Of a stretch of DNA of 64,000 nt, positions 1 to 64,000 are shown piece by piece. The stretch covers positions 288,001 to 352,000 of the forward strand of contig CAVYRF010000002.1 of assembly GCA_963770895.1 (NCBI GenBank). The letters run 5' to 3'. A program made the position numbers and the translations under genes. Positions within the stretch are counted from its first letter, which is position 1; each line of letters opens with the position of its first letter. Below the pieces are notes generated by a model. The model saw only the letters and a list, made by a program, of their open reading frames with translations. It did no database searches and had not been told where the DNA came from. This DNA is from an uncultured Acidobacteriota bacterium (GTDB lineage: Bacteria > Acidobacteriota > Thermoanaerobaculia > Multivoradales > UBA5704).

Positions 1-75
1 CGCTCATAGGGGTGTTGCTCCGTCGGGGCCGTCGAGGGCCATCGGAGCAACCTGAGCCACCGGGAATCGACGCGG

Positions 76-2511
76 TCAACGCTGAGGGGCGAGAATTTCC
101 CGGGCCTCGCGATCGAGAACCTGGAACTTCAGCTCGCCGTCCAGCAGATCGATGTCGATACGCTCGATCGTCTCCCCGTGCTGATGGATGAGGATCTCCG
201 ACACCGTGTCCTGGATATGACGTTGGATCGTCCGGCGCAACGGTCGTGCCCCCGTGGACGGTTCGATCCCGGCTTTTTCCAGCAGCCATTCCTTGGCGGC
301 CGGCGAGACTTCCAGATGCAGCCCTCGCTCAGCCAGGGTTATGTTCACATCGTCGAGCAGGATGTCGACGATGGCCCGTAACTCGTGTCCACCCAGGGGA
401 TTGAAGACAATCACTTCATCGATGCGGTTGATGAATTCCGGGCTGAAGCCGCGCCGCAGCTCGGCGAGGATCTCTTCTTCGATGCGCTGGAAGCTGGCAT
501 GGCCGTCACCCTCACCGAAGCCCATGCGGCCGCCGCGCAACACCAGCTTGCTGCCGATGTTGGAGGTCATCAGCACCAGCGTGTTCTTGAAATCCACCTG
601 GTTGCCGTAGGCGTCGGTCAGGATGCCGTCTTCGAGGATCTGCAACAGCAGGTTGGCGACGTCGGGATGCGCCTTTTCGATCTCGTCGAACAGGATCAGC
701 GAATAGGGCTGGCGGCGCACCCGTTCGGTCAGCTGCCCGCCCTCTTCGTGGCCGACGTAGCCGGGCGGCGAGCCGATCAGCTTGGACACGGCGTGCTTTT
801 CCATGTATTCGCTCATGTCGAAGCGCACCAACGCCCGCTGGCTGCCGAACAGGAAGATCGACAGCTGCCGCGCCACTTCCGTCTTGCCCACGCCCGAGGG
901 GCCCAGGAAGATGAAGGAGCCGACCGGGCGCTCTGGATTGCTCACCCCCAACCGCGAGCGCCGGATGGCGCGGCTGATGGCGCTGACCGCGCGCTCCTGC
1001 CCCACCACCCGTTTGCGCAGGGTGTCTTCCATGTGCAGCAGCCGCTCGGCTTCTTCGCTCTGCAGCGCCGCGACGGGGATGCCGGTCCACGACGAGATGA
1101 CGTCTTCGATGTCGTGGCGCGTCACCTCCAGCACGCCGGTTTCGTCGGCGACCAGGCTCATCCGCTCCAGGTCTTCGCGCAGCTCGATCTCGCGCTCGCG
1201 CAAGTAGACGGCGCGTTCGAAGTCCTTGTCCGAGATCGCGACCTTCATCTCCTTGACCACCTGGCGGATGTCCTGCTCCAGGCGGCGCAGGTTCTGCGTG
1301 TCGCGCACCCGGCGCAGCTTGACCCGCGCGCCCGCTTCGTCGATCACGTCGATCGCCTTGTCCGGCAGGTGGCGGTCGGAGATGTAGCGGCTGGACTGGT
1401 AGATGGCGGTGCGCAGCGCTTCGGCGCGGTAGCGCACTTTGTGGAAGCTTTCGTAGCGGTCCTTCACCCCGTCCAGGATCTGCAGCGTCTGCTCGGGCGA
1501 CGGCGGCGCCACCTGGATCGCCTGGAAGCGGCGCAGCAGCGACCGGTCTTTTTCGATGTACTTGCGATATTCCTTGAGCGTCGTCGCGCCGATGCAGGAG
1601 ATTTCGCCGCGCGACAGCGCCGGCTTGAGGATGTTGGCGGCGTCGAGCGAACCTTCGGCGGAGCCGGCGCCGATCAGCGAGTGGATCTCGTCGATGAAGA
1701 CGATCAGCTCGCGGCTGTCCTTGAGCTCCTTGAGGATGCCCTTGAGCCGCTCCTCGAACTGGCCGCGGTACTTGGTGCCGGCGACGATCAGCGACAGGTC
1801 CAGGGCGACGATGCGCTTCTGCGCCAGAAAGATCGGCACCCGCCCTTCGACGATGCGCTGCGCCAGCCCTTCGACGATGGCGGTCTTGCCGACCCCCGGT
1901 TCGCCCAGCAGGATGGGGTTGTTCTTGGTGCGGCGCGACAGGATCTGGATGATGCGGTCCACCTCTTCGTCGCGGCCGATCAGCGGATCGAAGGCCGATT
2001 CGCTGGCGAGCGCCGTCAGGTCGCGGCCGTATTCGGAGAGGAAGGGGAGCTCTTTTTTCTGCTGCGAGGCTTCGCGCTCCTTGGCGATGGCCAGGGCCTC
2101 TTCGCGCACCGTGTACACGTCGAAGCCCTGCTGCGCCAGGATGCGCATCGCGGTCGAGCCTTCGACGCGCAGGATGCCGATCAGCAGGTGCTCGGACCCC
2201 ACCGTCGCGTGCAGCATGCTTTCCGCTTCGTGCGAGGCATAGGCCAGGATCTTCTTGGATTCTTCCGACAGCGGCAGCTCCGCGGTCGAGGAGATGCGCT
2301 CGACGAAGACCCGCTCGCCTTCGATCTCCCGGCGGATGTCTTCGGGCTTGACCTGGAAGCGCCGGAAGATCTCGTTGACCGTCTCCTCGCCCTCGCGCAG
2401 GATGCCTAGCAGGATGTGTTCGGATTCGATGACCCGGCTGCCGAGCTTGCTTGCCTCGTAGCGGGCGAAGAAGAGGGCCCGGCGCGCTTTTTCGTTGTAC
2501 TTCTCAAACAT
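76..2511 (-). CDS. clpC: ATP-dependent Clp protease ATP-binding subunit ClpC
   Basis: Clp N-terminal repeats, Walker A motifs GEPGVGKT and [15 protein letters not shown], short coiled middle domain, [11 protein letters not shown]. Confidence 0.95.
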
Positions 2512-2564
2512 TCAACGGACCTCTTGCCTCTTGTTGCGGTACGCCATCCATGCTCCCCCGCGGC

Positions 2565-2593
2565 TTACGCAAACGACGCCAACAAGGTTGTGC
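2565..2593 (-). promoter_or_regulatory. Possible ECF-sigma-type promoter upstream of clpC
   Basis: Minus strand reads caAAC-like 'aac'-N17-'cgt' (gcacaaccttgttggcgtcgtttgcgtaa), the generic ECF -35/-10 spacing; weak motif. Confidence 0.25.
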
Positions 2594-2616
2594 ATTCGGC
2601 CTGCAACGGTGAGATT

Positions 2617-3327
2617 CTAGCACGGCAGGCCCGTTCCCTCCTGCTGCGTCTCCTCCTGGCGCAGCACCCCCTCCTGCAGGCGCATGGCGCGGCTGCAGCG
2701 GCCGGCGATGACCGGGTTGTGGGTGACCAGCACCGCCGTCGTCTGGTGGCGCGTCTGCATCTCCAGCAGCAGGTCGAACACCTGCTCGCCGCTGGCCGGG
2801 TCGAGGTTGCCGGTCGGCTCGTCGGCCAGCAGCAGCGGCGGCGCCAGGACCAGGGCGCGGCACAACGCCACCCGCTGGCGCTCGCCGCCCGACAGCTCGC
2901 TGGGGAAGTGGTCGCGCCGCGGCATCAGGCCCACCTCGGCCAGCAGCTGCTCGGCGCGGGCCAGCACCTCGCGGCCCGGACGGCCGGCGATCCGCCCCGG
3001 CAGCATGATGTTTTCGAGCGCCGTGAAGTCGGGCAGCAGCTGGTGGAACTGGAAGACGAAGCCGATCGTGCGGTTGCGGAAGGCGGCCAGCGCCGCGGGC
3101 TTGAGGTCGGCGAGCGGCCGGCCGCCGATCTCGACGCTGCCGCCGTCGGGGCGATCGAGCGCCCCCAGCAGGTGCAGCAGGGTCGACTTGCCCGACCCCG
3201 AGGGCCCCACCACCGCCACCAGCTGGCCGGGCTCCACCTGCAGGTCGACGCCCAGCAGCACCGGCACGCGCCGGGCGCCGTCCTGGTAGGTCTTGGTCAG
3301 GCCGCGGGCGGACAGCGCGACGCTCAT
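2617..3327 (-). CDS. lolD: Lipoprotein-releasing ABC transporter ATP-binding protein LolD
   Basis: ATG at 3327 (MSVALSARGL), GPSGSGKST, LSGGERQR, ADEPTGNLD; ATGA overlap with the permease stop. Confidence 0.9.
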   Translation of the reverse strand: MSVALSARGLTKTYQDGARRVPVLLGVDLQVEPGQLVAVVGPSGSGKSTLLHLLGALDRPDGGSVEIGGRPLADLKPAALAAFRNRTIGFVFQFHQLLPDFTALENIMLPGRIAGRPGREVLARAEQLLAEVGLMPRRDHFPSELSGGERQRVALCRALVLAPPLLLADEPTGNLDPASGEQVFDLLLEMQTRHQTTAVLVTHNPVIAGRCSRAMRLQEGVLRQEETQQEGTGLPC

Positions 3328-4574
3328 CGCTTGAGCGCCTCGATCGGATCCAGGGAGGCGGCCCGCTCGGCGGCGTAGAGCGCCGAAGCCAGCGCCAGGC
3401 CCAGGGTCAGCAGCAGCACCAGCGCCAGGTCCAGCGGCTTGACCAGGAAGGGCACGTAGTCCAGGAAATACACCTTCCCCGGCACCGGCACCAGGTGGTA
3501 GCGGTCGAGCACCACGGCGGCGCCGACGCCGCCCACCGTCCCCAGGGCGATCCCCAGCCCGGCCACCAGGCCGCCGAGCAGCACGAAGGCGTGGCGCAGC
3601 CCGGCCGGGGTGGCGCCCATGGTGGCGAGGATGCCGATCTCGGGGCGCTTGCTGGCGATGATCAGGGCCAGGTCGGCGACCAGGGCCAGCGAGGCCACCA
3701 GGACGATCAGCGACACGGCGACGAACATCATCACCTTTTCGAGCCGCAGCGCGAACAGCAACGGCCGGTTGAGATCCTGCCAGGTGCGCACGGCGCTGCC
3801 CGGCGGCAGGCTGGCCGGCAGCCGCCCGGCCACCGCCAGGGCGGCGTCCAGGTTGACCGCCGCCACCTCGATCTGGCGCTCGGCGCCGCCCAGCAGCGTT
3901 TCGGCGACCGCCAGCGGCAGCGCCACCCGCTCGCGGTCCTCCTGCGCGCGCCCGGAGCGGTAGCAGCCGGCCAGCGACAGGGTGCGCAGGCGCGGCTGCG
4001 GACCGAGCGGCGTCAGGGTGGGACGCGGCGACACCACGGTCAGGTCGCGGCCCGGCTCCAGGCCCCAGCGGGCGCACAGCGTCTCCGGCGCGTACAGCCC
4101 CTCGGCACGCCCCGCGGCGCCGGGAAACGAGCGCGGCACCCGCCCGGCGAAGCCGATCAGCTCGACGGCGTGGACCTTGCCCTGGTCGAGCACCCAGCCG
4201 CTGCCGCGCACCTGCAGCTCGGCCGCGGTGACGCCGCCGAGGCGCCGCACCGCGTCGCGCGCCGCCTGGGCGGCGGCCAGGGGGAGGCCGGCGGGCAGCT
4301 CCACCAGCATCTGCGGCGTGCGGCTGACCAGCTCGCCGCGCAGCGCCTCCTGAAAGCCCGAGATCACCGCCAGCGACAGCACCAGGGCGGCGACGCCGAG
4401 CGCGATGCCGCCCGCCGCCACGGCGGACAGGAAGCTGGCGAAGGCGTCGCGCCGGGTGCTGCGCAGGTAGCGCAGGGCCAGGGTGACGGGCAGCGGCAGG
4501 TCGCGCAGCAGCAGCCGCGAGGAGCGCCCCCGGTCGCCGCCGGCGCGGGGAGAGGATCGGCGCGCGTCGATCAA
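3324..4574 (-). CDS. Lipoprotein-releasing ABC transporter permease (LolC/E family)
   Basis: N-terminal TM helix GIALGVAALVLSLAVISGF, WQDLNRPL..ALRLEK, EIGILATMGA, ending LDPIEALK; TTGA overlap with lysS stop. Confidence 0.88.
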   Translation of the reverse strand: MIDARRSSPRAGGDRGRSSRLLLRDLPLPVTLALRYLRSTRRDAFASFLSAVAAGGIALGVAALVLSLAVISGFQEALRGELVSRTPQMLVELPAGLPLAAAQAARDAVRRLGGVTAAELQVRGSGWVLDQGKVHAVELIGFAGRVPRSFPGAAGRAEGLYAPETLCARWGLEPGRDLTVVSPRPTLTPLGPQPRLRTLSLAGCYRSGRAQEDRERVALPLAVAETLLGGAERQIEVAAVNLDAALAVAGRLPASLPPGSAVRTWQDLNRPLLFALRLEKVMMFVAVSLIVLVASLALVADLALIIASKRPEIGILATMGATPAGLRHAFVLLGGLVAGLGIALGTVGGVGAAVVLDRYHLVPVPGKVYFLDYVPFLVKPLDLALVLLLTLGLALASALYAAERAASLDPIEALKR

Positions 4575-6079
4575 TGGGCGTCCGGGTCCGCCGGCTCGGG
4601 GCGCAGGAGCGGAAACAGGATCACGTCCCGGATCGACGAGCGGTCGGTGAACAGCATCGCCAGGCGGTCGATGCCGATGCCGACGCCGCCGGCCGGCGGC
4701 ATGCCGTGCTCCAGCGCCCGCACGTAGTCGTGGTCGAACAGGTGGGCTTCGGCGTCGCCGCGCTCGCGCGCCGCGAGCTGCTGGCGGAAGCGCTCCGCCT
4801 GCACGTCGGGGTCGTTGAGCTCGCTGAAGCCGTTCGCGATCTCCATGCCGCCGACGTAGAGCTCGAAGCGCTCGGTGAAGCGCGGGTCGTCGGCGCGCTG
4901 CTTGGCGAGCGGCGACACCTCCACCGGGTAGTCTTCGATGAAGGTCGGCTGCTGCAGGTGCGGCTCGACGACGTATTCGAACAGCGCCATCAGCAGGTGG
5001 CCGTAGCTGCCGCCGGCGGGCGGCGGCACCGGCCGCGCCGCCAGCTCGGCGGCGACGCCGCCCTGGGTGTCCAGGCGCTCGGGCGGGATGCCGCCCAGCT
5101 CGGTGAGCGCCTGGCGCACGCCCAGGCGGCGCCAGGGGCGGGTGAAGTCGATCGCGGTGCCGCCCCAGGTGACGGCCGGGCGCTCCAAAAGCGGCAGCAC
5201 GCGCGCCGCCAGGCCGGTCAGCATCTCCTCGGTCATCGCCATCATGTCGCGGTAGTCGGCGTAGGCGGCGTAGAACTCGACCATGGTGAATTCAGGGTTG
5301 TGGCGGGTCGAGATCCCCTCGTTGCGGAAGTTGCGGTTGATCTCGAAGACGCGCGGGATGCCGCCCACCAGCAGCCGCTTGAGGTACAGCTCGGGGGCGA
5401 TGCGCAGGAAGAGGTCGATGTCCAGGGCGTTGTGGTGGGTGCGGAACGGCCGCGCCGTGGCGCCGCCGGCCAGCACCTGCATCATCGGCGTTTCCACTTC
5501 CAGAAACTGGTGCGCGGTCAGAAAGTCGCGCACCCCGGCGACGATCGCCGCCCGCACCTCGAAGACGCGGCGCGATTCGGGGCTGGTGGCCAGGTCCAGG
5601 TAGCGCTGGCGGTAGCGCGCTTCGACGTCGGCCAGGCCGTGCCACTTTTCGGGCAGCGGCCGCAGCGCCTTGGCCAGCAGCGTCAGGTCGTCGACGCGCA
5701 GCGACAGTTCCCCGGCGCGGGTGCGCATCACCTGTCCGGCGGCCCCCACCAGGTCGCCCAGGTCGAGGTTGTCCAGCACCTGGAGCGCCGCCGGGGGCAG
5801 CGCGTCCTTGCGCACGAACAGCTGCAGCTTGGCGCGGCCGTCGTGCAGGTCGACAAAGGCGCTCTTGCCGTGCTCGCGGATGCCCTTGATGCGGCCAGGC
5901 ACGCGCAGGCGGATCGCCGCCGCGTCCAGCTCCTCCGCGGTGCTCTCGGCAAAGCGAGCGTGCACCGTGGCCGGCTCGGCGTCCCAATCGAAGCGGTGGG
6001 GATAGGTGGCGACGCCGGCGTCGGCCAGACGTTGGCGCTTGGCGCGGCGGTTCTGGATCTGTTCGTCGAGCTCGGACAT
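4571..6079 (-). CDS. lysS: Lysine--tRNA ligase (class II)
   Basis: ATG at 6079; PLPEKWHGL, RYRQRYLDL, FRNEGISTRHNPEFT, GMPPAGGVGIGIDRL. Confidence 0.97.
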   Translation of the reverse strand: MSELDEQIQNRRAKRQRLADAGVATYPHRFDWDAEPATVHARFAESTAEELDAAAIRLRVPGRIKGIREHGKSAFVDLHDGRAKLQLFVRKDALPPAALQVLDNLDLGDLVGAAGQVMRTRAGELSLRVDDLTLLAKALRPLPEKWHGLADVEARYRQRYLDLATSPESRRVFEVRAAIVAGVRDFLTAHQFLEVETPMMQVLAGGATARPFRTHHNALDIDLFLRIAPELYLKRLLVGGIPRVFEINRNFRNEGISTRHNPEFTMVEFYAAYADYRDMMAMTEEMLTGLAARVLPLLERPAVTWGGTAIDFTRPWRRLGVRQALTELGGIPPERLDTQGGVAAELAARPVPPPAGGSYGHLLMALFEYVVEPHLQQPTFIEDYPVEVSPLAKQRADDPRFTERFELYVGGMEIANGFSELNDPDVQAERFRQQLAARERGDAEAHLFDHDYVRALEHGMPPAGGVGIGIDRLAMLFTDRSSIRDVILFPLLRPEPADPDAH

Positions 6080-6172
6080 AGACCTTGCGGCGGCAGCGGC
6101 GGCGGCATGCCGGAGGGCGCCGAGCGCACACGATAGCTCACTTTGCCGCCCCTGATAGCATGCCGGGCAGCG

Positions 6173-7030
6173 ATGATTGAGCCCTGTGACGAAGCGGGCC
6201 GCCTGGCGGAGGCGGTCAAGACGGCGGTCGAGAGCTGGGACGACCTGGGCTGGCCGCGCCCGGCGGTGGCCGTGGTGTCCGGCTCGGGCCTGGCGGTCGA
6301 CCTGGGCGAGGCGGCCCGCGGGCCGGTCGACCTGTCGTACTTCCTGCCGTTTGCCGTCCACCCGCTGGCCGGGCACCCGCACCAGGTGGAGCTGCTGCGG
6401 CCGCTCGGCGGGCGCGAGGTGGCCTACCTGCGCGGCCGGCTGCACCCCTACCAGGGATACAGCGCCGAGCAGACGGTGTTTCCGGTGCGGCTGGCGGCGC
6501 AGCTGGGCGCGCGGGTGCTGATCCTGACCAACGCCAGCGGCGGCCTGCGCGCGGGCCAGCAGGTGGGCGACCTGCTGGCGGTGCGCGACCACGTCAACCT
6601 GACTGGCCTCAATCCGCTGCGCGGCCAGCTGCCCGCCGAATGGGGGCCGCGCTTCCCCGACATGGTGGGCGCCTACGACCCGGCGCTGGCCGCGCTGGCG
6701 CACCGGCTGGCCGCGGGCGCCGGGGTGCCGTTGGGCGACGGCGTGTACGCGGGGGTGCTGGGGCCCAGCTACGAGACGCCGGCCGAGGTGCGCATGCTGC
6801 AGACCCTGGGCTGCGACCTGGCCGGCATGTCGACGGTGCTGGAGGTGATCGCCGCCCGCCAGATGGGGCTGCGCTGCCTCTGCCTGTCGCTGGTCAGCAA
6901 CCCCGCCGCCGGGCTGGCCGCGGCGCCGCTCAGCCACGACGACGTGCTGGCCGCCGCGGACGCGGGGGGAGCCCGCCTGGCGCGCCTGCTGCGGGCGCTG
7001 CTCGAAAGCCCCGAGCTGCTGCCGGTCTGA
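6173..7030 (+). CDS. Purine-nucleoside phosphorylase (trimeric PNP/XapA type)
   Basis: GSGL, GRLHPYQG, LTNASGG, GPSYETPAE, GMSTV motifs; ATG at 6173. Confidence 0.92.
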   Translation: MIEPCDEAGRLAEAVKTAVESWDDLGWPRPAVAVVSGSGLAVDLGEAARGPVDLSYFLPFAVHPLAGHPHQVELLRPLGGREVAYLRGRLHPYQGYSAEQTVFPVRLAAQLGARVLILTNASGGLRAGQQVGDLLAVRDHVNLTGLNPLRGQLPAEWGPRFPDMVGAYDPALAALAHRLAAGAGVPLGDGVYAGVLGPSYETPAEVRMLQTLGCDLAGMSTVLEVIAARQMGLRCLCLSLVSNPAAGLAAAPLSHDDVLAAADAGGARLARLLRALLESPELLPV

Positions 7031-7034
7031 GACC

Positions 7035-7922
7035 TCAGGGAACGGCGGCGGGGTCGGCCGCGGCCGGCTGGTGCGCCGCGGCGTCCGCCGGCGAGCCGTA
7101 GCCGGTCGACAGGCGGTCGCGCACCAGCCAGATCTCGGGGAAGAAGCGCATGGCGAGCGTCGCGGTCAGGTACTTGGCGCCCGAGGAGCCGCCGGTGCCG
7201 GAGAGCGAGCCGATCATGCGCTCGACCATCTTCACGTGGTGGAAGCGCCAGATCGCGAAACGCTCGTCGAACTGCAGCAGGTGCTCGGCCAGCCGGAACT
7301 GCGCATAGTGGCGGTCGGGATCGGAGTACAGCACGACCAGCGCCTGGATCACCCCTTCGTCCGGGGTGTGCACCTGGGTGACGTCGCGCGCCAGCACCGC
7401 CTGCGGGATGGCGAAACCGCTGCGCGCCAGGTGGTGCAGGAAATGATCGTACAGGGTCGGCTTGCCCATCGCCTCCTGGAGCGCCACGAGCGATTCGGGG
7501 TCCTCTCCCACCCGTTCGATCAGCCGCGCGTTCTTGGCGCCGCAGAGGAATTCCAGGCGGCGGAACTGCACCGACTGAAAGCCGCTCGCCGGGCGCAGGT
7601 TGTCGCGGAACTGCGCGAAATCGACCGCGAACATGGTTTCGAGCAGCGGGATCTGCTCGATGAGCAGGTGCTGGATGGCGTGCAGCCGGTCGAACAGCTG
7701 GGCGGCGCGCAGCGGCTGGTCGCGATCCATCCAGTCGCACACCGACGCGACTTCGTGCAGCATCTGCTTGAACCACAGCTCGTAGACCTGGTGGCTGATG
7801 ATGAACAGCAGCTCGTCGTGGTGCGCCGGCCGCGACAGCTCGCGCTGCAGCGACAGCAGCTGCGGCACCTCCAGGTAGGTGGAGTAGGTCAGCTTGGCGG
7901 AGCCGGCGGGCGCGTCGGTCAT
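7035..7922 (-). CDS. kynA: Tryptophan 2,3-dioxygenase
   Basis: TYSTYL, HDELLFIISHQVYELWFKQ, ASGFQSVQFR, WRFHH..VERMIG..GTGGSSG..YL. Confidence 0.95.
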   Translation of the reverse strand: MTDAPAGSAKLTYSTYLEVPQLLSLQRELSRPAHHDELLFIISHQVYELWFKQMLHEVASVCDWMDRDQPLRAAQLFDRLHAIQHLLIEQIPLLETMFAVDFAQFRDNLRPASGFQSVQFRRLEFLCGAKNARLIERVGEDPESLVALQEAMGKPTLYDHFLHHLARSGFAIPQAVLARDVTQVHTPDEGVIQALVVLYSDPDRHYAQFRLAEHLLQFDERFAIWRFHHVKMVERMIGSLSGTGGSSGAKYLTATLAMRFFPEIWLVRDRLSTGYGSPADAAAHQPAAADPAAVP

Positions 7923-7932
7923 CGGCGGGACA

Positions 7933-9648
7933 CTAGGCGATGGTGCCGCCGGGATTGCGCTTGAGCAGCGGCTTGTAGGCCAGCAGCCACAGCCCCGAAT
8001 AGTCGCGCATCAGGCGCATGCGCAGCAGCTGCAGCTGGCGCCCTTCGGTGACGCTCCCCGACAGCACGGCCTCGTCCAGCACGTGGTGGAAGCGCCACAG
8101 GAAGGCGTCGGCGGTGCGCGCGGTCCAGCGGGCGCGGGCGTAGACGATCGAGTCGCCGGTCACCGAAGTCTCGTCGAGGATGCCGGAGATCTCCTGCGCC
8201 TCCTCGTTGATGCGCATGCGCAGGGCGGCGCCCTCCAGCAGGAACTGCTCCAGCTCGCGGTCGCAGCTGGCGCGCCCGTAGAGGCGGCGGTAGGCCAGCA
8301 CTTCGCGCGGCTCGATGCGCAGCGGAAAGACTTCCGGCATCACCACCACCCGGTCGACGGCCATTTCCGCGTCGACGCCGCGCAGGGCATCCACCAGGCG
8401 GCGGTAGTGCTCGCCCAGCAGATCTTCCTGCGCCGCGAGCGGCGACGCGCCGGCGACGCCGGTGGCCCCCGACAGGTGGCCGCTGTCGTCCTGGTACTGG
8501 CGGCGGCTGCCGGGGATGCCGACACCGGTATGGCCGCCGCCGAAGCCGGAATAGCCGGAATCGCCGGCGGCGTGTTCGCCGGCGCCGGCGGAGCCGGACG
8601 ACCTGGACGCGCCGATGCCGCTGGCCGTGCCGCCGCCGAGCGCGCCGGCGCCGGGGCCGCGGCCGGCGGCGGTCAGGCGGGGCAGCAGATCGCGGACGCG
8701 GGCGCGGATCAACGCCAGGTCTTCCAGCTTCAGCTCCTGGCTTTGCAGCTGGGCTTCGAAGCGCTCGATCTCCTGGCGGAACTGCATCAGCTCCTGGTCC
8801 AGCTCGCGATCCAGCGGCACTTCGCGCTCCAGCTCGAAGACGCGCTGGTATTCGGCGACGATGCGCTGCTCTTCCTTGGCGTACAGGTTCTGGATGCGGC
8901 TCTTGAGCGCCAGGTTGGTCTCCTGGATGGCGAGCGCCAGGCCGGGCTCCAGGAAGAGGTTGCCCAGGTCGTGCTTGAGCGCCCGGTAGCGCGGCACCAG
9001 GTCGTGCTCGCTCAGCTGGTCCAGGGTCGAGATTTCGCCGACTTCCTGCCGGATGCCGTCGACTTCGCGCCGCTTGGCCGACACGTAGTCGGCGTCCGGC
9101 GTGGAGGCGCCCAGCATGGCCCACAGCCCCTGGAAGATCTCGCTCAGCCGGCGGTGGTCGCGCAGCCGCGGCTCACCGGTGCGGTCGTCTTCCTCTTCGC
9201 TCAGGCGGGCGAGCAGGAAGTCCACCTTGTCCAGGCGGTCGCTGGGCCAGATCTCCCCCGGCTGCGTGTACAGGTAGAACTTGACCAGCTGGGTGAGAAT
9301 CTTTTCGTCGTAGGTCTTGACGCGGCGGAAGAACTGCCGCAGGTAGTAAGGAGCGACTCTGCTATCCTCTTCGTCCAGGTCTTCGATCAGCTCGCTCAAG
9401 CGGCGATCGATCGATTCCAGCTTGCTGCGCAGGCGCTCGCTTTCGGACGTGTTGTTGAGGCTCTGCGAGATCTCCTTGAGCTCCGCGTAAAGGTTTTGAA
9501 ACTCGACCGAGTGCGCGTCGTTGACGTGCTGCTGCCCGGTCTTGCTGAGGCTCTGCAGGAACTGATGGAACGTCCATGCGGCGCGAAAGCGGTGGGAGGT
9601 ATCGGCGTAGCGGCGATGCAGCGCGCCGAGCTCTTGGACGGTCGTCAT
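7933..9648 (-). CDS. Hypothetical helical/coiled-coil protein (571 aa)
   Basis: Long ORF with GC3-rich codon usage and charged helical composition, Gly-rich linker; 10 bp upstream of kynA; no motif recognised. Confidence 0.8.
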   Translation of the reverse strand: MTTVQELGALHRRYADTSHRFRAAWTFHQFLQSLSKTGQQHVNDAHSVEFQNLYAELKEISQSLNNTSESERLRSKLESIDRRLSELIEDLDEEDSRVAPYYLRQFFRRVKTYDEKILTQLVKFYLYTQPGEIWPSDRLDKVDFLLARLSEEEDDRTGEPRLRDHRRLSEIFQGLWAMLGASTPDADYVSAKRREVDGIRQEVGEISTLDQLSEHDLVPRYRALKHDLGNLFLEPGLALAIQETNLALKSRIQNLYAKEEQRIVAEYQRVFELEREVPLDRELDQELMQFRQEIERFEAQLQSQELKLEDLALIRARVRDLLPRLTAAGRGPGAGALGGGTASGIGASRSSGSAGAGEHAAGDSGYSGFGGGHTGVGIPGSRRQYQDDSGHLSGATGVAGASPLAAQEDLLGEHYRRLVDALRGVDAEMAVDRVVVMPEVFPLRIEPREVLAYRRLYGRASCDRELEQFLLEGAALRMRINEEAQEISGILDETSVTGDSIVYARARWTARTADAFLWRFHHVLDEAVLSGSVTEGRQLQLLRMRLMRDYSGLWLLAYKPLLKRNPGGTIA

Positions 9649-9724
9649 TGCAGGATGGAATCCACGTGCGGAACCAGAAGTCGGGCCAGGATATCACGCC
9701 GCGGCTGCCCTCGATGAGCTGGCG

Positions 9725-10285
9725 ATGCGCGTTTTGATCCCCCAGGCCGACGTCGAAAGGCGGGTGGCCCAGCTGGCCGGCCAGATCGGCCGCGACTATG
9801 CGCTGTGCGGCGCCGGCCCGCGGCCGGCCGACGATCCGTTGATCGCCGTCGGCGTCCTCAAAGGCTCCGTTTTCTTCCTCGCCGACCTGCTCAAGCACCT
9901 CACCCTGCCGGTCGCCGTCGACTTCTTTCAGACCTCCAGCTATGGCAGCGGCGGCGCCGTGCGCGACGACGTGCGCATCCGCAAGGACCTGGACCTGTCG
10001 ATCCGCGGCCGCGACGTGCTGCTGGTCGAAGACATCGTCGACACCGGGTACACCATCCGCACGCTCCTCGACCTGCTACGATTCCGCGGCGCGCGCAGCG
10101 TCCGGCTGTGCACCCTGCTGGACAAGGCGGCGGCGCGCGCGGTCCAGGTGCCGATCGACTATTGCGGCTTCCAGATCGACGATCTCTTCGTGGTGGGCTA
10201 CGGCCTCGACCACGGCGAGCGCTACCGCAACCTCCCGTACATCGCCGTATGGGAACCCGAACCTCCCGCTGCGGCAACCACATAG
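9725..10285 (+). CDS. hpt: Hypoxanthine phosphoribosyltransferase
   Basis: VLKGS.FF.ADL, PRPP motif VLLVEDIVDTG, FVVGYGLD..ERYRNLP. Confidence 0.95.
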   Translation: MRVLIPQADVERRVAQLAGQIGRDYALCGAGPRPADDPLIAVGVLKGSVFFLADLLKHLTLPVAVDFFQTSSYGSGGAVRDDVRIRKDLDLSIRGRDVLLVEDIVDTGYTIRTLLDLLRFRGARSVRLCTLLDKAAARAVQVPIDYCGFQIDDLFVVGYGLDHGERYRNLPYIAVWEPEPPAAATT

Positions 10286-10297
10286 GAGCGCCCAGGC

Positions 10298-10687
10298 ATG
10301 CACTTCCATCACACCGACGACGCCCCCAAGGCGATCGGCCCCTACTCGCAGGCTGTAGCCGACGGCGGCTGGCTCTACACCTCCGGCCAGGTGGGCATGG
10401 ACCCGGCAACCGGCGAGCTGGTGCCCGGCGGCTTCGAGCCCCAGGCCCAGCGCGCCCTGGAAAACCTCAGCCACGTCCTGGCCTCCGCCGGCTGCACCTT
10501 CGCCGACGTCATCAAGGCCAACGTCTTCGTCGTCGACCTGGCGGACTTCCCGCGCCTCAACGCCCTGTACGCCAAGGCCATGGGCGACCATCGCCCGGCC
10601 CGCTCCACCGTCCAGGTCGCCGCCCTCCCCAAGGGCGCCCTGGTCGAAATCGACCTGGTCGCCCGGCTGCCGCAGTCAGGAAGCTAG
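10298..10687 (+). CDS. ridA: RidA/YjgF enamine-imine deaminase
   Basis: APKAIGPYSQA, SGQ, PARSTVQVAALPKGALVEI. Confidence 0.92.
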   Translation: MHFHHTDDAPKAIGPYSQAVADGGWLYTSGQVGMDPATGELVPGGFEPQAQRALENLSHVLASAGCTFADVIKANVFVVDLADFPRLNALYAKAMGDHRPARSTVQVAALPKGALVEIDLVARLPQSGS

Positions 10688-10786
10688 CGCAAGCTGGAGT
10701 CCCGGCCCGGACGCCGGCGGCGGAAGCCGGCGAGCCCTGCGCGCTCCGGGCCAGGCGCGCCGGCGCCGGCGCGGTCGACGCCCGGC

Positions 10787-11914
10787 CTAAGCCTGGGCGG
10801 CGGCGGAGTGGGAGCGGCGGGAGCCGCCGTTGCCGCTACCGCTGCCCCACAGCTGCCGCAGGCGGGCGATCGCCGTTTCGATCTGCTGCCGGCTGACGTC
10901 GCGGTGGGTGACCATGCGCGCTTCGTCCGGGCTGACCGGCGAGGCCAGCACGCCCGCGGCGCGAAGGCGGGCCACGCACGCCGCCAGCGGGCCCTCGGCG
11001 GGAGGGGCGCCGTCGCCGAACAGGCGGGCCGTCGGCCGGAACACCACGACGTTGGTGCGCACCGCCGCCAGGTCGATCTCGATGCCCGGCAGCTCGGCCA
11101 GGGCCGCCGCCAGCATCGCCGCGTGGACGTGATCGTCGGCCAGCCGCGCCGGCCCCTTGCGCAGCGCCACCAGCCCCGCCGCGGCCAGCACCCCCGCCTG
11201 GCGCATGCCGCCGCCCAGCATCCGGCGCACCCGCCGCGCCTCGTCGATCAGCCCCCGGCCACCGCACAGCATCGACCCCACCGGCGCCCCCAGCCCCTTG
11301 GACAGGCACACCATCACCGAATCGAAGCCGGCCGCGAGCGCCGGCACCGGCGTGCCCAGGGCCGTCGCGGCGTTCCAGATCCGCGCCCCGTCCAGGTGCA
11401 CCGGCAGCTGGTGGCGGCGCGCCACCGCCAGCAGCGCATCGGTCAGCGGCCGCTCGTAGACGCTGCCGCCCGCCAGGTTGTGACTGTTCTCCAACACCAG
11501 CAACCCGGTGCGCGACCGGTACGACACGTTGGGCGCGATCGCCGCCTCGACCGCCGCCGGGTGCAACAGCCCCTGCGGCGACGCGAGCGGCCGCGGCAGC
11601 AACCCCGAAAGCGCCGCCATCGCCCCCATCTCGAACACGAAGATATGGCTGCGGCTGTCGCACAGCACCTCGCTGCCGGGCCTGGCAAGCAGGTGCAGCG
11701 CGATCTGGTTGCCCATCATCCCGCTCGGCACGAACAGCGACGCCTCGTGCCCCAGCGCCGCCGCCGCCTCCTCCTCCAGCAGCCGCACCGTGGGGTCCTC
11801 GCCATACACGTCGTCCCCCACCTCCGCGCCCGCCATCGCCCGCCGCATCTCCTCGTCGGGCTTGGTCACCGTATCCGACCGCAGATCGATCGGCGCCGCC
11901 GCAACGTCGCTCAT
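10787..11914 (-). CDS. ltaE: Low-specificity L-threonine aldolase
   Basis: DLRSDTVT, GDDVYGEDP, HLDGAR, CLSKGLGAPVGS, GGGMRQAG. Confidence 0.93.
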   Translation of the reverse strand: MSDVAAAPIDLRSDTVTKPDEEMRRAMAGAEVGDDVYGEDPTVRLLEEEAAAALGHEASLFVPSGMMGNQIALHLLARPGSEVLCDSRSHIFVFEMGAMAALSGLLPRPLASPQGLLHPAAVEAAIAPNVSYRSRTGLLVLENSHNLAGGSVYERPLTDALLAVARRHQLPVHLDGARIWNAATALGTPVPALAAGFDSVMVCLSKGLGAPVGSMLCGGRGLIDEARRVRRMLGGGMRQAGVLAAAGLVALRKGPARLADDHVHAAMLAAALAELPGIEIDLAAVRTNVVVFRPTARLFGDGAPPAEGPLAACVARLRAAGVLASPVSPDEARMVTHRDVSRQQIETAIARLRQLWGSGSGNGGSRRSHSAAAQA

Positions 11915-13329
11915 CCAGGGCTCCTCTCGTTGCGACCAGAATCCGACGCGCCGGCCGTGGCCCGCACGCCGTCAGCGTCCGCAGGTACGCCACCAGCGCC
12001 ATCCGGGCCGCCGGCAGCCCCAGCCGGCTGGTCGTCATCGCCTGCCGCCGAACCGTCGGACCCGCCGAATGAAGACGCGCCACCTTCCCCCGGCTCGTCG
12101 GAGCCAGCTGCGTCGGAGCTGCCTGCCAAGTTCGCGGGATCGCCAGTCTGCACGTTTGGATACGCGACGGCTGGTACAGAGCCGGCCGCGTTTGACGGCG
12201 GCGCAACGCCGTCCGAGGCCGCATCCGAAGCCTCGGTCAGGTACTCCGCCAGCAACTCGGCAACCAGCCGCGGCAGCGGCGGCACCCACGACCGGGACTC
12301 AATTGGCGTCCCCTGCCGGTCGTCGCCGGACGCCGCCGCGGCGCTCAGCTCGCGGGCCAGGGGATCGAGCGCGGTCAGCACCGCCAGGTTGCCGTCGCGG
12401 ACCAGCGCCCCCACGTCGTGCGTCGTGGCATCCCAAAAGCGGGCGGCACGGAACAGCGACTGCGCCTGCTCCACCGGCCGCCCGACGCGCAGCCACAGAT
12501 CGCCGGCATACGCCAGCAGCCCGGCCACGCGCCGGTTCTCCGCGCGCAGCAGCGGCGGGCGGGGCAGCGGCCTGGCCACCAGCGGCGTCATGCCATGGCG
12601 GTGCGCAACGCGGGCAAAATCGCGCTCCGCCGGCGCCTGGCGGTGAAACAGCCCCTCGAACGCCTGCTCGTCGCGTCCCGCCGCCAGCAACCGCCGGTCG
12701 CCCGGCCCCAGCACCGGCGCCACCGCCTGCACGCACCGCACCCCCGCCGCCGCCAGCCGCCGGCAGCCCTCCTGCCACAGCGCCAGCTCGTCGGTGATCC
12801 CGGCCAGCAGCGGCCACACCGCCATCGCCCAAGCCGGCACCCGCTCCAAAACCCCCAGCTCACCCGCCAGCAGAGCCGGCAGCAGATCCACCACAAAGAC
12901 CGCCCCGGACATATCCAGGCCCGCACCACGGCCCACCGCCACACCAGACTCCGCGGTCCCACCACCCTCCGCGGTCATCCCAGAAGCCGCGGGGATACCC
13001 AGATCCTCACCACCGGCCAGCAGCTGCACCAGGACCGGCGTGCCGGCAGCGAGCAGCTGCGCGGCCAGCGCGTCGCGCTCCGCCGCCCGCCCGGCGGGAA
13101 CCGGCGGCAGGTAGACCAGGTCGTCGAAGCGAGCCGCGGTGCGCAGCGGCGCCGCTTGGCGCGAGCCGCGCCCCAGCCGCCCGGCAGCCAGGTCCAGCCA
13201 TGGCCCCGCAGGACCCGCCCAACCACGCGGCGCATACGCGATCCACAAATGCTCCGGCTCGGCCAGCTGGGAGCTGAATCGAAGGTCAGCCGCCGCGGCG
13301 GCGTCGGTGGCAGCGTGGTGATCCGGCAC
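11911..13329 (-). CDS. Hypothetical protein: degenerate radical-SAM-like barrel segment plus PolX-like N-terminal helix-hairpin-helix domain and acidic tail
   Basis: WPLLAGITD..L..GCRRLAAAGVRCV recalls SplB-like radical SAM C-terminal strands; ENRRVAGLL..AGD..QAQSLFRAAR...DVGALVRDGNL recalls the PolX 8-kDa domain; GTG start at 13329 chosen for upstream AGGA; stop overlaps ltaE start. Confidence 0.6.
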   Translation of the reverse strand: MPDHHAATDAAAAADLRFSSQLAEPEHLWIAYAPRGWAGPAGPWLDLAAGRLGRGSRQAAPLRTAARFDDLVYLPPVPAGRAAERDALAAQLLAAGTPVLVQLLAGGEDLGIPAASGMTAEGGGTAESGVAVGRGAGLDMSGAVFVVDLLPALLAGELGVLERVPAWAMAVWPLLAGITDELALWQEGCRRLAAAGVRCVQAVAPVLGPGDRRLLAAGRDEQAFEGLFHRQAPAERDFARVAHRHGMTPLVARPLPRPPLLRAENRRVAGLLAYAGDLWLRVGRPVEQAQSLFRAARFWDATTHDVGALVRDGNLAVLTALDPLARELSAAAASGDDRQGTPIESRSWVPPLPRLVAELLAEYLTEASDAASDGVAPPSNAAGSVPAVAYPNVQTGDPANLAGSSDAAGSDEPGEGGASSFGGSDGSAAGDDDQPAGAAGGPDGAGGVPADADGVRATAGASDSGRNERSPG

Positions 13330-13451
13330 GGTCAGATTCCTAGCGGCCTGTCCTGGAGAGTTCGACAGTGGATGGCGCCGCCATCCGGCGGCGCGGGCCG
13401 GGAGCGCCGCCGCAGGCATCGTCGAAACCTATGTCGAGGAAGCGGCAGGGC

Positions 13452-13565
13452 CTGTCGCCTGGCCCGGCACTCCCGGCAGGGAGGCCGGGGCTGTCGCCTG
13501 GCCCGGCACTCCCGGCAGGGAGGCCGGGGCTGTCGCCTGGCCCGGCACTCCCGGCAGGGAGCAAC
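13452..13565. repeat. Intergenic tandem repeat, about 3 x 39 bp
   Basis: Unit ctgtcgcctggcccggcactcccggcagggaggccgggg starts at 13452, 13491 and 13530; third copy diverges after 32 nt. Confidence 0.95.
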
Positions 13566-13620
13566 GCCGCCAGGGGACCGGAGGGCAAGAGAATGACGCG
13601 CACAGAAACCGGGCGAGACA

Positions 13621-14283
13621 CTAGCCCGTACCGGCAAAATCCGCGGCGCCTGGCCTGCCCTCGGGAGGGGCCGGCGGCACCAGGCCGCGGGCGGCGAGCA
13701 TGCGCTGGACGTACTTGGCGAGCACGTCCACTTCCAGGTTGACGCGATCCCCGGGCACCCGGTCGCCCAGCGTGGTGATGGCCAGGGTGTGCGGGATGAG
13801 AGTCACCTCGAAGCGGTCGTCGCTCAGCGACGCCACCGTCAGGCTCACCCCGTCGACCGTCACCGACCCCTTTTCCACCAGGAACGGCGCCAGCGCCGCC
13901 GGCAGCGAAAAGGCCAGCAGGCGGTGCTCGGTCAGGTCGCGCCGGCCCACCACTTCCGCGGTGCCGTCCACATGCCCCTGCACCAGGTGGCCGCCCAGCG
14001 GATCGCCCGCCCGCAGCGCCGGCTCCAGGTTGACCGCGGCGCCGTCGCGCAGGGCGCCCAGCGTCGTGCGCGCCAGCGTTTCGGGCGCCAGCTCCACCAC
14101 GCCACGGTCTTCCATCAGCTCCACGATCGTCAGGCACACGCCCGACACCGCCAGGCTGGCGCCCAGGCTCAACCCCGCCGCCACCCGCGGCCCAAACCCC
14201 ACCGCCAGACGCACCCCGCCCTGCCCCGACGGCCGCGGATCGCCCAGGATGCGCCCCCGCTCTTCAATCAATCCGGTAAACAT
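13621..14283 (-). CDS. ribE: Riboflavin synthase (alpha chain type)
   Basis: Diagnostic N-terminus MFTGLIE, GVCLT, VNLE, GGHLVQGHVDG, DGVSLT, VNLEVD. Confidence 0.96.
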   Translation of the reverse strand: MFTGLIEERGRILGDPRPSGQGGVRLAVGFGPRVAAGLSLGASLAVSGVCLTIVELMEDRGVVELAPETLARTTLGALRDGAAVNLEPALRAGDPLGGHLVQGHVDGTAEVVGRRDLTEHRLLAFSLPAALAPFLVEKGSVTVDGVSLTVASLSDDRFEVTLIPHTLAITTLGDRVPGDRVNLEVDVLAKYVQRMLAARGLVPPAPPEGRPGAADFAGTG

Positions 14284-14384
14284 GGTTCCCCCAACCGCGG
14301 GCCACGCAGTTCTGACCGCCGAGGCCCAGCGCCACCGCGCCGCCGCGGCATCGGAAACCGCTGCCGAGCCACCTTGACCGGCGT

Positions 14385-14448
14385 CCGCAAGGTGCATGGC
14401 ATGGAATGCTTCTGCCCCGCAAGGTGCATGACATGGAATGCTTCTGCC
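14385..14448. repeat. Tandem direct repeat, 2 x 32 bp with one mismatch
   Basis: ccgcaaggtgcatg(g/a)catggaatgcttctgcc at 14385 and 14417. Confidence 0.92.
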
Positions 14449-14461
14449 GCGTCACCGCCCC

Positions 14462-14617
14462 AGCCTATCGACAAACCCCCATCCCGTCCACAGAACGCCT
14501 TGCGTGGCCGTGGGGTATTCGTTGTAGGCCCTGCGGCGGCCCGACGACCGGCATCCACTACGACCCCACGCCCATGGCCTTGTCCTGGGGATGTGGTTGG
14601 CGATGCCTCGACGAGCT
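14462..14617. repeat. Imperfect long palindromic element (MITE/REP-like)
   Basis: Nested inverted pairs agcctatcga/tcgacgagct, catccc/gggatg and cgtggggt/accccacg; non-coding. Confidence 0.35.
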
Positions 14618-14656
14618 CCCGGCTTCCTTGACGCCAGCCTGGCGGGCCCCAACTCC

Positions 14657-14833
14657 TCAGCAGGGAGTGCTATTGAACAAGCACAGCCCACCGTGATTGG
14701 CGCAGCAATGGAAACCCGGAGGGCAGGGGTTGCAGCTTCGCGCCGGGGCCGACTTGGGCGGGCGAGCGGCGGCGGACGCAGCACCAGCCAAGACCAAGGT
14801 GAGAACGAGGAAACGCAGTACCGTTTGGCGCAT
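14657..14833 (-). CDS. Small secreted cysteine-rich peptide (58 aa)
   Basis: MRQTVLRFLVLTLVLAGAASAAARPPKSAPARSCNPCPPGFHCCANHGGLCLFNSTPC*; GAGAGG Shine-Dalgarno 8 nt upstream; signal peptide plus six Cys. Confidence 0.75.
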   Translation of the reverse strand: MRQTVLRFLVLTLVLAGAASAAARPPKSAPARSCNPCPPGFHCCANHGGLCLFNSTPC

Positions 14834-15002
14834 GACGCACACCTCTCTGGGGCGTTTGACGAAATGCCCTCTCGAAGAGCCCGTGCGCCGCGTCCGGGGA
14901 ACCGAGACGAAGGGACCGGCTCCGGCCCCAGCCTGCCGCAGCCCGGAAAGCGGCAGCCGCCGTCGCGATGCTCCAGGGCGCGGGGCGGCTGCGGTCGGTT
15001 TG

Positions 15003-16283
15003 CTAGTGGACGTCCAGGCCGTTGAGCAGCCAGGCGGTGGCGGTGCCGGGGGAGGCGGACAGGTAGCCCACCACGGCGGTGTTCTGCGAAACGGCGACGA
15101 CGCCGCCGAAGCCCGCGCCGGGCAGGTTGGCGGCGGGGGTGAAGGCGCTGGTGGGGGTCCAGCTGTGGCGCAGGCGGGCGAAGGTGTAGACGGCGCCGGC
15201 CTTGGACGCGTCGCCGACGGTGGTCGCCGGGGCACCCACCACCAGGTCGCCGCCCGAAAGGGACAGGGCGCTGCCGAATGCGCCTGCCGCGGGGTCGGAG
15301 GGCACCACGTCCTGCTGGTGCACCCAGCTGCCGCCGGCGTGGATGTAGAGCGACACGCGCTGGTTTTCGGGGTCGCCGACGGCCAGCGTTTCGTTGGAGG
15401 CGGCGAGCGCGGCGCCGAAGGAGTTGGTGGTGCCGCCGCCTTCGAGCACCACGACGCGCGACCACGCGCCGCCCTTGCGCTGGAAGACTTCGACCAGGCC
15501 GGGGGCGCCTACCATGACCGCCTGGTGCGCCACCGCCACGGCCTGGCCGAACAGGTCCGTTGCCGTCGATTCGGGCCGCAGGACCGCTTGCAGGGCAAAG
15601 CCGCTGCTCTGGGTGTAGATCGAGGCCGTGCCGTCCGCCTCGCCCGAATCGCCCGGCGCCCCCACCACCAGAGTGTCGCCGGCGAGCGCCAGCGCCAGCC
15701 CAAAGCCCGGTCCGGCGGCGGCCGGCGGCTCCAGGGTGGCGGCCTGCTTCCAGGTCCCGCCGCTACGCGTGTAGACGTAGACCGCGCTGGCGTTGGTCGC
15801 GTCGGACCCCGCGCCGACGGCCAGGGTGTCGCCGGACAGCGCCATCACGCTGCCATAGAAGCTTTGCGGCTGGGACCCCAGCGGGCTCACAAGCCGCGCC
15901 TGCACCGCCCAGGCGCCGGCCGTCCTGACAAACACCCACACCGCCGGCACGCCGCGAAAGAACCCGGACACCGCCGCGGTGTCGCCCGAGATCGCCACCT
16001 GGTACCCATACGGCACCGGCAAACCCACCGGCTGCAACTCGCCGCTCGGCGCCCGCAACACCGGCGCTGCCGCCGCCGGCTCTTCCGCCGCCGCACCTTC
16101 CACGCCGCTCCCGCCAGCCGCGGCCGGGGAAGCAGCTGCCACCGGCCAGGTGGCGGCAGCTGCCGGACCAGGCGCCGCCAGGAATGATGCCGCCAGAACC
16201 ACCGCCATCAGCAACGCCGCTCCCACTTCCTTCCGCACAAGACTCGACAGCCGCCGCGAGGCGCGTGCAACCAGGGTTCGCAT
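15003..16283 (-). CDS. Secreted FG-GAP repeat (integrin-alpha-like beta-propeller) protein
   Basis: Repeats FG.ALALAGDTLVVGAP, FGQAVAV...VGAP, FGAALA...AVGDP, FGSALSLSGGDLVVGAP; signal-like N-terminus; AAAGGAG Shine-Dalgarno. Confidence 0.88.
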   Translation of the reverse strand: MRTLVARASRRLSSLVRKEVGAALLMAVVLAASFLAAPGPAAAATWPVAAASPAAAGGSGVEGAAAEEPAAAAPVLRAPSGELQPVGLPVPYGYQVAISGDTAAVSGFFRGVPAVWVFVRTAGAWAVQARLVSPLGSQPQSFYGSVMALSGDTLAVGAGSDATNASAVYVYTRSGGTWKQAATLEPPAAAGPGFGLALALAGDTLVVGAPGDSGEADGTASIYTQSSGFALQAVLRPESTATDLFGQAVAVAHQAVMVGAPGLVEVFQRKGGAWSRVVVLEGGGTTNSFGAALAASNETLAVGDPENQRVSLYIHAGGSWVHQQDVVPSDPAAGAFGSALSLSGGDLVVGAPATTVGDASKAGAVYTFARLRHSWTPTSAFTPAANLPGAGFGGVVAVSQNTAVVGYLSASPGTATAWLLNGLDVH

Positions 16284-16320
16284 GCAGATCTCCTTTCTGG
16301 AAAGACAGCCTGGGCCGAAA

Positions 16321-16384
16321 CCGCAAGCCTAGATTGTCTCTGCATGCTACCCATCGAAGCCTAGAATGTCAATGCATGCGACCC
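16321..16384 (-). promoter_or_regulatory. Sigma70 promoter TTGACA-N17-TAGCAT overlapped by two 32-bp-period direct repeats
   Basis: Minus-strand -35 at 16372-16367, -10 at 16349-16344; repeats aagcctagattgtctctgcatgc (16325) and aagcctagaatgtcaatgcatgc (16357), 20/23 identical. Confidence 0.75.
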
Positions 16385-16385
16385 C

Positions 16386-17729
16386 TCACCGCAACACCCG
16401 CTCCAGCAGCTGCTCCAGGCACCCCTGCCGCAAACCGGCAAGAATGAGGTCGCCGCCGCGCCGTTGGGCGTGGAGATGCTCCAGCCGCGGCGCGGCTCCG
16501 AGCGCCGGCGCGCCGGCGCCGCCCAGGGGACCGGGGGCGGTTGCGCCGCCGATCAGCAGCGGCGCGCAATCGACCGCCACCTGGTCGTACAGCCCGCTCG
16601 CCACGAAGCTGGCCAGCACCTCGGCGCCGCCCTCGACCAAAACGCTGCGCACGTCGCGCGCGTACAGGTCCGCCAGCACGGCGGCCGGCTCGACCGCCGG
16701 CAACGTCACCACGGTGGCGCCGCGCTCCTCCAGCTGCCGCCGTCCCGCGACGTCGCCAGCTTCCGTATAGATCAGGATCGGCCCGGGCACCGAGAACAGC
16801 CGCCAGTGGAACGCTCTCTGCGCCGGCGTTCGCGATGCATCTGCCGTCTGCGCTTGGGCGTCGGTCTGCAGCTGCTCCGCTGGCGGGCTGGCGGCGGCAG
16901 CCTGCGGCTTCTCGACGCCCTGAGTGCTGTTCGCGGTGGCGGGCCGCCTGTTCATCCCCGGCGCTACAGGAATGCTCGCCAGGCCCTCTGCCGGCGGCTC
17001 CGCCACAGTTTGATGGCTGACGCTGCCGGCCGCGGCGCCGCCGCCGGCCAGGCGCAGGCGGCGGTCCAGGACGACTCGGATACCGGGCTTGCCGGCGAAG
17101 CCCAGGCGGCGGTCCAGGCGCGGGTCGTCGGCCAGGACGGTGCCGCTGCCTACCAGGACGGCGTCGTGCTCTTCGCGCTGCGCCAGGGCCCAGCGGCGGC
17201 CGCGCGGCGAGGAGATCCATTGGCTTTGACCGCCGGCGGTGGCGATCTTGCCGTCCAGGCTCATGGCCCATTTGAGGGTGACCTGGGGACGGCCGGCGAT
17301 GGCGGCGACCAGGAAGCGCAGGTTGAGGCGCGCGGCCTGGGCGGCCAGGGTGCCGACCTCGACCGGGATGCCGGCGTCGCGCAGGCGCGCGAAGCCCTTG
17401 CCGGCGACGCGCGGGTCGGGGTCGCCGTGGCAGGCCACGACGCGGGCGATGCCGGCCGCCACCACCGCGTCGGCGCAGGGCGGCGTGCGGCCGTGGTGGG
17501 CGCAGGGCTCCAGGGTGACGTAGAGGGTGGCGCCGCGGGCGCGCTCGCCGGCGGCGGCCAACGCCGCGGCCTCGGCGTGCGGGCCGCCGACCTGGGCGTG
17601 CCAGCCGGCGCCGACGACCTCGGAACCGTGCGCCAGGACGGCCCCGACCATGGGGTTGGGCGCCGCGCGGTAGCGGCCGCGGGCGGCCAGGCGCAGCGCC
17701 TGGCGCAGGGCTTCAGCCGAGGAGAGCAG
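16386..17729 (-). CDS. ribD: Bifunctional riboflavin biosynthesis deaminase/reductase RibD
   Basis: PNPMVGAV, HAE, TLEPCAHHGRTPPC, SLDGKIA, VEGG; conserved N-terminus extends to a probable CTG start at 17729. Confidence 0.93.
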   Translation of the reverse strand: MLSSAEALRQALRLAARGRYRAAPNPMVGAVLAHGSEVVGAGWHAQVGGPHAEAAALAAAGERARGATLYVTLEPCAHHGRTPPCADAVVAAGIARVVACHGDPDPRVAGKGFARLRDAGIPVEVGTLAAQAARLNLRFLVAAIAGRPQVTLKWAMSLDGKIATAGGQSQWISSPRGRRWALAQREEHDAVLVGSGTVLADDPRLDRRLGFAGKPGIRVVLDRRLRLAGGGAAAGSVSHQTVAEPPAEGLASIPVAPGMNRRPATANSTQGVEKPQAAAASPPAEQLQTDAQAQTADASRTPAQRAFHWRLFSVPGPILIYTEAGDVAGRRQLEERGATVVTLPAVEPAAVLADLYARDVRSVLVEGGAEVLASFVASGLYDQVAVDCAPLLIGGATAPGPLGGAGAPALGAAPRLEHLHAQRRGGDLILAGLRQGCLEQLLERVLR

Positions 17730-18780
17730 AGGCGAACTCCCGGGCGCGGAACTCCACCAGGTCGTCGGCCCCTTCGCCGACGCCCAGGTAGAGGACCGGC
17801 AGGCGCAGCTCGCGGGTCACCGCCACCGCCATGCCGCCCTTGGCCGTGCCGTCGAGCTTGGCGAGCAGCACGCCGTCGACCGGCACCACCTGGCTGAAGG
17901 TGCGGGCCTGCGCCAGGGCGTTCTGCCCGGTGGTGGCGTCGAGCACCAGCAGGGTGCGCCGCGTAAAATCCGCCCCCTCGCGGTCGATCACCCGCCGGAT
18001 CTTGCTGAGCTCGGCCATCAGGTGATCCTTGGTGTGCAGCCGGCCTGCGGTGTCGACCAGCAGCTGGTCGATCTTGCGCGCCCGCGCCGCCTGGATGGCG
18101 TCGAACACCACCGCCGCCGGATCGGCGCCGAACGGCTGGCGGATGACGTCGATCCCCAGGCGCTGCCCCCACAGCGCCAGCTGCTCGACCGCGGCGGCGC
18201 GGAAGGTGTCTCCCGCAGCGAGCATCACGCGCTGCCCCCCCCGCTGGTACAGCCGCGCCAGCTTGGCGATCGAGGTGGTCTTGCCGACGCCGTTGACCCC
18301 CACCACCAGGGTCAGCTGCGGCCCACCGCGCCGCCCCGCCGACGCCGCCGCCACCACAGCGGCACCCAACCCGGCACCGCCGGCGCCGGCCACCCCGCCG
18401 CCCCCCGGCCGCACGGGACCGCGCACCTCTTCGAGCAGCCCGGCCATCTCGTCGGCGAGCAGCTTGCGCAGCCGCGCCGGGCTCGCCGCCTGCTCGCGCG
18501 TGGCGTTGCGCTTCACGCGCTCGACCAGCGCCATCGACGTTTCGACGCCCAGGTCGGCGGCGATGAGGATCTCTTCGAGGTATTCGAGCGTCGCGTCGTC
18601 CAGCTCCGCCCGCCCTTCCAGGGTGGCGCTCATCTTGGAGATGAGCTCGGTGTGGGTCATCGTCAGCCCACGCTTGAGCTTCTGCCAGAAGCCCTGCTGC
18701 TCTTCCTCTTCCGGCGCCCGCAGCTCGGGCGCCAGCTCCAGGATCTCGCTCTGCTTCTTGTCGTCTGCCATGTCGCTCAT
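17713..18780 (-). CDS. ftsY: Signal recognition particle receptor FtsY
   Basis: GVNGVGKTTSIAKLA, DTFRAAA, DTAGR, DATTGQN, KLDGTAKGG. Confidence 0.97.
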   Translation of the reverse strand: MSDMADDKKQSEILELAPELRAPEEEEQQGFWQKLKRGLTMTHTELISKMSATLEGRAELDDATLEYLEEILIAADLGVETSMALVERVKRNATREQAASPARLRKLLADEMAGLLEEVRGPVRPGGGGVAGAGGAGLGAAVVAAASAGRRGGPQLTLVVGVNGVGKTTSIAKLARLYQRGGQRVMLAAGDTFRAAAVEQLALWGQRLGIDVIRQPFGADPAAVVFDAIQAARARKIDQLLVDTAGRLHTKDHLMAELSKIRRVIDREGADFTRRTLLVLDATTGQNALAQARTFSQVVPVDGVLLAKLDGTAKGGMAVAVTRELRLPVLYLGVGEGADDLVEFRAREFASALLG

Positions 18781-18910
18781 CCCTGCCGGCTCAACCAGCT
18801 AGTGCCCCACACCAGGGTCGTCGTCTCCCGTCGTTGCCTTTCTTATCCGGTCGCCGCCCATCGTTTCCGATCGCACCCTGCCGCCCGGTCGGCCTGTCGC
18901 GTCCCGCCGC

Positions 18911-19306
18911 TCAGATAGCCGACCCCGGGCGCGCCGGTCCGGCGTCGGGGAACAGCTCCCGGCTGAGCTGCCGCACCGCCTCTTCGAGGCTGGCCCGCGC
19001 CCGCGCCACCAGCGCCGGCTGGCGCTGCACCATCGCCAGGTAGTAGCCGTCGGGCAGCGGCACCGCGTAGATGTGCACGGCGCTCTTTTCGATGTGCACC
19101 AGGTGCGGTTCGCCCAGGTGATTGTGGGCGAACACCTTTTCGAGCTGCCGCAGGTAGATGCCCAGATAGGCGCCCAGCACGCGCATCTCGTAGGGGGCGA
19201 GCCCGCTCGAGGCCAGGTCCACGGTCTCGCCGCCGGCGTCCAGGAACAACACCCCCAGGCAATCGTCGTTGTTGGCGATCAGGTTGGCGAGCACGTATTG
19301 GAACAT
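18911..19306 (-). CDS. Roadblock/LC7 (MglB-like) domain protein
   Basis: 131 aa; MFQYVL..L......GVLFLD..GE.V pattern and C-terminal ARARASL..AV..L helix. Confidence 0.65.
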   Translation of the reverse strand: MFQYVLANLIANNDDCLGVLFLDAGGETVDLASSGLAPYEMRVLGAYLGIYLRQLEKVFAHNHLGEPHLVHIEKSAVHIYAVPLPDGYYLAMVQRQPALVARARASLEEAVRQLSRELFPDAGPARPGSAI

Positions 19307-19441
19307 GGTCGGTGGGGGTGCCTTTCAGGTTGCTGGCAACGGCGGCCGGCGGTGGAACGATCTGCCCGTTGTGCCTGGCGCCTGACGCGTCGATCGCAGG
19401 GGCACCGCTCTCCGGGTCGCCGGGTCGCCGCGTCGCCGGGG

Positions 19442-21259
19442 TCAGCGCCGGCCGGCGGCGCGCGCCTCGATCTCGGGCAGCGTCACGCGCCCTTCGCGCG
19501 GCACCATCGGCCGCACCTCGCCGGCGCGCACGGCGCTCAGGAAGGCGGTGACCACCTTGGCGTCGAAGCGGCTGCCGGTCAGCTTGGTGATGGTTTCGAC
19601 CGCGTATTCGATGTTGCCGGCCTGCTGGTACGGGCGGTTGGTGGTGATGGCGTCGAAGGTGTCCGCTACCGCCACGATGCGCGCAAACAGCGGGATCTGC
19701 TCGCCGCGCAGCGCGTCGGGATAGCCGCGGCCGTTCCAGGCTTCGTGGTGCCAGCGGATCGCCGGGATCATCTCGCGCAGCTGCTCGATGGGGCTCATGA
19801 TTTCGGCGCCCATGACGGTGTGCATCTTCATCTGCTCGTATTCCTGCGGCGTCAGCATCCCTTCCTTGCGCAGGATGGTGTCTTCGACGCCGATCTTGCC
19901 GACGTCGTGCAGCAGCGCGCCGATCCACACCTTGTGCTGCACCTCCTCGGGCAGCAGCAGGTGGCGGGCGACCGTGCGGCTGACCGCCGCCACCCGCTCG
20001 GAGTGGCCGCGGGTGTAGGGGTCCTTGGCGTCGATGGCGGCGGCGAAGGCGCGCAGCGAACCGATGAACAGGTCGCGGTTGGCTTGCGCCGCTTCGCGCA
20101 GCTGCTGCACGTAGCTCTCCAGATGGCCGCTCATGCGGTTGAAGTCTTCGGCCAGCTCGGCCAGGTCGAACGACAGGCCCTTCATCTCCACCCGGCCGCC
20201 GAAGCTGCCGGCGGCGATCTCGTGCGTCGTCTCGGTCAGCCGCTGGATGGGGCGGCCGACCCACCGCGCCGCCAGGAAGGCGAAGCACGCCGCCAGGAGC
20301 ATCAGCGGCAGCGTCGCCAAGACCGTGCTCAGCTTCATCTGGTCGACGATCGCGAAGGCCGCCGACAGCGGCTTTTGCACCACCACGCCCCAGCTGGTCT
20401 GGGGGATGGCGCTGACCTGGGCGAGCACTTCCTGCCGCCCGCGCGGCGAGGTGAATTCATATTCGCGGGTGAGGCTCATCGGCCGCTCGACGAAGCGCTT
20501 GACCAGCTCGGAGCGCGACAGCGCCCCCGCCATGCCCGCGTCGGAGTCGGACCACAGGATCTTGCCGTCGCGGTCGATCAGGAACACCCCCACCTGGTTG
20601 CGCGGCTCGCCCTGAAACACTTCCTGCAGCGGCCGGAAGTCGAGCAGCGCTTCGACCACCAGCTGCGGCGCGCCCGCGGTGCCGCTCCCTCTGCCGGCAC
20701 CGGCGCCGGCGCCGGCGCCGGCGCCGACCGGCACCGCCACCGCCAGGTTGGGCACCGCGCGCGGCCCCGCGTTGATCAACCGGTACGCCGTCGCGCCCGA
20801 GGTGCGCGCCTGCTCGAAAACCCGGTCCATCGCCGCTTCGGCGTCGGGCGACAGGCGCTGCGGGCCCTGCCGCGGCCCCTCCCCCTGGAGGTCCAGCACG
20901 TAGAGCGCCCGCAGGTCGGAGTCGCCGGTCGCGAAGCTCTGCAGGTAGCCGGCCACCCACGGCTCGCGCAGGCGGCCCGCCAGGTCGCCGCCGCCGGCGC
21001 CGCCCGGCGCCATCAGCAGGCCGCCGCCCAGCTGCGCCAGCTGCCGGCGCTCGGTCACCAGGTAGGTGTCGATCTCATGCGCCAGCGCCAGCGCCTTGCG
21101 CGTCAGGTAGTCGCGCTCGGCATCCTGCAGGATTTCCTTGGTCTTGGGGAGCAGCAGGGCGCTGTTGATCAGCAGCGGCACGCTGCTCGACAACAGCACC
21201 AGAATCAACATGACGTGGCGCAGCTTCATGCGGCGCAACAGCTTGCGACGAGGCGTCAT
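19442..21259 (-). CDS. Membrane HD-GYP phosphodiesterase with extracytoplasmic Cache-like sensor and HAMP domain
   Basis: Two TM helices, HAMP (PIQRL...LAEDFNRM), DAKDPYTRGHSERV, LHDVGK, HHEAWNGRGYP, VADTFDAITTNRPY; ATG at 21259. Confidence 0.9.
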   Translation of the reverse strand: MTPRRKLLRRMKLRHVMLILVLLSSSVPLLINSALLLPKTKEILQDAERDYLTRKALALAHEIDTYLVTERRQLAQLGGGLLMAPGGAGGGDLAGRLREPWVAGYLQSFATGDSDLRALYVLDLQGEGPRQGPQRLSPDAEAAMDRVFEQARTSGATAYRLINAGPRAVPNLAVAVPVGAGAGAGAGAGRGSGTAGAPQLVVEALLDFRPLQEVFQGEPRNQVGVFLIDRDGKILWSDSDAGMAGALSRSELVKRFVERPMSLTREYEFTSPRGRQEVLAQVSAIPQTSWGVVVQKPLSAAFAIVDQMKLSTVLATLPLMLLAACFAFLAARWVGRPIQRLTETTHEIAAGSFGGRVEMKGLSFDLAELAEDFNRMSGHLESYVQQLREAAQANRDLFIGSLRAFAAAIDAKDPYTRGHSERVAAVSRTVARHLLLPEEVQHKVWIGALLHDVGKIGVEDTILRKEGMLTPQEYEQMKMHTVMGAEIMSPIEQLREMIPAIRWHHEAWNGRGYPDALRGEQIPLFARIVAVADTFDAITTNRPYQQAGNIEYAVETITKLTGSRFDAKVVTAFLSAVRAGEVRPMVPREGRVTLPEIEARAAGRR

Positions 21260-21330
21260 CGTTGGCGGAGGCTGCGGCGAGGCGAGCGGCTGCGCTTTAG
21301 GCCCAGCGCTAGTATAGCGCCGCCGTGCCC

Positions 21331-22440
21331 TCAGGCGGCGGCCAGGGGCTCGCGCAGGAAGGCGCGCAGCTCGCGCACCACCTCTTCCCAGCCGATCCCT
21401 TCGACCATGTGGCCGCGGCCCAGCGCCTGCGGCAGCACCCAGGCCAGGCCGCGCTCGCTCGCCTTCTTGTCGCGCGCCATGCGCGCCGCCAGGTCCGCCG
21501 CGTCCAGGGCCGGCAACGGCGGCAGCGCCAGACGGGTCAGCAGCGCCGCCAGCCGCTGCGCCGTCGCGCCGTCCAGCCCGCGGCGGCGCGCCAGGCGCAG
21601 GGCGAAGAGAATCCCGTAGGCCACCGCCTCGCCGTGCCGCAACCCCTGGTAATCGGCGGCCGATTCGATGGCATGCCCCAAGGTGTGGCCGAAGTTGAGC
21701 AGCCGGCGGTCGCCGCGTTCGTCGGGGTCGTCCTGCACCACCGCGATCTTGGCCGCCGCCGCCGCCGCCACCACCGGCGCCAGCGCCGCGGCGTCGCCGG
21801 CGATCAGCGCCCCCAGGTCGCGTTCGACCGCCGCCAGCAGCGCCGGATCGAGCAGCGCCGCCACCTTGATCACCTCCACCAGGCCCGAGCGCAGCTCGGC
21901 GGCCGGCAGGGTGGCGAGCACCGCCGTGTCGCAGACCACCCACGCCGGGTGCAGAAAGACGCCCACCGTGTTCTTGCCGCCCGGCAGGTCCACCGCCGTC
22001 TTGCCGCCGATCGCCGCGTCCACCTGCGCCAGCAGCGTCGTCGGCAGCTGCGCGCATTGGACGCCGCGCAGAAAGCACCCGGCGACGAAGCCCGCCAGGT
22101 CGCCGACGCTGCCGCCGCCGAACGCGACCACCCGGCTGTCGCGCTTGCCGCCGCCCAGAAGCATTTCGTTCCACAGCCGCTCGGCCACCGCCAGCGACTT
22201 GGCCGCTTCGCCCTCGGGAACCTCCAGCACGCGCAGGCGCGCCGCGGCGCTGCGCAGCGCCGCCAGCCGCTCGCCGTGCAGCGTCAGCACGCGCGGCGTC
22301 GACACCACGAACAGGGTGCGCCCGGCGGCCCACTCCGCCAGGTCCGCCCGCGCCGCGCCCAGAGCCCCCACCCCGGCCCAGATGCCGCTGACGCCGCCGG
22401 GGTGGCGCAGGCTCAGTCGCTGGAGGTTCGCGCTCGCCAC
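21331..22440 (-). CDS. aroB: 3-dehydroquinate synthase
   Basis: GEAAKS, GGGSVGDLAGF, PTTLLAQVDAAIGGK, LLNFGHTLGHAIE, HGEAV; GTG start at 22440. Confidence 0.95.
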   Translation of the reverse strand: MASANLQRLSLRHPGGVSGIWAGVGALGAARADLAEWAAGRTLFVVSTPRVLTLHGERLAALRSAAARLRVLEVPEGEAAKSLAVAERLWNEMLLGGGKRDSRVVAFGGGSVGDLAGFVAGCFLRGVQCAQLPTTLLAQVDAAIGGKTAVDLPGGKNTVGVFLHPAWVVCDTAVLATLPAAELRSGLVEVIKVAALLDPALLAAVERDLGALIAGDAAALAPVVAAAAAAKIAVVQDDPDERGDRRLLNFGHTLGHAIESAADYQGLRHGEAVAYGILFALRLARRRGLDGATAQRLAALLTRLALPPLPALDAADLAARMARDKKASERGLAWVLPQALGRGHMVEGIGWEEVVRELRAFLREPLAAA

Positions 22441-22451
22441 GGTGTCCGGCT

Positions 22452-24368
<1,917 letters not shown>

Positions 24369-24486
24369 GATCCCGCTTCCCCGGCCCCTGCGGCCTGTCG
24401 CGTGGCAATCGCCGGCGCCCGGCCGGCAACGTGCCGCATCCCGCCTCCCCGCCGATCCGTCCGCCCCCCTATCGCTGCGCCTGCCC

Positions 24487-25044
24487 CTATCGCTGCCCCT
24501 GCCCCTGCGCGGCCGCCGCGGCGGCCGCGGCATAGGCGGCGCGATATTCGTCCTTCAGCCTGACGTAGCGGGCGCAGGTCTCCACGATGTTTTGCGACTC
24601 CGCGGCGGTCAGCGGGCGGGCAACCCGCGCCGGCACGCCCAGCACCAGGTGGCCGGCGGGCACGCGCGTGCCCGGCGCCACCACCGCGCCGGCACCCACC
24701 TGCGCCCCCGCTTCGACCACCGCGCCGTCCAGCACGCGCGCGCCGATGCCGATCAGCGCCCCGTCGTGGACCGTGCAGCCGTGCAGCACCGCCTGGTGTC
24801 CCACCACGACGTCGGCGCCGATGACCAGCGGGTGGGTGCGGTAGGCGACGTGCAGCACGGTGCCGTCCTGGATGTTGGTGCGCGGCCCGATGCGGATCCA
24901 GTTGACGTCGCCGCGCGCCGCGGTATGAAACCAGAAGGAGGCGTCCTCGCCGATTTCGACGTCGCCCGTCACCTGGGCGTCGGGAGCCAGAAACACCCGC
25001 GCGCCGACGACCGGCAGGCGACCCGCATACGCGACCAGCGGCAC
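24487..25044 (-). CDS. Gamma carbonic anhydrase family protein
   Basis: RGDVN.IRIG..TNIQDG.VLH, VGHQAVLHGC, hexapeptide repeats. Confidence 0.92.
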   Translation of the reverse strand: MPLVAYAGRLPVVGARVFLAPDAQVTGDVEIGEDASFWFHTAARGDVNWIRIGPRTNIQDGTVLHVAYRTHPLVIGADVVVGHQAVLHGCTVHDGALIGIGARVLDGAVVEAGAQVGAGAVVAPGTRVPAGHLVLGVPARVARPLTAAESQNIVETCARYVRLKDEYRAAYAAAAAAAAQGQGQR

Positions 25045-25051
25045 GACCGCT

Positions 25052-25681
25052 CTACCTGGCCGGCAGCACGGAGAGGATCACCCGTTGGACGACCGGCAGC
25101 TGGCGCTCGAATTCGCTGCGCGTCGCCGACGCCATGAAGTCGAGGCTGGTCTGCCCGTACGGCATCTTGAGCACCAGGGTGCTGCGCGCCTGGATGCCGC
25201 TGCCGCTGTCCATCCTGACCAGCACGCCGCGCACGCCGCCCAGCGTGCGCACTTCGACCAGCGGCGCGGCCCAGGAATCGTCGACGCTCTTCTTGATGTT
25301 CGCCACCACCGCTTCGGGGTCGGCCAGCGACGCCGGGCTGACCCGCACGTAGACCATGCGCGGGTCGGTTTCCGGCGTGGCGCTGCCGGCGGGGCCGACG
25401 AAGACGCCCGGCATCGCCTTGGAGTGCACCACCTCCCAGCCGGCGGGAAGCTCGATGGTATAGGGGAAGCGGGTGCCGTCCGCCGCGGCGATCTCAACCC
25501 GGCGCGCCGCCGACGCGCCGCCCGCGGCCGGCGCCGCCGCAGCGGGCTGGGCGCCGGCGGCCTTCGCCGCGCCCGCGGCACGGAGAACGGCCGGCACGGC
25601 GACGGCAAGAGCGACGGCCAGGGCAAAAACGGCGGCAAAACGGGTCGGCGACAACAGCGCCAGGGGGCGGCGGGCAATCAT
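25052..25681 (-). CDS. Secreted hypothetical protein (possible PsbP/DcrB-like fold)
   Basis: GAGG Shine-Dalgarno, signal peptide, Ala-rich linker, YTIELPAGWEVV strand and C-terminal F......VILSV pattern. Confidence 0.65.
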   Translation of the reverse strand: MIARRPLALLSPTRFAAVFALAVALAVAVPAVLRAAGAAKAAGAQPAAAAPAAGGASAARRVEIAAADGTRFPYTIELPAGWEVVHSKAMPGVFVGPAGSATPETDPRMVYVRVSPASLADPEAVVANIKKSVDDSWAAPLVEVRTLGGVRGVLVRMDSGSGIQARSTLVLKMPYGQTSLDFMASATRSEFERQLPVVQRVILSVLPAR

Positions 25682-25799
25682 GGTGCACCTCGTTGCGGCT
25701 GTACGGCGAAGGGGCTTCAAGACCTCGAACGCGGCGCAAAGCATGCCACAAAATGGCCGAGCGGGAAACGCCGCGCCGTTGTTTTAGACTGGTCGGGCC

Positions 25800-26246
25800 A
25801 TGGCCGAGCCCAGCTGCACCCAGACCGCCATCGAAGTCCGCTATGCCGAAACCGACCAGATGGGGGTGGTCCACCACGCCAACTACATCGTCTGGTTCGA
25901 GCTGGCGCGCACCCACCTGTGCGCCGCAACCGGCATCCCCTACGCCGAGATCGAGCGCCAGGGCCACCTGCTGATGGTCATCGGCGTCGACGTGCGCTAC
26001 CGGCTGCCCGCCCGGTATGGCGAAACCGTGGTGGTCAGCTGCCGGGCCGAGCGCGCCACCCACCGCACCGTCCGCTTCGTCTACGAGGTGCGGCGCGGCA
26101 CGGCGCTGCTCACCACCGGGCACACCGACCACATCTGGGTGGACGCGGCCAGCGGCCGCCCCTGCCGCCTGCCGGAGCGGCTGATGGCGGCGTTTGCGCG
26201 CCTGGCCGGACAGCAGGACGCCGCCCCAAGTCCAGCGGCGCCATGA
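25800..26246 (+). CDS. Acyl-CoA thioesterase (YbgC/FadM hotdog family)
   Basis: VRYAETDQMGVVHHANYIVWFELAR. Confidence 0.92.
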   Translation: MAEPSCTQTAIEVRYAETDQMGVVHHANYIVWFELARTHLCAATGIPYAEIERQGHLLMVIGVDVRYRLPARYGETVVVSCRAERATHRTVRFVYEVRRGTALLTTGHTDHIWVDAASGRPCRLPERLMAAFARLAGQQDAAPSPAAP

Positions 26247-26311
26247 CGCACGTACAGTGATGCGAAGCCACACCGCGCACGCGGCGCGGCCGGCCTAGAG
26301 AAAGGGAAAAC

Positions 26312-26899
26312 ATGAAACTCTCCATGCGTAAAGCAACCGGCCTTGGGGCGCTCCTGGCGGCCGGGGTGGTCGTAGTTCTGGGCGCCGGCCGCACCGGCGC
26401 CGCGCACGCCACCACCGCGGGGGCAGCCACCACCCCCGCCCAGGTAGGAGGACCGTCAGTGACCGTGATCGACATACCCGGCAACACCCTGCTCGACCCC
26501 GGCGTCAAGCACGTCGTCAAGACCGACGCCGAATGGCGCAAGCTCCTGACCCCCGAGCAGTACCAGGTCACCCGCCGCAAGGGGACGGAGATCGCCTTCA
26601 CCGGCGCGCTGGAGCACAACAAGGCCAACGGCTGGTACGTCTGCGTCTGCTGCGGCAACCCGCTGTTCAAGTCGGACACCAAGTTCGATTCCCACACCGG
26701 CTGGCCCAGCTTCTGGCAGCCCATCGGCGCCGGCGCCGTGCACGAAGAGCGTGACTCCACGCTGGGCATGGTCCGTACCGAGGTGCAGTGCGCCCGCTGC
26801 GACGCCCACCTGGGCCACGTCTTCGACGACGGCCCGCGTCCCACCGGCCTGCGCTACTGCATGAATTCCGCGGCGCTCAAGTTCATCGCCGCCAAGTAG
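26312..26899 (+). CDS. msrB: Peptide-methionine (R)-S-oxide reductase with export signal
   Basis: [42 protein letters not shown]; hydrophobic N-terminal signal. Confidence 0.95.
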
Positions 26900-26941
26900 C
26901 GAGCAGTCAGCAGCAGCCGCAGGAACAGCGGCAGCAGCAAG

Positions 26942-28885
<1,944 letters not shown>

Positions 28886-28955
28886 TCATTCGCTTCGCTT
28901 GCAGATTGCGCCGCACAGAGCGGGCGAACTGCCCGCGCGGAAACCACCGGGGACC

Positions 28956-29669
28956 TTAACGCAAAGACACCGGCTCGCGATGGCGGTCGCACCACCAGGC
29001 CCACAGGACCAGCAGCCACAGCGACAGCCCCATCCAGCCCAGCGTCCGCGTGTCCGGCGGCGGCGGCCCGAACGTCGAGCTCAGCCAGATGGCCAGCAGC
29101 GCCGCCAGCAGCGCCCACGTAGCATACCGGCCCACGCCGTCGCGCGGCCGCGTCGACCGCAGATACAGGATGCAGCCGGCAACGTACATGCCGGCTTCCA
29201 GGGGCACCTCCACCGCCGGCGCGTTCCACAACCCCAGCCCCACATAAGGACCGTGCGGCCCGATCGGCAAATCGGGCCGGTGCACCAGCAGGTCGAGCAC
29301 CCAATGGCTGAGCACCCCCAGCCCCAGGAGCATTGCCAGCGGCCACCGCGACCCGCCCGCGGCCGCGGCTCCAGCCCGCCCGCCGCTGCCCCCGGCGCCC
29401 AGGCCGCGCGCCGCCAGCCCGTAGACCAGCGCAAAGGCCGCCGACCAGCACAGCGCGCCCACCAGGCTATGGGTGATCGGGTAATCGTAGAAGTCGAGCG
29501 GCGTCAACCGCGTGTCGCCCGGCGCGATGCGCACGTGCTCCCAGCCGAGCAGCACGAAGCCCGGCCAGAGCAGGTCCAGCAGCTGCACCGACACGAACCA
29601 GGTGGCGAGCGAAGCCCGCGGCCGGACCGCCTTGCCCGCAAGGCCGAGAGCGAAGTGACCCACAAACAC
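28956..29669 (-). CDS. Membrane-bound metal-dependent hydrolase-like protein
   Basis: MFVGH, DLLWP, THSL, SHWVLD motifs with several TM helices; GTG at 29669. Confidence 0.8.
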   Translation of the reverse strand: MFVGHFALGLAGKAVRPRASLATWFVSVQLLDLLWPGFVLLGWEHVRIAPGDTRLTPLDFYDYPITHSLVGALCWSAAFALVYGLAARGLGAGGSGGRAGAAAAGGSRWPLAMLLGLGVLSHWVLDLLVHRPDLPIGPHGPYVGLGLWNAPAVEVPLEAGMYVAGCILYLRSTRPRDGVGRYATWALLAALLAIWLSSTFGPPPPDTRTLGWMGLSLWLLVLWAWWCDRHREPVSLR

Positions 29670-29746
29670 CACCCGATGCTACGCGGGACCCACCCCGCAA
29701 GCAAGCAACCGCCGGCCACGGTGGTTGGGGGAGGCTCCGCGGTCGG

Positions 29747-29770
29747 GTTGCTCCCTGCCGGGAGTGCCGG
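29747..29770. repeat. Dispersed inverted copy of the 13542-13565 repeat core
   Basis: gttgctccctgccgggagtgccgg is the exact reverse complement of ccggcactcccggcagggagcaac. Confidence 0.85.
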
Positions 29771-29953
29771 AGCTCAGGCAGGCGGCGGGGGCGTCTGCCC
29801 CGCGGCGTCTGCCGCGATCTGCTCTTGCTGGCGTTCGGGCACCGTGCTATCACCGGATCCACCGCCTCGCAGCAATGGACACTCCGGCGCCCACACGGTG
29901 CGCCGTCGGTTCGTCCGCAACCCGCAAGGAGAGCAGAGATGAAAGGGACGACG

Positions 29954-30451
29954 ATGCACAAGCGAGATGCGGCCGGAAGCCGTCGGGGCCACCGGATGAT
30001 CCTGGCCGTCGCGGCGGGCCTGCTGGTTGCAGCGGCGGGGACAATCCAGGCATCCGCCGCTCCTGCCGGCGCCGGCGCGGCGGCGGGCGCGGATGTCGGC
30101 TGTCCCGCCTCGGTTTCCGTGCGTCAGGCGGCAACCGCACCGGCGGGCTGGGCGGTGGACTACGACAAGAAGGCCAACGACCTGACCATGGTGACCTTCT
30201 TCGAAGGGCCGCCGGCGGAGCTGGCGTCGCTGGTCTACGACGAGCAGACGTCCAAGGGTGGCGAGATCCGGGCCGTCTGGCGTTTCCCTCCAGGGAGCAA
30301 GGGGATCTGGATGTCCTGCGCCTACGACGGCACCCGCGCGGTCCTGTCGCGCCAGCTGCCCGCATCCGTGCGGACCTGCACCGTGCGGTACGACAAGGCG
30401 ACGGCCTCCAGCAGCGGCCTTCCCAGCATCAAGGGAATCGAGTGTCGATAG
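29954..30451 (+). CDS. Secreted STY0301-family-like protein (putative amidase-effector immunity type)
   Basis: Signal peptide then CP..V.V.Q....P.GW, FFEGPP.ELASL, W.F......IWMSCAY..T...LSR.LP.....C; start at 29954 or 29939. Confidence 0.7.
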   Translation: MHKRDAAGSRRGHRMILAVAAGLLVAAAGTIQASAAPAGAGAAAGADVGCPASVSVRQAATAPAGWAVDYDKKANDLTMVTFFEGPPAELASLVYDEQTSKGGEIRAVWRFPPGSKGIWMSCAYDGTRAVLSRQLPASVRTCTVRYDKATASSSGLPSIKGIECR

Positions 30452-30487
30452 CATATTACCGCAAGGGCGACTGAGCTACGGTGAGAA

Positions 30488-30517
30488 TTGTCGTATGCTC
30501 GACTAGTCGTGCATACT
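30488..30517 (+). promoter_or_regulatory. Putative promoter (TTGTCG-N18-CATACT) overlapped by a 24-bp palindromic operator
   Basis: gtatgctcgactagtcgtgcatac (30493-30516) is self-complementary apart from one pair. Confidence 0.6.
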
Positions 30518-30564
30518 GGCGCAGCGGAGATTGGTCTCCCAACCTTTAAAGAAAGGCACCCTTC

Positions 30565-30738
30565 ATGCGCTCGACCCGCACCCGCAGGACCCTCAAGCTG
30601 CACCGGGAAACGCTCCACCTGTTGACCGACATTGACCTCGCCAGAGCCGCCACAGGCGCCGCGCAGACGGGTGTGACCGCCTGCCCGGTGGGCACCACGA
30701 AGCTCGTTTGCTGCACTCTGAAGATCCCCTGCGCCTAG
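30565..30738 (+). CDS. RiPP (lanthipeptide-like) precursor peptide, 57 aa
   Basis: MRSTRTRRTLKLHRETLHLLTDIDLARAATGA-AQTGVTACPVGTTKLVCCTLKIPCA*; GAAAGG Shine-Dalgarno; LxLxRETL leader, GA cleavage-like site, Thr/Cys-rich core; below the ORF-track length cutoff. Confidence 0.8.
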   Translation: MRSTRTRRTLKLHRETLHLLTDIDLARAATGAAQTGVTACPVGTTKLVCCTLKIPCA

Positions 30739-30745
30739 GCGCAGG
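30728..30745 (+). terminator. Perfect 18-bp palindrome over the peptide stop codon
   Basis: cctgcgcctaggcgcagg; only a short T tract follows. Confidence 0.4.
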
Positions 30746-31045
30746 TTCCTGCGCGCCCACTTGCGTCTCGCCGGCGCGCGCCCGCCGGCGGGGCGCAGTG
30801 ACGCAGCGGTACCAAACGCATTCAAGCAGGCCGGTCACTTTGCGCTGATTCGCCCGAGGATTCCGGCGCGGGGTAGCGTGCCGTCTCGAAGTCCCGCACG
30901 GCAGGTCTTGCCACAAGGCAGGCGGCTCGCCCTGCGGGCTGGCCAACCCTTTCGCCGCGGGCCGGTCCGGCGTAGCGCGCGCTGATGCAGTGGCGCGGCG
31001 GCGGCGGCGCCGGTGATAAATTTGGCGGCCGGAGGAGACGATGCC

Positions 31046-32959
31046 ATGCGGACTGCGGCGAAGCGACGGCGTGTCGTGGCGGGAGCGGCCTGGGCGGTTG
31101 CGGTGCTGGGAACCGTGGGAGCGCTGGGAGCGTTCGCAGGCACGGCTTGGGGAGCGGCGAGGGTGGCACGGGCGACACCGGCGGACACCGGGGCCGCGGC
31201 GCAGGCCGGAGGGCGTATGACGGAGGCGGCGGTGCCTGGCGAATGGTTGACGCCGGCGGAGGCGGCGGGGTTCGAGGCGACGCCGGATTATGCGGCGACG
31301 ATGGCGTTTCTGCGGCGGGTGGGCGAGCGGCTCCCGGAGATGCGGCTCGGGAGCTTCGGCAGGTCGGCGGCGGGGCGGGACATGCCGGTGGTGATCGTGT
31401 CGCGCGAGCGGGAGTTCACGCCGGCGGCGGCGCGGCAGGCGGGGCGGCCGGTGGTGCTGATCCAGAACAGCATCCATTCCGGCGAGATCGACGGCAAGGA
31501 CGCCTGCCTGATGATCCTGCGCGACCTCGCGCTGGGGCGGCGGCGGGAGCTGCTGGACGTGGCGACTCTGGTCATCGTGCCGATCTACAACGTCGACGGG
31601 CACGAACGGATCTCGCGCTACAACCGGCCCAACCAGGACGGGCCGCACCAGGGGATGGGATTTCGCACCACCACCGCCGGCCTGGACCTGAATCGCGACT
31701 ACGTGAAGGTGGTGTCGCCCGAGGCGCGGGCGATGGTCGGGCTGATCGGCGCCTGGCGGCCGGACCTGTTCGTCGACAACCACGTCACCGACGGCGTGGA
31801 CCACGACTGGGTGCTCACCTGGTCCTGGACCGAGGCACCGCAGCTGGCGGCGCCGCTGGACGCGTGGATGCGCACCCATATGCCGGCGGCGATGGCGGCA
31901 ACCGAGAAGGCAGGCCACCGCACCGGGCCCTATGTGGACCTGAAGGACGGCACCGATCCATCGCAAGGCTTCAGCTCGTGGGTGGCGGGCGCGCGGTTCA
32001 CCACCGGCTACCTGCCGCTGCGCAACGTGCCGGCGGTGCTGATCGAGACGCTCTCCTACAAGCCCTACAAGGAACGGGTGCTGGCGACGCGCGACTTCCT
32101 GCTGTCGCTGATCGCCGAGGTGGGCAAGGACGGCGCCGGCCTGCGCCGCGCGCACTCCCTGGCCGATGCGGCCACCGTGGCGGCGGGAGCGCCGCACGCC
32201 GCCGCCTCGCCGCTGACGCTCAACTTTGACGAGAGCCCGGCCGCCGACCGCATCCGTCTGCCGCTCTACGCCACCAGCCTGGAAACGTCGCAGGTGAGCG
32301 GCCGGCCGCTGCTGCGCTACCAGCGCGGCACGGTGCACGAAATCGAGGTGCCGTGGTACCACGGCTCGCGGGCGACGCTCACCGTGCCGCGGCCGCGTGG
32401 CTACCTGGTGCTCCCCGGCTGGCCGCAGATCGAAGAGCGGCTGCGCGCCCAGGGGCTGCGCGTGCTACAGCTGACGGTGCCGGCCGACCTGGACGTGGAA
32501 GCCATGCGTGCGGCCAATCCCCACTTTGCCGCGGCGACCTACCAGGGCCTGACGCGGGTCAGCGCCGCGGTGACCCGCCGCGCCGAGCGCCACCACGTGC
32601 CCGCCGGAGCGCTGTGGGTGCCCGCCGACCAGCCGGACTTCGCCGTCGCGGCGCAGCTCCTGGAGCCGGACGCCGACGATTCGCTGCTGTCGTGGGGGCT
32701 GCTGTCGACGATCTTCGAACACAAGGAGGCGATCTCGCCGTGGGTCCTGGAGGACCGCGCCGCCGAGCTGCTGCGCGACCCCGCCGTCGCCGCCGAATGG
32801 CGCCAGGCGCTCGCCGATCCGAAGTTGGCCGCCGACCCCCAGGCGCGCTACATGTGGTGGTTCCGCCACACGCCCTGGTGGGACGACACCGTGGGCCTGG
32901 TCCCGATCTACCGCGTCATGGCTCCGCCGGAGCTGCAGACGCAACCCTGGCAGCCCTGA
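31046..32959 (+). CDS. Secreted M14 family zinc carboxypeptidase
   Basis: IHSGEIDG, YNVDGHE, LDLNRD, DNH; signal peptide; GGAGGAG upstream. Confidence 0.9.
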   Translation: MRTAAKRRRVVAGAAWAVAVLGTVGALGAFAGTAWGAARVARATPADTGAAAQAGGRMTEAAVPGEWLTPAEAAGFEATPDYAATMAFLRRVGERLPEMRLGSFGRSAAGRDMPVVIVSREREFTPAAARQAGRPVVLIQNSIHSGEIDGKDACLMILRDLALGRRRELLDVATLVIVPIYNVDGHERISRYNRPNQDGPHQGMGFRTTTAGLDLNRDYVKVVSPEARAMVGLIGAWRPDLFVDNHVTDGVDHDWVLTWSWTEAPQLAAPLDAWMRTHMPAAMAATEKAGHRTGPYVDLKDGTDPSQGFSSWVAGARFTTGYLPLRNVPAVLIETLSYKPYKERVLATRDFLLSLIAEVGKDGAGLRRAHSLADAATVAAGAPHAAASPLTLNFDESPAADRIRLPLYATSLETSQVSGRPLLRYQRGTVHEIEVPWYHGSRATLTVPRPRGYLVLPGWPQIEERLRAQGLRVLQLTVPADLDVEAMRAANPHFAAATYQGLTRVSAAVTRRAERHHVPAGALWVPADQPDFAVAAQLLEPDADDSLLSWGLLSTIFEHKEAISPWVLEDRAAELLRDPAVAAEWRQALADPKLAADPQARYMWWFRHTPWWDDTVGLVPIYRVMAPPELQTQPWQP

Positions 32960-33080
32960 TCCGGGAGCCAGGCTCCCGCGGCCGGAACCGGCCCGCGCGC
33001 AGGCGGGGACCAGCGCCGGTAGCAACTGCGCGAGCCGTGCCAGCGCACTCCCTATCGACCCTGGCCTTGAGCGCCGGCCG

Positions 33081-33533
33081 TCAACCGGCGGCCGCATCGC
33101 CGCCGGCGGCGGGCTCCGTCGCCAGCTGCGCGCGCAGCGCCTCGGGGATGGGGATCGGCAAGATGCCCTGGGGGGCGTTCAGCACCGAGCAGACGGTGGT
33201 GGTGCGCCCGCGCGCCACCGGCGTGCCGGCATGCGACAGCAGGAAGGAGAAGGTCAGCGAGGTGCGGCCCACGCGCTCGACGCGCAGGTGGACGTCCACC
33301 AGGTCGCCGAACCGCACCGGCGACAGAAACTCGCACGACGCGGCGACGCGCGGCCAGCCGACCACCCGGCCGTCGGGTTGCGGACCGGCGCCCGGATCGG
33401 CGCCCAGCGCGCGCAGCATGTCGTGCTCGCAGATCTCCATGAAGACAAAGAAACGCGAGAAGTGGGCGATGCCACCCGCGTCGGTGTCGGAAAACTCCAC
33501 TCTGCGGCGGATGCGATATTCATGAAGGGTCAT
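33081..33533 (-). CDS. Acyl-CoA thioesterase (4HBT-like hotdog fold)
   Basis: RRVEFSDTDAGGIAHFSRFF..ME, WPRV...CEF.SP.RFGD. Confidence 0.9.
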   Translation of the reverse strand: MTLHEYRIRRRVEFSDTDAGGIAHFSRFFVFMEICEHDMLRALGADPGAGPQPDGRVVGWPRVAASCEFLSPVRFGDLVDVHLRVERVGRTSLTFSFLLSHAGTPVARGRTTTVCSVLNAPQGILPIPIPEALRAQLATEPAAGGDAAAG

Positions 33534-33557
33534 GACGGTGGTGCATAATACCGCCCC

Positions 33558-34193
33558 ATGCGCGTTTCCAGGCTGTGCGGCTTCGCGCTCGACGTGCTGG
33601 CCGTGGCGCTCGCCGTGCTGTTCTTCGCCGCCGCCATCCCGCCGGCGCTGCAGAGGACCTGTCAGCTGCTGCAAGCCGAAGCAGCGCTGGCCGGCGAAAG
33701 CCTGACCGCCTCGCGCGCCCGCATGTACGGTCCCGCCTACGTGCAGGCGATCGACCAGATCCGCGCCGCCATCGATCCCGACGAACCCTACCTGCTGGTC
33801 GAAGCAGGAGGCCCGCGCCAGGGCGGCGTCTACTGGGTGCGCTACGACCTGGCCCCGCGCCGCGCCATCTTTCTAGGCCGCCTTGACGAGCTGACGCCAC
33901 GCGATCTGCGGCGCATCCAGGGCGCCAACCTCCGCCACGTCGTCGTCGCCCTGGGTCCCGGCCCGCCCCCGCGCCTCTTCGACCGCTTCGCCTTCCGCGA
34001 CCTGCTGGACCGCCGCGCCGCGGCCATCGGCTCGGAGAGGCAGGACGCCGCGTCACCCGACAAGCCATCGACCGGCGGCACCCCGCAAGACACAGGGCCG
34101 CCAAGCGCGAATAAGCCACCGGCCGGTGGCGCCCCCCCCGCTGCCGCGGCGCGCGCCCCCGCCGCTGGCGCCACCGCCCCGCATGCTCCGTGA
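33558..34193 (+). CDS. Hypothetical membrane-anchored protein
   Basis: N-terminal TM helix, YWVRYDLAPRR motif, Pro/Ala tail; overlaps the start of the next gene. Confidence 0.7.
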   Translation: MRVSRLCGFALDVLAVALAVLFFAAAIPPALQRTCQLLQAEAALAGESLTASRARMYGPAYVQAIDQIRAAIDPDEPYLLVEAGGPRQGGVYWVRYDLAPRRAIFLGRLDELTPRDLRRIQGANLRHVVVALGPGPPPRLFDRFAFRDLLDRRAAAIGSERQDAASPDKPSTGGTPQDTGPPSANKPPAGGAPPAAAARAPAAGATAPHAP

Positions 34194-36093
34194 GGCGGCC
34201 CACGGCCTTCTCGCGCTGGCCGGTCCGCTGGGCGCGATCCTGCTGTTCGCCCTGCCGGGCTGGGCGCTGACCGAGCTCTTCCCCGCTTTGCGCCGGCGCG
34301 CGCCGGCACGCCGCGCCGCCTTTGGCTATCTGCTGGGCGTGGGCACGGTCGCGGCAGCACTGTTTCTGTTGTCGCACGTCTTCGGCGTCCCGCTGCGCCC
34401 GCCAGCGATCTGGGCGGCGGTGGCCGTGCCGACCGTGGCCGGCGCCACGGCTGCGGCGCTGAGGCGTGTCCTTGGCCGGGATCGGGGCCGGAACCGGGAC
34501 CAGCAACCGCATCCGCATGCCAGCCTGCCCCCTGAAGCGCATGCCACAGCCTCCGACGGCGCCGCGGCGATCCTCGCCGCCGCAGTCCGGGCAAACGCCC
34601 ACGACGACGCCGAGCGTGGCCACCCGCACCGCCCGCGCTTCGGCGCCGCCGGGGCGGCCCGCGGGCGCCGGTGGTCGCTCTGGTTGCAGGCGGCAGCGGC
34701 CGCCGCCGCGGCGCTCATCTGCTGCGGCGTGCTGGCGGAGGCGGCGATCAACCCGGTGCACGATTGGGACGGCCGCATGACCTGGGACACCCAGGCGCGC
34801 TACCTGCGGGCGGCGGCGACGGTCGATGCGCCGGTGCTGCAGAACGAGCGCTGGTTTGTCACCCATCCGCAGTACCCGCCGCTTCTGCCGCTGGCCCAGG
34901 TGGCGGTGCTGGAAGTCTTCCACGCCGACCCGGACAGCCACCTGATCCGCGCCGTCTATGCCGCCTTCCTGCCCGTCCTGCTGCTGCTGGTCTACGACGG
35001 CGCCCGGCCGGCCGCCGGCGCGACGCTCGCCGCCTGGACGGCCCTGGCGGCCGCCGTCATCCCCTTTTTCACCATCGGCGAGGGCGGAGCCTTCAGCACC
35101 TACAGCGACCTGCCGCTGGCCTGCTTCTACGGCGCCGCGCTGCTGCTGCTGCTGAGCCCGCGCCCGCGGATCGCCGACGGGGTGGCCGCCGGCCTGCTGC
35201 TCGCCGCCGCGACGCTCGCCAAGAACGAGGGGATCGCCCTTGCCGTGCTCGCCGTGGCGATCGGCTGGCGCGCCAGCGCCGCCGCGGCAAGGTCGGCCGC
35301 TTCTGCGGCCGCTGCTCGTGTCGCTGCTTCCCCTGTCGGTTCCTCCGCCTGCCCTCCCGCCGTTGCTTCTCCGGCTTCGGCTACTTCCGTTGCTGCTGCT
35401 GGCGCTGCCGATACTGCTGTCTTTGGCACTGCCATCGCTTCCGCCTCCGTCACCGCTCCCGCCAGACGGCGGCGGCGCGCCGCCTGGCGCGGCGGCCTGC
35501 CGCGCCATCTGGCGTTGGTGCGCATCGTCACTGCGGCCCTGGGCGTGGCGTTGGCGTTTGCGCTGCTAGCGTCGTGGCGCGCCGACATCCCCAACCGCCA
35601 GGACGAGGGGTACACCGACCTGTTGCGCACGTCCGACCTGGGCCGGGCAACGCTCACGCGGGTCGCGGTGTTCGGCCCGGTGCTGCTGCGCCAGATGCTG
35701 CGCATGCGCCAGTGGGCGGGGTTCTGGCTGATGGCTCCGGCGCTGCTGCTGGCCGGGCGCCGCGCCCTGCGGCACCCGCGCGCGCGGCGCTGGGCGGTGG
35801 CTGCGGCCGGGCCGCTGCTGCTGGGCTGCGCCGCCTATTCGGTCAGCGTCGAGCCGCGCATCGTCGCCGCCGTGACCTGGGAGCGGTTTCTGTTACAAGG
35901 GTCCGTACCGGTACTGCTGCTGCTCGCCGCCGCCGCCGCAGAAGTCGCCAGGCACCTTTCCAGACGACGGGCGGCGGCAGGCCCGGTGGCAGGGCCGGCG
36001 GCGGGGCCGGCGGCAAACGACGCCGCCACCGGCCCGAGCGCGCCGGCGGGCGATTACGGCGGGAAGGCGGAGTTGTCCAGCCCGCCGCAGTAG
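34183..36093 (+). CDS. GT-C superfamily (ArnT/PMT-like) polytopic glycosyltransferase
   Basis: WDGRMTW..QAR, HPQYPPLLP, YSDLPLA, KNEG and many TM helices; two low-complexity inserts. Confidence 0.72.
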   Translation: MLREAAHGLLALAGPLGAILLFALPGWALTELFPALRRRAPARRAAFGYLLGVGTVAAALFLLSHVFGVPLRPPAIWAAVAVPTVAGATAAALRRVLGRDRGRNRDQQPHPHASLPPEAHATASDGAAAILAAAVRANAHDDAERGHPHRPRFGAAGAARGRRWSLWLQAAAAAAAALICCGVLAEAAINPVHDWDGRMTWDTQARYLRAAATVDAPVLQNERWFVTHPQYPPLLPLAQVAVLEVFHADPDSHLIRAVYAAFLPVLLLLVYDGARPAAGATLAAWTALAAAVIPFFTIGEGGAFSTYSDLPLACFYGAALLLLLSPRPRIADGVAAGLLLAAATLAKNEGIALAVLAVAIGWRASAAAARSAASAAAARVAASPVGSSACPPAVASPASATSVAAAGAADTAVFGTAIASASVTAPARRRRRAAWRGGLPRHLALVRIVTAALGVALAFALLASWRADIPNRQDEGYTDLLRTSDLGRATLTRVAVFGPVLLRQMLRMRQWAGFWLMAPALLLAGRRALRHPRARRWAVAAAGPLLLGCAAYSVSVEPRIVAAVTWERFLLQGSVPVLLLLAAAAAEVARHLSRRRAAAGPVAGPAAGPAANDAATGPSAPAGDYGGKAELSSPPQ

Positions 36094-38210
36094 GTCCCGG
36101 CGGGATTGGTGTAGGTCTTGGTGGTGCCGCCGATGGTGTCGGTGACGGTGATCGTGTACTGGTAGTCGGATAGCGCGCCGTAGTAGAAGGCGACCCGATC
36201 GGAGAACTCCACCACCTTCATCACCAGCTCGATGGTCGAAGGATCGGTGAAGGTGAAGAATCCCGACTGGTCGCTCAGCGACCCGGCCTGGCCGGTGCCG
36301 GAGGTGTCGTTGAACTGGTTCATCCAGGTCGTGGTCACCGCGAAGCGACGGTCGAGAAGGCAGAGCGTCCCCTTGCCCGGCACGCAGGTGCCGCGCGTGC
36401 TGGCCTGCGGCGCCGGCACGGTGCTCTTGGTGCCGATCTGCGGCGTGGCGCTGAAGGCGTTCTGGTCGATTGCGCCGCAATCGCCGGGGGTGTTGGAGTA
36501 GGTCTGGACCGTGCCGTCCAACGTGTCGGTCACCGTGATGGTGAACTGAAGGTCGGTCAGCTCGGTGTAGTAGACGTTGATCGAACCGTTGACGTTGAGG
36601 ATCTTGACCACCAGCTCGTAGTTGGACGGATCGAAAAAGTCGAAATAGCCGGTGTTGTCGGTGCCCCGGATCGCATTGCCGACGCCCGAGGTGTTGTTGA
36701 ACTGGTTGGTGTAGGTGACCTGCACCTGGAAGCGCTGGTCCAGCAGGCACAGGGTGGTCGAATTGGGAAAGCACACCGAAGGCCTGCCGCTGCCGCCCGG
36801 CGCCAGAAATGGCTGCAGCGCCGAAAAGCTGTACCAGAAGGCCCCGTCCAGCGTCCACTGCGCCGGGCTGCAATCGTTGTCGGAGCCGCAGCCGCCGTAC
36901 AGCTGGCCAACGACCGACCCGTCCGCCAGCATCGCCGCCGATCCCGAGCTGCCGCCGAAGGTGCCGCCGGTCACCAGGTCCGAATAGACAAAGTAAGGCC
37001 CCTGGCAAGCCGGATCGGTGGTGTCGACCTTGGTCACGTTGTAGTTCTGCGGCTCGCCGTTGGGGTTGGACAGCCGGTAGAGCAGCGTCCCGTTGGACAC
37101 CGCGTCCTGATCGGCGTCCCAGCCCAGGAAGCTGCGACCGGCGGGGATGGACGACAGCTTCATCAGGGTGAAGTCGCTGCTGGTGTTGGCGTCGCCGGTC
37201 GCCAGCAGGGTTGCGCCGCTCGCCGTGGGCAGCGTGCTCATGTCGGGAGCCGCGCCGTTGCAGCTGGGCGTGTAGTAGTCGAACCAGGCCTGCAGCGAAG
37301 CGGCGCCGCCGGAATCCGAAACGCAGTGGTTGGCGGTCAGCATGTAGGGGGTCTGGTCGTTCGCCGTGTCGTTGAGCAGCTCGCCGGTGCACTGCGCGCC
37401 CTCGCCCTGTTCGACGAACTCGATGATGGCGACCGCGTGCCGGGCGGCGTCGTAGCCGGAAAAGTCGCTGTCGTTGTAACAGCTGGCGTCCTGGTTGCAG
37501 CTGTCGTCCTTGGGTTTGGCGCCGGCCTGGTCGGCGCTGCCGGTCTGCACCAGCTCCAGCACCTGGTCGACTTTGAAGCCGAACGCCGCCTGCTTGCCGG
37601 CCAGCGCCTTGGCTGGCAGCTGCACGTCGACCGCGATCTCGTCGCCGGCGACGCTGGGGGTCCACAGACTGCCGTCGGGGGCGATCATCTCGCGCCCGAA
37701 GGGGCCGACCGTCTGGGCGGTGCCGTGCACCCAGATCTGGGCGCCGGCCGGCAGCCGCACGCCCGCCAGGTGCAGGCGCAGGCGATAGGCATCGTCGACG
37801 TGCACCGAGCCGCCCCACGCAACCGACGACAGCGACGTCTGCACCAGCAGGCCGCCGCCCTGCGGGCTGGTCGCCTTGGCGGCCAGCGCGGCGGTGATCT
37901 CGACCTGCTGCGGCGCCGGCAGCGCGCGCGCGAAGCCGTTGTGGAGCGGCCGGTGGTGCGCCTCGTTCCAGGCGCGCAGCGCCGCCACCTGGCCGGCCGC
38001 GGCGGTCGCCGAGGCCTGCAGGTGGGCGAGCGGCGCCAGGCCGTATTGCGCCGCGATGTGCGGCGCGGCGGCAGCGGCGGCGGCCTGCCCTGACGCCGCG
38101 GCGGCAGCCGGCGCGGCAGCGGCCTTGGGGACGAAGGTGGGGGCGCGCTGGGCGAACGCCAGCGACGGCAGCAGCAGGGTAAGGGCGAACAGAGCGATTC
38201 GTCGATTCAT
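36054..38210 (-). CDS. Secreted trypsin-like (lysyl-endopeptidase-like S1) protease with two C-terminal repeat domains
   Basis: Signal peptide MNRRIALF, CTGELLN, LTANHC, DFTLMKL, GGSSGS; two LCLLD.RF.V...ELV(V/M)K...ITVTDT domains. Confidence 0.88.
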   Translation of the reverse strand: MNRRIALFALTLLLPSLAFAQRAPTFVPKAAAAPAAAAASGQAAAAAAAPHIAAQYGLAPLAHLQASATAAAGQVAALRAWNEAHHRPLHNGFARALPAPQQVEITAALAAKATSPQGGGLLVQTSLSSVAWGGSVHVDDAYRLRLHLAGVRLPAGAQIWVHGTAQTVGPFGREMIAPDGSLWTPSVAGDEIAVDVQLPAKALAGKQAAFGFKVDQVLELVQTGSADQAGAKPKDDSCNQDASCYNDSDFSGYDAARHAVAIIEFVEQGEGAQCTGELLNDTANDQTPYMLTANHCVSDSGGAASLQAWFDYYTPSCNGAAPDMSTLPTASGATLLATGDANTSSDFTLMKLSSIPAGRSFLGWDADQDAVSNGTLLYRLSNPNGEPQNYNVTKVDTTDPACQGPYFVYSDLVTGGTFGGSSGSAAMLADGSVVGQLYGGCGSDNDCSPAQWTLDGAFWYSFSALQPFLAPGGSGRPSVCFPNSTTLCLLDQRFQVQVTYTNQFNNTSGVGNAIRGTDNTGYFDFFDPSNYELVVKILNVNGSINVYYTELTDLQFTITVTDTLDGTVQTYSNTPGDCGAIDQNAFSATPQIGTKSTVPAPQASTRGTCVPGKGTLCLLDRRFAVTTTWMNQFNDTSGTGQAGSLSDQSGFFTFTDPSTIELVMKVVEFSDRVAFYYGALSDYQYTITVTDTIGGTTKTYTNPAGTYCGGLDNSAFPP

Positions 38211-38472
38211 GGTCTCTCCAAAAGGCCGGTCATCCCGCGACGGCGCATTTCTGATTGGCAAGCGGCAGATCGGAAGCGCTAATTTACCACTCCAATTGCC
38301 ATAGGAGCAAGATTCACTCACTCTGCAAATTCTGACGCTCCTGCTTGCCGCGCCCCGGCACGGATCCTCGATCCACTTCCACCCGACACAGCGAATGCAA
38401 CCTGGTTTGAGCCTGCAAGCCATGGACCAGCGGGCCGCCAGGGCGGGCGGCGCATGCTAGCATCCGGGCGCC

Positions 38473-40908
<2,436 letters not shown>

Positions 40909-40982
40909 TCAGAATCTCGCGGCCCGCGCCGGTCGCTGTTGCCGTGGCGGCGGCGCGGGTCTGGCCCCAGGAGGTGAGCTCG

Positions 40983-41816
40983 TTGGAATCGACCCTTGAC
41001 GTCGCGGACATCCGCCCGCGCCACTTCGGCTGGGAGGTCGCCGATCGCGTGGCGGTCGTCACCCTGGACCGGCCGGAGCGCCGCAACCCGCTCACCTTCG
41101 AGTCGTACCGCGAGCTGGCCGCCACCTTCCACGCCCTGGCCCACGTGCCCGCCGTGCGCGCCGTGGTGCTGACCGGCTCCGGCGGCAATTTCTGCTCCGG
41201 CGGCGACGTGCACGACATCATCGGCCCGCTGGTGGCGATGAAGCAGGCGGGGCGCATGGACCAGCTGCTCGACTTCACCCACCTGACCGGCGACCTGGTC
41301 AAGGCCATGCGCGGCTGCCCGCAGCCGATCGTCGCCGCGGTCGACGGCACCTGCGCCGGCGCCGGCGCCATCCTGGCCATGGCGGCCGACCTGCGGCTGG
41401 GCACCGCGCGCAGCAAGGTGGCGTTCCTGTTCACCCGCGTCGGCCTGTCCGGCGCCGACATGGGCGCCTGCGCCATCCTGCCGCGCATCGTCGGCCAGGG
41501 GCGCGCCGCCGAGCTGCTCTACACCGGCCGCGCCATGCCCGGCGAAGAGGCCGAGCGCTGGGGCTTCTACAACCGCCTGGCCGCGCCGGAATCCCTGCTG
41601 GCCGAAGCGCGCGAGCTGGCGGCGACGCTCGCCCACGGCCCCACCTTCGCCCACGCCATGACCAAGCGCGCCTTGGACCAGGAATGGAACATGGGCATCG
41701 CCGAAGCCATCGAAGCCGAGGCCCAGACCCAGGCCCTCTGCATGCAAACCGAAGACTTCGCCCGCGCTTACCGCGCCTTCGTGGCGCGCCAGAAGCCGGT
41801 CTTCGAAGGCAACTGA
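40983..41816 (+). CDS. Enoyl-CoA hydratase/isomerase family protein
   Basis: [38 protein letters not shown]; TTG start after GGAGG. Confidence 0.9.
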
Positions 41817-41996
41817 CGACAAGGCTGCGCCAGTGGCCCGCCCGGTTCATTCGCTTGGTAGTCGCGCCGCAATCCGGTCCTCTGGCCAGGCGCGCCGACG
41901 CAGGCATAGTCGAACGTATGTCGAGGAGGCGCAACGCCGCCAGAGGGCCGGAGGGCAAGCGAATACCATGCGAATTAATCGGGCGGGACACTAGTC

Positions 41997-43340
41997 ATGG
42001 CCGACACCACCTTTCTTGCCTGGCCGTTTTTCGAAGACTCCCACCGCGCCCTGGCGCGCGACGTTGCCGCCTGGTGGCGGCAGCACGGCGCCGCGCTGCC
42101 CGACGGCGAGCCGCGCCACGACGACGGCGCGACCCGCGGCAGCGCGCCGCACGCCGGCGGGGCGGCCGATCCGCCGGCAGCGGGCGCCGGCGACGACGCC
42201 TGGACCGCCTGCCGGCAGATCGTGCGGCGGTTGGGCGAAGCGGGGTGGCTGCGCTACGCGGTGCCTTTGGCGGCCGCAGCGCACCCTGCGGGCACTGCGG
42301 ACAGTGCGGAGACCGCGACAGCGGCCGCCGCCGCAACCGTTCCATCGCAGCCCGGCGCGCTCGACGTGCGCACGCTGTGCCTGTTGCGCGAAACCCTGGC
42401 GCGCGGCTCGGCGCTGGCCGACTTCGCCTTTGCCCTGCAGGGGCTGGGGAGCGGTCCGCTGTCGCTCTTCGGGTCCGACGAACAGCGGCGGCGCTACCTG
42501 CCGGGGGTGGCCGCCGGCACCGCCATTCCGGCGTTCGCGCTGTCCGAGGCGGCGGCCGGCTCCGACGTCGCCGCCATGCGCACCACCGCGCGGCGCGCCG
42601 GCGACGGCTACGTGATCGACGGCGAGAAGACCTGGATCTCCAACGCCGGCATCGCCGATTTCTACGTCGTGTTCTGCCGCCTGCCCGAAGGCGGCGAAAG
42701 GTCGTACGCCGCCCTGCTGGTGGATGCCGCCAACCCCGGCTGCAAGGTCGTCGAGCGGCTGCACGTGATCTCCCCCCATCCGCTCGGCACCGTGGCCTTC
42801 ACCGGCTGCCAGGTGTCCGAAAGCGCCCTGGTCGGCGAGCCCGGCGGCGGCATGCGGGTGGCGCTGGCGACGCTCGACGTGTTTCGTCCCACCGTCGGCG
42901 CCGCCGCCCTGGGTCTGGCGCGCCGCGCCCTCGACGAGGCCGCGGCCCACGCCCGCACCCGCCAGGTCTTCGGCCAGGCGCTGGCCGCCCACCAGCTCAC
43001 CCAGGCCAAGCTGGCCGACATGGCCACAGCCGTCGACGCCAGCGCGCTGCTGGTCTACCGCGCCGCCTGGCTGCGCGATCGCGGCGGCGCCTCGCGAATC
43101 ACCCGCGAAGCGGCCATGGCCAAGCTCTTCGCCACCGAAGCGGCGCAGCGCGTCATCGACGACGCGGTGCAGATCCTGGGCGCCCGCGGCGTCGCGGCGG
43201 GCGCACCGGTCGAGCGCCTCTACCGCGAGATCCGCGCCCTGCGCATCTACGAAGGCGCCAGCGAGATCCAGCGCCTGGTCATCGCCGGCCAGCTGCTCAA
43301 GGCCTGCGCCGCGGAGGCACACGATGCCGACCCCCGCTGA
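41997..43340 (+). CDS. Acyl-CoA dehydrogenase family protein
   Basis: [41 protein letters not shown]. Confidence 0.92.
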
Positions 43341-45084
43341 CCGCGATCGCCCGGCCGCCGCCGACCCGCCGGGCACTGCCGCGCCGAACACCGCGCCCGG
43401 CGGCCCCAGCGCGCACCGCGATCCGTTCTGCCGCCAGGCCCTGCCGCCGCGCGAGCTGTGGCCCGAGATGCGCTACGGCCTGCCCGAGCTGGCCTATCCC
43501 GACCGCCTCAACAGCGCCGTCGAGCTGCTCGACGCCCGCGTCGCCGCCGGCGACGGCGAGCGCATCGCCATCCACTCCCCCGGCGGCACCTGGACCTATC
43601 GCCAGCTGCTGGCGACTGCCAACCGCATCGCGCACGTGCTGGTCGAAGACCTGGGCGTCGTGCCGGGCAACCGCGTGCTGCTGCGCGGCGCCAACACGCC
43701 GATGCTGGCCGCCTGCTGGCTGGCGACGCTCAAGGCCGGCGCCGTGGCGGTCACCACCATGCCGCTGCTGCGCGTGCGCGAGCTGACCTACATCGCCGAC
43801 AAGGCCGAGGTCCAGCTGGCCCTGACCGACGCCCGCGTCGCCGCCGACTGCGAGCAGGCCATGCGCACCCGCGGCGACGGCGCCCCGCGCCCCGGCGCCC
43901 GCGTCGTCCACTTCGGCGGCGCCCAGCCTGAGCCGGCGGCTGACGGCAGCGACCCATCGGAATCGCCGGCAGCCGGCGGCTCCAGCCTGGACGACCTGGC
44001 CCGCGACAAGCCGGACGCCTTTACCAACTGCGACACCGCGGCCGACGACGTGGCGATCATCGCCTTCACCTCCGGCACCACCGGCAAGGGCAAGGGCACG
44101 ATGCACTTCCACCGCGACATCCTGGCCGCCGCCGACTGCTTTTCGGCCCACGTGCTGCGGCCGCGCCGCGACGACATCGTGTGCGGCTCGCCGCCGCTCG
44201 CCTTCACCTTCGGCCTGGGCGGCCTCATCCTCTTTCCGCTGCGCGTCGGCGCGGCCACCCTGCTGCTCGAGCAGGCGGCCCCGCCGCTGCTGCTGCAGGG
44301 CATCCAGCAGCACCGCGCCACCATCTGCTTTACCGCGCCCACCGCCTACCGCGCCATGTGCGCGCTGCTCGCCACCCACGACGTGTCGAGCCTGCGGGAA
44401 TGCGTCTCGGCTGGCGAAACGCTGCCTCGCGCCACCTTCGAAGCCTGGCAACAGGCCACCGGCATCAGGATCATCGACGGCATCGGCTCGACCGAGATGC
44501 TGCACATCTTCATCAGCGCCGCCGGCGACGACATCCGCCCCGGCTCGACCGGTAAGGCCGTCCCCGGCTACGAAGCCCGCGTCGTCGACGACGCCGGCCG
44601 CCCGCTGCCCCCCGGCACCGTCGGCCGCCTGGCAGTGCGCGGCCCCACCGGCTGCCGCTACCTGGACAACCTGGAGCGCCAGACCGCCTACGTCCAGGAC
44701 GGCTGGAACTTCACCGGCGACTCCTACCTCCAGGACGCCGACGGCTACTTCTGGTACCAGGCGCGCACCGACGACATGATCATTTCCGCCGGCCACAACA
44801 TCGCCGGCCCCGAGGTCGAAGCCGTCCTGCTGGAGCACCCCAAGGTCCGCGAATGCGGCGTCGTCGGCACCCCCGACCCCGACCGCGGCCACGTCGTCAC
44901 CGCCTTCGTCGTCCTGCAACCCGGCGCCGAGCCCGGCCCCGCCACCGTCAAAGAGCTGCAGGACTTCGTCAAGGCCGAGATCGCCCCCTACAAATACCCG
45001 CGCCGCATCGAGTTCCTGGAAGCCCTGCCGCGCACCGAAACCGGCAAGCTCCAGCGCTTCCGCCTGCGCGAGAGGCCCTCATGA
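43324..45084 (+). CDS. abmG: 2-aminobenzoate--CoA ligase (benzoate-CoA ligase family)
   Basis: [46 protein letters not shown]; cluster context. Confidence 0.85.
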
Positions 45085-45181
45085 CGCCGCGGCGCCGCCA
45101 CCGGCGCGCGCAACCTTTCCGCAGGCCGCGGCGCGTCCGTCGGCGCCAACGCCTCGATCTCGACCCATGCGAGCAGGTCCC

Positions 45182-45607
45182 ATGAAGCCGCCCACGCCCG
45201 ACCCCTTGCAGCTGCTGCAGCCCGCTGGATGGCCTCCGCCGCAAGGCTACGCCAACGGCATCGCCGGCCGCGGCCGCCTGCTCTTCATCGCCGGCCAGGT
45301 CGGCTGGAACCCCGTCACCTGCCTCTTTGAAACCGACGACCTCGCCGTCCAGACCGGCCAGGCCCTGGCCAACCTGGCCGCCGTCCTGCACGCCGGCGGC
45401 GCCCAGCCCCACCATCTGGCCCGCCTCACCTGGTACATCACCGACCGCGACGCCTACCTGTCCGCCCGCCCCGCCATCGGCGCCGCCTACCGCGCCCACC
45501 TGGGCCGCCACTACCCCTCCATGTCGCTGGTCGTCGTCGCCGCCCTGCTAGAGCCCCGCGCCAAGGTCGAGATCGAAGCCACCGCCCTCATCCCCGATCT
45601 GGCTTAG
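45182..45607 (+). CDS. RidA/YjgF family protein of the abm cluster
   Basis: LQPAGWPPPQGYANG, FIAGQVGW, AKVEIEATA. Confidence 0.88.
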   Translation: MKPPTPDPLQLLQPAGWPPPQGYANGIAGRGRLLFIAGQVGWNPVTCLFETDDLAVQTGQALANLAAVLHAGGAQPHHLARLTWYITDRDAYLSARPAIGAAYRAHLGRHYPSMSLVVVAALLEPRAKVEIEATALIPDLA

Positions 45608-46917
45608 GAGTCGCGCCAAAATAAGTAGACTATATTTTGCGACGCTTGGGCCGAATGGAGTAGTTCCAATCGCCGTGAAAGCTGGCGCGCTTCAGGTTGA
45701 CGGAAGCGAGTTCCTCGTCAGCCACGGCAACGCCGGTTGGATAGCTCCCCCGGTCGAGCTCGGCTCGGATCTTCAGGCCAGTCTTGGTGGCCGTGCTGGC
45801 GATCAAGTTGATGATGATGTCGTGACTGATCAAGGGTTTGCCTCGCCAGTTCTCGGTGATATGGCAGAACATACGATGCTCGATCTTGTTCCATTTGCTG
45901 GTGCCAGGCGGGAAGTGGCAGACGTGGATGGTCAGGCCAAGTTGGGTCGCCAGGTCCTGCAGCGCCACCTTCCAGAGCCGGCAGCGACTGCCGTTGCTGC
46001 CGCCGCCATCGGCGGTGATCAGCAACCGGCGTGCGTTGGGGTAGCGAGGAGATCCCATCTTGCGCCACCAGCGGCGGATCGCTTCGACGGCGAACCGGGC
46101 TGTGTCGTGGTCCACGCCGACGCTCACCCAACCCTGATTCGAACTCAGGTCATACACGCCATAGGGAATGGCCTTGCCCAAATCCGGGTCCACGAAGTCA
46201 TAGATCTTGACCTTGTCGGGATCACCCTTCGGCTGCCATTCGCGGCCGACATTCTTGAATGCCCCGACCAGTTCCTTCTTTTTCGTGTCCACCGAGATGA
46301 CCGGTTGACCGTGCCTCTGAAACGCCTGCACTGTGTGGCTAATGTGCTCGAATTGGGCGTTGCGGTCCGGATGAGAGGCACCCTCCAGGGTCTTGCGGTT
46401 GCTTTGCAGGCTGTAACCTGCCGCGTTGAGAAGCCGACCTACGCTGCGCGGGCTCAGGGTGTGTCCCTGGCGCGTCAAGGCCGTGGCCAACTGGGTCGTA
46501 CTTTTGCAGGTCCACCGCAACGGAGATTCCGGGTCGCCGCGCGTCACCGGATCGACCAAGTGCTCCAACGCATCCAGCAGGGCAGGGTCATTCTCGGTCA
46601 GTGCCTTGCGCCCGCCACCCGGCCGACGAACCCGCAAGTCCAACGGCGCGTCAGGATGAGCTTGGCGGTTCTCCAACTCCGCCAAGCCTCGCCGGATCGT
46701 ATTCGGCGACATGCCAATCGCGCCGCTCACCGCACGCACTCCGCCCCAGCCATAGGCCCGGGCCTCTGAAGCCGCCCACTGGCGCCGCATTCGCTCATCC
46801 ATCATCGGCGCAAGCGAAAGGTACTTCACTGCGATCTGCTCCGCCGAGGCGGGATCTTGCATGCCCCACAGTAGAGCACAGTCCTACAATTTCGTCAAGT
46901 TATTTTGGCGCGACTCC
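45607..46917. mobile_element. ISAzo13-family insertion sequence, 1311 bp
   Basis: Perfect 18-bp terminal inverted repeats ggagtcgcgccaaaataa (45607-45624) and ttattttggcgcgactcc (46900-46917), flanked by TTA on both sides. Confidence 0.92.
45630..46862 (-). CDS. ISAzo13-family DDE transposase
   Basis: DERMRR.WAA.EA, RGDPESPLRWTCKS, ISVDTKKKEL, ITADGGGSNG, PPGTSKWNKIEHR. Confidence 0.95.
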   Translation of the reverse strand: MQDPASAEQIAVKYLSLAPMMDERMRRQWAASEARAYGWGGVRAVSGAIGMSPNTIRRGLAELENRQAHPDAPLDLRVRRPGGGRKALTENDPALLDALEHLVDPVTRGDPESPLRWTCKSTTQLATALTRQGHTLSPRSVGRLLNAAGYSLQSNRKTLEGASHPDRNAQFEHISHTVQAFQRHGQPVISVDTKKKELVGAFKNVGREWQPKGDPDKVKIYDFVDPDLGKAIPYGVYDLSSNQGWVSVGVDHDTARFAVEAIRRWWRKMGSPRYPNARRLLITADGGGSNGSRCRLWKVALQDLATQLGLTIHVCHFPPGTSKWNKIEHRMFCHITENWRGKPLISHDIIINLIASTATKTGLKIRAELDRGSYPTGVAVADEELASVNLKRASFHGDWNYSIRPKRRKI

Positions 46918-47202
46918 TTAGGTCCCAAACGCGCGGCTGGGCCGGCCCAGCCGCGCGCCGCAGTGAACGGTCACTGCGCGCCGTGCCTCAGGTGTCGCAC
47001 GCCCCACTTTTGAAGATACTGCAGCGATCAAACCCCTGAGCGAGCGCAGCGGCACCGTTGGGAAAATCCGCGGCGTGTCCGTCTGAACCGTCATAGACCC
47101 GGGAGCGATAGGCGCCCAGGCTGACCACCACGCGAAATCAGGGTTGGTCTGCTCCGCTCGGACCCTTTCCGCTTCCTCCACTCCTTGAAGAGGGAGAGTG
47201 CG

Positions 47203-48069
47203 ATGCGATCATCCATGCGGTTGCTACTTCTGGCGTTTCTCGGAATCTACGGACTTGGGTGCGCCAGCCTGGGAGTGCAGCCTGCGCGACCGGTAGCTGC
47301 AGCAAAGGAACTGGATGGGCTGACGGGCTACTTCAATGAAGCCGCCGTCGGCACCTGCGCCGGCGAGGCTGATGCCAAGACGGCTCGCAACTGCCGCGAC
47401 AGCTTCGTGTATGGAAGAATCCACGCCTATGACCTGGAGCTGACCCTCTTCGAGGACAAAATCACCAAGCTCTCGCAGGATTACCACCTGATCGGCGATC
47501 TCCTGCTCGGCGGTCTAAGCGGAGCCGGAACGGTTGTAAAAGGTGCTCAAACCAAGAGCATTGTCGCCGCGCTGGCCACACTCGTCACCGGGGCAAAAAG
47601 CTCCGCCGACTCAGACCTGTTCTTTCAGAAATCGGTTTCTGCGTTGGTCAACCGAATGGAAGCACTGCGCAAGCAAGCTCTTTTGCCAATTCAAGCTGGA
47701 CTTGTCAAAGATGCCACGCTGTACCCTCTCCGCCAGGCCCTTCTCGACGTCGAGGACTACTACAAGGCAGTCAACCTGATGCAGGCGGTCGCAAGCATCG
47801 ACCAGGACTCAAAACAGATGGACTCTGCAGCCACATCGCAGAAGAACGCCATGCTTAACCTCACTTTTGGCGACGATCAGAACAGCACCTTGCTGCGGAA
47901 TTACTGGGCACCCAATGGTGTCCTGAACAAGGACCATGAGAAGGCCCTGAATGACTGGCTCTCCAAGAACGTAACCTCACCACCGGACATCGCGAGCTTC
48001 ATACACGGCAGCATCTACACCACCTCTCGCGCCAAGGCGGTAGCCGAGGTCGTCAATAAGACCCCATAA
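47203..48069 (+). CDS. Hypothetical lipoprotein
   Basis: Lipobox-like GLGC after a hydrophobic stretch; GGGAG Shine-Dalgarno; codon usage less GC-biased than core genes. Confidence 0.75.
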   Translation: MRSSMRLLLLAFLGIYGLGCASLGVQPARPVAAAKELDGLTGYFNEAAVGTCAGEADAKTARNCRDSFVYGRIHAYDLELTLFEDKITKLSQDYHLIGDLLLGGLSGAGTVVKGAQTKSIVAALATLVTGAKSSADSDLFFQKSVSALVNRMEALRKQALLPIQAGLVKDATLYPLRQALLDVEDYYKAVNLMQAVASIDQDSKQMDSAATSQKNAMLNLTFGDDQNSTLLRNYWAPNGVLNKDHEKALNDWLSKNVTSPPDIASFIHGSIYTTSRAKAVAEVVNKTP

Positions 48070-48084
48070 CCAGGAGGATCGAAA

Positions 48085-48324
48085 ATGGCTCACACAGTTG
48101 TCATGCGAGACGTGCCACCAGACCAGCTCGATACTGTCACGAGCGACTACCAGCTTGAGAACGCTACGGTGACCAAAACTCAGCAGGCCGACGGCAACTA
48201 CACCGTCACAGCCGTCTTCCCGGATGACAGCTCCAACTCCCCCGCGCAGCACGGTTCGCTCGACGCCGCGGTGATGACCTTCCGCCCCCGAAGCGCCGCC
48301 AAGGCAGGCCACGGCCACAAATAG
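48085..48324 (+). CDS. Small hypothetical protein (79 aa)
   Basis: AGGAGG Shine-Dalgarno; 15 bp after the lipoprotein gene; compact V....[14 protein letters not shown] segment. Confidence 0.7.
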
Positions 48325-48377
48325 CAATTCCATTCCTGCTGGCCGCGCTCCAGACAACGGCGGTCGCGGAGCAGAGT

Positions 48378-49106
48378 TCAGACGGTCAGACCGAAGGTGC
48401 GTTGCAGGCCGCGGCGGCCGGCGGCGGTGACCTGGACGGCGCGGCTTTCGGGCGTGCGCGCAATCCAGCCGCGGTCGAACAGGACGGCGAGCACGGCGGC
48501 GCCCAGGGCGCCGGCCAAGTGGGGGACGCGCTCGCTCCAGTCCAGGCAGGCGGGCGCGAAGGCGCGGCGGCGGGCGCGCTCGGCGGCCAGGTCCAGGCCC
48601 AGGCCGGTAAAGAAGCGGGCGCCGGCGGCGGTCACTTCGAACTGCCCGGCCGCGGGGCGCACGACGGTGCGCGCGCTGAGCTGCCCCTCCTGGGCGGGGC
48701 GCAGGGCGCCGCGCTCGACCAGGGATTGGGTGAGGCCGACGCCCAGCCTGCCCGCCAGGTGGTCGTAGCAGGTGCGCGCGGCGCGCACGGCGCGGCCGAT
48801 GCGGGCCTGGCGGTGGGTGCGCGGCTGCGCTTCGGGTGCCAGCACCGCCAGCGCTTCCATGGCATGCATCAGCTCCGGCCGGGCGAGGTGGTACAGGCGG
48901 TGGCGGCCCTGCGGCCGCATCGCGACCAGGCCCGCATCGGCCAGCTTTGCCAGGTGGACGCTGGCGGTGGAAGCGGTGACGCCGGCCGCCAGGGCCAGGT
49001 CGCTGGCGGCGACTTCCCGCCCGTCGGAGAGGGCCATGACGATGGCGACGCGCGCCGGATCGGCGAGCAGCGATGCAATCGGGGCGATGTCGGCATCTGC
49101 AAGCAT
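48378..49106 (-). CDS. ArsR/SmtB family winged-helix transcriptional regulator
   Basis: [49 protein letters not shown]. Confidence 0.92.
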
Positions 49107-49244
49107 AGTTTGATGATACTACAACTGTCCCTGGGCTATGCTACCGCGCATGACAGGGCACACTGCACGTCACCATCCATCGATCGCAGCCGGCAAACAG
49201 CGCCACGCCGCGCGCCGCGCTGCGCAGGAACGGAGGCAGCTGCC

Positions 49245-49814
49245 ATGGCGATGAATCGCCGCGAAGCGATCACATTGGTTGCCGCGGCAGGCGCGGCGCT
49301 CAGCCTGGGCGGCGAAGCGCTGGACCAGGCCGCGGCGGCGACGTCCGATGCGGCCGCGTCCGACGCCGCCGGTGGCACCGACGGCGCCGATGCCGCCAAC
49401 GGCGCCGCCCCTGCTTCCACCGCCGCCCCCACTTCGGAATCCACCACCGCAGCCACCAGGAGAGGGTCCATGACGATCACCTGCTTCATCCGCTACCAGA
49501 TCGATCCGTTCCAACGCGACGCGTTCAAGCAATATGCCGAAACGTGGGGGCGCATCATCCCGCGCCACGGCGGCCACCTGGTGGGGTATTTCCTGCCCTA
49601 TGAAGGCACCAACGACATCGCCTGGGGGCTGATCGCGTTCGACAGCCTGGCATCCTATGAAGCCTACCGGGCGCGGCTGCGCACCGATCCGGAGGCCCGC
49701 GAAAACTTCGCCATGGCCCAATCCAAGCGCCTGATCCTGCGCGAAGAGCGCAACTTCGTCGAAGTGGTGGACGGCACCTTCGAGCTGCCCGCCAAGATGG
49801 CGCCCGCCAAGTAA
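49245..49814 (+). CDS. NIPSNAP family protein with Tat-like N-terminal extension (alternative start 49470)
   Basis: [30 protein letters not shown]; in-frame upstream [19 protein letters not shown]. Confidence 0.85.
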
Positions 49815-49966
49815 ACGGTTTCCGGCGCTACACCGCCAGCGCCGGCGGCTGCACGGCCGGCGCGCCCGGCGGCCGGTAGAGGACGCGGACGTCCCGCGGC
49901 GCGGCGTGGTGTCCACCATCGACACCACCGCCGCGGCACGCCGCCGCCGCGCCGCCGCGCCGGCCG

Positions 49967-52918
49967 TCACGCGATCGCGGCGGCCGGCGGTGCGGGCGGC
50001 GGCATGGGGCCGCTCACCGGAATGGTGGTCGCGGCGCCGCTCGCCTTCTGCTCCTCCAGGTATTCCTTGATGCGCTCGATGTAGTCGTCAAAGTCGTCGG
50101 GGGCCGCGCTGCCCCGCCCCGCCATCGCCTGCACCGCGTCGTCGCCCAGGGCGCGATAGCTTTCGAACTGCGATTCGCTGAACCACTGGTCGGCGGTCGA
50201 CTCGTGCGGGAAGGGCTTGGATTCGCGGGCGTAGTTTTCCACGTCGAAGGGCGAGCCGTCGACGATCGAGGGCTTGATGTAGATGAGCGTGCCGTCGACG
50301 CCGGTGGGGTCGACCGCGCTGTACTGGATCCTGGCCACCGCGCAGTAGCGGCCGCCTTCGGCCGGCTGCCCGCTCTCCTGCTTGGGATAGATGCGGACGC
50401 GGCTGTCGAACACGATCGGCACGCCGAAGTCGATACGGATCTTGCGAATGGCGTTGCCGAGATCGTCAAAGGCATAGGACGGATCGGCGCCGGCATCGCT
50501 GACGATGATCGTGTGACAGCGCCGGCGCACCATCTCGTAGATGCCAAGGTCTTCGAAATGGCCGCCGTCCGACAGGCTGACGTACGGATGCTGGTCGTTG
50601 GTCAGGCCGAACGCCTCGGCGATCAGCACCAGCGCCGAAAACCGCGGCCCCGTGCGTTTGTAGGTCGGCATCCGCCCGACGTCTTTGGGATTGCCCAGCC
50701 AGATTCCCAGCCGCACGTTGAACAGCGCCATGATGAAGGTGATCGCCGGCGACGTGGTGTACATGCCCATGTTGGGATTGGCGGCGGCGCCCGAGGTGGC
50801 GACCGCGGTGCCCAGCGTCAAACCTTTCTGGCCGCCGTATTCGACGGTGTCGCGGTAACCCAGCTCGGCGGAGCCGCAATGCAGCGGCGTGGCGGTAAAG
50901 CTTTCGGCCTTGCGCTGCTGCCACGCCAGGTCGGAGCCCGACACCAGATTGAGCGAGATGTTGACCACCGGGAACGGCCGGTTGGCGGCGAGCGACGCCA
51001 TCGTCACGTTGTCGTCCGGATCGAAGCCGGTGAAGGGGTTCGGCCGGCGGTCGGGGTTGCTGGCGCCGGGGTAGGCGCGGATCAGCCGGTTGCGGTAGCC
51101 CGCCTGCATCGAAAAGCGGTTGACGTTGACCGGATAGCTGATGGCGACCCCCGCCACCAGCAGCGCGATCACCGCGATCAGCAGGTGGGCGGGCGTACCG
51201 GTGTAGGGCGGCACGTAGAGCCACCCCGGCGCCGTCGGGTCCAGCAGGCTCGCCGCCGTCGCGACGCCATCCGGCCAGATGAAGCCGAGCAGCGCCTGGC
51301 CGCCCCACGACAGGCAGAGGATGAGCGCCACCACGAACAGCGGCGCCGCCAGCGCGAAGACCATCTTGCTGACCAGGCTCGGCTCGCCCTTCTCCTTGTT
51401 GGCAGGGGTCGAGCCGGCCATGCCGAACTTCGCCACCAGCGCCCCCAGACCGCCGGCCGAAATGAGCGCGCTCAGCTGTGCCGCGGCGGTGGTCAGCAGC
51501 GAGGATGCGAACAGCACCAGGCTGCTCGCCGCCATCCATACCACCAGCACGATCAGCGTCCAGGCGGACCAGCGGGCAAACCACTCGCGGTCGGAATCGC
51601 CGTCGACGACCATCCAGTGCTCGGCCATGCTCGACACCGCGACCAGCACGGTCCTGCCCAGCAGCATCACGCCCATGATCACCGCCGGTCCGAAGATCAC
51701 GAACAGCGGCATCTCATTTTCAAACAGCGGCCGCAGCATGCCCTTGAGCACCAGCTTGTAGATGAGCGTATCGACGGCGCCGGCGGCGAGCACCGAAAAG
51801 ACGTCCCACAGAAACACCTTGAAGCGGCGGTGCATGAACAGGGCGGAAGCGAGCAACGCCGCCAGCGGCAGCACCAGCGCCCAATAGGCGCAATAACGGA
51901 GCAGCACCAGCGTCGGCACGTTCGGCAGGTCCTCGGCGTACGCCTGCACACACCCGAGCAGCAGCGGCAGCGCCGCCAGCCTGGGCAGCAGCGCCAGCGT
52001 CAGGTAGTGCGTGGTCCACTTGCCATGCGGGCCCTTGCCCCTGCCGCCGCTGTCGCGCAACAGGCTCATGAAGAACAGGCCGATGAACTCGAAAGCTCCG
52101 GCGATGTAAAGCAGGTGCAGCGGCTGCTGCGACGTCGGCCAAGTGGCCACGGCCAGCAGCGGCAGCAGCAACGGCGCCGTCAGCAGCGGCAGCAACACCG
52201 CCCAATTGAGCAGGATGTTGCGCAGCACGATGGCGACCATCGTCCAGGTGTCGGCCGACAGCACACCCAGGCGCGGCGTCAGGTAGTTGCTGTACTGCCG
52301 CAGGTGGGTGAGCGGCTCCGGTTCCGGCTGGGAGGGGTCGGTCGGCCGTTCGGTCAACCGGGTGGTCACCGTGTCGATGCCCTCTTCCCGCACCCAGCGC
52401 GCCAGCCAGCTGGAAATGTAGCCACCCCCCGAGACGCTCGACAGGTAGTCGAACTGGCCCAGCAGCCCGAGCCGCGCCATGCCCTGCAGCACGCCCAGGT
52501 TGAAGGTGGCGCTGCGGATGCCGCCGCCCGAAAAACACAACGCCGCCAGCGGCCCTTTCGGCGCCGGCTTGGGAGGCCGCTTTGGCGCCGCCGTCCCGGC
52601 GCCGGCTGCCGCTGGCGCCGCCGGCTTTGCCGCTGTTCCTTGCCCCGTTGCCGCTGGTTCTGCCGGCTTTGCCGCTGTTTCTCGCGCCGCCGTTGCCGCC
52701 GGTGCGTCCGGCATCGCCGCCAGGCGGTGGGTGACCCGGTAGACTGCGGCCTGCTGGGCCGCATCGCTCCCCGGCGGCAGCCCGGACGCCTCGGCCGCCA
52801 CCGCGGCTACGGAGTCCGGCTCGGTCAAGGCAGGGCTGCCGGGCCGCAGGTGCTCCAGCTCGGCCCGCAGCACTTCCCACAGACGCAGGGGCGGTACGCC
52901 CTTCGCGGATTTCGCCAT
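49967..52918 (-). CDS. Polytopic patatin/cPLA2-like phospholipase
   Basis: SGGGIRSA oxyanion loop, SSVSGG nucleophile, DGGHFED acid; many TM helices between Ser and Asp; FPHESTADQWFSESQFESYR. Confidence 0.88.
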   Translation of the reverse strand: MAKSAKGVPPLRLWEVLRAELEHLRPGSPALTEPDSVAAVAAEASGLPPGSDAAQQAAVYRVTHRLAAMPDAPAATAARETAAKPAEPAATGQGTAAKPAAPAAAGAGTAAPKRPPKPAPKGPLAALCFSGGGIRSATFNLGVLQGMARLGLLGQFDYLSSVSGGGYISSWLARWVREEGIDTVTTRLTERPTDPSQPEPEPLTHLRQYSNYLTPRLGVLSADTWTMVAIVLRNILLNWAVLLPLLTAPLLLPLLAVATWPTSQQPLHLLYIAGAFEFIGLFFMSLLRDSGGRGKGPHGKWTTHYLTLALLPRLAALPLLLGCVQAYAEDLPNVPTLVLLRYCAYWALVLPLAALLASALFMHRRFKVFLWDVFSVLAAGAVDTLIYKLVLKGMLRPLFENEMPLFVIFGPAVIMGVMLLGRTVLVAVSSMAEHWMVVDGDSDREWFARWSAWTLIVLVVWMAASSLVLFASSLLTTAAAQLSALISAGGLGALVAKFGMAGSTPANKEKGEPSLVSKMVFALAAPLFVVALILCLSWGGQALLGFIWPDGVATAASLLDPTAPGWLYVPPYTGTPAHLLIAVIALLVAGVAISYPVNVNRFSMQAGYRNRLIRAYPGASNPDRRPNPFTGFDPDDNVTMASLAANRPFPVVNISLNLVSGSDLAWQQRKAESFTATPLHCGSAELGYRDTVEYGGQKGLTLGTAVATSGAAANPNMGMYTTSPAITFIMALFNVRLGIWLGNPKDVGRMPTYKRTGPRFSALVLIAEAFGLTNDQHPYVSLSDGGHFEDLGIYEMVRRRCHTIIVSDAGADPSYAFDDLGNAIRKIRIDFGVPIVFDSRVRIYPKQESGQPAEGGRYCAVARIQYSAVDPTGVDGTLIYIKPSIVDGSPFDVENYARESKPFPHESTADQWFSESQFESYRALGDDAVQAMAGRGSAAPDDFDDYIERIKEYLEEQKASGAATTIPVSGPMPPPAPPAAAIA

Positions 52919-52936
52919 CGCTCCTCCCGTTCAAAG

Positions 52937-54181
52937 CTACGGCTTGGGCGCCAGCCACGGGCGCTTGGCGCCAGGGTAGAAGACCTCTTCGCCGGTCGGC
53001 TCGAAGCGCTGGTTGCCGTTCTCGCGCAGGCGCACGTCCTGCATCGCCTGCATGACGTCGCGGCGGGCGCGGTTGAGGCTGCCCAGCGGCATGTGGGCCT
53101 GGAGGCCGTGCCACGGATTGAAGGTCAGGTTCTGACAGAAGGCGTACTGCTCGGGCGACTGGAAATCCTGCGGTGGGAACTCCATGCGCGCCACCTGGCG
53201 CCAGGGGGAATCCTTGGGGTCCCAGGCGACCAGCGTGTTGTCCAGCGGCTGGCTGTCGCGGCTGCGGATCTGCGCCTTGATGTCGAGGCACATGCCGATG
53301 CCGCCCGCCGGGGCCAGGTCGTCGGCCAGCCGCTCGGCCAGATAGTTGGGATGCGTGTTGTCGTCGGGCGGGGGCGACGTCCAGCGGATCTTGCGGCCGG
53401 CGCAGGGAAAGGCGCCGTACTTGACCGCGTTCTGCGGCCCCTGCGTCGCCTGGATGGCGAACGGCGCCACCGAAAACCAGGTGATGTCGGCGATGCTGGG
53501 GAAGACGTTTTTCCGCTGCACCTGCAGGATGTTATAGAAGCCGCGCGGGTGGCGCAGCAGGTCCCACAGCAGGCGCGGATTGGCCATTGGGTCGGCGCTG
53601 TAGCCGCCGGCGCGGACGGCGGCGAAGAAGTCGTGGAAGTGCCTGACGTTGCCGGCAAAGAAGGCGTTGTGGGCGATGAAGAAGAGGTCCTGGGTGTGCT
53701 GCTCGTCGCCCGGCACCGGCAGGCGCGCGCCGCTCACTCCCACCAGCTTGACCACCATGCCGCGGAAGTCGGGGACGTGATCGTCGGTGACGTGGTTGGC
53801 CGAATTGGAAAAGCGCACCCACGCCTTGTAGACGCGGCCGCCGTCGGGCTTGCCGGCATAGATGCCCAGCCGCAGGTTGGGCGGCAGGTCCGGCTCGACG
53901 GTGAAGTTGGCGCGCACGCAGGCGTTGGCCTTGGGATGGGTGTCGCGCAGGAACTTGGTGGCCCGCCAGTTCTCGTCCGGCTTGATCGTGTCGTTTTGAT
54001 ATTCGTGGTGCAGGATGTCGGTCAGGATGACGACCGTGTCTTCGATCACCGCCGCCTCTTCGTCCTGCGGCAGCGGCCGGCTCTCGGTGTAGAGCGACAC
54101 CAGGATAACCAGCCCAAGCAGCACCACCAATACCACGACCAGCCGCAGAACGATCCGCAACAATTTCTTCCAGCCGCTCAT
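52937..54181 (-). CDS. Membrane-anchored catalase-fold protein
   Basis: RDTHPK, RFSN, DFRGM, FNPWHGL..H.PLGSLNRAR; N-terminal TM helix; Met at the usual proximal Tyr position. Confidence 0.82.
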   Translation of the reverse strand: MSGWKKLLRIVLRLVVVLVVLLGLVILVSLYTESRPLPQDEEAAVIEDTVVILTDILHHEYQNDTIKPDENWRATKFLRDTHPKANACVRANFTVEPDLPPNLRLGIYAGKPDGGRVYKAWVRFSNSANHVTDDHVPDFRGMVVKLVGVSGARLPVPGDEQHTQDLFFIAHNAFFAGNVRHFHDFFAAVRAGGYSADPMANPRLLWDLLRHPRGFYNILQVQRKNVFPSIADITWFSVAPFAIQATQGPQNAVKYGAFPCAGRKIRWTSPPPDDNTHPNYLAERLADDLAPAGGIGMCLDIKAQIRSRDSQPLDNTLVAWDPKDSPWRQVARMEFPPQDFQSPEQYAFCQNLTFNPWHGLQAHMPLGSLNRARRDVMQAMQDVRLRENGNQRFEPTGEEVFYPGAKRPWLAPKP

Positions 54182-54220
54182 CGCTCCATCCTCCCGCGAA
54201 AGCCCGCGCCGGCCGCCCGA

Positions 54221-56125
54221 TTACGAGGCGCCGCGCTTGGCGTCCTTAAGAATCACGTCGGCCGCCTTTTCGCCGATCATGTAGACAGACGTGACGATAA
54301 AAAAGCCCGGAATGCGGGGAAACACCGAGGCGTCGACCACCCGCAGGCCGGATACGCCGTGGACGCGAAAATCGCTGCCCACGACGCCGCCCTGATCGCG
54401 GGCGCCGATCGGGCAGGTGCACGATGCGTGGTGACCCCAGGCGTTGTTGCGCACGAACGTCCTGAGCTCGTCGTCCGTCTGCACGTCGTCGCCCGGCAGC
54501 TCCTCCTTGGCGATCAGGTTGCGCTTCTTCAGGTCGGCGGTCAGGGTGCGCACGTACTTGATGCCTTCGACGACCGAAGCCAGGTCGTCGCCCGCGGTGT
54601 CGGTGCCCTCTTCGAAATAGTGGAAGTTGATCAGCGGCGCCTGGCGCGGATCGGTCGAGCGCAGCACCACCTCGCCGGCGTGGTTCTGGGTGTGCGCCTT
54701 GAGGATCGCCCAGGTCAGGTAGTTGAGGTTCTCGGCGAACAGCGTCGAGTAGGTCGGGAAGTACCCCTTGAACAGGCCGAGCAGCGCAAAGCAGAACAGG
54801 TCGGGCAGCGGCCGCTGCGGCAGCGACTTCTTGATGATCGCCAGGACCGCGCCGTTGGTCGTATAGACCCCCTTGCGCGGCGTCTGCGCCCACTGCTCGT
54901 ATTGCGGATCGCCCTTGGAAAACTTGGCGCCCTTGAGCACCCACCAGGCGGAAAAATTCATCCGGTTGACGACGCCCACCTCGTAACGGTCCTGCAGGTT
55001 CTTGCCCACCGGCAGGTCCACCCGCACCGCGATGCCGAACTGGTCGAGCACGGCGCGCGGCCCGATGCCCGAAAGCATCAGCAGCTGCGGCGTGTTGAAG
55101 GCGCCGCCGCACAGGATCACCTCGCGCGAGGCGCGCACCGTGCGCAGCTCGCCGGCGGCCGTCGCCGCGGCGCCATCGGCCCGGTACAGCCGCTCGCCCT
55201 TCAAGTATTCGACGCCGACGGCGCGCCCGCCGTCGTCGAACAGCACCCGCGTCGCCAGGGCGTCCAGCTCGATGCGCAGCCGGTCCGGGTACTTCTGCGC
55301 CACGTCCAGCAGCCGCTCGCGCGAACCATGGCGCTGGTGGCCGTTGGTGGCGAGCGGCGGATAGCGGATGCCCACGGCGTTGGCTTCGTTCAGCCGCCAG
55401 TCGTTGGGGTCCGCCTGGCCCTGGATCAGCCAGCGCACGCGCTCGAACTTGTCACCCCCTTCGTCCGCGGCGTGGTTGATCGATTCGAGCAGGCATTCCA
55501 CCAGGTCGCGGTCGTCGAAGGCGGCTTCGGGGATCGCCTTTTCGGTGTGCAGCCAGCCCTTCCAGCCGTGCCGCGTGGGGTTGATGCCGAGCTTGCTCAG
55601 CCACCGGTAGGGAATGCGGTGATGGCAGTTTTCCAGGCGCTCGAAGTAGCGGCGCATGGCGTCGGCCTTCCACGAATCGTCACCGGTCGCCGCGGCGATC
55701 TGGTTCCAATCGTCGTTGTGCGGGTAGACGGTGATCATGGCGTTGTGCGCCGTGCAGCCGCCCAACGTGCCGGCGCGGGGATAGAACACGCCGTCGACGT
55801 TGACGCCCTCCCAGGTCTGCCGGTACTTTTCGTCGCGGCGCTGCTGCTCCAGGTCGGCGTAGTGGCGAACGTAAAAGTCCCACTTCATCGCCACGTTCTC
55901 GGTCGAGATGGCGTGGAACACCGGCACGTCGTAGTCGTCCGGCAGGCGGTTGCCGGTCGGATCCAGGGCGTCGCCGCCGGCGAGCCGCCGCGGGTCGCCG
56001 CCGGCCTCCAGCAGCACCACCTTGTGGCCGCTCTCGGCCAAGCGCGCCGCCAGCGTGCCGCCGCCGGCGCCCGAGCCGACGACGACGTATTCGCAATCAG
56101 CCTGGCCTGCGATCTGGTCGCTCAT
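54221..56125 (-). CDS. GMC family oxidoreductase
   Basis: VVGSGAGG, YPRAGTLGGCTAHNAM, GAFNTPQLLMLSGIG, VGKNLQD, WGHHASCT, LRVVDASVFP. Confidence 0.92.
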   Translation of the reverse strand: MSDQIAGQADCEYVVVGSGAGGGTLAARLAESGHKVVLLEAGGDPRRLAGGDALDPTGNRLPDDYDVPVFHAISTENVAMKWDFYVRHYADLEQQRRDEKYRQTWEGVNVDGVFYPRAGTLGGCTAHNAMITVYPHNDDWNQIAAATGDDSWKADAMRRYFERLENCHHRIPYRWLSKLGINPTRHGWKGWLHTEKAIPEAAFDDRDLVECLLESINHAADEGGDKFERVRWLIQGQADPNDWRLNEANAVGIRYPPLATNGHQRHGSRERLLDVAQKYPDRLRIELDALATRVLFDDGGRAVGVEYLKGERLYRADGAAATAAGELRTVRASREVILCGGAFNTPQLLMLSGIGPRAVLDQFGIAVRVDLPVGKNLQDRYEVGVVNRMNFSAWWVLKGAKFSKGDPQYEQWAQTPRKGVYTTNGAVLAIIKKSLPQRPLPDLFCFALLGLFKGYFPTYSTLFAENLNYLTWAILKAHTQNHAGEVVLRSTDPRQAPLINFHYFEEGTDTAGDDLASVVEGIKYVRTLTADLKKRNLIAKEELPGDDVQTDDELRTFVRNNAWGHHASCTCPIGARDQGGVVGSDFRVHGVSGLRVVDASVFPRIPGFFIVTSVYMIGEKAADVILKDAKRGAS

Positions 56126-56135
56126 CGCTCCCCCC

Positions 56136-58595
56136 TTAGAACGTCTTCAGGAACTCGATCAGCGCCCGCTTGTCGTCGTCGCTCAAGGCGGGCTCTTCCT
56201 TGAAGAAGCTGGTGCCGAAGTAGTGGCCGCGATTGACCACGAAGTCGGGACACTTGCTGAGCCCCAGAAGCGGCTGCGCCAGCGGCTTGAACGCGGCCAG
56301 CGCCTGCTCCTCCGTGGGGTTGGCCGGCAGCGTCAGCAGCGCCTTGTTCAGCTTGCCGAGCACGTCGATCAGCTGCGCGTCGTGCCTGGCCTTGGCGTCG
56401 GGGCTCATGTCCTCGGGCACCAGGTCGATGTTGGCGATCAGGTTGACCGGCGTGCCCTTGGGGATCGGCCCGATCTGGATGCCGCCGTTGCCGACGAGCG
56501 ACGGGAACAGCGCCTTGACGATCGGCGCCAGGTCGGGCGCGAAGGACGGCAGGTAGCCGGCGGCGACGCGGAAGTAGCTGGGGACGGTGGTGCGATCGAT
56601 GGTGCCCGGCACCTTGTCGCCCAGCACGCTGTCCTTGTCGCGCTTTTCGGGCCACAGCATCTGTTCGATCGAATCCTGGAAGGAGTCCATGCGCCCGGCG
56701 ACCGACGGCGACGGGTTGAACTTGCCGACGCTGTTGTTGAGCAGGAAGGGGGCCGTGGACCAGGCGCTGATCAGCGAAGCCGGCCGCGTATAGCCGCGCC
56801 CGCCGGCCGGCATCTTGAACTGCCACGGCTCGCCGGTGAAGGGGTTGTGCACCGTGATCTCGCCCACCGAGGGCAGGTCCTTGTAGCTCTGCGAGCTGAA
56901 GTTGTCCCAGATGTTGCCGGCCACGGCGTTGGTCGCCAGCGGGCTGCAGGCGTTGGTCTGCAGCAGCGTCACCGGGATCCGCTGCTCAGTTGACAGGAAG
57001 TTGTCGGTGAGGAAGTCGTCGGCCAGCACGATGTCGCGCATCTGCTTCTTGAACTCGTCGGTCTTGGTCCACGTCCAGTAGCGGTTCCAGCAGTCCAGGT
57101 AGCCGGCGCCGGCGCAGCCGTCGGGATCCAGGCCCTGGGCGGGCTTGGGCAGCTTGCTGGAATGGCAGCGGGCGCAGGTTTCGGCGAACACCACCTTGCC
57201 GCGCGTCAGCTTGGCGGCGTCGGTCGTCAGGTAGGCGGCGCCGCCCGGAGCGTCCTTGAGCAGGTGCGGCGCGGTGGTCGCCAGGAAGAACTGCGCCAGG
57301 CCCACGGTCTGCGCCTCGGTCGCCTGCCAGTAGGAGGAGTTCTTTTCCGCCTTGGCGATCTCGATCGGGCTGATCGGCTTGCCACCCACCAGCGGATTGA
57401 AGTGCAGCAGCCACTCTTCGCTGAACAGGCCGATGTTGATGAAGACGCGGTTGAGGGCTCCCAGCGCCCCCACCGAGTCGCTGCCGTCCTTGAGCACGCG
57501 CGGCGTCCATACCGTGTCCGGCGCCTTGTACAGCTCGGTCAGCGGCCCGTCCTTCACATAGTCGTTGAACTGTTTGTTGCTCAGGTTGCCGCCGGCGATC
57601 GTCTCCTTGCCCCAGCGCTTGGCCATCCCCAGGCGGGCGCTCAAGCCGTAGATGGCATTCATCGTGCGCGGGTTGTTGATGTAGTCGGTCGACACCAGCG
57701 AGGTGTCCAGCGCGCCGGGCCGGGCGGTGTGGAACAGCTGCCACGGGAAGCTGGAAGGATCCTGCTGCCAGCCCAGCACGCGGTCGACCCAGAAGTACTG
57801 CGCGCCGACGTTCGAGCTCAGCTCTTCCCACTTGGGGTGGTTGGGGTCCGCGGGCGGCTGCACCGGGTTCGGCCCGACGTGGCAGAAGCCGCAGGACATG
57901 CCGACCCGGTAGGGCTTCACCAGGCTGTTGGAGTTGTAGTAGGTAGGGTCGTTGTAGTACCGCTCCGCCGACCAGGCTTGCGCCGCCTTCTCGTCGAAGT
58001 CGGGGTTGGGGAACAGGCGCAGGCCGACGATGCCGGTGCCCCAACCGTAGTAGGACCCGACCGGGACGTTCTTGCCGCGGGCGCCGATCTCAACCCCCGG
58101 ATACTTCTTGGCATCTTCGAACGGATCCGGCGGACAGTCGGAACGGCGCTTGTCCAGCCGCAGGCCGTAGCGGTCGGGGTCGGGTCCGGCCGGGGTGTCG
58201 TAGCAGGGCTCGTTGACCAAGCCGAACCAATCCCAGCGGTTGTCGCGGCCGCCCGCGAGCTTGCCCGGATAGGTGGAGACCACCTTCAGCATGTCGAGCG
58301 TGCCGACGCTCGCCTTGGCGATGTAATCCCAGAAGCGGTCGTTGCCGGCGGTCCAGACGATCCAGGTGTTGCGGCCCTGGATCTCCGCCGGCTGCAGGTG
58401 CCGCACGACGGCGCCGTTGCGGCAGCCGCCATCCATGCACTGGAAGTAATCCTCGTCGGCCCCCTTGAGCGAAGCCGCGTCGCGGCCGGCGCGCATCGCT
58501 TCGTCCGTCACATCCTGTTTTTTGGGGCAACCGAAAAGGGCGATCAGGCAGAGCGGCAAGACACAGCAGAATACGCGCGCGACGAAACGAGTCAT
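56136..58595 (-). CDS. Di-heme c-type lipoprotein, RoxA/MauG-like
   Basis: Lipobox LFGC; heme motifs CGFCH and CARCH; SLISAWSTAPFLLNNSVG; C-terminal NRGHYF...ALIEFLKTF; ATG at 58595. Confidence 0.8.
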   Translation of the reverse strand: MTRFVARVFCCVLPLCLIALFGCPKKQDVTDEAMRAGRDAASLKGADEDYFQCMDGGCRNGAVVRHLQPAEIQGRNTWIVWTAGNDRFWDYIAKASVGTLDMLKVVSTYPGKLAGGRDNRWDWFGLVNEPCYDTPAGPDPDRYGLRLDKRRSDCPPDPFEDAKKYPGVEIGARGKNVPVGSYYGWGTGIVGLRLFPNPDFDEKAAQAWSAERYYNDPTYYNSNSLVKPYRVGMSCGFCHVGPNPVQPPADPNHPKWEELSSNVGAQYFWVDRVLGWQQDPSSFPWQLFHTARPGALDTSLVSTDYINNPRTMNAIYGLSARLGMAKRWGKETIAGGNLSNKQFNDYVKDGPLTELYKAPDTVWTPRVLKDGSDSVGALGALNRVFINIGLFSEEWLLHFNPLVGGKPISPIEIAKAEKNSSYWQATEAQTVGLAQFFLATTAPHLLKDAPGGAAYLTTDAAKLTRGKVVFAETCARCHSSKLPKPAQGLDPDGCAGAGYLDCWNRYWTWTKTDEFKKQMRDIVLADDFLTDNFLSTEQRIPVTLLQTNACSPLATNAVAGNIWDNFSSQSYKDLPSVGEITVHNPFTGEPWQFKMPAGGRGYTRPASLISAWSTAPFLLNNSVGKFNPSPSVAGRMDSFQDSIEQMLWPEKRDKDSVLGDKVPGTIDRTTVPSYFRVAAGYLPSFAPDLAPIVKALFPSLVGNGGIQIGPIPKGTPVNLIANIDLVPEDMSPDAKARHDAQLIDVLGKLNKALLTLPANPTEEQALAAFKPLAQPLLGLSKCPDFVVNRGHYFGTSFFKEEPALSDDDKRALIEFLKTF

Positions 58596-58856
58596 GGCAT
58601 CGCTCCTCTGGCTGGACCACAGATGGGCAGCGCCTGGCGTGACAGGGTGGACCGTCCCCCGGCTTTGCCCGATCTTGCGTTCTTGGCTTGTCCAGAACAT
58701 TACCATATCCGCGCGATCACTGCAAGAGGATCTGCACGACAGCAAGGCAGGCAAGACAGCTACACCACGCGGGCGGTGCGAACCCCCCGGCGGGCACCCG
58801 GCGTCGGCGCAGGCCGCCGGGCCGCGCCGCCCGCGCGGCGAACGACGGGCGAACGG

Positions 58857-61013
58857 TCAGTCGAGGCGGACGGTGAGGCTGGCGGCCAGGCGCCGGAACT
58901 GGTCGACCCAGGCGACCGCCGCGGCATCGCCGGAGCGGCCGTCGCCGTCGCCCTGGGCGGCGGCGCGCCAGGCGGGATAGACGGTGTCGCGCAGCTCGCA
59001 GCAGAGGTGCTGCGCCTCCCAGAGGTTGACCGGGAAGGGCGCGTTGCGGGCCAGGGCGGCGCGGCCGGCGGCGGCGCCCAGCAGCTCCGGCGCGTCCGCG
59101 TCCTGCGCCTCGCCGGCGCGGTCGAGCAGCTGGCTGATGGATCGATCCAGGGCGGCGGCCAGCCCCGCGGCGTCCAACGCCACGCCCAGCTGCACGGCAC
59201 GCTGCAGGCAAAGGTCGATCTGGTCGGTGTCCGCCGCCGGGTCGGCGATCGCCGCGCGCAGCTCGCTGCCGACGGCGAAGCTGACCGCGGCGCCGTGCAG
59301 GGAGCGGTCGCGGTGGGCGGCGCGATCGAGCCGCGCCGGCAGCGCCGCGTGGCGGCGGACCACCGCCTCCAGCTCCTCCTCCAGCTGGCGCAGGGAGCCG
59401 GCCAGGGCGCCGGTCTGTTCGCCGGCGGCGGCCGCCGCCGGGCGCACACGCGCGTCGTACAGGTCGCGCCCGTTGCCGGCGGCGGGATCGTTGCTCCTGG
59501 CCCAGGCCAGGCGGCGGCGCAGCTCGCCTTCGCAGCGGCTGCCGCAGAGCTGGTCGGCAAGCTGCGCGGCGCGGCCGGCGTAGCGCATCACCTGCACCGG
59601 CTCGATGCCCGCGAGGTCGTCGAAGAACCAGCCGCAGCTGGTGAACATCAGCATGGCGTGGCGCTGCATCTCCAGCAGGGCCAGCCCGCGGGCGCGCCGG
59701 TCGCCGTCCGGGGTGACGCCGGCGGCGTGGCTTTCGAAAAAGGCGTCCATCGCCTCGGGCGACCGGTCCAGCACCAGCGCGATGTAGTCGTCGCGCGCCT
59801 GCCAGGGGTCGGCGAACAGCTCCCCCGCCGCCTGCTCGTAGAGCGGCGCCAGCTCGTCGCGCAGCTCGTCGAGCGCCTGGCGCAACGGCGCCCGCCAGGC
59901 CTGGTTCCAACCCGCGCCGCCGCCGATGCGGCAGCCGCAATCCTCGCGCCAGCGATCGATGCCGTGCACGCAGCTCCACGAGCTGTTCTCGACGATCTCG
60001 ACCTCGTCGAGCGGCGGCTGGCCGGCCAGGAACTCGGCGTAGTTGGTGAGGCGCGCGTAGCCGCTCTCTTCGATCTTTTGCAGCGCGTACGCCAGCGCCA
60101 TTTCGCCGTGCCGGTGGTGGTGGCCGTAGGTTTCGCCGTCGGAAGCGATGTGCACCAACCTGCTGGCGGCGCCCGCCGCGCCCGCCGCGGCGCCGGCCGC
60201 ACCACAGTGGTCGAACGCCGCCAGCAGACGGCCGGCAAAGCCTTCGCCGCTGGCCAGCAAGCGTTCGAACGCCACCCCGCGGGCGATCGGACCGTCGTAG
60301 AAGAACACCGCGATGCTGCGCCCCGAGGGCAGCCGCACGCGGTAGGGCAGCGTCGTGTCGATGCGCCCGCCGCTCACGTCGCGCCAGGCGCGCCCGTCGC
60401 CCTCGCTGCCGGCGCTACCGGCGGACGCCGCGGTCTGACCGCCGGCGGGCGGCGGCAGGGCGCGCACCCGCCGCGCCTGGTGCGGCTCGAGCACGGTGAA
60501 GCGCACGCCGTTCGCCGCCATCAGGTCCAGGCTCGCCAGGTCGACCGCCGTTTCGGGCAGCCACAGGCCGGCGGCGGGGCGGCCGAAGCGCTGCTCGAAA
60601 TCGCCCAGCCCCCAGACGATCTGCGTCTGCTTGTCGCGCCGGTTGGCGAGCGGCAGGATCATGTGGTTGTACGCCTGCGCCAGGGCCGACCCATGGCCCG
60701 CAAAGCGCTCGCGGCTGGCGCGGTCGGCCGCGAGCACCGCGGCGTACACCGCCGGCGCCGCCGCCTGCATCCAGGCCAGCAGCGTCGGCCCGAAGTTGAA
60801 GCTGATGCGGGCGTAGTTGTTGACCACGGCGGCGATCCAGCCGTCGCCGTCCAGGATGCGCGACGCCGCGTTGGGCGCGTAGCACTCGGCGGTGATGCGC
60901 TCGTTCCAATCGTGGTACGGCCGCGCCGACGCCTCGGGCTCGATCGCGTCCAGCCAGGGGTTGTCGCGCGGCGGCTGGTAGAAGTGGCCGTGGATGCAGA
61001 CGAACCGGTTCAT
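58857..61013 (-). CDS. Glycoside hydrolase family 57 / DUF3536 protein
   Basis: CIHGHFYQPPR.NPW, WLPETAVD, DGETYGHH, SWSCVHG..RW, MFTSCGWFFD; ATG at 61013. Confidence 0.9.
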   Translation of the reverse strand: MNRFVCIHGHFYQPPRDNPWLDAIEPEASARPYHDWNERITAECYAPNAASRILDGDGWIAAVVNNYARISFNFGPTLLAWMQAAAPAVYAAVLAADRASRERFAGHGSALAQAYNHMILPLANRRDKQTQIVWGLGDFEQRFGRPAAGLWLPETAVDLASLDLMAANGVRFTVLEPHQARRVRALPPPAGGQTAASAGSAGSEGDGRAWRDVSGGRIDTTLPYRVRLPSGRSIAVFFYDGPIARGVAFERLLASGEGFAGRLLAAFDHCGAAGAAAGAAGAASRLVHIASDGETYGHHHRHGEMALAYALQKIEESGYARLTNYAEFLAGQPPLDEVEIVENSSWSCVHGIDRWREDCGCRIGGGAGWNQAWRAPLRQALDELRDELAPLYEQAAGELFADPWQARDDYIALVLDRSPEAMDAFFESHAAGVTPDGDRRARGLALLEMQRHAMLMFTSCGWFFDDLAGIEPVQVMRYAGRAAQLADQLCGSRCEGELRRRLAWARSNDPAAGNGRDLYDARVRPAAAAAGEQTGALAGSLRQLEEELEAVVRRHAALPARLDRAAHRDRSLHGAAVSFAVGSELRAAIADPAADTDQIDLCLQRAVQLGVALDAAGLAAALDRSISQLLDRAGEAQDADAPELLGAAAGRAALARNAPFPVNLWEAQHLCCELRDTVYPAWRAAAQGDGDGRSGDAAAVAWVDQFRRLAASLTVRLD

Positions 61014-61015
61014 CG

Positions 61016-63085
61016 TCAAGCGGCGCCGGAATCGTCGGGCCGCGGCTGCCGCGCGGCCGGCTGGCACTGCAGGAAGACCGCCGCCAGCGGCGGCAGCGTC
61101 AGCGTCAGCGAATGGGCGCGGCCGTGCAGCGGCAGCGGCGACGCCTCCACCCCGCCCATGTTGCCCAAGCCGCCGCCGCCGTAGTGGCGGGCGTCGCTGT
61201 TGAGCAGTTCGCGCCAGAAGCCGCCGCTCGGCACGCCGATGCGATAGTTGTCGCGCGGCACCGGCGTGAAGTTGAACACCACGGCGACCGGCGCCGTGCC
61301 GGGTTCGCCCTGGCGCAGGAACGCCACGACGCTGTTTTCGGCGTCGTTGCCGTCGATCCACGCAAAGCCCGCCGCGGCGCAGTCCAGCTGGTGCATCGCC
61401 GGCTCGCCGCGATACAGGCGGTTGAGGTCCTCGACCCAGCGCGCCACCGCCGCGTGGTCGGGGTCGTCGAGCAGGTGCCAATCCAGGCTCCCCTCGTGGG
61501 TCCATTCGCTCTCCTGCGCCAGCTCGCCGCCCATGAACACCAGCTTCTTGCCGGGCTGGGCATACATCCAGGCGAACAGCAGGCGGAGATTGGCGAAGCG
61601 CTGCCAGCGGTCGCCCGGCATCTTGCCGAGCAGCGACCCCTTGCCGTACACCACCTCGTCGTGCGACAGCGGCAGCACGAAGTTTTCGCTCCAGGCATAG
61701 ATGCCGCGGAACGTCAGCTCGTTCTGGTGGAAGCGGCGGAACACCGGGTCCTTGGCCAGGTACGACAGCGAGTCGTGCATCCAGCCCATGTCCCACTTGT
61801 AGCCGAAGCCCAGCCCGCCCAGGTAGATCGGGCGCGACACCATCGGCCAGGCGGTGGACTCTTCGGCGATCGTCTGCACGCCGGGAAACTCGCGATAGAC
61901 GGCGCCGTTGAGCTCGCGCAGAAACTGGATCGCCTCCAGGTTCTCGCGCCCGCCGTGCTCGTTGGGCAGCCATTCGCCTTCCTGGCGCGAATAGTCCAGG
62001 TAGAGCATCGACGCCACGGCGTCCAGCCGCAGGCCGTCCGCATGGTAGTGATCGAGCCAGAACAGAGCGCTGCTGATCAGGAAGCTGCGCACTTCGCGGC
62101 GGCCGTAGTTGAAGATCAGGCTGCCCCAGTCCGGCTGGTAGCCCTTGCGCGGGTCGGCGTGCTCGAACAGGTGCGTGCCGTCGAAGAACGCCAGCCCGTG
62201 CTCGTCGGTCGGAAAGTGCGACGGCACCCAGTCGAGCAGCACGCCGATGCCGCGGCCGTGCAGGTAGTCGATCAGGTACATCAGGTCCTGCGGCGTGCCG
62301 TAGCGGCTGGTGGGAGAGAAGAAGCCGGTGTCCTGGTATCCCCACGAACCGTAGAAGGGGTGCTCCATGAGCGGCATCAGCTCGACGTGGGTGAAGCCCA
62401 TGCGCTCCACGTGGTCGGCCAGCCAGGGCGCGATCTCGCGGTAGCCGAGCGACCGGTTGCCCTCTTCGGGCACGCGCCGGAACGACCCCAGGTGCACCTC
62501 GTAGATCGACATCGGCGCGCCCAGCGCCTGGCGGGCGGCGCGGCCGGCCATCCACTCGCCGTCGCCCCAGGTGTACGCCAGGTCCCACACCACCGACGCC
62601 TGGCGCGGCGGCACCTCGCCGTGAAACGCCAGCGGATCGGCCTTGTCGACGCGGTAGGAACGGTAGAGCGACGCGATGTGGAACTTGTAGCGCGCCCCCT
62701 GGCCGACGCCCGGCACGAAGCCGTCCCACACCCCGGATTCGCCGCGCGCCGTCAGGCGGTTGGCGCCCTTGTCCCAGCCGTTCCAGTCGCCGATCACCGA
62801 GACCGTCTGGGCGTTGGGCGCCCACACGGCGAAACGCGTGCCGGCCGGGCTCGGGTGGGCGCCCAGGTGGCGGTACAGGCGATATTGGGTGCCCTCGTTG
62901 AAGAGGTAGAGATCGTCGGCGGTAATTTCCGGCAGTGCCGGCAGTGCCGGTGGTGCCGCCGGCGGCGACGCGATCGGCGCGATCGGTGCGACCGGCGGCG
63001 GCGCGATCGGCGCGATCGGCACGGCAGGCGACGGCGACGAAGGCATAGCCGGCGGCGCGGGCGCCCCGGACGTCAGGTCGGTCAT
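61016..63085 (-). CDS. glgB: 1,4-alpha-glucan branching enzyme
   Basis: [49 protein letters not shown]; ATG at 63085. Confidence 0.96.
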
Positions 63086-64000
63086 GCTTCCCCCTTGCGC
63101 CGCAGCTGGTTGATGCGCTGCAGCGGTTCCACCACCTCCGGGCGGCGGCTGAGCTCCTCGAAGGACAGCCGCGCCTTGCGGCGCCAGTTGGGGCGCTCGT
63201 CGTAGGTGCCGGGCACGTTTTGCGGCGCGGTCTCCCCCCAGAGGTCTTCCAGGTTGACCAGCACGACGCGTGCCGGGCTCTCCGCCAGGTGCTCCAGGCG
63301 GTCGCGCAGCACCAGCGGGTAGGGGTCGCTGCGCCCGTCCCATTCGCCGGGATGGCGCGCCGCCGCCATGGCGGCCATCTGGTGGCGCTCGCCGGCGCGC
63401 CGCTGGCGGTCGTCGCGCACCCGCGCCGCATCCAGAAAGCCCAGCGCCTCCAGGTCGTCCAGGTCGCGCCCCTCCCAGAAACCGCGGAAGGTCGGCATGT
63501 CGTGGGTGTTCAGGCTGGCCACCGACGGCGGCGGCGGCTCGCGCTGCAGGCCGCCGCCTCCCGGCGCCAGCTCGTACTGCATGACGTACATCCCCAGGAT
63601 GCCGTGGCGCTCCATCGACTCGCTCACCTCGGGCGGCACGGTGCCCAGGTTCTCGCCGACGATGAGCGCCTGGTGGCGGTGCGATTCGAGCGCCAGCACG
63701 GCGTACATCTCTTCGGCCGGATAGCGCACGTAGACGCCCTGCGCCGCCAGGCCGCCGCGCGGCACCCAGAACAGGCGATGCAGCTGCATCACGTGGTCCA
63801 GGCGCAGCACGCCGGCATGGCGCAGGTGGTGGCGCAGCGCCGCGATCAGATAGTCGTAGCCGCGCTCGCGCAGGCGCTCGGGGCGCAGCGGCGGAAAGCC
63901 CCAGTTCTGCCCCTTGGTGAAGAACGCGTCGGGCGGCGCGCCGGCCGTGGCGCCGTCGGCGAACAGATCGCGCTCCCGCCACACGTCGTAGGCGCTGCCG
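63082..64000 (-). CDS. malQ: 4-alpha-glucanotransferase, 5' end outside the window
   Basis: GAPPDAF...[33 protein letters not shown]...PNWR. Confidence 0.93.

Follow-up and report, generated by a model that had tools for sequence, protein, structure and literature searches.

A 57-residue gene belongs to a large dispersed family of lanthipeptide-type precursors, probably of class I and modified in trans

A short open reading frame (ORF) at positions 30565..30738 (+) of the window, the 64,000-nt stretch of DNA that was analysed (G000:C2:288001-352000, from genome G000, which comprises 8.16 Mb in three contigs), is not a lone orphan but one of ~80-90 dispersed paralogues that share a leader of the form MKKxxxK-LxLx(R/K)ETLxxL...A(G)G, followed by hypervariable cores rich in Cys, Thr and Ser. 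The encoded peptide is very probably a class I lanthipeptide precursor (LanA) of the LxLxKx5L type, and the whole family is most likely converted to ring-containing natural products by a single, distant set of enzymes. The best explanation, held with somewhat better than even confidence, is a class I counterpart of the prochlorosin arrangement, in which the ORF is the LanA of a dispersed family and is modified in trans by LanB and LanC.

The ORF runs from an ATG start to a TAG stop and encodes 57 amino acids, with exactly the sequence quoted in the first-pass annotation of this DNA, and the Shine-Dalgarno sequence claimed there can be read directly as a GAAAGG motif (30551..30556, +) 8 nt before the ATG. 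The GC content by codon position is 0.56/0.60/0.88 (GC3 88%) in a genome with a GC content of 70.7%, and with a leader profile built without it the ORF scores 39.6 bits (E = 2.3e-9, rank 48 of 133). Due to the codon-position GC, this leave-one-out profile score and an empty reversed-genome control (see below), the ORF is considered a genuine gene and more than a chance reading frame. An identical 57-aa protein (P0001) is on record in the protein collection, and the absence of the ORF from the ORF track is therefore probably a matter of length only, with the ORF falling under the usual 60-aa threshold. When used alone as a query, the peptide retrieved only itself from the protein collection, with no close homologues, and had no match amongst the Pfam and NCBIfam models at E ≤ 1. 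Near-identical contigs are present in four DNA runs (X1-X4) from 2 studies, with X1, X3, and X4 labelled as soil metagenome. In one low-depth contig of run X2 (organism A), a G>T change at window position 30658 results in A32S, turning GA to GS at the proposed cut site.

Divided as it was in the first-pass annotation, the peptide consists of a 32-aa leader (MRSTRTRRTLKLHRETLHLLTDIDLARAATGA; 30565..30660, +), which contains L10-x-L12-x-R14-x5-L20, and a 25-aa core (AQTGVTACPVGTTKLVCCTLKIPCA; 30661..30735, +), for which the 5 Thr and 4 Cys reported with that same division are confirmed. At the end of the leader, the alignment places T30-G31-A32 of this peptide against A-G-G in most paralogues, such that the putative site lacks the GG and may be read as GA, a variant also present in other members of the family, or as TG. 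A proposed double-glycine-type cut after G31-A32 would set the boundary between leader and core. The N-terminus (MRSTRTRRT), like the TGA where the family has AGG, is atypical for the precursor family. Directly after the stop codon there are two G+C-rich hairpins without a U tail (30739..30800, +), with a predicted folding energy of -45.2 kcal/mol (z = -3.7; 0 of 200 shuffles fold as well), which likely represent a transcript end or a stabiliser. Scans for consensus intrinsic terminators and for consensus sigma-70 promoters each returned 0 sites.

The ORF occupies a 561-bp gap between an upstream STY0301-family gene (29825..30451; NF042415, 84.9 bits) and a downstream M14 carboxypeptidase-like gene (31013..32959; PF00246, 67.1 bits). 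As had been stated at first reading, no maturation enzyme is nearby, with the window devoid of matches to LANC_like, Lant_dehydr_N/C (LanB), DUF4135 (LanM), Peptidase_C39, SPASM, and YcaO. The nearest lanthipeptide enzyme, LanM1, is located 12 kb before the start of the window and 42.7 kb from the ORF (45 kb for its LanC domain). A functional link to the downstream M14 peptidase was considered and rejected; in 5 relatives, the ~1.5 kb around the orthologue of the peptidase (39-61% identity) is free of precursors, and this neighbour is probably unrelated to the precursor. A mobile cassette was rejected as well, as the 561-bp intergenic stretch is unique in the genome apart from short GC-rich matches. 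No orthologue of the core was found in the 5 relatives or the protein collection, with the relatives returning leader-level matches only (best E = 8e-4), and the 57-aa precursor appears to be specific to genome G000.

The paralogue family was delineated by both pattern and profile. A regular expression for the leader motif had 76 matches in a six-frame translation of the genome, compared to 11 in the reversed genome, and the matches were mostly small ORFs in which 20-45 residues with abundant Cys, Thr, and Ser come after MKKxxxK-LxLxRETLxxL...AGG. A leader profile built from 51 seeds defined by this expression, including the 57-aa ORF, was used for a second six-frame search of the genome and returned 135 matches at E ≤ 10, 97 at E ≤ 0.01, 90 at E ≤ 1e-3, and 66 at E ≤ 1e-6, while the reversed genome returned 30 at E ≤ 10 and 0 at E ≤ 0.01. 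When the profile was rebuilt without the 57-aa ORF there were 92 matches at E ≤ 1e-3, of which 41 were non-seeds. The dispersed set of precursors that had been postulated from the single ORF was thus recovered once paralogous leaders were sought, and 82 short Cys-rich ORFs remained after filtering (≤95 aa, E < 1e-3, ≥2 Cys). The copies are scattered over three replicons, with 6 of the 97 profile matches occurring within 10 kb of any LanC, LanB, or C39 domain and the other 91 farther away.

Conservation within the family is concentrated in the leader. In an alignment of the 57-aa peptide with 20 paralogues, L10 and E15 are invariant, L12, R14, T16, L17, L20, and L25 are at least 90% conserved, and, except for two Cys columns, all of the conserved columns are in the leader; the peptide keeps every leader position that is at least 90% conserved. 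The putative cores of the family are composed of 15.4% Cys, 14.3% Thr, and 7.7% Ser (median, 6 Ser plus Thr and 4 Cys), while the leaders contain 21 Cys in 2292 residues. The nearest paralogue (C1:2126456-2126626; ~41-44% identity) has the core tail CCSIRVPC, compared to CCTLKIPC in the 57-aa peptide. A Shine-Dalgarno-like motif at -4..-18 precedes 69 of the 76 Met-starting precursors (versus 740 of 5000 random ATGs), and the downstream 80 nt of 18 of the 76 members have folding energies under the 5th percentile for random genome segments. The 76 upstream regions revealed no common promoter motif, with enriched 6-mers such as GGCAC and TTGCG forming no promoter, and a sigma-54 promoter was found in 0 of 76 upstream regions with a strict pattern and 1 of 76 with a relaxed pattern, without excess over random windows. 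Several types of genes recur as neighbours of the precursors, including NRPS, MacB/FtsX permeases, ABC ATPases, FHA-sigma-54 activators, and one family without a Pfam match, from which nothing is concluded.

Beyond this genome, at E ≤ 1e-3, the family profile matched 669 entries of the word-indexed protein collection as well as 8,134 cluster representatives, and the leader type is therefore widespread. The top match to the family profile, a 1447-aa metagenomic protein (P0121), contains nine leader-like stretches in one predicted protein and may be either a mis-called tandem array or a true polyprotein.

Assignment of the leader to class I, as the first-pass annotation had it for LxLx(K/R)ET leaders in general, is supported by both literature and curated models. 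Walker et al. 2020 (PMC7268733) describe class I LanAs of the Bacteroidetes with an LxLxKx5L leader motif, often ending in Gly-Gly, and a C39 protease in the cluster. The leader of the 57-aa peptide, L10-K-L12-H-R14-ETLHL-L20, conforms to the LxLx(K/R)x5L motif. The NCBIfam model NF038153 ('lant_leader_L1a', class I lanthipeptide), with a cut-off of 22 bits, is passed by the metagenomic relatives P0028 (33.6 bits) and P0054 (37.2 bits) and is matched below the cut-off by 11 of 21 members from the same genome (best E = 9.8e-4). The 57-aa peptide itself has no match to this model at E ≤ 1 and does not reach the curated cut-off.

The distribution of the family across related genomes follows LanB. 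Amongst one sample of 151 genomes of the same class, which are interrelated such that the counts are not independent, the precursor family is present in 16, all of which (16/16) possess the LanB domain Lant_dehydr_C, itself present in 20 of the 151 genomes, while the LanM domain DUF4135 is present in 31 of the 151 genomes, including just 6 of the 16 with the precursor family. Precursor counts of at least 31 occur in G041 and G097, from the family of G000, and in G020, from another family of the order, these being lower bounds with up to 43 candidates scored per genome. The proposed large-library arrangement is seen in G000, in two further genera of the same family, and in a single genome from a sister family. 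Genome G041 (100% complete) has at least 35 precursors with exactly one LanB, three LanC, and no LanM. A further genome from the same family, G065, has 0 precursors, and its best Lant_dehydr_N match (2.1e-75) is far weaker than those in G041 (8.3e-171) and G000 (1.1e-165).

In relatives with few copies, the precursors are clustered with their probable enzymes. All four of the low-copy relatives examined (G055, G133, G131, and G039) have PCAT-LanA-LanC-LanB clusters that hold the precursors, with one to seven precursors per genome located between the C39-ABC exporter and LanC-LanB. In G133, tandem precursors with near-identical leaders and cores ending in CC are located between the PCAT and LanC-LanB (G133:C7:27496-28991; L098 ~9297..10792); six of the seven family matches of this genome are on contig C7, four of which were re-found by script. 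Across the loci of LanB relatives in named genomes, 27 of 77 include a family precursor in the flanks that were fetched and the other 50 of 77 do not, a count for which some of the flanks are short and the profile is specific to genome G000. The nearest LanB relatives (60-73% identity) are titled as Thermoanaerobaculia or Acidobacteriota MAGs, and several of the closest lack an adjacent precursor, as does G000.

RiPP maturases, which the first-pass annotation had asked for genome-wide, are encoded elsewhere in genome G000 as one full-length LanB with a LanC, two LanM, two class III/IV-like enzymes, and three C39-ABC exporters. The only full-length LanB (C2:5180050-5183583; Lant_dehydr_N 2-645 of 649, Lant_dehydr_C 1-253 of 255) is convergent with a LanC (LANC_like 7-350 of 350), the pair spanning C2:5178405-5183583, and is situated 4.86 Mb from the ORF on the same contig with no precursor adjoining it. 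Two partial LanB frames were observed, a 925-aa frame with the N-terminal domain only (C2:4507910-4510684) and, at a separate place, a 485-aa frame with Lant_dehydr_C only (C2:3339409-3340281). There are nine stand-alone LanC-like ORFs, including the one adjacent to LanB, of which seven adjoin neither LanB nor a PCAT, and a leader-bearing small ORF adjoins four of the nine. At two LanC-like loci (C1:1579909-1581510 and C2:2707653-2709298), the adjacent small ORF has an 'ETLLPL' leader variant and a Cys-free core, and such cores could not be used in the usual way by a lanthionine cyclase. Amongst the best five of nine C39 matches scanned, three are C39-ABC exporters and two are RHS-repeat proteins. 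One PCAT exporter (C2:2970256-2974515), which shares its locus with a LanC and a GAF-HlyD gene, has 56-59% identity to the PCATs of class I clusters in relatives. The locus of this exporter (C2:2967238-2974619; L205 7238..14619) has GAF-HlyD, PCAT, and LanC in the gene order of those clusters but lacks a LanB, and the position of the LanA in relatives is taken by a divergently oriented gene for a 507-aa secreted protein that contains an HExxH motif and matches no Pfam family. The genome also has five SPASM matches, all far from the ORF, and one YcaO.

Under the proposed mechanism, the single full-length LanB (G000:C2:5180050-5183583) would recognise the leader, glutamylate the Thr of the core, and eliminate glutamate to form dehydrobutyrines, to which a LanC cyclase would add the four Cys, resulting in methyllanthionine rings. 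Candidates for the cyclase are the LanC adjacent to LanB and the eight remaining stand-alone LanC-like genes, and a PCAT, with C2:2970256-2974515 as the best candidate, would cut the leader at G31-A32 during export. This reading supposes that the peptide is expressed and that LanB acts on it in trans, with the ring chemistry and cut site as proposed, and the product may have a role as a secreted antimicrobial or signal. A fold of LanB residues 1-780 with the precursor, in a run without controls, scored 0.06 (mark, 0.32). Several results count against this reading of the ORF, including the NF038153 score, the atypical N-terminus and TGA, the remote location of LanB, the lack of an orthologue of the core, and the 50 of 77 LanB loci without a precursor, along with the proximity of the closest leader to LanM2, the lack of a precursor at the M14 orthologues, and the lack of a shared promoter motif.

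Part of this evidence leaves room for other fates of the peptide. It is unlikely, though this is the least unlikely of the alternatives, that the 57-aa peptide is exported by way of a double-glycine-type leader without being a lanthipeptide, as either a bacteriocin-like peptide, unmodified or disulfide-bonded, or a substrate of another type of enzyme, for example a radical SAM enzyme of the type associated with TIGR04149. Relative P0028 passes the TIGR04149 model as well (26.4 bits; cut-off, 25), the genome has three C39-ABC exporters, two of the LanC-adjacent members have Cys-free cores, and one of the five SPASM-type matches is 2.3 kb from a family member; however, the SPASM-bearing ORF in question (near C1:1842378) has no Pfam match at E ≤ 1e-4, there is no SPASM match near the 57-aa ORF, the cores are rich in Thr and Ser in addition to Cys, and LanB co-occurs in all 16 of the family-bearing genomes. 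Also unlikely, and a little more so, is that the family, or at least the 57-aa peptide, is modified by a class II LanM in the manner of the prochlorosins, with LanM2 (C2:4307702-4310992) or LanM1 (C2:272811-275909) as the responsible enzyme. A family precursor (C2:4304002-4304217), in convergent orientation and with an esterase-like gene in between, is 3.5 kb from LanM2 and its ABC transporter; it has the leader most similar to that of the 57-aa peptide (62% over 29 residues), and no class II-type LanA is near LanM2. Metagenomic loci related to LanM2 have no family-type leader at E ≤ 0.01 (0/10), and three of them (L207, L209, and L210) carry class II-type LanAs while a fourth (L208) carries a partial one; LanM is therefore kept as a minor rival.

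LanM1, the lanthipeptide enzyme nearest to the ORF, has a C-terminal GWCCG motif, which reportedly marks the ProcM-like group, yet an 82-aa LanA of its own lies immediately upstream, with a leader (IRAWKD...HPAG..EL.DEEL..GG) that is the sole one of its kind in the genome and that also occurs beside LanM in G131, G103, and G127. The LanM1 locus (G000:C2:272811-276463; L067 8811..12460) constitutes a class II lanthipeptide locus directly beside NRPS genes. More generally, the LanM enzymes in G000 and its relatives adjoin a different leader type, a family-type leader (E ≤ 0.01) is absent from all seven of the relatives' LanM loci, LanM is present in just six of the 16 family-bearing genomes, and G041 has its precursors (≥35) without any LanM. 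The least probable of the alternatives is that the 57-aa ORF persists as a decaying or silent paralogue whose processing has ceased, for which the atypical N-terminus, the missing canonical GG, the score below the threshold of the curated leader model, and the lack of an orthologue in relatives can be cited. Against decay, the frame is intact with a GC3 of 0.88, a Shine-Dalgarno motif, and structured RNA after the stop, the leader positions that are ≥90% conserved are all kept, the GA variant recurs in other members, and the tail motif of the core is common to the ORF and a paralogue.

Two types of lanthipeptides are amongst the known systems closest to the ORF, read as a class I LanA of a dispersed family modified in trans by LanB and LanC. 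With the class I LanAs of the Bacteroidetes (pinensin family; NF038153), as described in PMC7268733, it shares the leader motif, a putative double-glycine-type site, C39 exporters in clusters, and cores with Cys and Ser/Thr, and the precursors in genomes related to G000 are, as there, associated with a full-length LanB and a LanC. Unlike those LanAs, the 57-aa ORF is unclustered, there are ~80-90 scattered copies, and LanB, LanC, and PCAT are at separate loci in G000; the peptide misses two features of the class I L1a type, in that it does not reach the cut-off of the curated model and has no LanB or LanC beside it. The prochlorosins and SyncA peptides (modified by ProcM and SyncM, class II, in marine picocyanobacteria) have in common with the family many dispersed precursors, a conserved leader, hypervariable cores, and few synthetases, with 79 SyncA substrates given for SyncM in PMC9872173. 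Unlike the prochlorosins, there was no match to a Nif11/NHLP-type leader (the 57-aa peptide and 21 aligned members against NCBIfam and Pfam, E ≤ 10), and the enzyme that co-occurs with the G000 family is a tRNA-dependent LanB with a separate LanC, not a LanM. The likeness to prochlorosins drawn in the first-pass annotation thus stands for the architecture and fails for the enzyme class, for which the evidence points to LanB/LanC.

Two further systems resemble the family in part. The tha/the clusters of the Thermoanaerobaculia, as presented in a recent report (Nature 2026, PMC13083261), comprise ThaA, ThaM, and the GMC oxidoreductase ThaO, with Cys-rich precursors proven by experiment to be modified by a LanM and a thiazole-forming GMC oxidase. 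These systems are probably from the same bacterial class and also have Cys-rich cores, but differ from the G000 family in being clustered, of class II, and equipped with a GMC oxidase that forms thiazoles; amongst the ORFs scanned beside the two LanM genes of G000, none encoded a GMC enzyme. The GG-leader peptides of TIGR04149, modified by radical SAM enzymes in the Bacteroidota, have a similar N-terminal leader of the KKLxLxKETL type ending in GG. Unlike these, the 57-aa peptide has no match to the model and no radical SAM/SPASM gene nearby, and from genome to genome the family goes with LanB.

Natural lanthipeptide libraries in which one enzyme serves many substrates are known from class II, with ProcM and SyncM as the examples, and are used in peptide engineering. 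No account of a dispersed library of class I precursors emerged from a search of the literature, with subscription-only papers outside its scope. If the proposed arrangement is true, a class I LanB that accepts ~90 natural cores would be a new promiscuous catalyst, and the family would supply an existing collection of scaffolds rich in Cys and Thr from an uncultured lineage of soil bacteria. Cluster-based genome mining misses most of the precursors in such genomes, with 91 of the 97 leader matches here separated from the nearest LanB, LanC, or C39 domain by over 10 kb. At the level of the lineage, it is possible, with a chance slightly short of even, that bacteria which are probably Thermoanaerobaculia evolved a prochlorosin-like system of class I, consisting of one LanB acting in trans, stand-alone LanCs, a detached PCAT, and dozens to ~90 precursors, some of which may move as two-gene units of LanA and LanC. 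Class I enzymes would then have acquired substrate-tolerant 'library' biosynthesis independently.

What the first reader, a model, noticed from the sequence alone, without database searches (positions are those of the whole stretch)
49967..58595. Four-gene heme/flavin/lipase operon: candidate undescribed lipid-oxygenation pathway
Seen: four co-oriented genes with gaps of 10, 39 and 18 bp, each preceded by a GGAGCG Shine-Dalgarno: di-heme lipoprotein, GMC flavoprotein, membrane-anchored catalase-fold protein, polytopic patatin/cPLA2-like lipase. Known: patatins release fatty acids; RoxA-type di-heme enzymes are C=C-cleaving dioxygenases; small catalase-fold proteins can act as allene oxide synthases or hydroperoxide lyases; GMC enzymes oxidise alcohols and can produce H2O2. 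Inference: an envelope pathway that releases, oxygenates and tailors a lipid (signal or toxin). Three of the four proteins carry non-canonical active-site residues. I know of no characterised pathway with this combination.
Basis: partly seen in the sequence, partly recalled or inferred. Interest (0 to 1): 0.85.

Follow-up and report, generated by a model that had tools for sequence, protein, structure and literature searches.

The report
Lipid-oxidation cluster with methionine catalase
Four neighbouring bacterial genes probably release a membrane fatty acid and oxidise it, and one of them encodes a catalase-shaped protein that has methionine where such proteins normally use tyrosine to hold their haem iron.

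Summary
The four genes, gaps and protein classes are real. They are one version of a modular cluster, not a fixed operon. The core is A, a di-haem lipoprotein with the bCcP/MauG/RoxA fold, plus B, a dedicated GMC flavoprotein: 65 of 80 A loci carry B, and B occurred in 0 of 23 genomes lacking A. This scan noted that core before on other DNA. What is new here is C: a catalase-fold protein from a small single clade in which the proximal tyrosine is methionine, while the distal Thr-His and three haem arginines are kept. C-clade proteins are fused to B in 9 sequences. The lipase slot is real but swappable: D lies near A in 11 of 52 long loci against about 1% expected, and relatives put other patatin families in that position. 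Best reading (0.5): fatty-acid release, dioxygenation like P. aeruginosa PA2077, hydroperoxide conversion by C, then oxidation by B. No step is shown biochemically. Main rival: an H2O2- or electron-fed peroxidase module. New variant of a known kind.

The parts
56136..58595 (-). Gene A: 819-aa di-haem c lipoprotein of the bCcP/MauG/RoxA fold. Lipobox Cys23, CXXCH at 235-239 and 474-478, invariant His791 as likely distal ligand of haem 2, MauG-motif His replaced by Leu619.
   Evidence: motifs; model pLDDT 88.6; RoxA 4b2n top Foldseek hit, E 2.4e-3; top 7 VIA hits all from this superfamily, Z 8.5-10.3; 6194 of 8000 candidates are homologues.
54221..56125 (-). Gene B: 634-aa GMC flavoprotein of a subfamily tied to A. 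Catalytic His566 kept, extra His565, Phe609 at the second His/Asn site, His127 at the position of the choline-oxidase flavin-attachment His (that role recalled). No signal peptide.
   Evidence: linkage.
52937..54181 (-). Gene C: 414-aa catalase-fold protein with an N-terminal membrane anchor. Arg79, Thr81, His82, Arg123, Arg373 and Arg384 kept; distal Asn is Ile169; proximal Tyr is Met377.
   Evidence: residue roles from coral allene oxide synthase in PMC5617202.
49967..52918 (-). Gene D: 983-aa polytopic patatin/cPLA2-type acyl hydrolase. Gly-Gly-Gly-x-Arg (131-135), nucleophile Ser163, Asp784 in DGG, 9 hydrophobic segments between the two catalytic halves.
   Evidence: (3776 of 8000 candidates).

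Best explanation
The cluster makes and tailors an oxygenated fatty acid at the inner membrane. (1) D hydrolyses phospholipid and frees a fatty acid; with no signal peptide its catalytic halves probably face the cytoplasm, and the free acid crosses the membrane. (2) A, a periplasm-facing lipoprotein, binds O2 at haem 1 and forms a fatty-acid hydroperoxide, as P. aeruginosa PA2077 does; haem 2 (His478/His791) is an electron relay. (3) C, anchored on the same face, breaks the O-O bond to give a cleavage, rearrangement or reduction product, as coral and Nostoc catalase-related enzymes do, but with a methionine-ligated haem. (4) B oxidises the resulting alcohol or aldehyde, perhaps making H2O2. Shown here: folds, residues, gene linkage, fusions and lipase enrichment. 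Inferred: every substrate, every reaction, the order, the topology, and that C binds haem through Met377.
For: A's longest structural alignment is to the dioxygenase RoxA (364 residues, Z 9.0, rmsd 4.9). Its haem spacing of 239 residues matches PA2077/PA2078 (245/235) better than RoxA (199). C keeps the Thr-His pair and the three haem arginines named for coral allene oxide synthase, and its top folds include 3e4w and 1u5u. D lies within 10 kb of A in 15 of 80 loci (11 of 52 long ones); any patatin tested in 13 of 52; random 22-kb windows of the own genome hit a lipase-like gene 1.3% of the time. The gene after C is an unrelated secreted-type patatin in L093, L094 and G004. A third membrane patatin follows B in Rhizobium pRL11. 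NGR234 independently clusters a catalase, a di-haem peroxidase and a patatin. Nine sequences fuse B to the Met catalase, and Tyr catalases fuse to RoxA-like di-haems and to an animal-type haem peroxidase.
Against: A is far from any tested dioxygenase: NF040606 36 bits against a cut-off of 150, Foldseek E only 2.4e-3 and TM 0.28-0.33, and peroxidases and MauG score as high as RoxA. It lacks the MauG-motif His found in PA2077. Conserved His289, Met312 or His398 could close haem 1; I could not measure this. Of 52 long A loci, 17 have no tested partner, and DyP (24 of 80) is as common a partner as any lipase. D also occurs in 9 of 23 genomes lacking A. Of 18 metagenome loci with the Met visible, 10 show no di-haem or B-type neighbour. 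Losing the tyrosinate should weaken the usual peroxide chemistry (general knowledge).
Confidence: 0.5

Rival explanations
1. A and B are a redox pair whose substrate is not a fatty acid. B oxidises an alcohol or sugar and passes H2O2 or electrons to A, which acts as a MauG/BthA-like peroxidase on an aromatic compound, polymer or protein; C, DyP and lipases are optional helpers.
For: A+B is the only near-constant unit (65 of 80 loci; B in 16 of 18 A-positive and 0 of 23 A-negative genomes). MauG, bCcP and BthA tie with RoxA in Z. DyP is a partner in 24 of 80 loci. Five of 56 B proteins carry a twin-arginine signal, which would put them in A's compartment.
Against: Most B proteins have no signal, and in B-C fusions a membrane segment separates B from C. 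It does not explain why three unrelated patatin families fill the downstream slot.
Confidence: 0.25
2. Membrane repair rather than synthesis: D cuts out already peroxidised acyl chains, A and C reduce or cleave the hydroperoxides, and B removes the aldehydes.
For: Uses the same lipase enrichment and fusions. PA2078 is described as removing the toxicity of a fatty-acid hydroperoxide (PMC4496055). Stand-alone C lipoproteins sit among housekeeping genes.
Against: The distribution is patchy (A in 18 of 41 relatives, close C in 1 of 40), which is more like a specialised pathway. The large di-haem relatives that have been tested add oxygen.
Confidence: 0.15
3. C is not a peroxide enzyme: it is haem-free or a plain electron or O2 carrier, and C and D are passengers of a shuffling A+B cluster.
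For: Both the proximal Tyr and the distal Asn are gone. Partners are scattered over the A tree.
Against: The three haem arginines and the distal His are kept in every ungapped Met-clade row. Met is fixed in all 65 scored members. The B-C fusions recur.
Confidence: 0.1

Closest known systems
P. aeruginosa oleate-diol synthase, PA2077 (10S-dioxygenase) and PA2078 (7,10-diol synthase), FadCcp subfamily (PMC4496055, PMC6377657)
   Same: Large periplasmic di-haem c proteins modelled on RoxA; similar haem spacing; a C-terminal His as third haem ligand; a hydroperoxide-maker paired with a hydroperoxide-converter.
   Different: A is 819 aa against about 630, is a lipoprotein, and lacks the PYFHNGSVP His. 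Its partners are a GMC, a catalase-fold protein and a patatin. I could not align A to PA2077 itself.
Rubber oxygenase RoxA (PDB 4b2n; NF050033)
   Same: Top Foldseek hit and longest VIA alignment; two CXXCH motifs and a C-terminal distal His.
   Different: 14-17% identity; no RoxA/B/C or RoxA-like Pfam hit for A; RoxA is extracellular and cleaves polyisoprene.
Catalase-related allene oxide synthase and hydroperoxide lyase of corals (PDB 1u5u; PMC5617202), and the Nostoc punctiforme 10S-dioxygenase plus catalase-related lyase pair (Brash 2014, title seen only in a reference list)
   Same: Short catalase fold, distal Thr-His, three haem arginines, working next to or fused to a partner haem or iron enzyme.
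   Different: C has Met for Tyr353 and Ile for Asn137, is membrane-anchored or a lipoprotein, and fuses to a GMC instead of a lipoxygenase.
Mycobacterium avium 33-kDa catalase-related protein (PDB 3e4w)
   Same: Best sequence-profile and fold hit of C (E 1.3e-21; E 7.9e-15).
   Different: It has Tyr in the column where C has Met (alignment).
Choline oxidase-type GMC oxidoreductases
   Same: Catalytic His position and the GGCxxHN flavin-attachment segment align.
   Different: B has Phe at the second active-site position and His just before the catalytic His; about 30% identity.

Membership tests
bCcP/MauG/RoxA di-haem superfamily (A) | Two CXXCH motifs in a shared di-haem core fold | tested here: met
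   top 7 of 48161 chains are all members (Z 8.5-10.3, next row 6.0).
FadCcp (PA2077/PA2078) (A) | Two CXXCH about 235-245 apart plus a C-terminal His ligand | tested here: met
   His239-His478 spacing 239; His791 invariant in 144 rows.
FadCcp (PA2077/PA2078) (A) | MauG motif PY(L/F)HNGSV with its His | tested here: not met
   A reads APFLLNNSV; the seven commonest variants in 144 rows have Leu or Gln.
FadCcp (PA2077/PA2078) (A) | Inter-haem Trp and an open distal pocket at haem 1 | not testable with these tools
FadCcp (PA2077/PA2078) (A) | Fatty-acid dioxygenase or diol synthase activity | not testable with these tools
   Needs an assay.
NCBIfam NF040606 and RoxA/B/C models (A) | Score above the curated cut-off | tested here: not met
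   NF040606 36.3 of 150 bits; no Rox hit. Whether NF040606 equals FadCcp was not established.
Catalase-related AOS/HPL (C) | Catalase core fold without the large accessory domains | tested here: met
Catalase-related AOS/HPL (C) | Haem arginines (R64, R102, R360) and distal Thr66-His67 | tested here: met
   Arg79, Arg123, Arg384, Thr81, His82.
Catalase-related AOS/HPL (C) | Proximal tyrosine ligand (Y353) | tested here: not met
   Met377; Met in 65 and Tyr in 205 of 273 domains, the Met rows forming one clade.
Catalase-related AOS/HPL (C) | Distal Asn137 | tested here: not met
   Ile169; also lost in most Tyr-type relatives; described as not essential for catalysis in PMC5617202.
GMC oxidoreductases (B) | GMC_oxred_N and _C above cut-off, catalytic His | tested here: met
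   76 and 105 bits; His566 in 56 of 56.
GMC oxidoreductases (B) | Second active-site His or Asn | tested here: not met
   Phe609 in 55 of 56, Tyr in 1.
Patatin/cPLA2 acyl hydrolases (D) | Gly-rich oxyanion loop with Arg, nucleophile Ser, DGG Asp | tested here: met
   Patatin 32.4 of 27.7 bits; SGGGIRSA in 120 of 121 rows, VSGGG in 119 of 121.

The most novel reading that the evidence does not exclude
C is the first catalase-fold enzyme whose haem is held by methionine instead of tyrosinate, and it converts the fatty-acid hydroperoxide made by an unstudied family of thousands of di-haem dioxygenases, in a modular bacterial oxylipin pathway that spans the inner membrane.
Probability: 0.35. Interest if true: 0.82.

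Novelty: new variant of a known kind. Interest (0 to 1): 0.62.

Why it matters
The proximal tyrosinate is treated as the defining ligand of the catalase fold. A natural clade with a fixed methionine there gives a direct test of what that ligand does: one purification, one spectrum, one Met-to-Tyr mutant. The A+B core is very widespread (6194 homologue clusters of A among 8000 scored), and I found no paper on it. If it makes oxylipins, bacterial oxylipin chemistry is much broader than the P. aeruginosa and cyanobacterial examples. A culturable strain, Rhizobium johnstonii 3841, carries A, B and a patatin, so genetics is possible at once.

Tried and rejected
Single-sequence searches of C against Pfam, NCBIfam and PDB found nothing; only the profile and the fold placed it. 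Sequence and profile searches of A against PDB gave only short cytochrome c matches, RoxA at E 0.91. The A-versus-RoxA-like profile alignment was too short to map pocket residues. NF040606 in the own genome gave one sub-threshold match and none in 14 control genomes. An A-B complex prediction and the VIA searches of C's model could not be run, so binding is untested. No RNA holder was listed; the one run laid was contigs and says nothing on expression or co-transcription. The promoter and terminator scan found 0 promoters and 3 terminator-like sites, none on the coding strand and fewer than in shuffles. A motif regex for patatins failed on known positives and was dropped. My first ORF clustering merged TPR proteins with A and a 145-aa protein with B; the counts I quote come from tblastn and HMMs. 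The GMC-patatin fusions of note e1-7762404 were not seen among my sequences, but I did not search for them directly. Paper searches for this gene set or a Met-ligated catalase found nothing relevant (0 papers; 78 papers, the 20 listed unrelated); most subscription papers are outside that library. The Nostoc paper and the RoxA structure paper were not held. Rejected: that the four genes are a fixed operon; that the odd residues mark decay; that D is non-canonical.

Full report
Observation. The four ORFs, their strand and the gaps of 10, 39 and 18 bp are as reported. GGAGCG precedes each start but touches the ATG in B, C and D. Upstream lie glycogen-type genes and downstream an ArsR/NIPSNAP pair on other strands or far enough away, so the block is self-contained. 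The genome is GC 71% and very probably Acidobacteriota: the phylum searches around it and around a named Acidobacteriaceae locus returned the same contigs, and many named close homologues are Thermoanaerobaculia.

Gene A. 6194 of 8000 scored candidates are homologues, the best 120 at 66-89% identity. An AlphaFold model from 144 sequences has pLDDT 88.6. Foldseek ranks RoxA first but weakly (E 2.4e-3). Against 48161 chains the top seven are all bCcP/MauG/RoxA-type (Z 8.5-10.3), with RoxA giving the longest alignment, 364 residues. Both CXXCH motifs and His791 are invariant; the MauG-motif His is replaced. The haem spacing of 239 is close to PA2077 and PA2078 (245, 235; PMC4496055, two of three parts of Results and section 21 read). 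A scores 36 of 150 bits on NF040606 and has no Rox hit, so it is a separate family in the same superfamily. A second A+B pair sits on contig C1.

Gene B. A GMC with His566 at the catalytic position in 56 of 56 relatives, Phe609 at the second site in 55 of 56, and His127 where choline oxidase has the His that I recall as the flavin attachment. In 41 related genomes B (E at most 1e-60) was found in 16 of the 18 with an A match and in 0 of the 23 without; kin are not independent. Five of 56 carry a twin-arginine signal, two of them from one genome; the window's copy has none.

Gene C. The profile of 124 homologues finds 3e4w and coral allene oxide synthase, and the model (pLDDT 94.8) confirms the fold. 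PMC5617202 (passages read) names R64, R102, R360, T66, H67, N137 and Y353 in the coral enzyme. C has Arg79, Arg123, Arg384, Thr81 and His82 at these places, Ile169 for the Asn and Met377 for the Tyr. Among 273 domains, 205 have Tyr and 65 have Met; the Met rows plus two truncated rows form one clade with support 0.989 and no Tyr member. In the Met rows the arginines and His are kept wherever the row is not gapped, and Thr81 in 54 of 59. The Asn loss is shared with Tyr relatives, so only the Met is special. The clade is small: 10 of the 149 best 50%-identity representatives that aligned, and 2 of 400 genomes of one proteobacterial class at Met-level scores. A rough scan finds a lipobox or membrane segment in 56 of 64 members.

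Co-occurrence. In the best 80 of 104 GTDB loci of A, tblastn finds B in 65, a catalase-like gene in 24, D in 15 and all four in 2. The 23 catalases scoring over 100 bits there belong to another subfamily (Asn for the distal His, Tyr kept) that travels with a DyP and an unnamed 430-aa protein. Seen from C the picture is tighter. Of 22 metagenome loci, 18 show the Met; 8 of these have A, B or RoxA-like neighbours, in orders A-B-C-patatin (L093), B-C-patatin (L094, contig starts in B), A-C-B (L099, L101, L102), A then fused B-C (L106), D-A then fused B-C (L109) and RoxA-like, C, RoxA-like (L103); 10 have none, several on short contigs or in near-identical contexts. Nine sequences fuse B to the Met catalase through a membrane segment. 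The two stand-alone GTDB carriers each hold two RoxA-like genes elsewhere, against 13 of 300 genomes in their class; they share a gene context and count as one event. Met partners appear at three separate places on a tree of 96 A sequences.

The lipase slot. D is near A in 11 of 52 loci of at least 20 kb, any tested patatin in 13 of 52, against 1.3% for random windows of the own genome; that baseline comes from one genome. In relatives D lies within 10 kb of an A-family match in 6 of 18 genomes and also occurs in 9 of 23 without A. In L093, L094 and G004 the gene after C is a 435-aa patatin with a signal-like N-terminus, only weakly similar to D; in G004 only the last 56 codons of A matched upstream of B. 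Rhizobium pRL11 has a third, unrelated membrane patatin after B. NGR234 clusters a catalase, a di-haem peroxidase and a patatin of other subfamilies. Repeated filling of one slot with unrelated acyl hydrolases, on either side of the membrane, is the best argument that the substrate is a free fatty acid.

Mechanism. I put 0.5 on release by D, dioxygenation by A, hydroperoxide conversion by C and oxidation by B; 0.25 on a GMC-fed peroxidase with a non-lipid substrate; 0.15 on lipid-peroxide repair; 0.1 on C being non-catalytic. Against the first: A is remote from tested dioxygenases, 17 of 52 long loci lack every partner tested, DyP is as frequent as lipases, many C proteins stand alone, and a thioether ligand should disfavour the usual high-valent chemistry. 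A ferrous, one-electron cleavage of the O-O bond is one way a Met-ligated haem could still work; this is speculation.

Novelty. The logic, a hydroperoxide-forming enzyme plus a converter, is known from P. aeruginosa (PMC4496055; PMC6377657, passages read), corals and Nostoc (title only). Four earlier notes of this scan describe the A+B core on other DNA; none matched C or a Tyr-to-Met change. Five paper searches found no description of the gene set or of a Met-ligated catalase, within an open-access library; no supplements were read. I class it as a new variant of a known kind, with C as the part a specialist would find surprising. Interest 0.62.

Noticed in passing
G000:C1:2043138-2047301 (L091:10142-14263): Second A+B pair in the same genome (42% and 50% identity), without catalase or lipase neighbours. 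A stand-alone catalase-like gene of another type, a DyP and a DUF2235 gene lie elsewhere on C2.
   Followed up: partly
L023:2047-6119, L079:14879-18927 and about 20 other loci: Alternative module beside A+B: DyP-type peroxidase, an unnamed 430-aa membrane protein, a 145-aa protein and a catalase-fold protein with Asn for the distal His. The broader catalase group forms fusions with the first two.
   Followed up: partly
L078:14695-18264, L130:6996-11843, L131:5304-11840: Another module: NADH:flavin oxidoreductase, two tandem RoxA-like di-haem proteins with a small membrane protein between them, often a DUF2235 gene.
   Followed up: no
L054:6264-9058 and 11 other loci: DUF4331 protein beside A in 12 of 80 loci, usually with a 404-419-aa partner that is a TPR protein in the one copy scanned.
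   Followed up: no
L059:12414, L066:12392, L067/L069:12444, L073:12472: B proteins of one branch carry a twin-arginine signal while most have none, so the flavoprotein may work on either side of the membrane.
   Followed up: no
proteins P0142 and P0506: Two sequences join the front part of an A-type protein to the back part of a Met catalase; deletion products or mis-assemblies are more likely than real fusions.
   Followed up: no
window 58591-58606 (minus strand): Upstream of A the shared GGAGCGATG opens a two-codon frame whose stop overlaps A's start codon.
   Followed up: no
window 45630-48069: Low-GC patch (0.61) with a 410-aa transposase-like ORF (class recalled, not scanned) and a 286-aa lipoprotein-like ORF without Pfam hit.
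   Followed up: no
window 38473-45607: Flavin monooxygenase/OYE fusion, enoyl-CoA hydratase, acyl-CoA dehydrogenase, CoA ligase and RidA genes, resembling the anthraniloyl-CoA monooxygenase pathway (recalled from the translations, not scanned).
   Followed up: no
L132:7911-13964 (pNGR234a): Catalase, di-haem peroxidase and patatin genes together on a rhizobial plasmid, from subfamilies different from the window's.
   Followed up: partly
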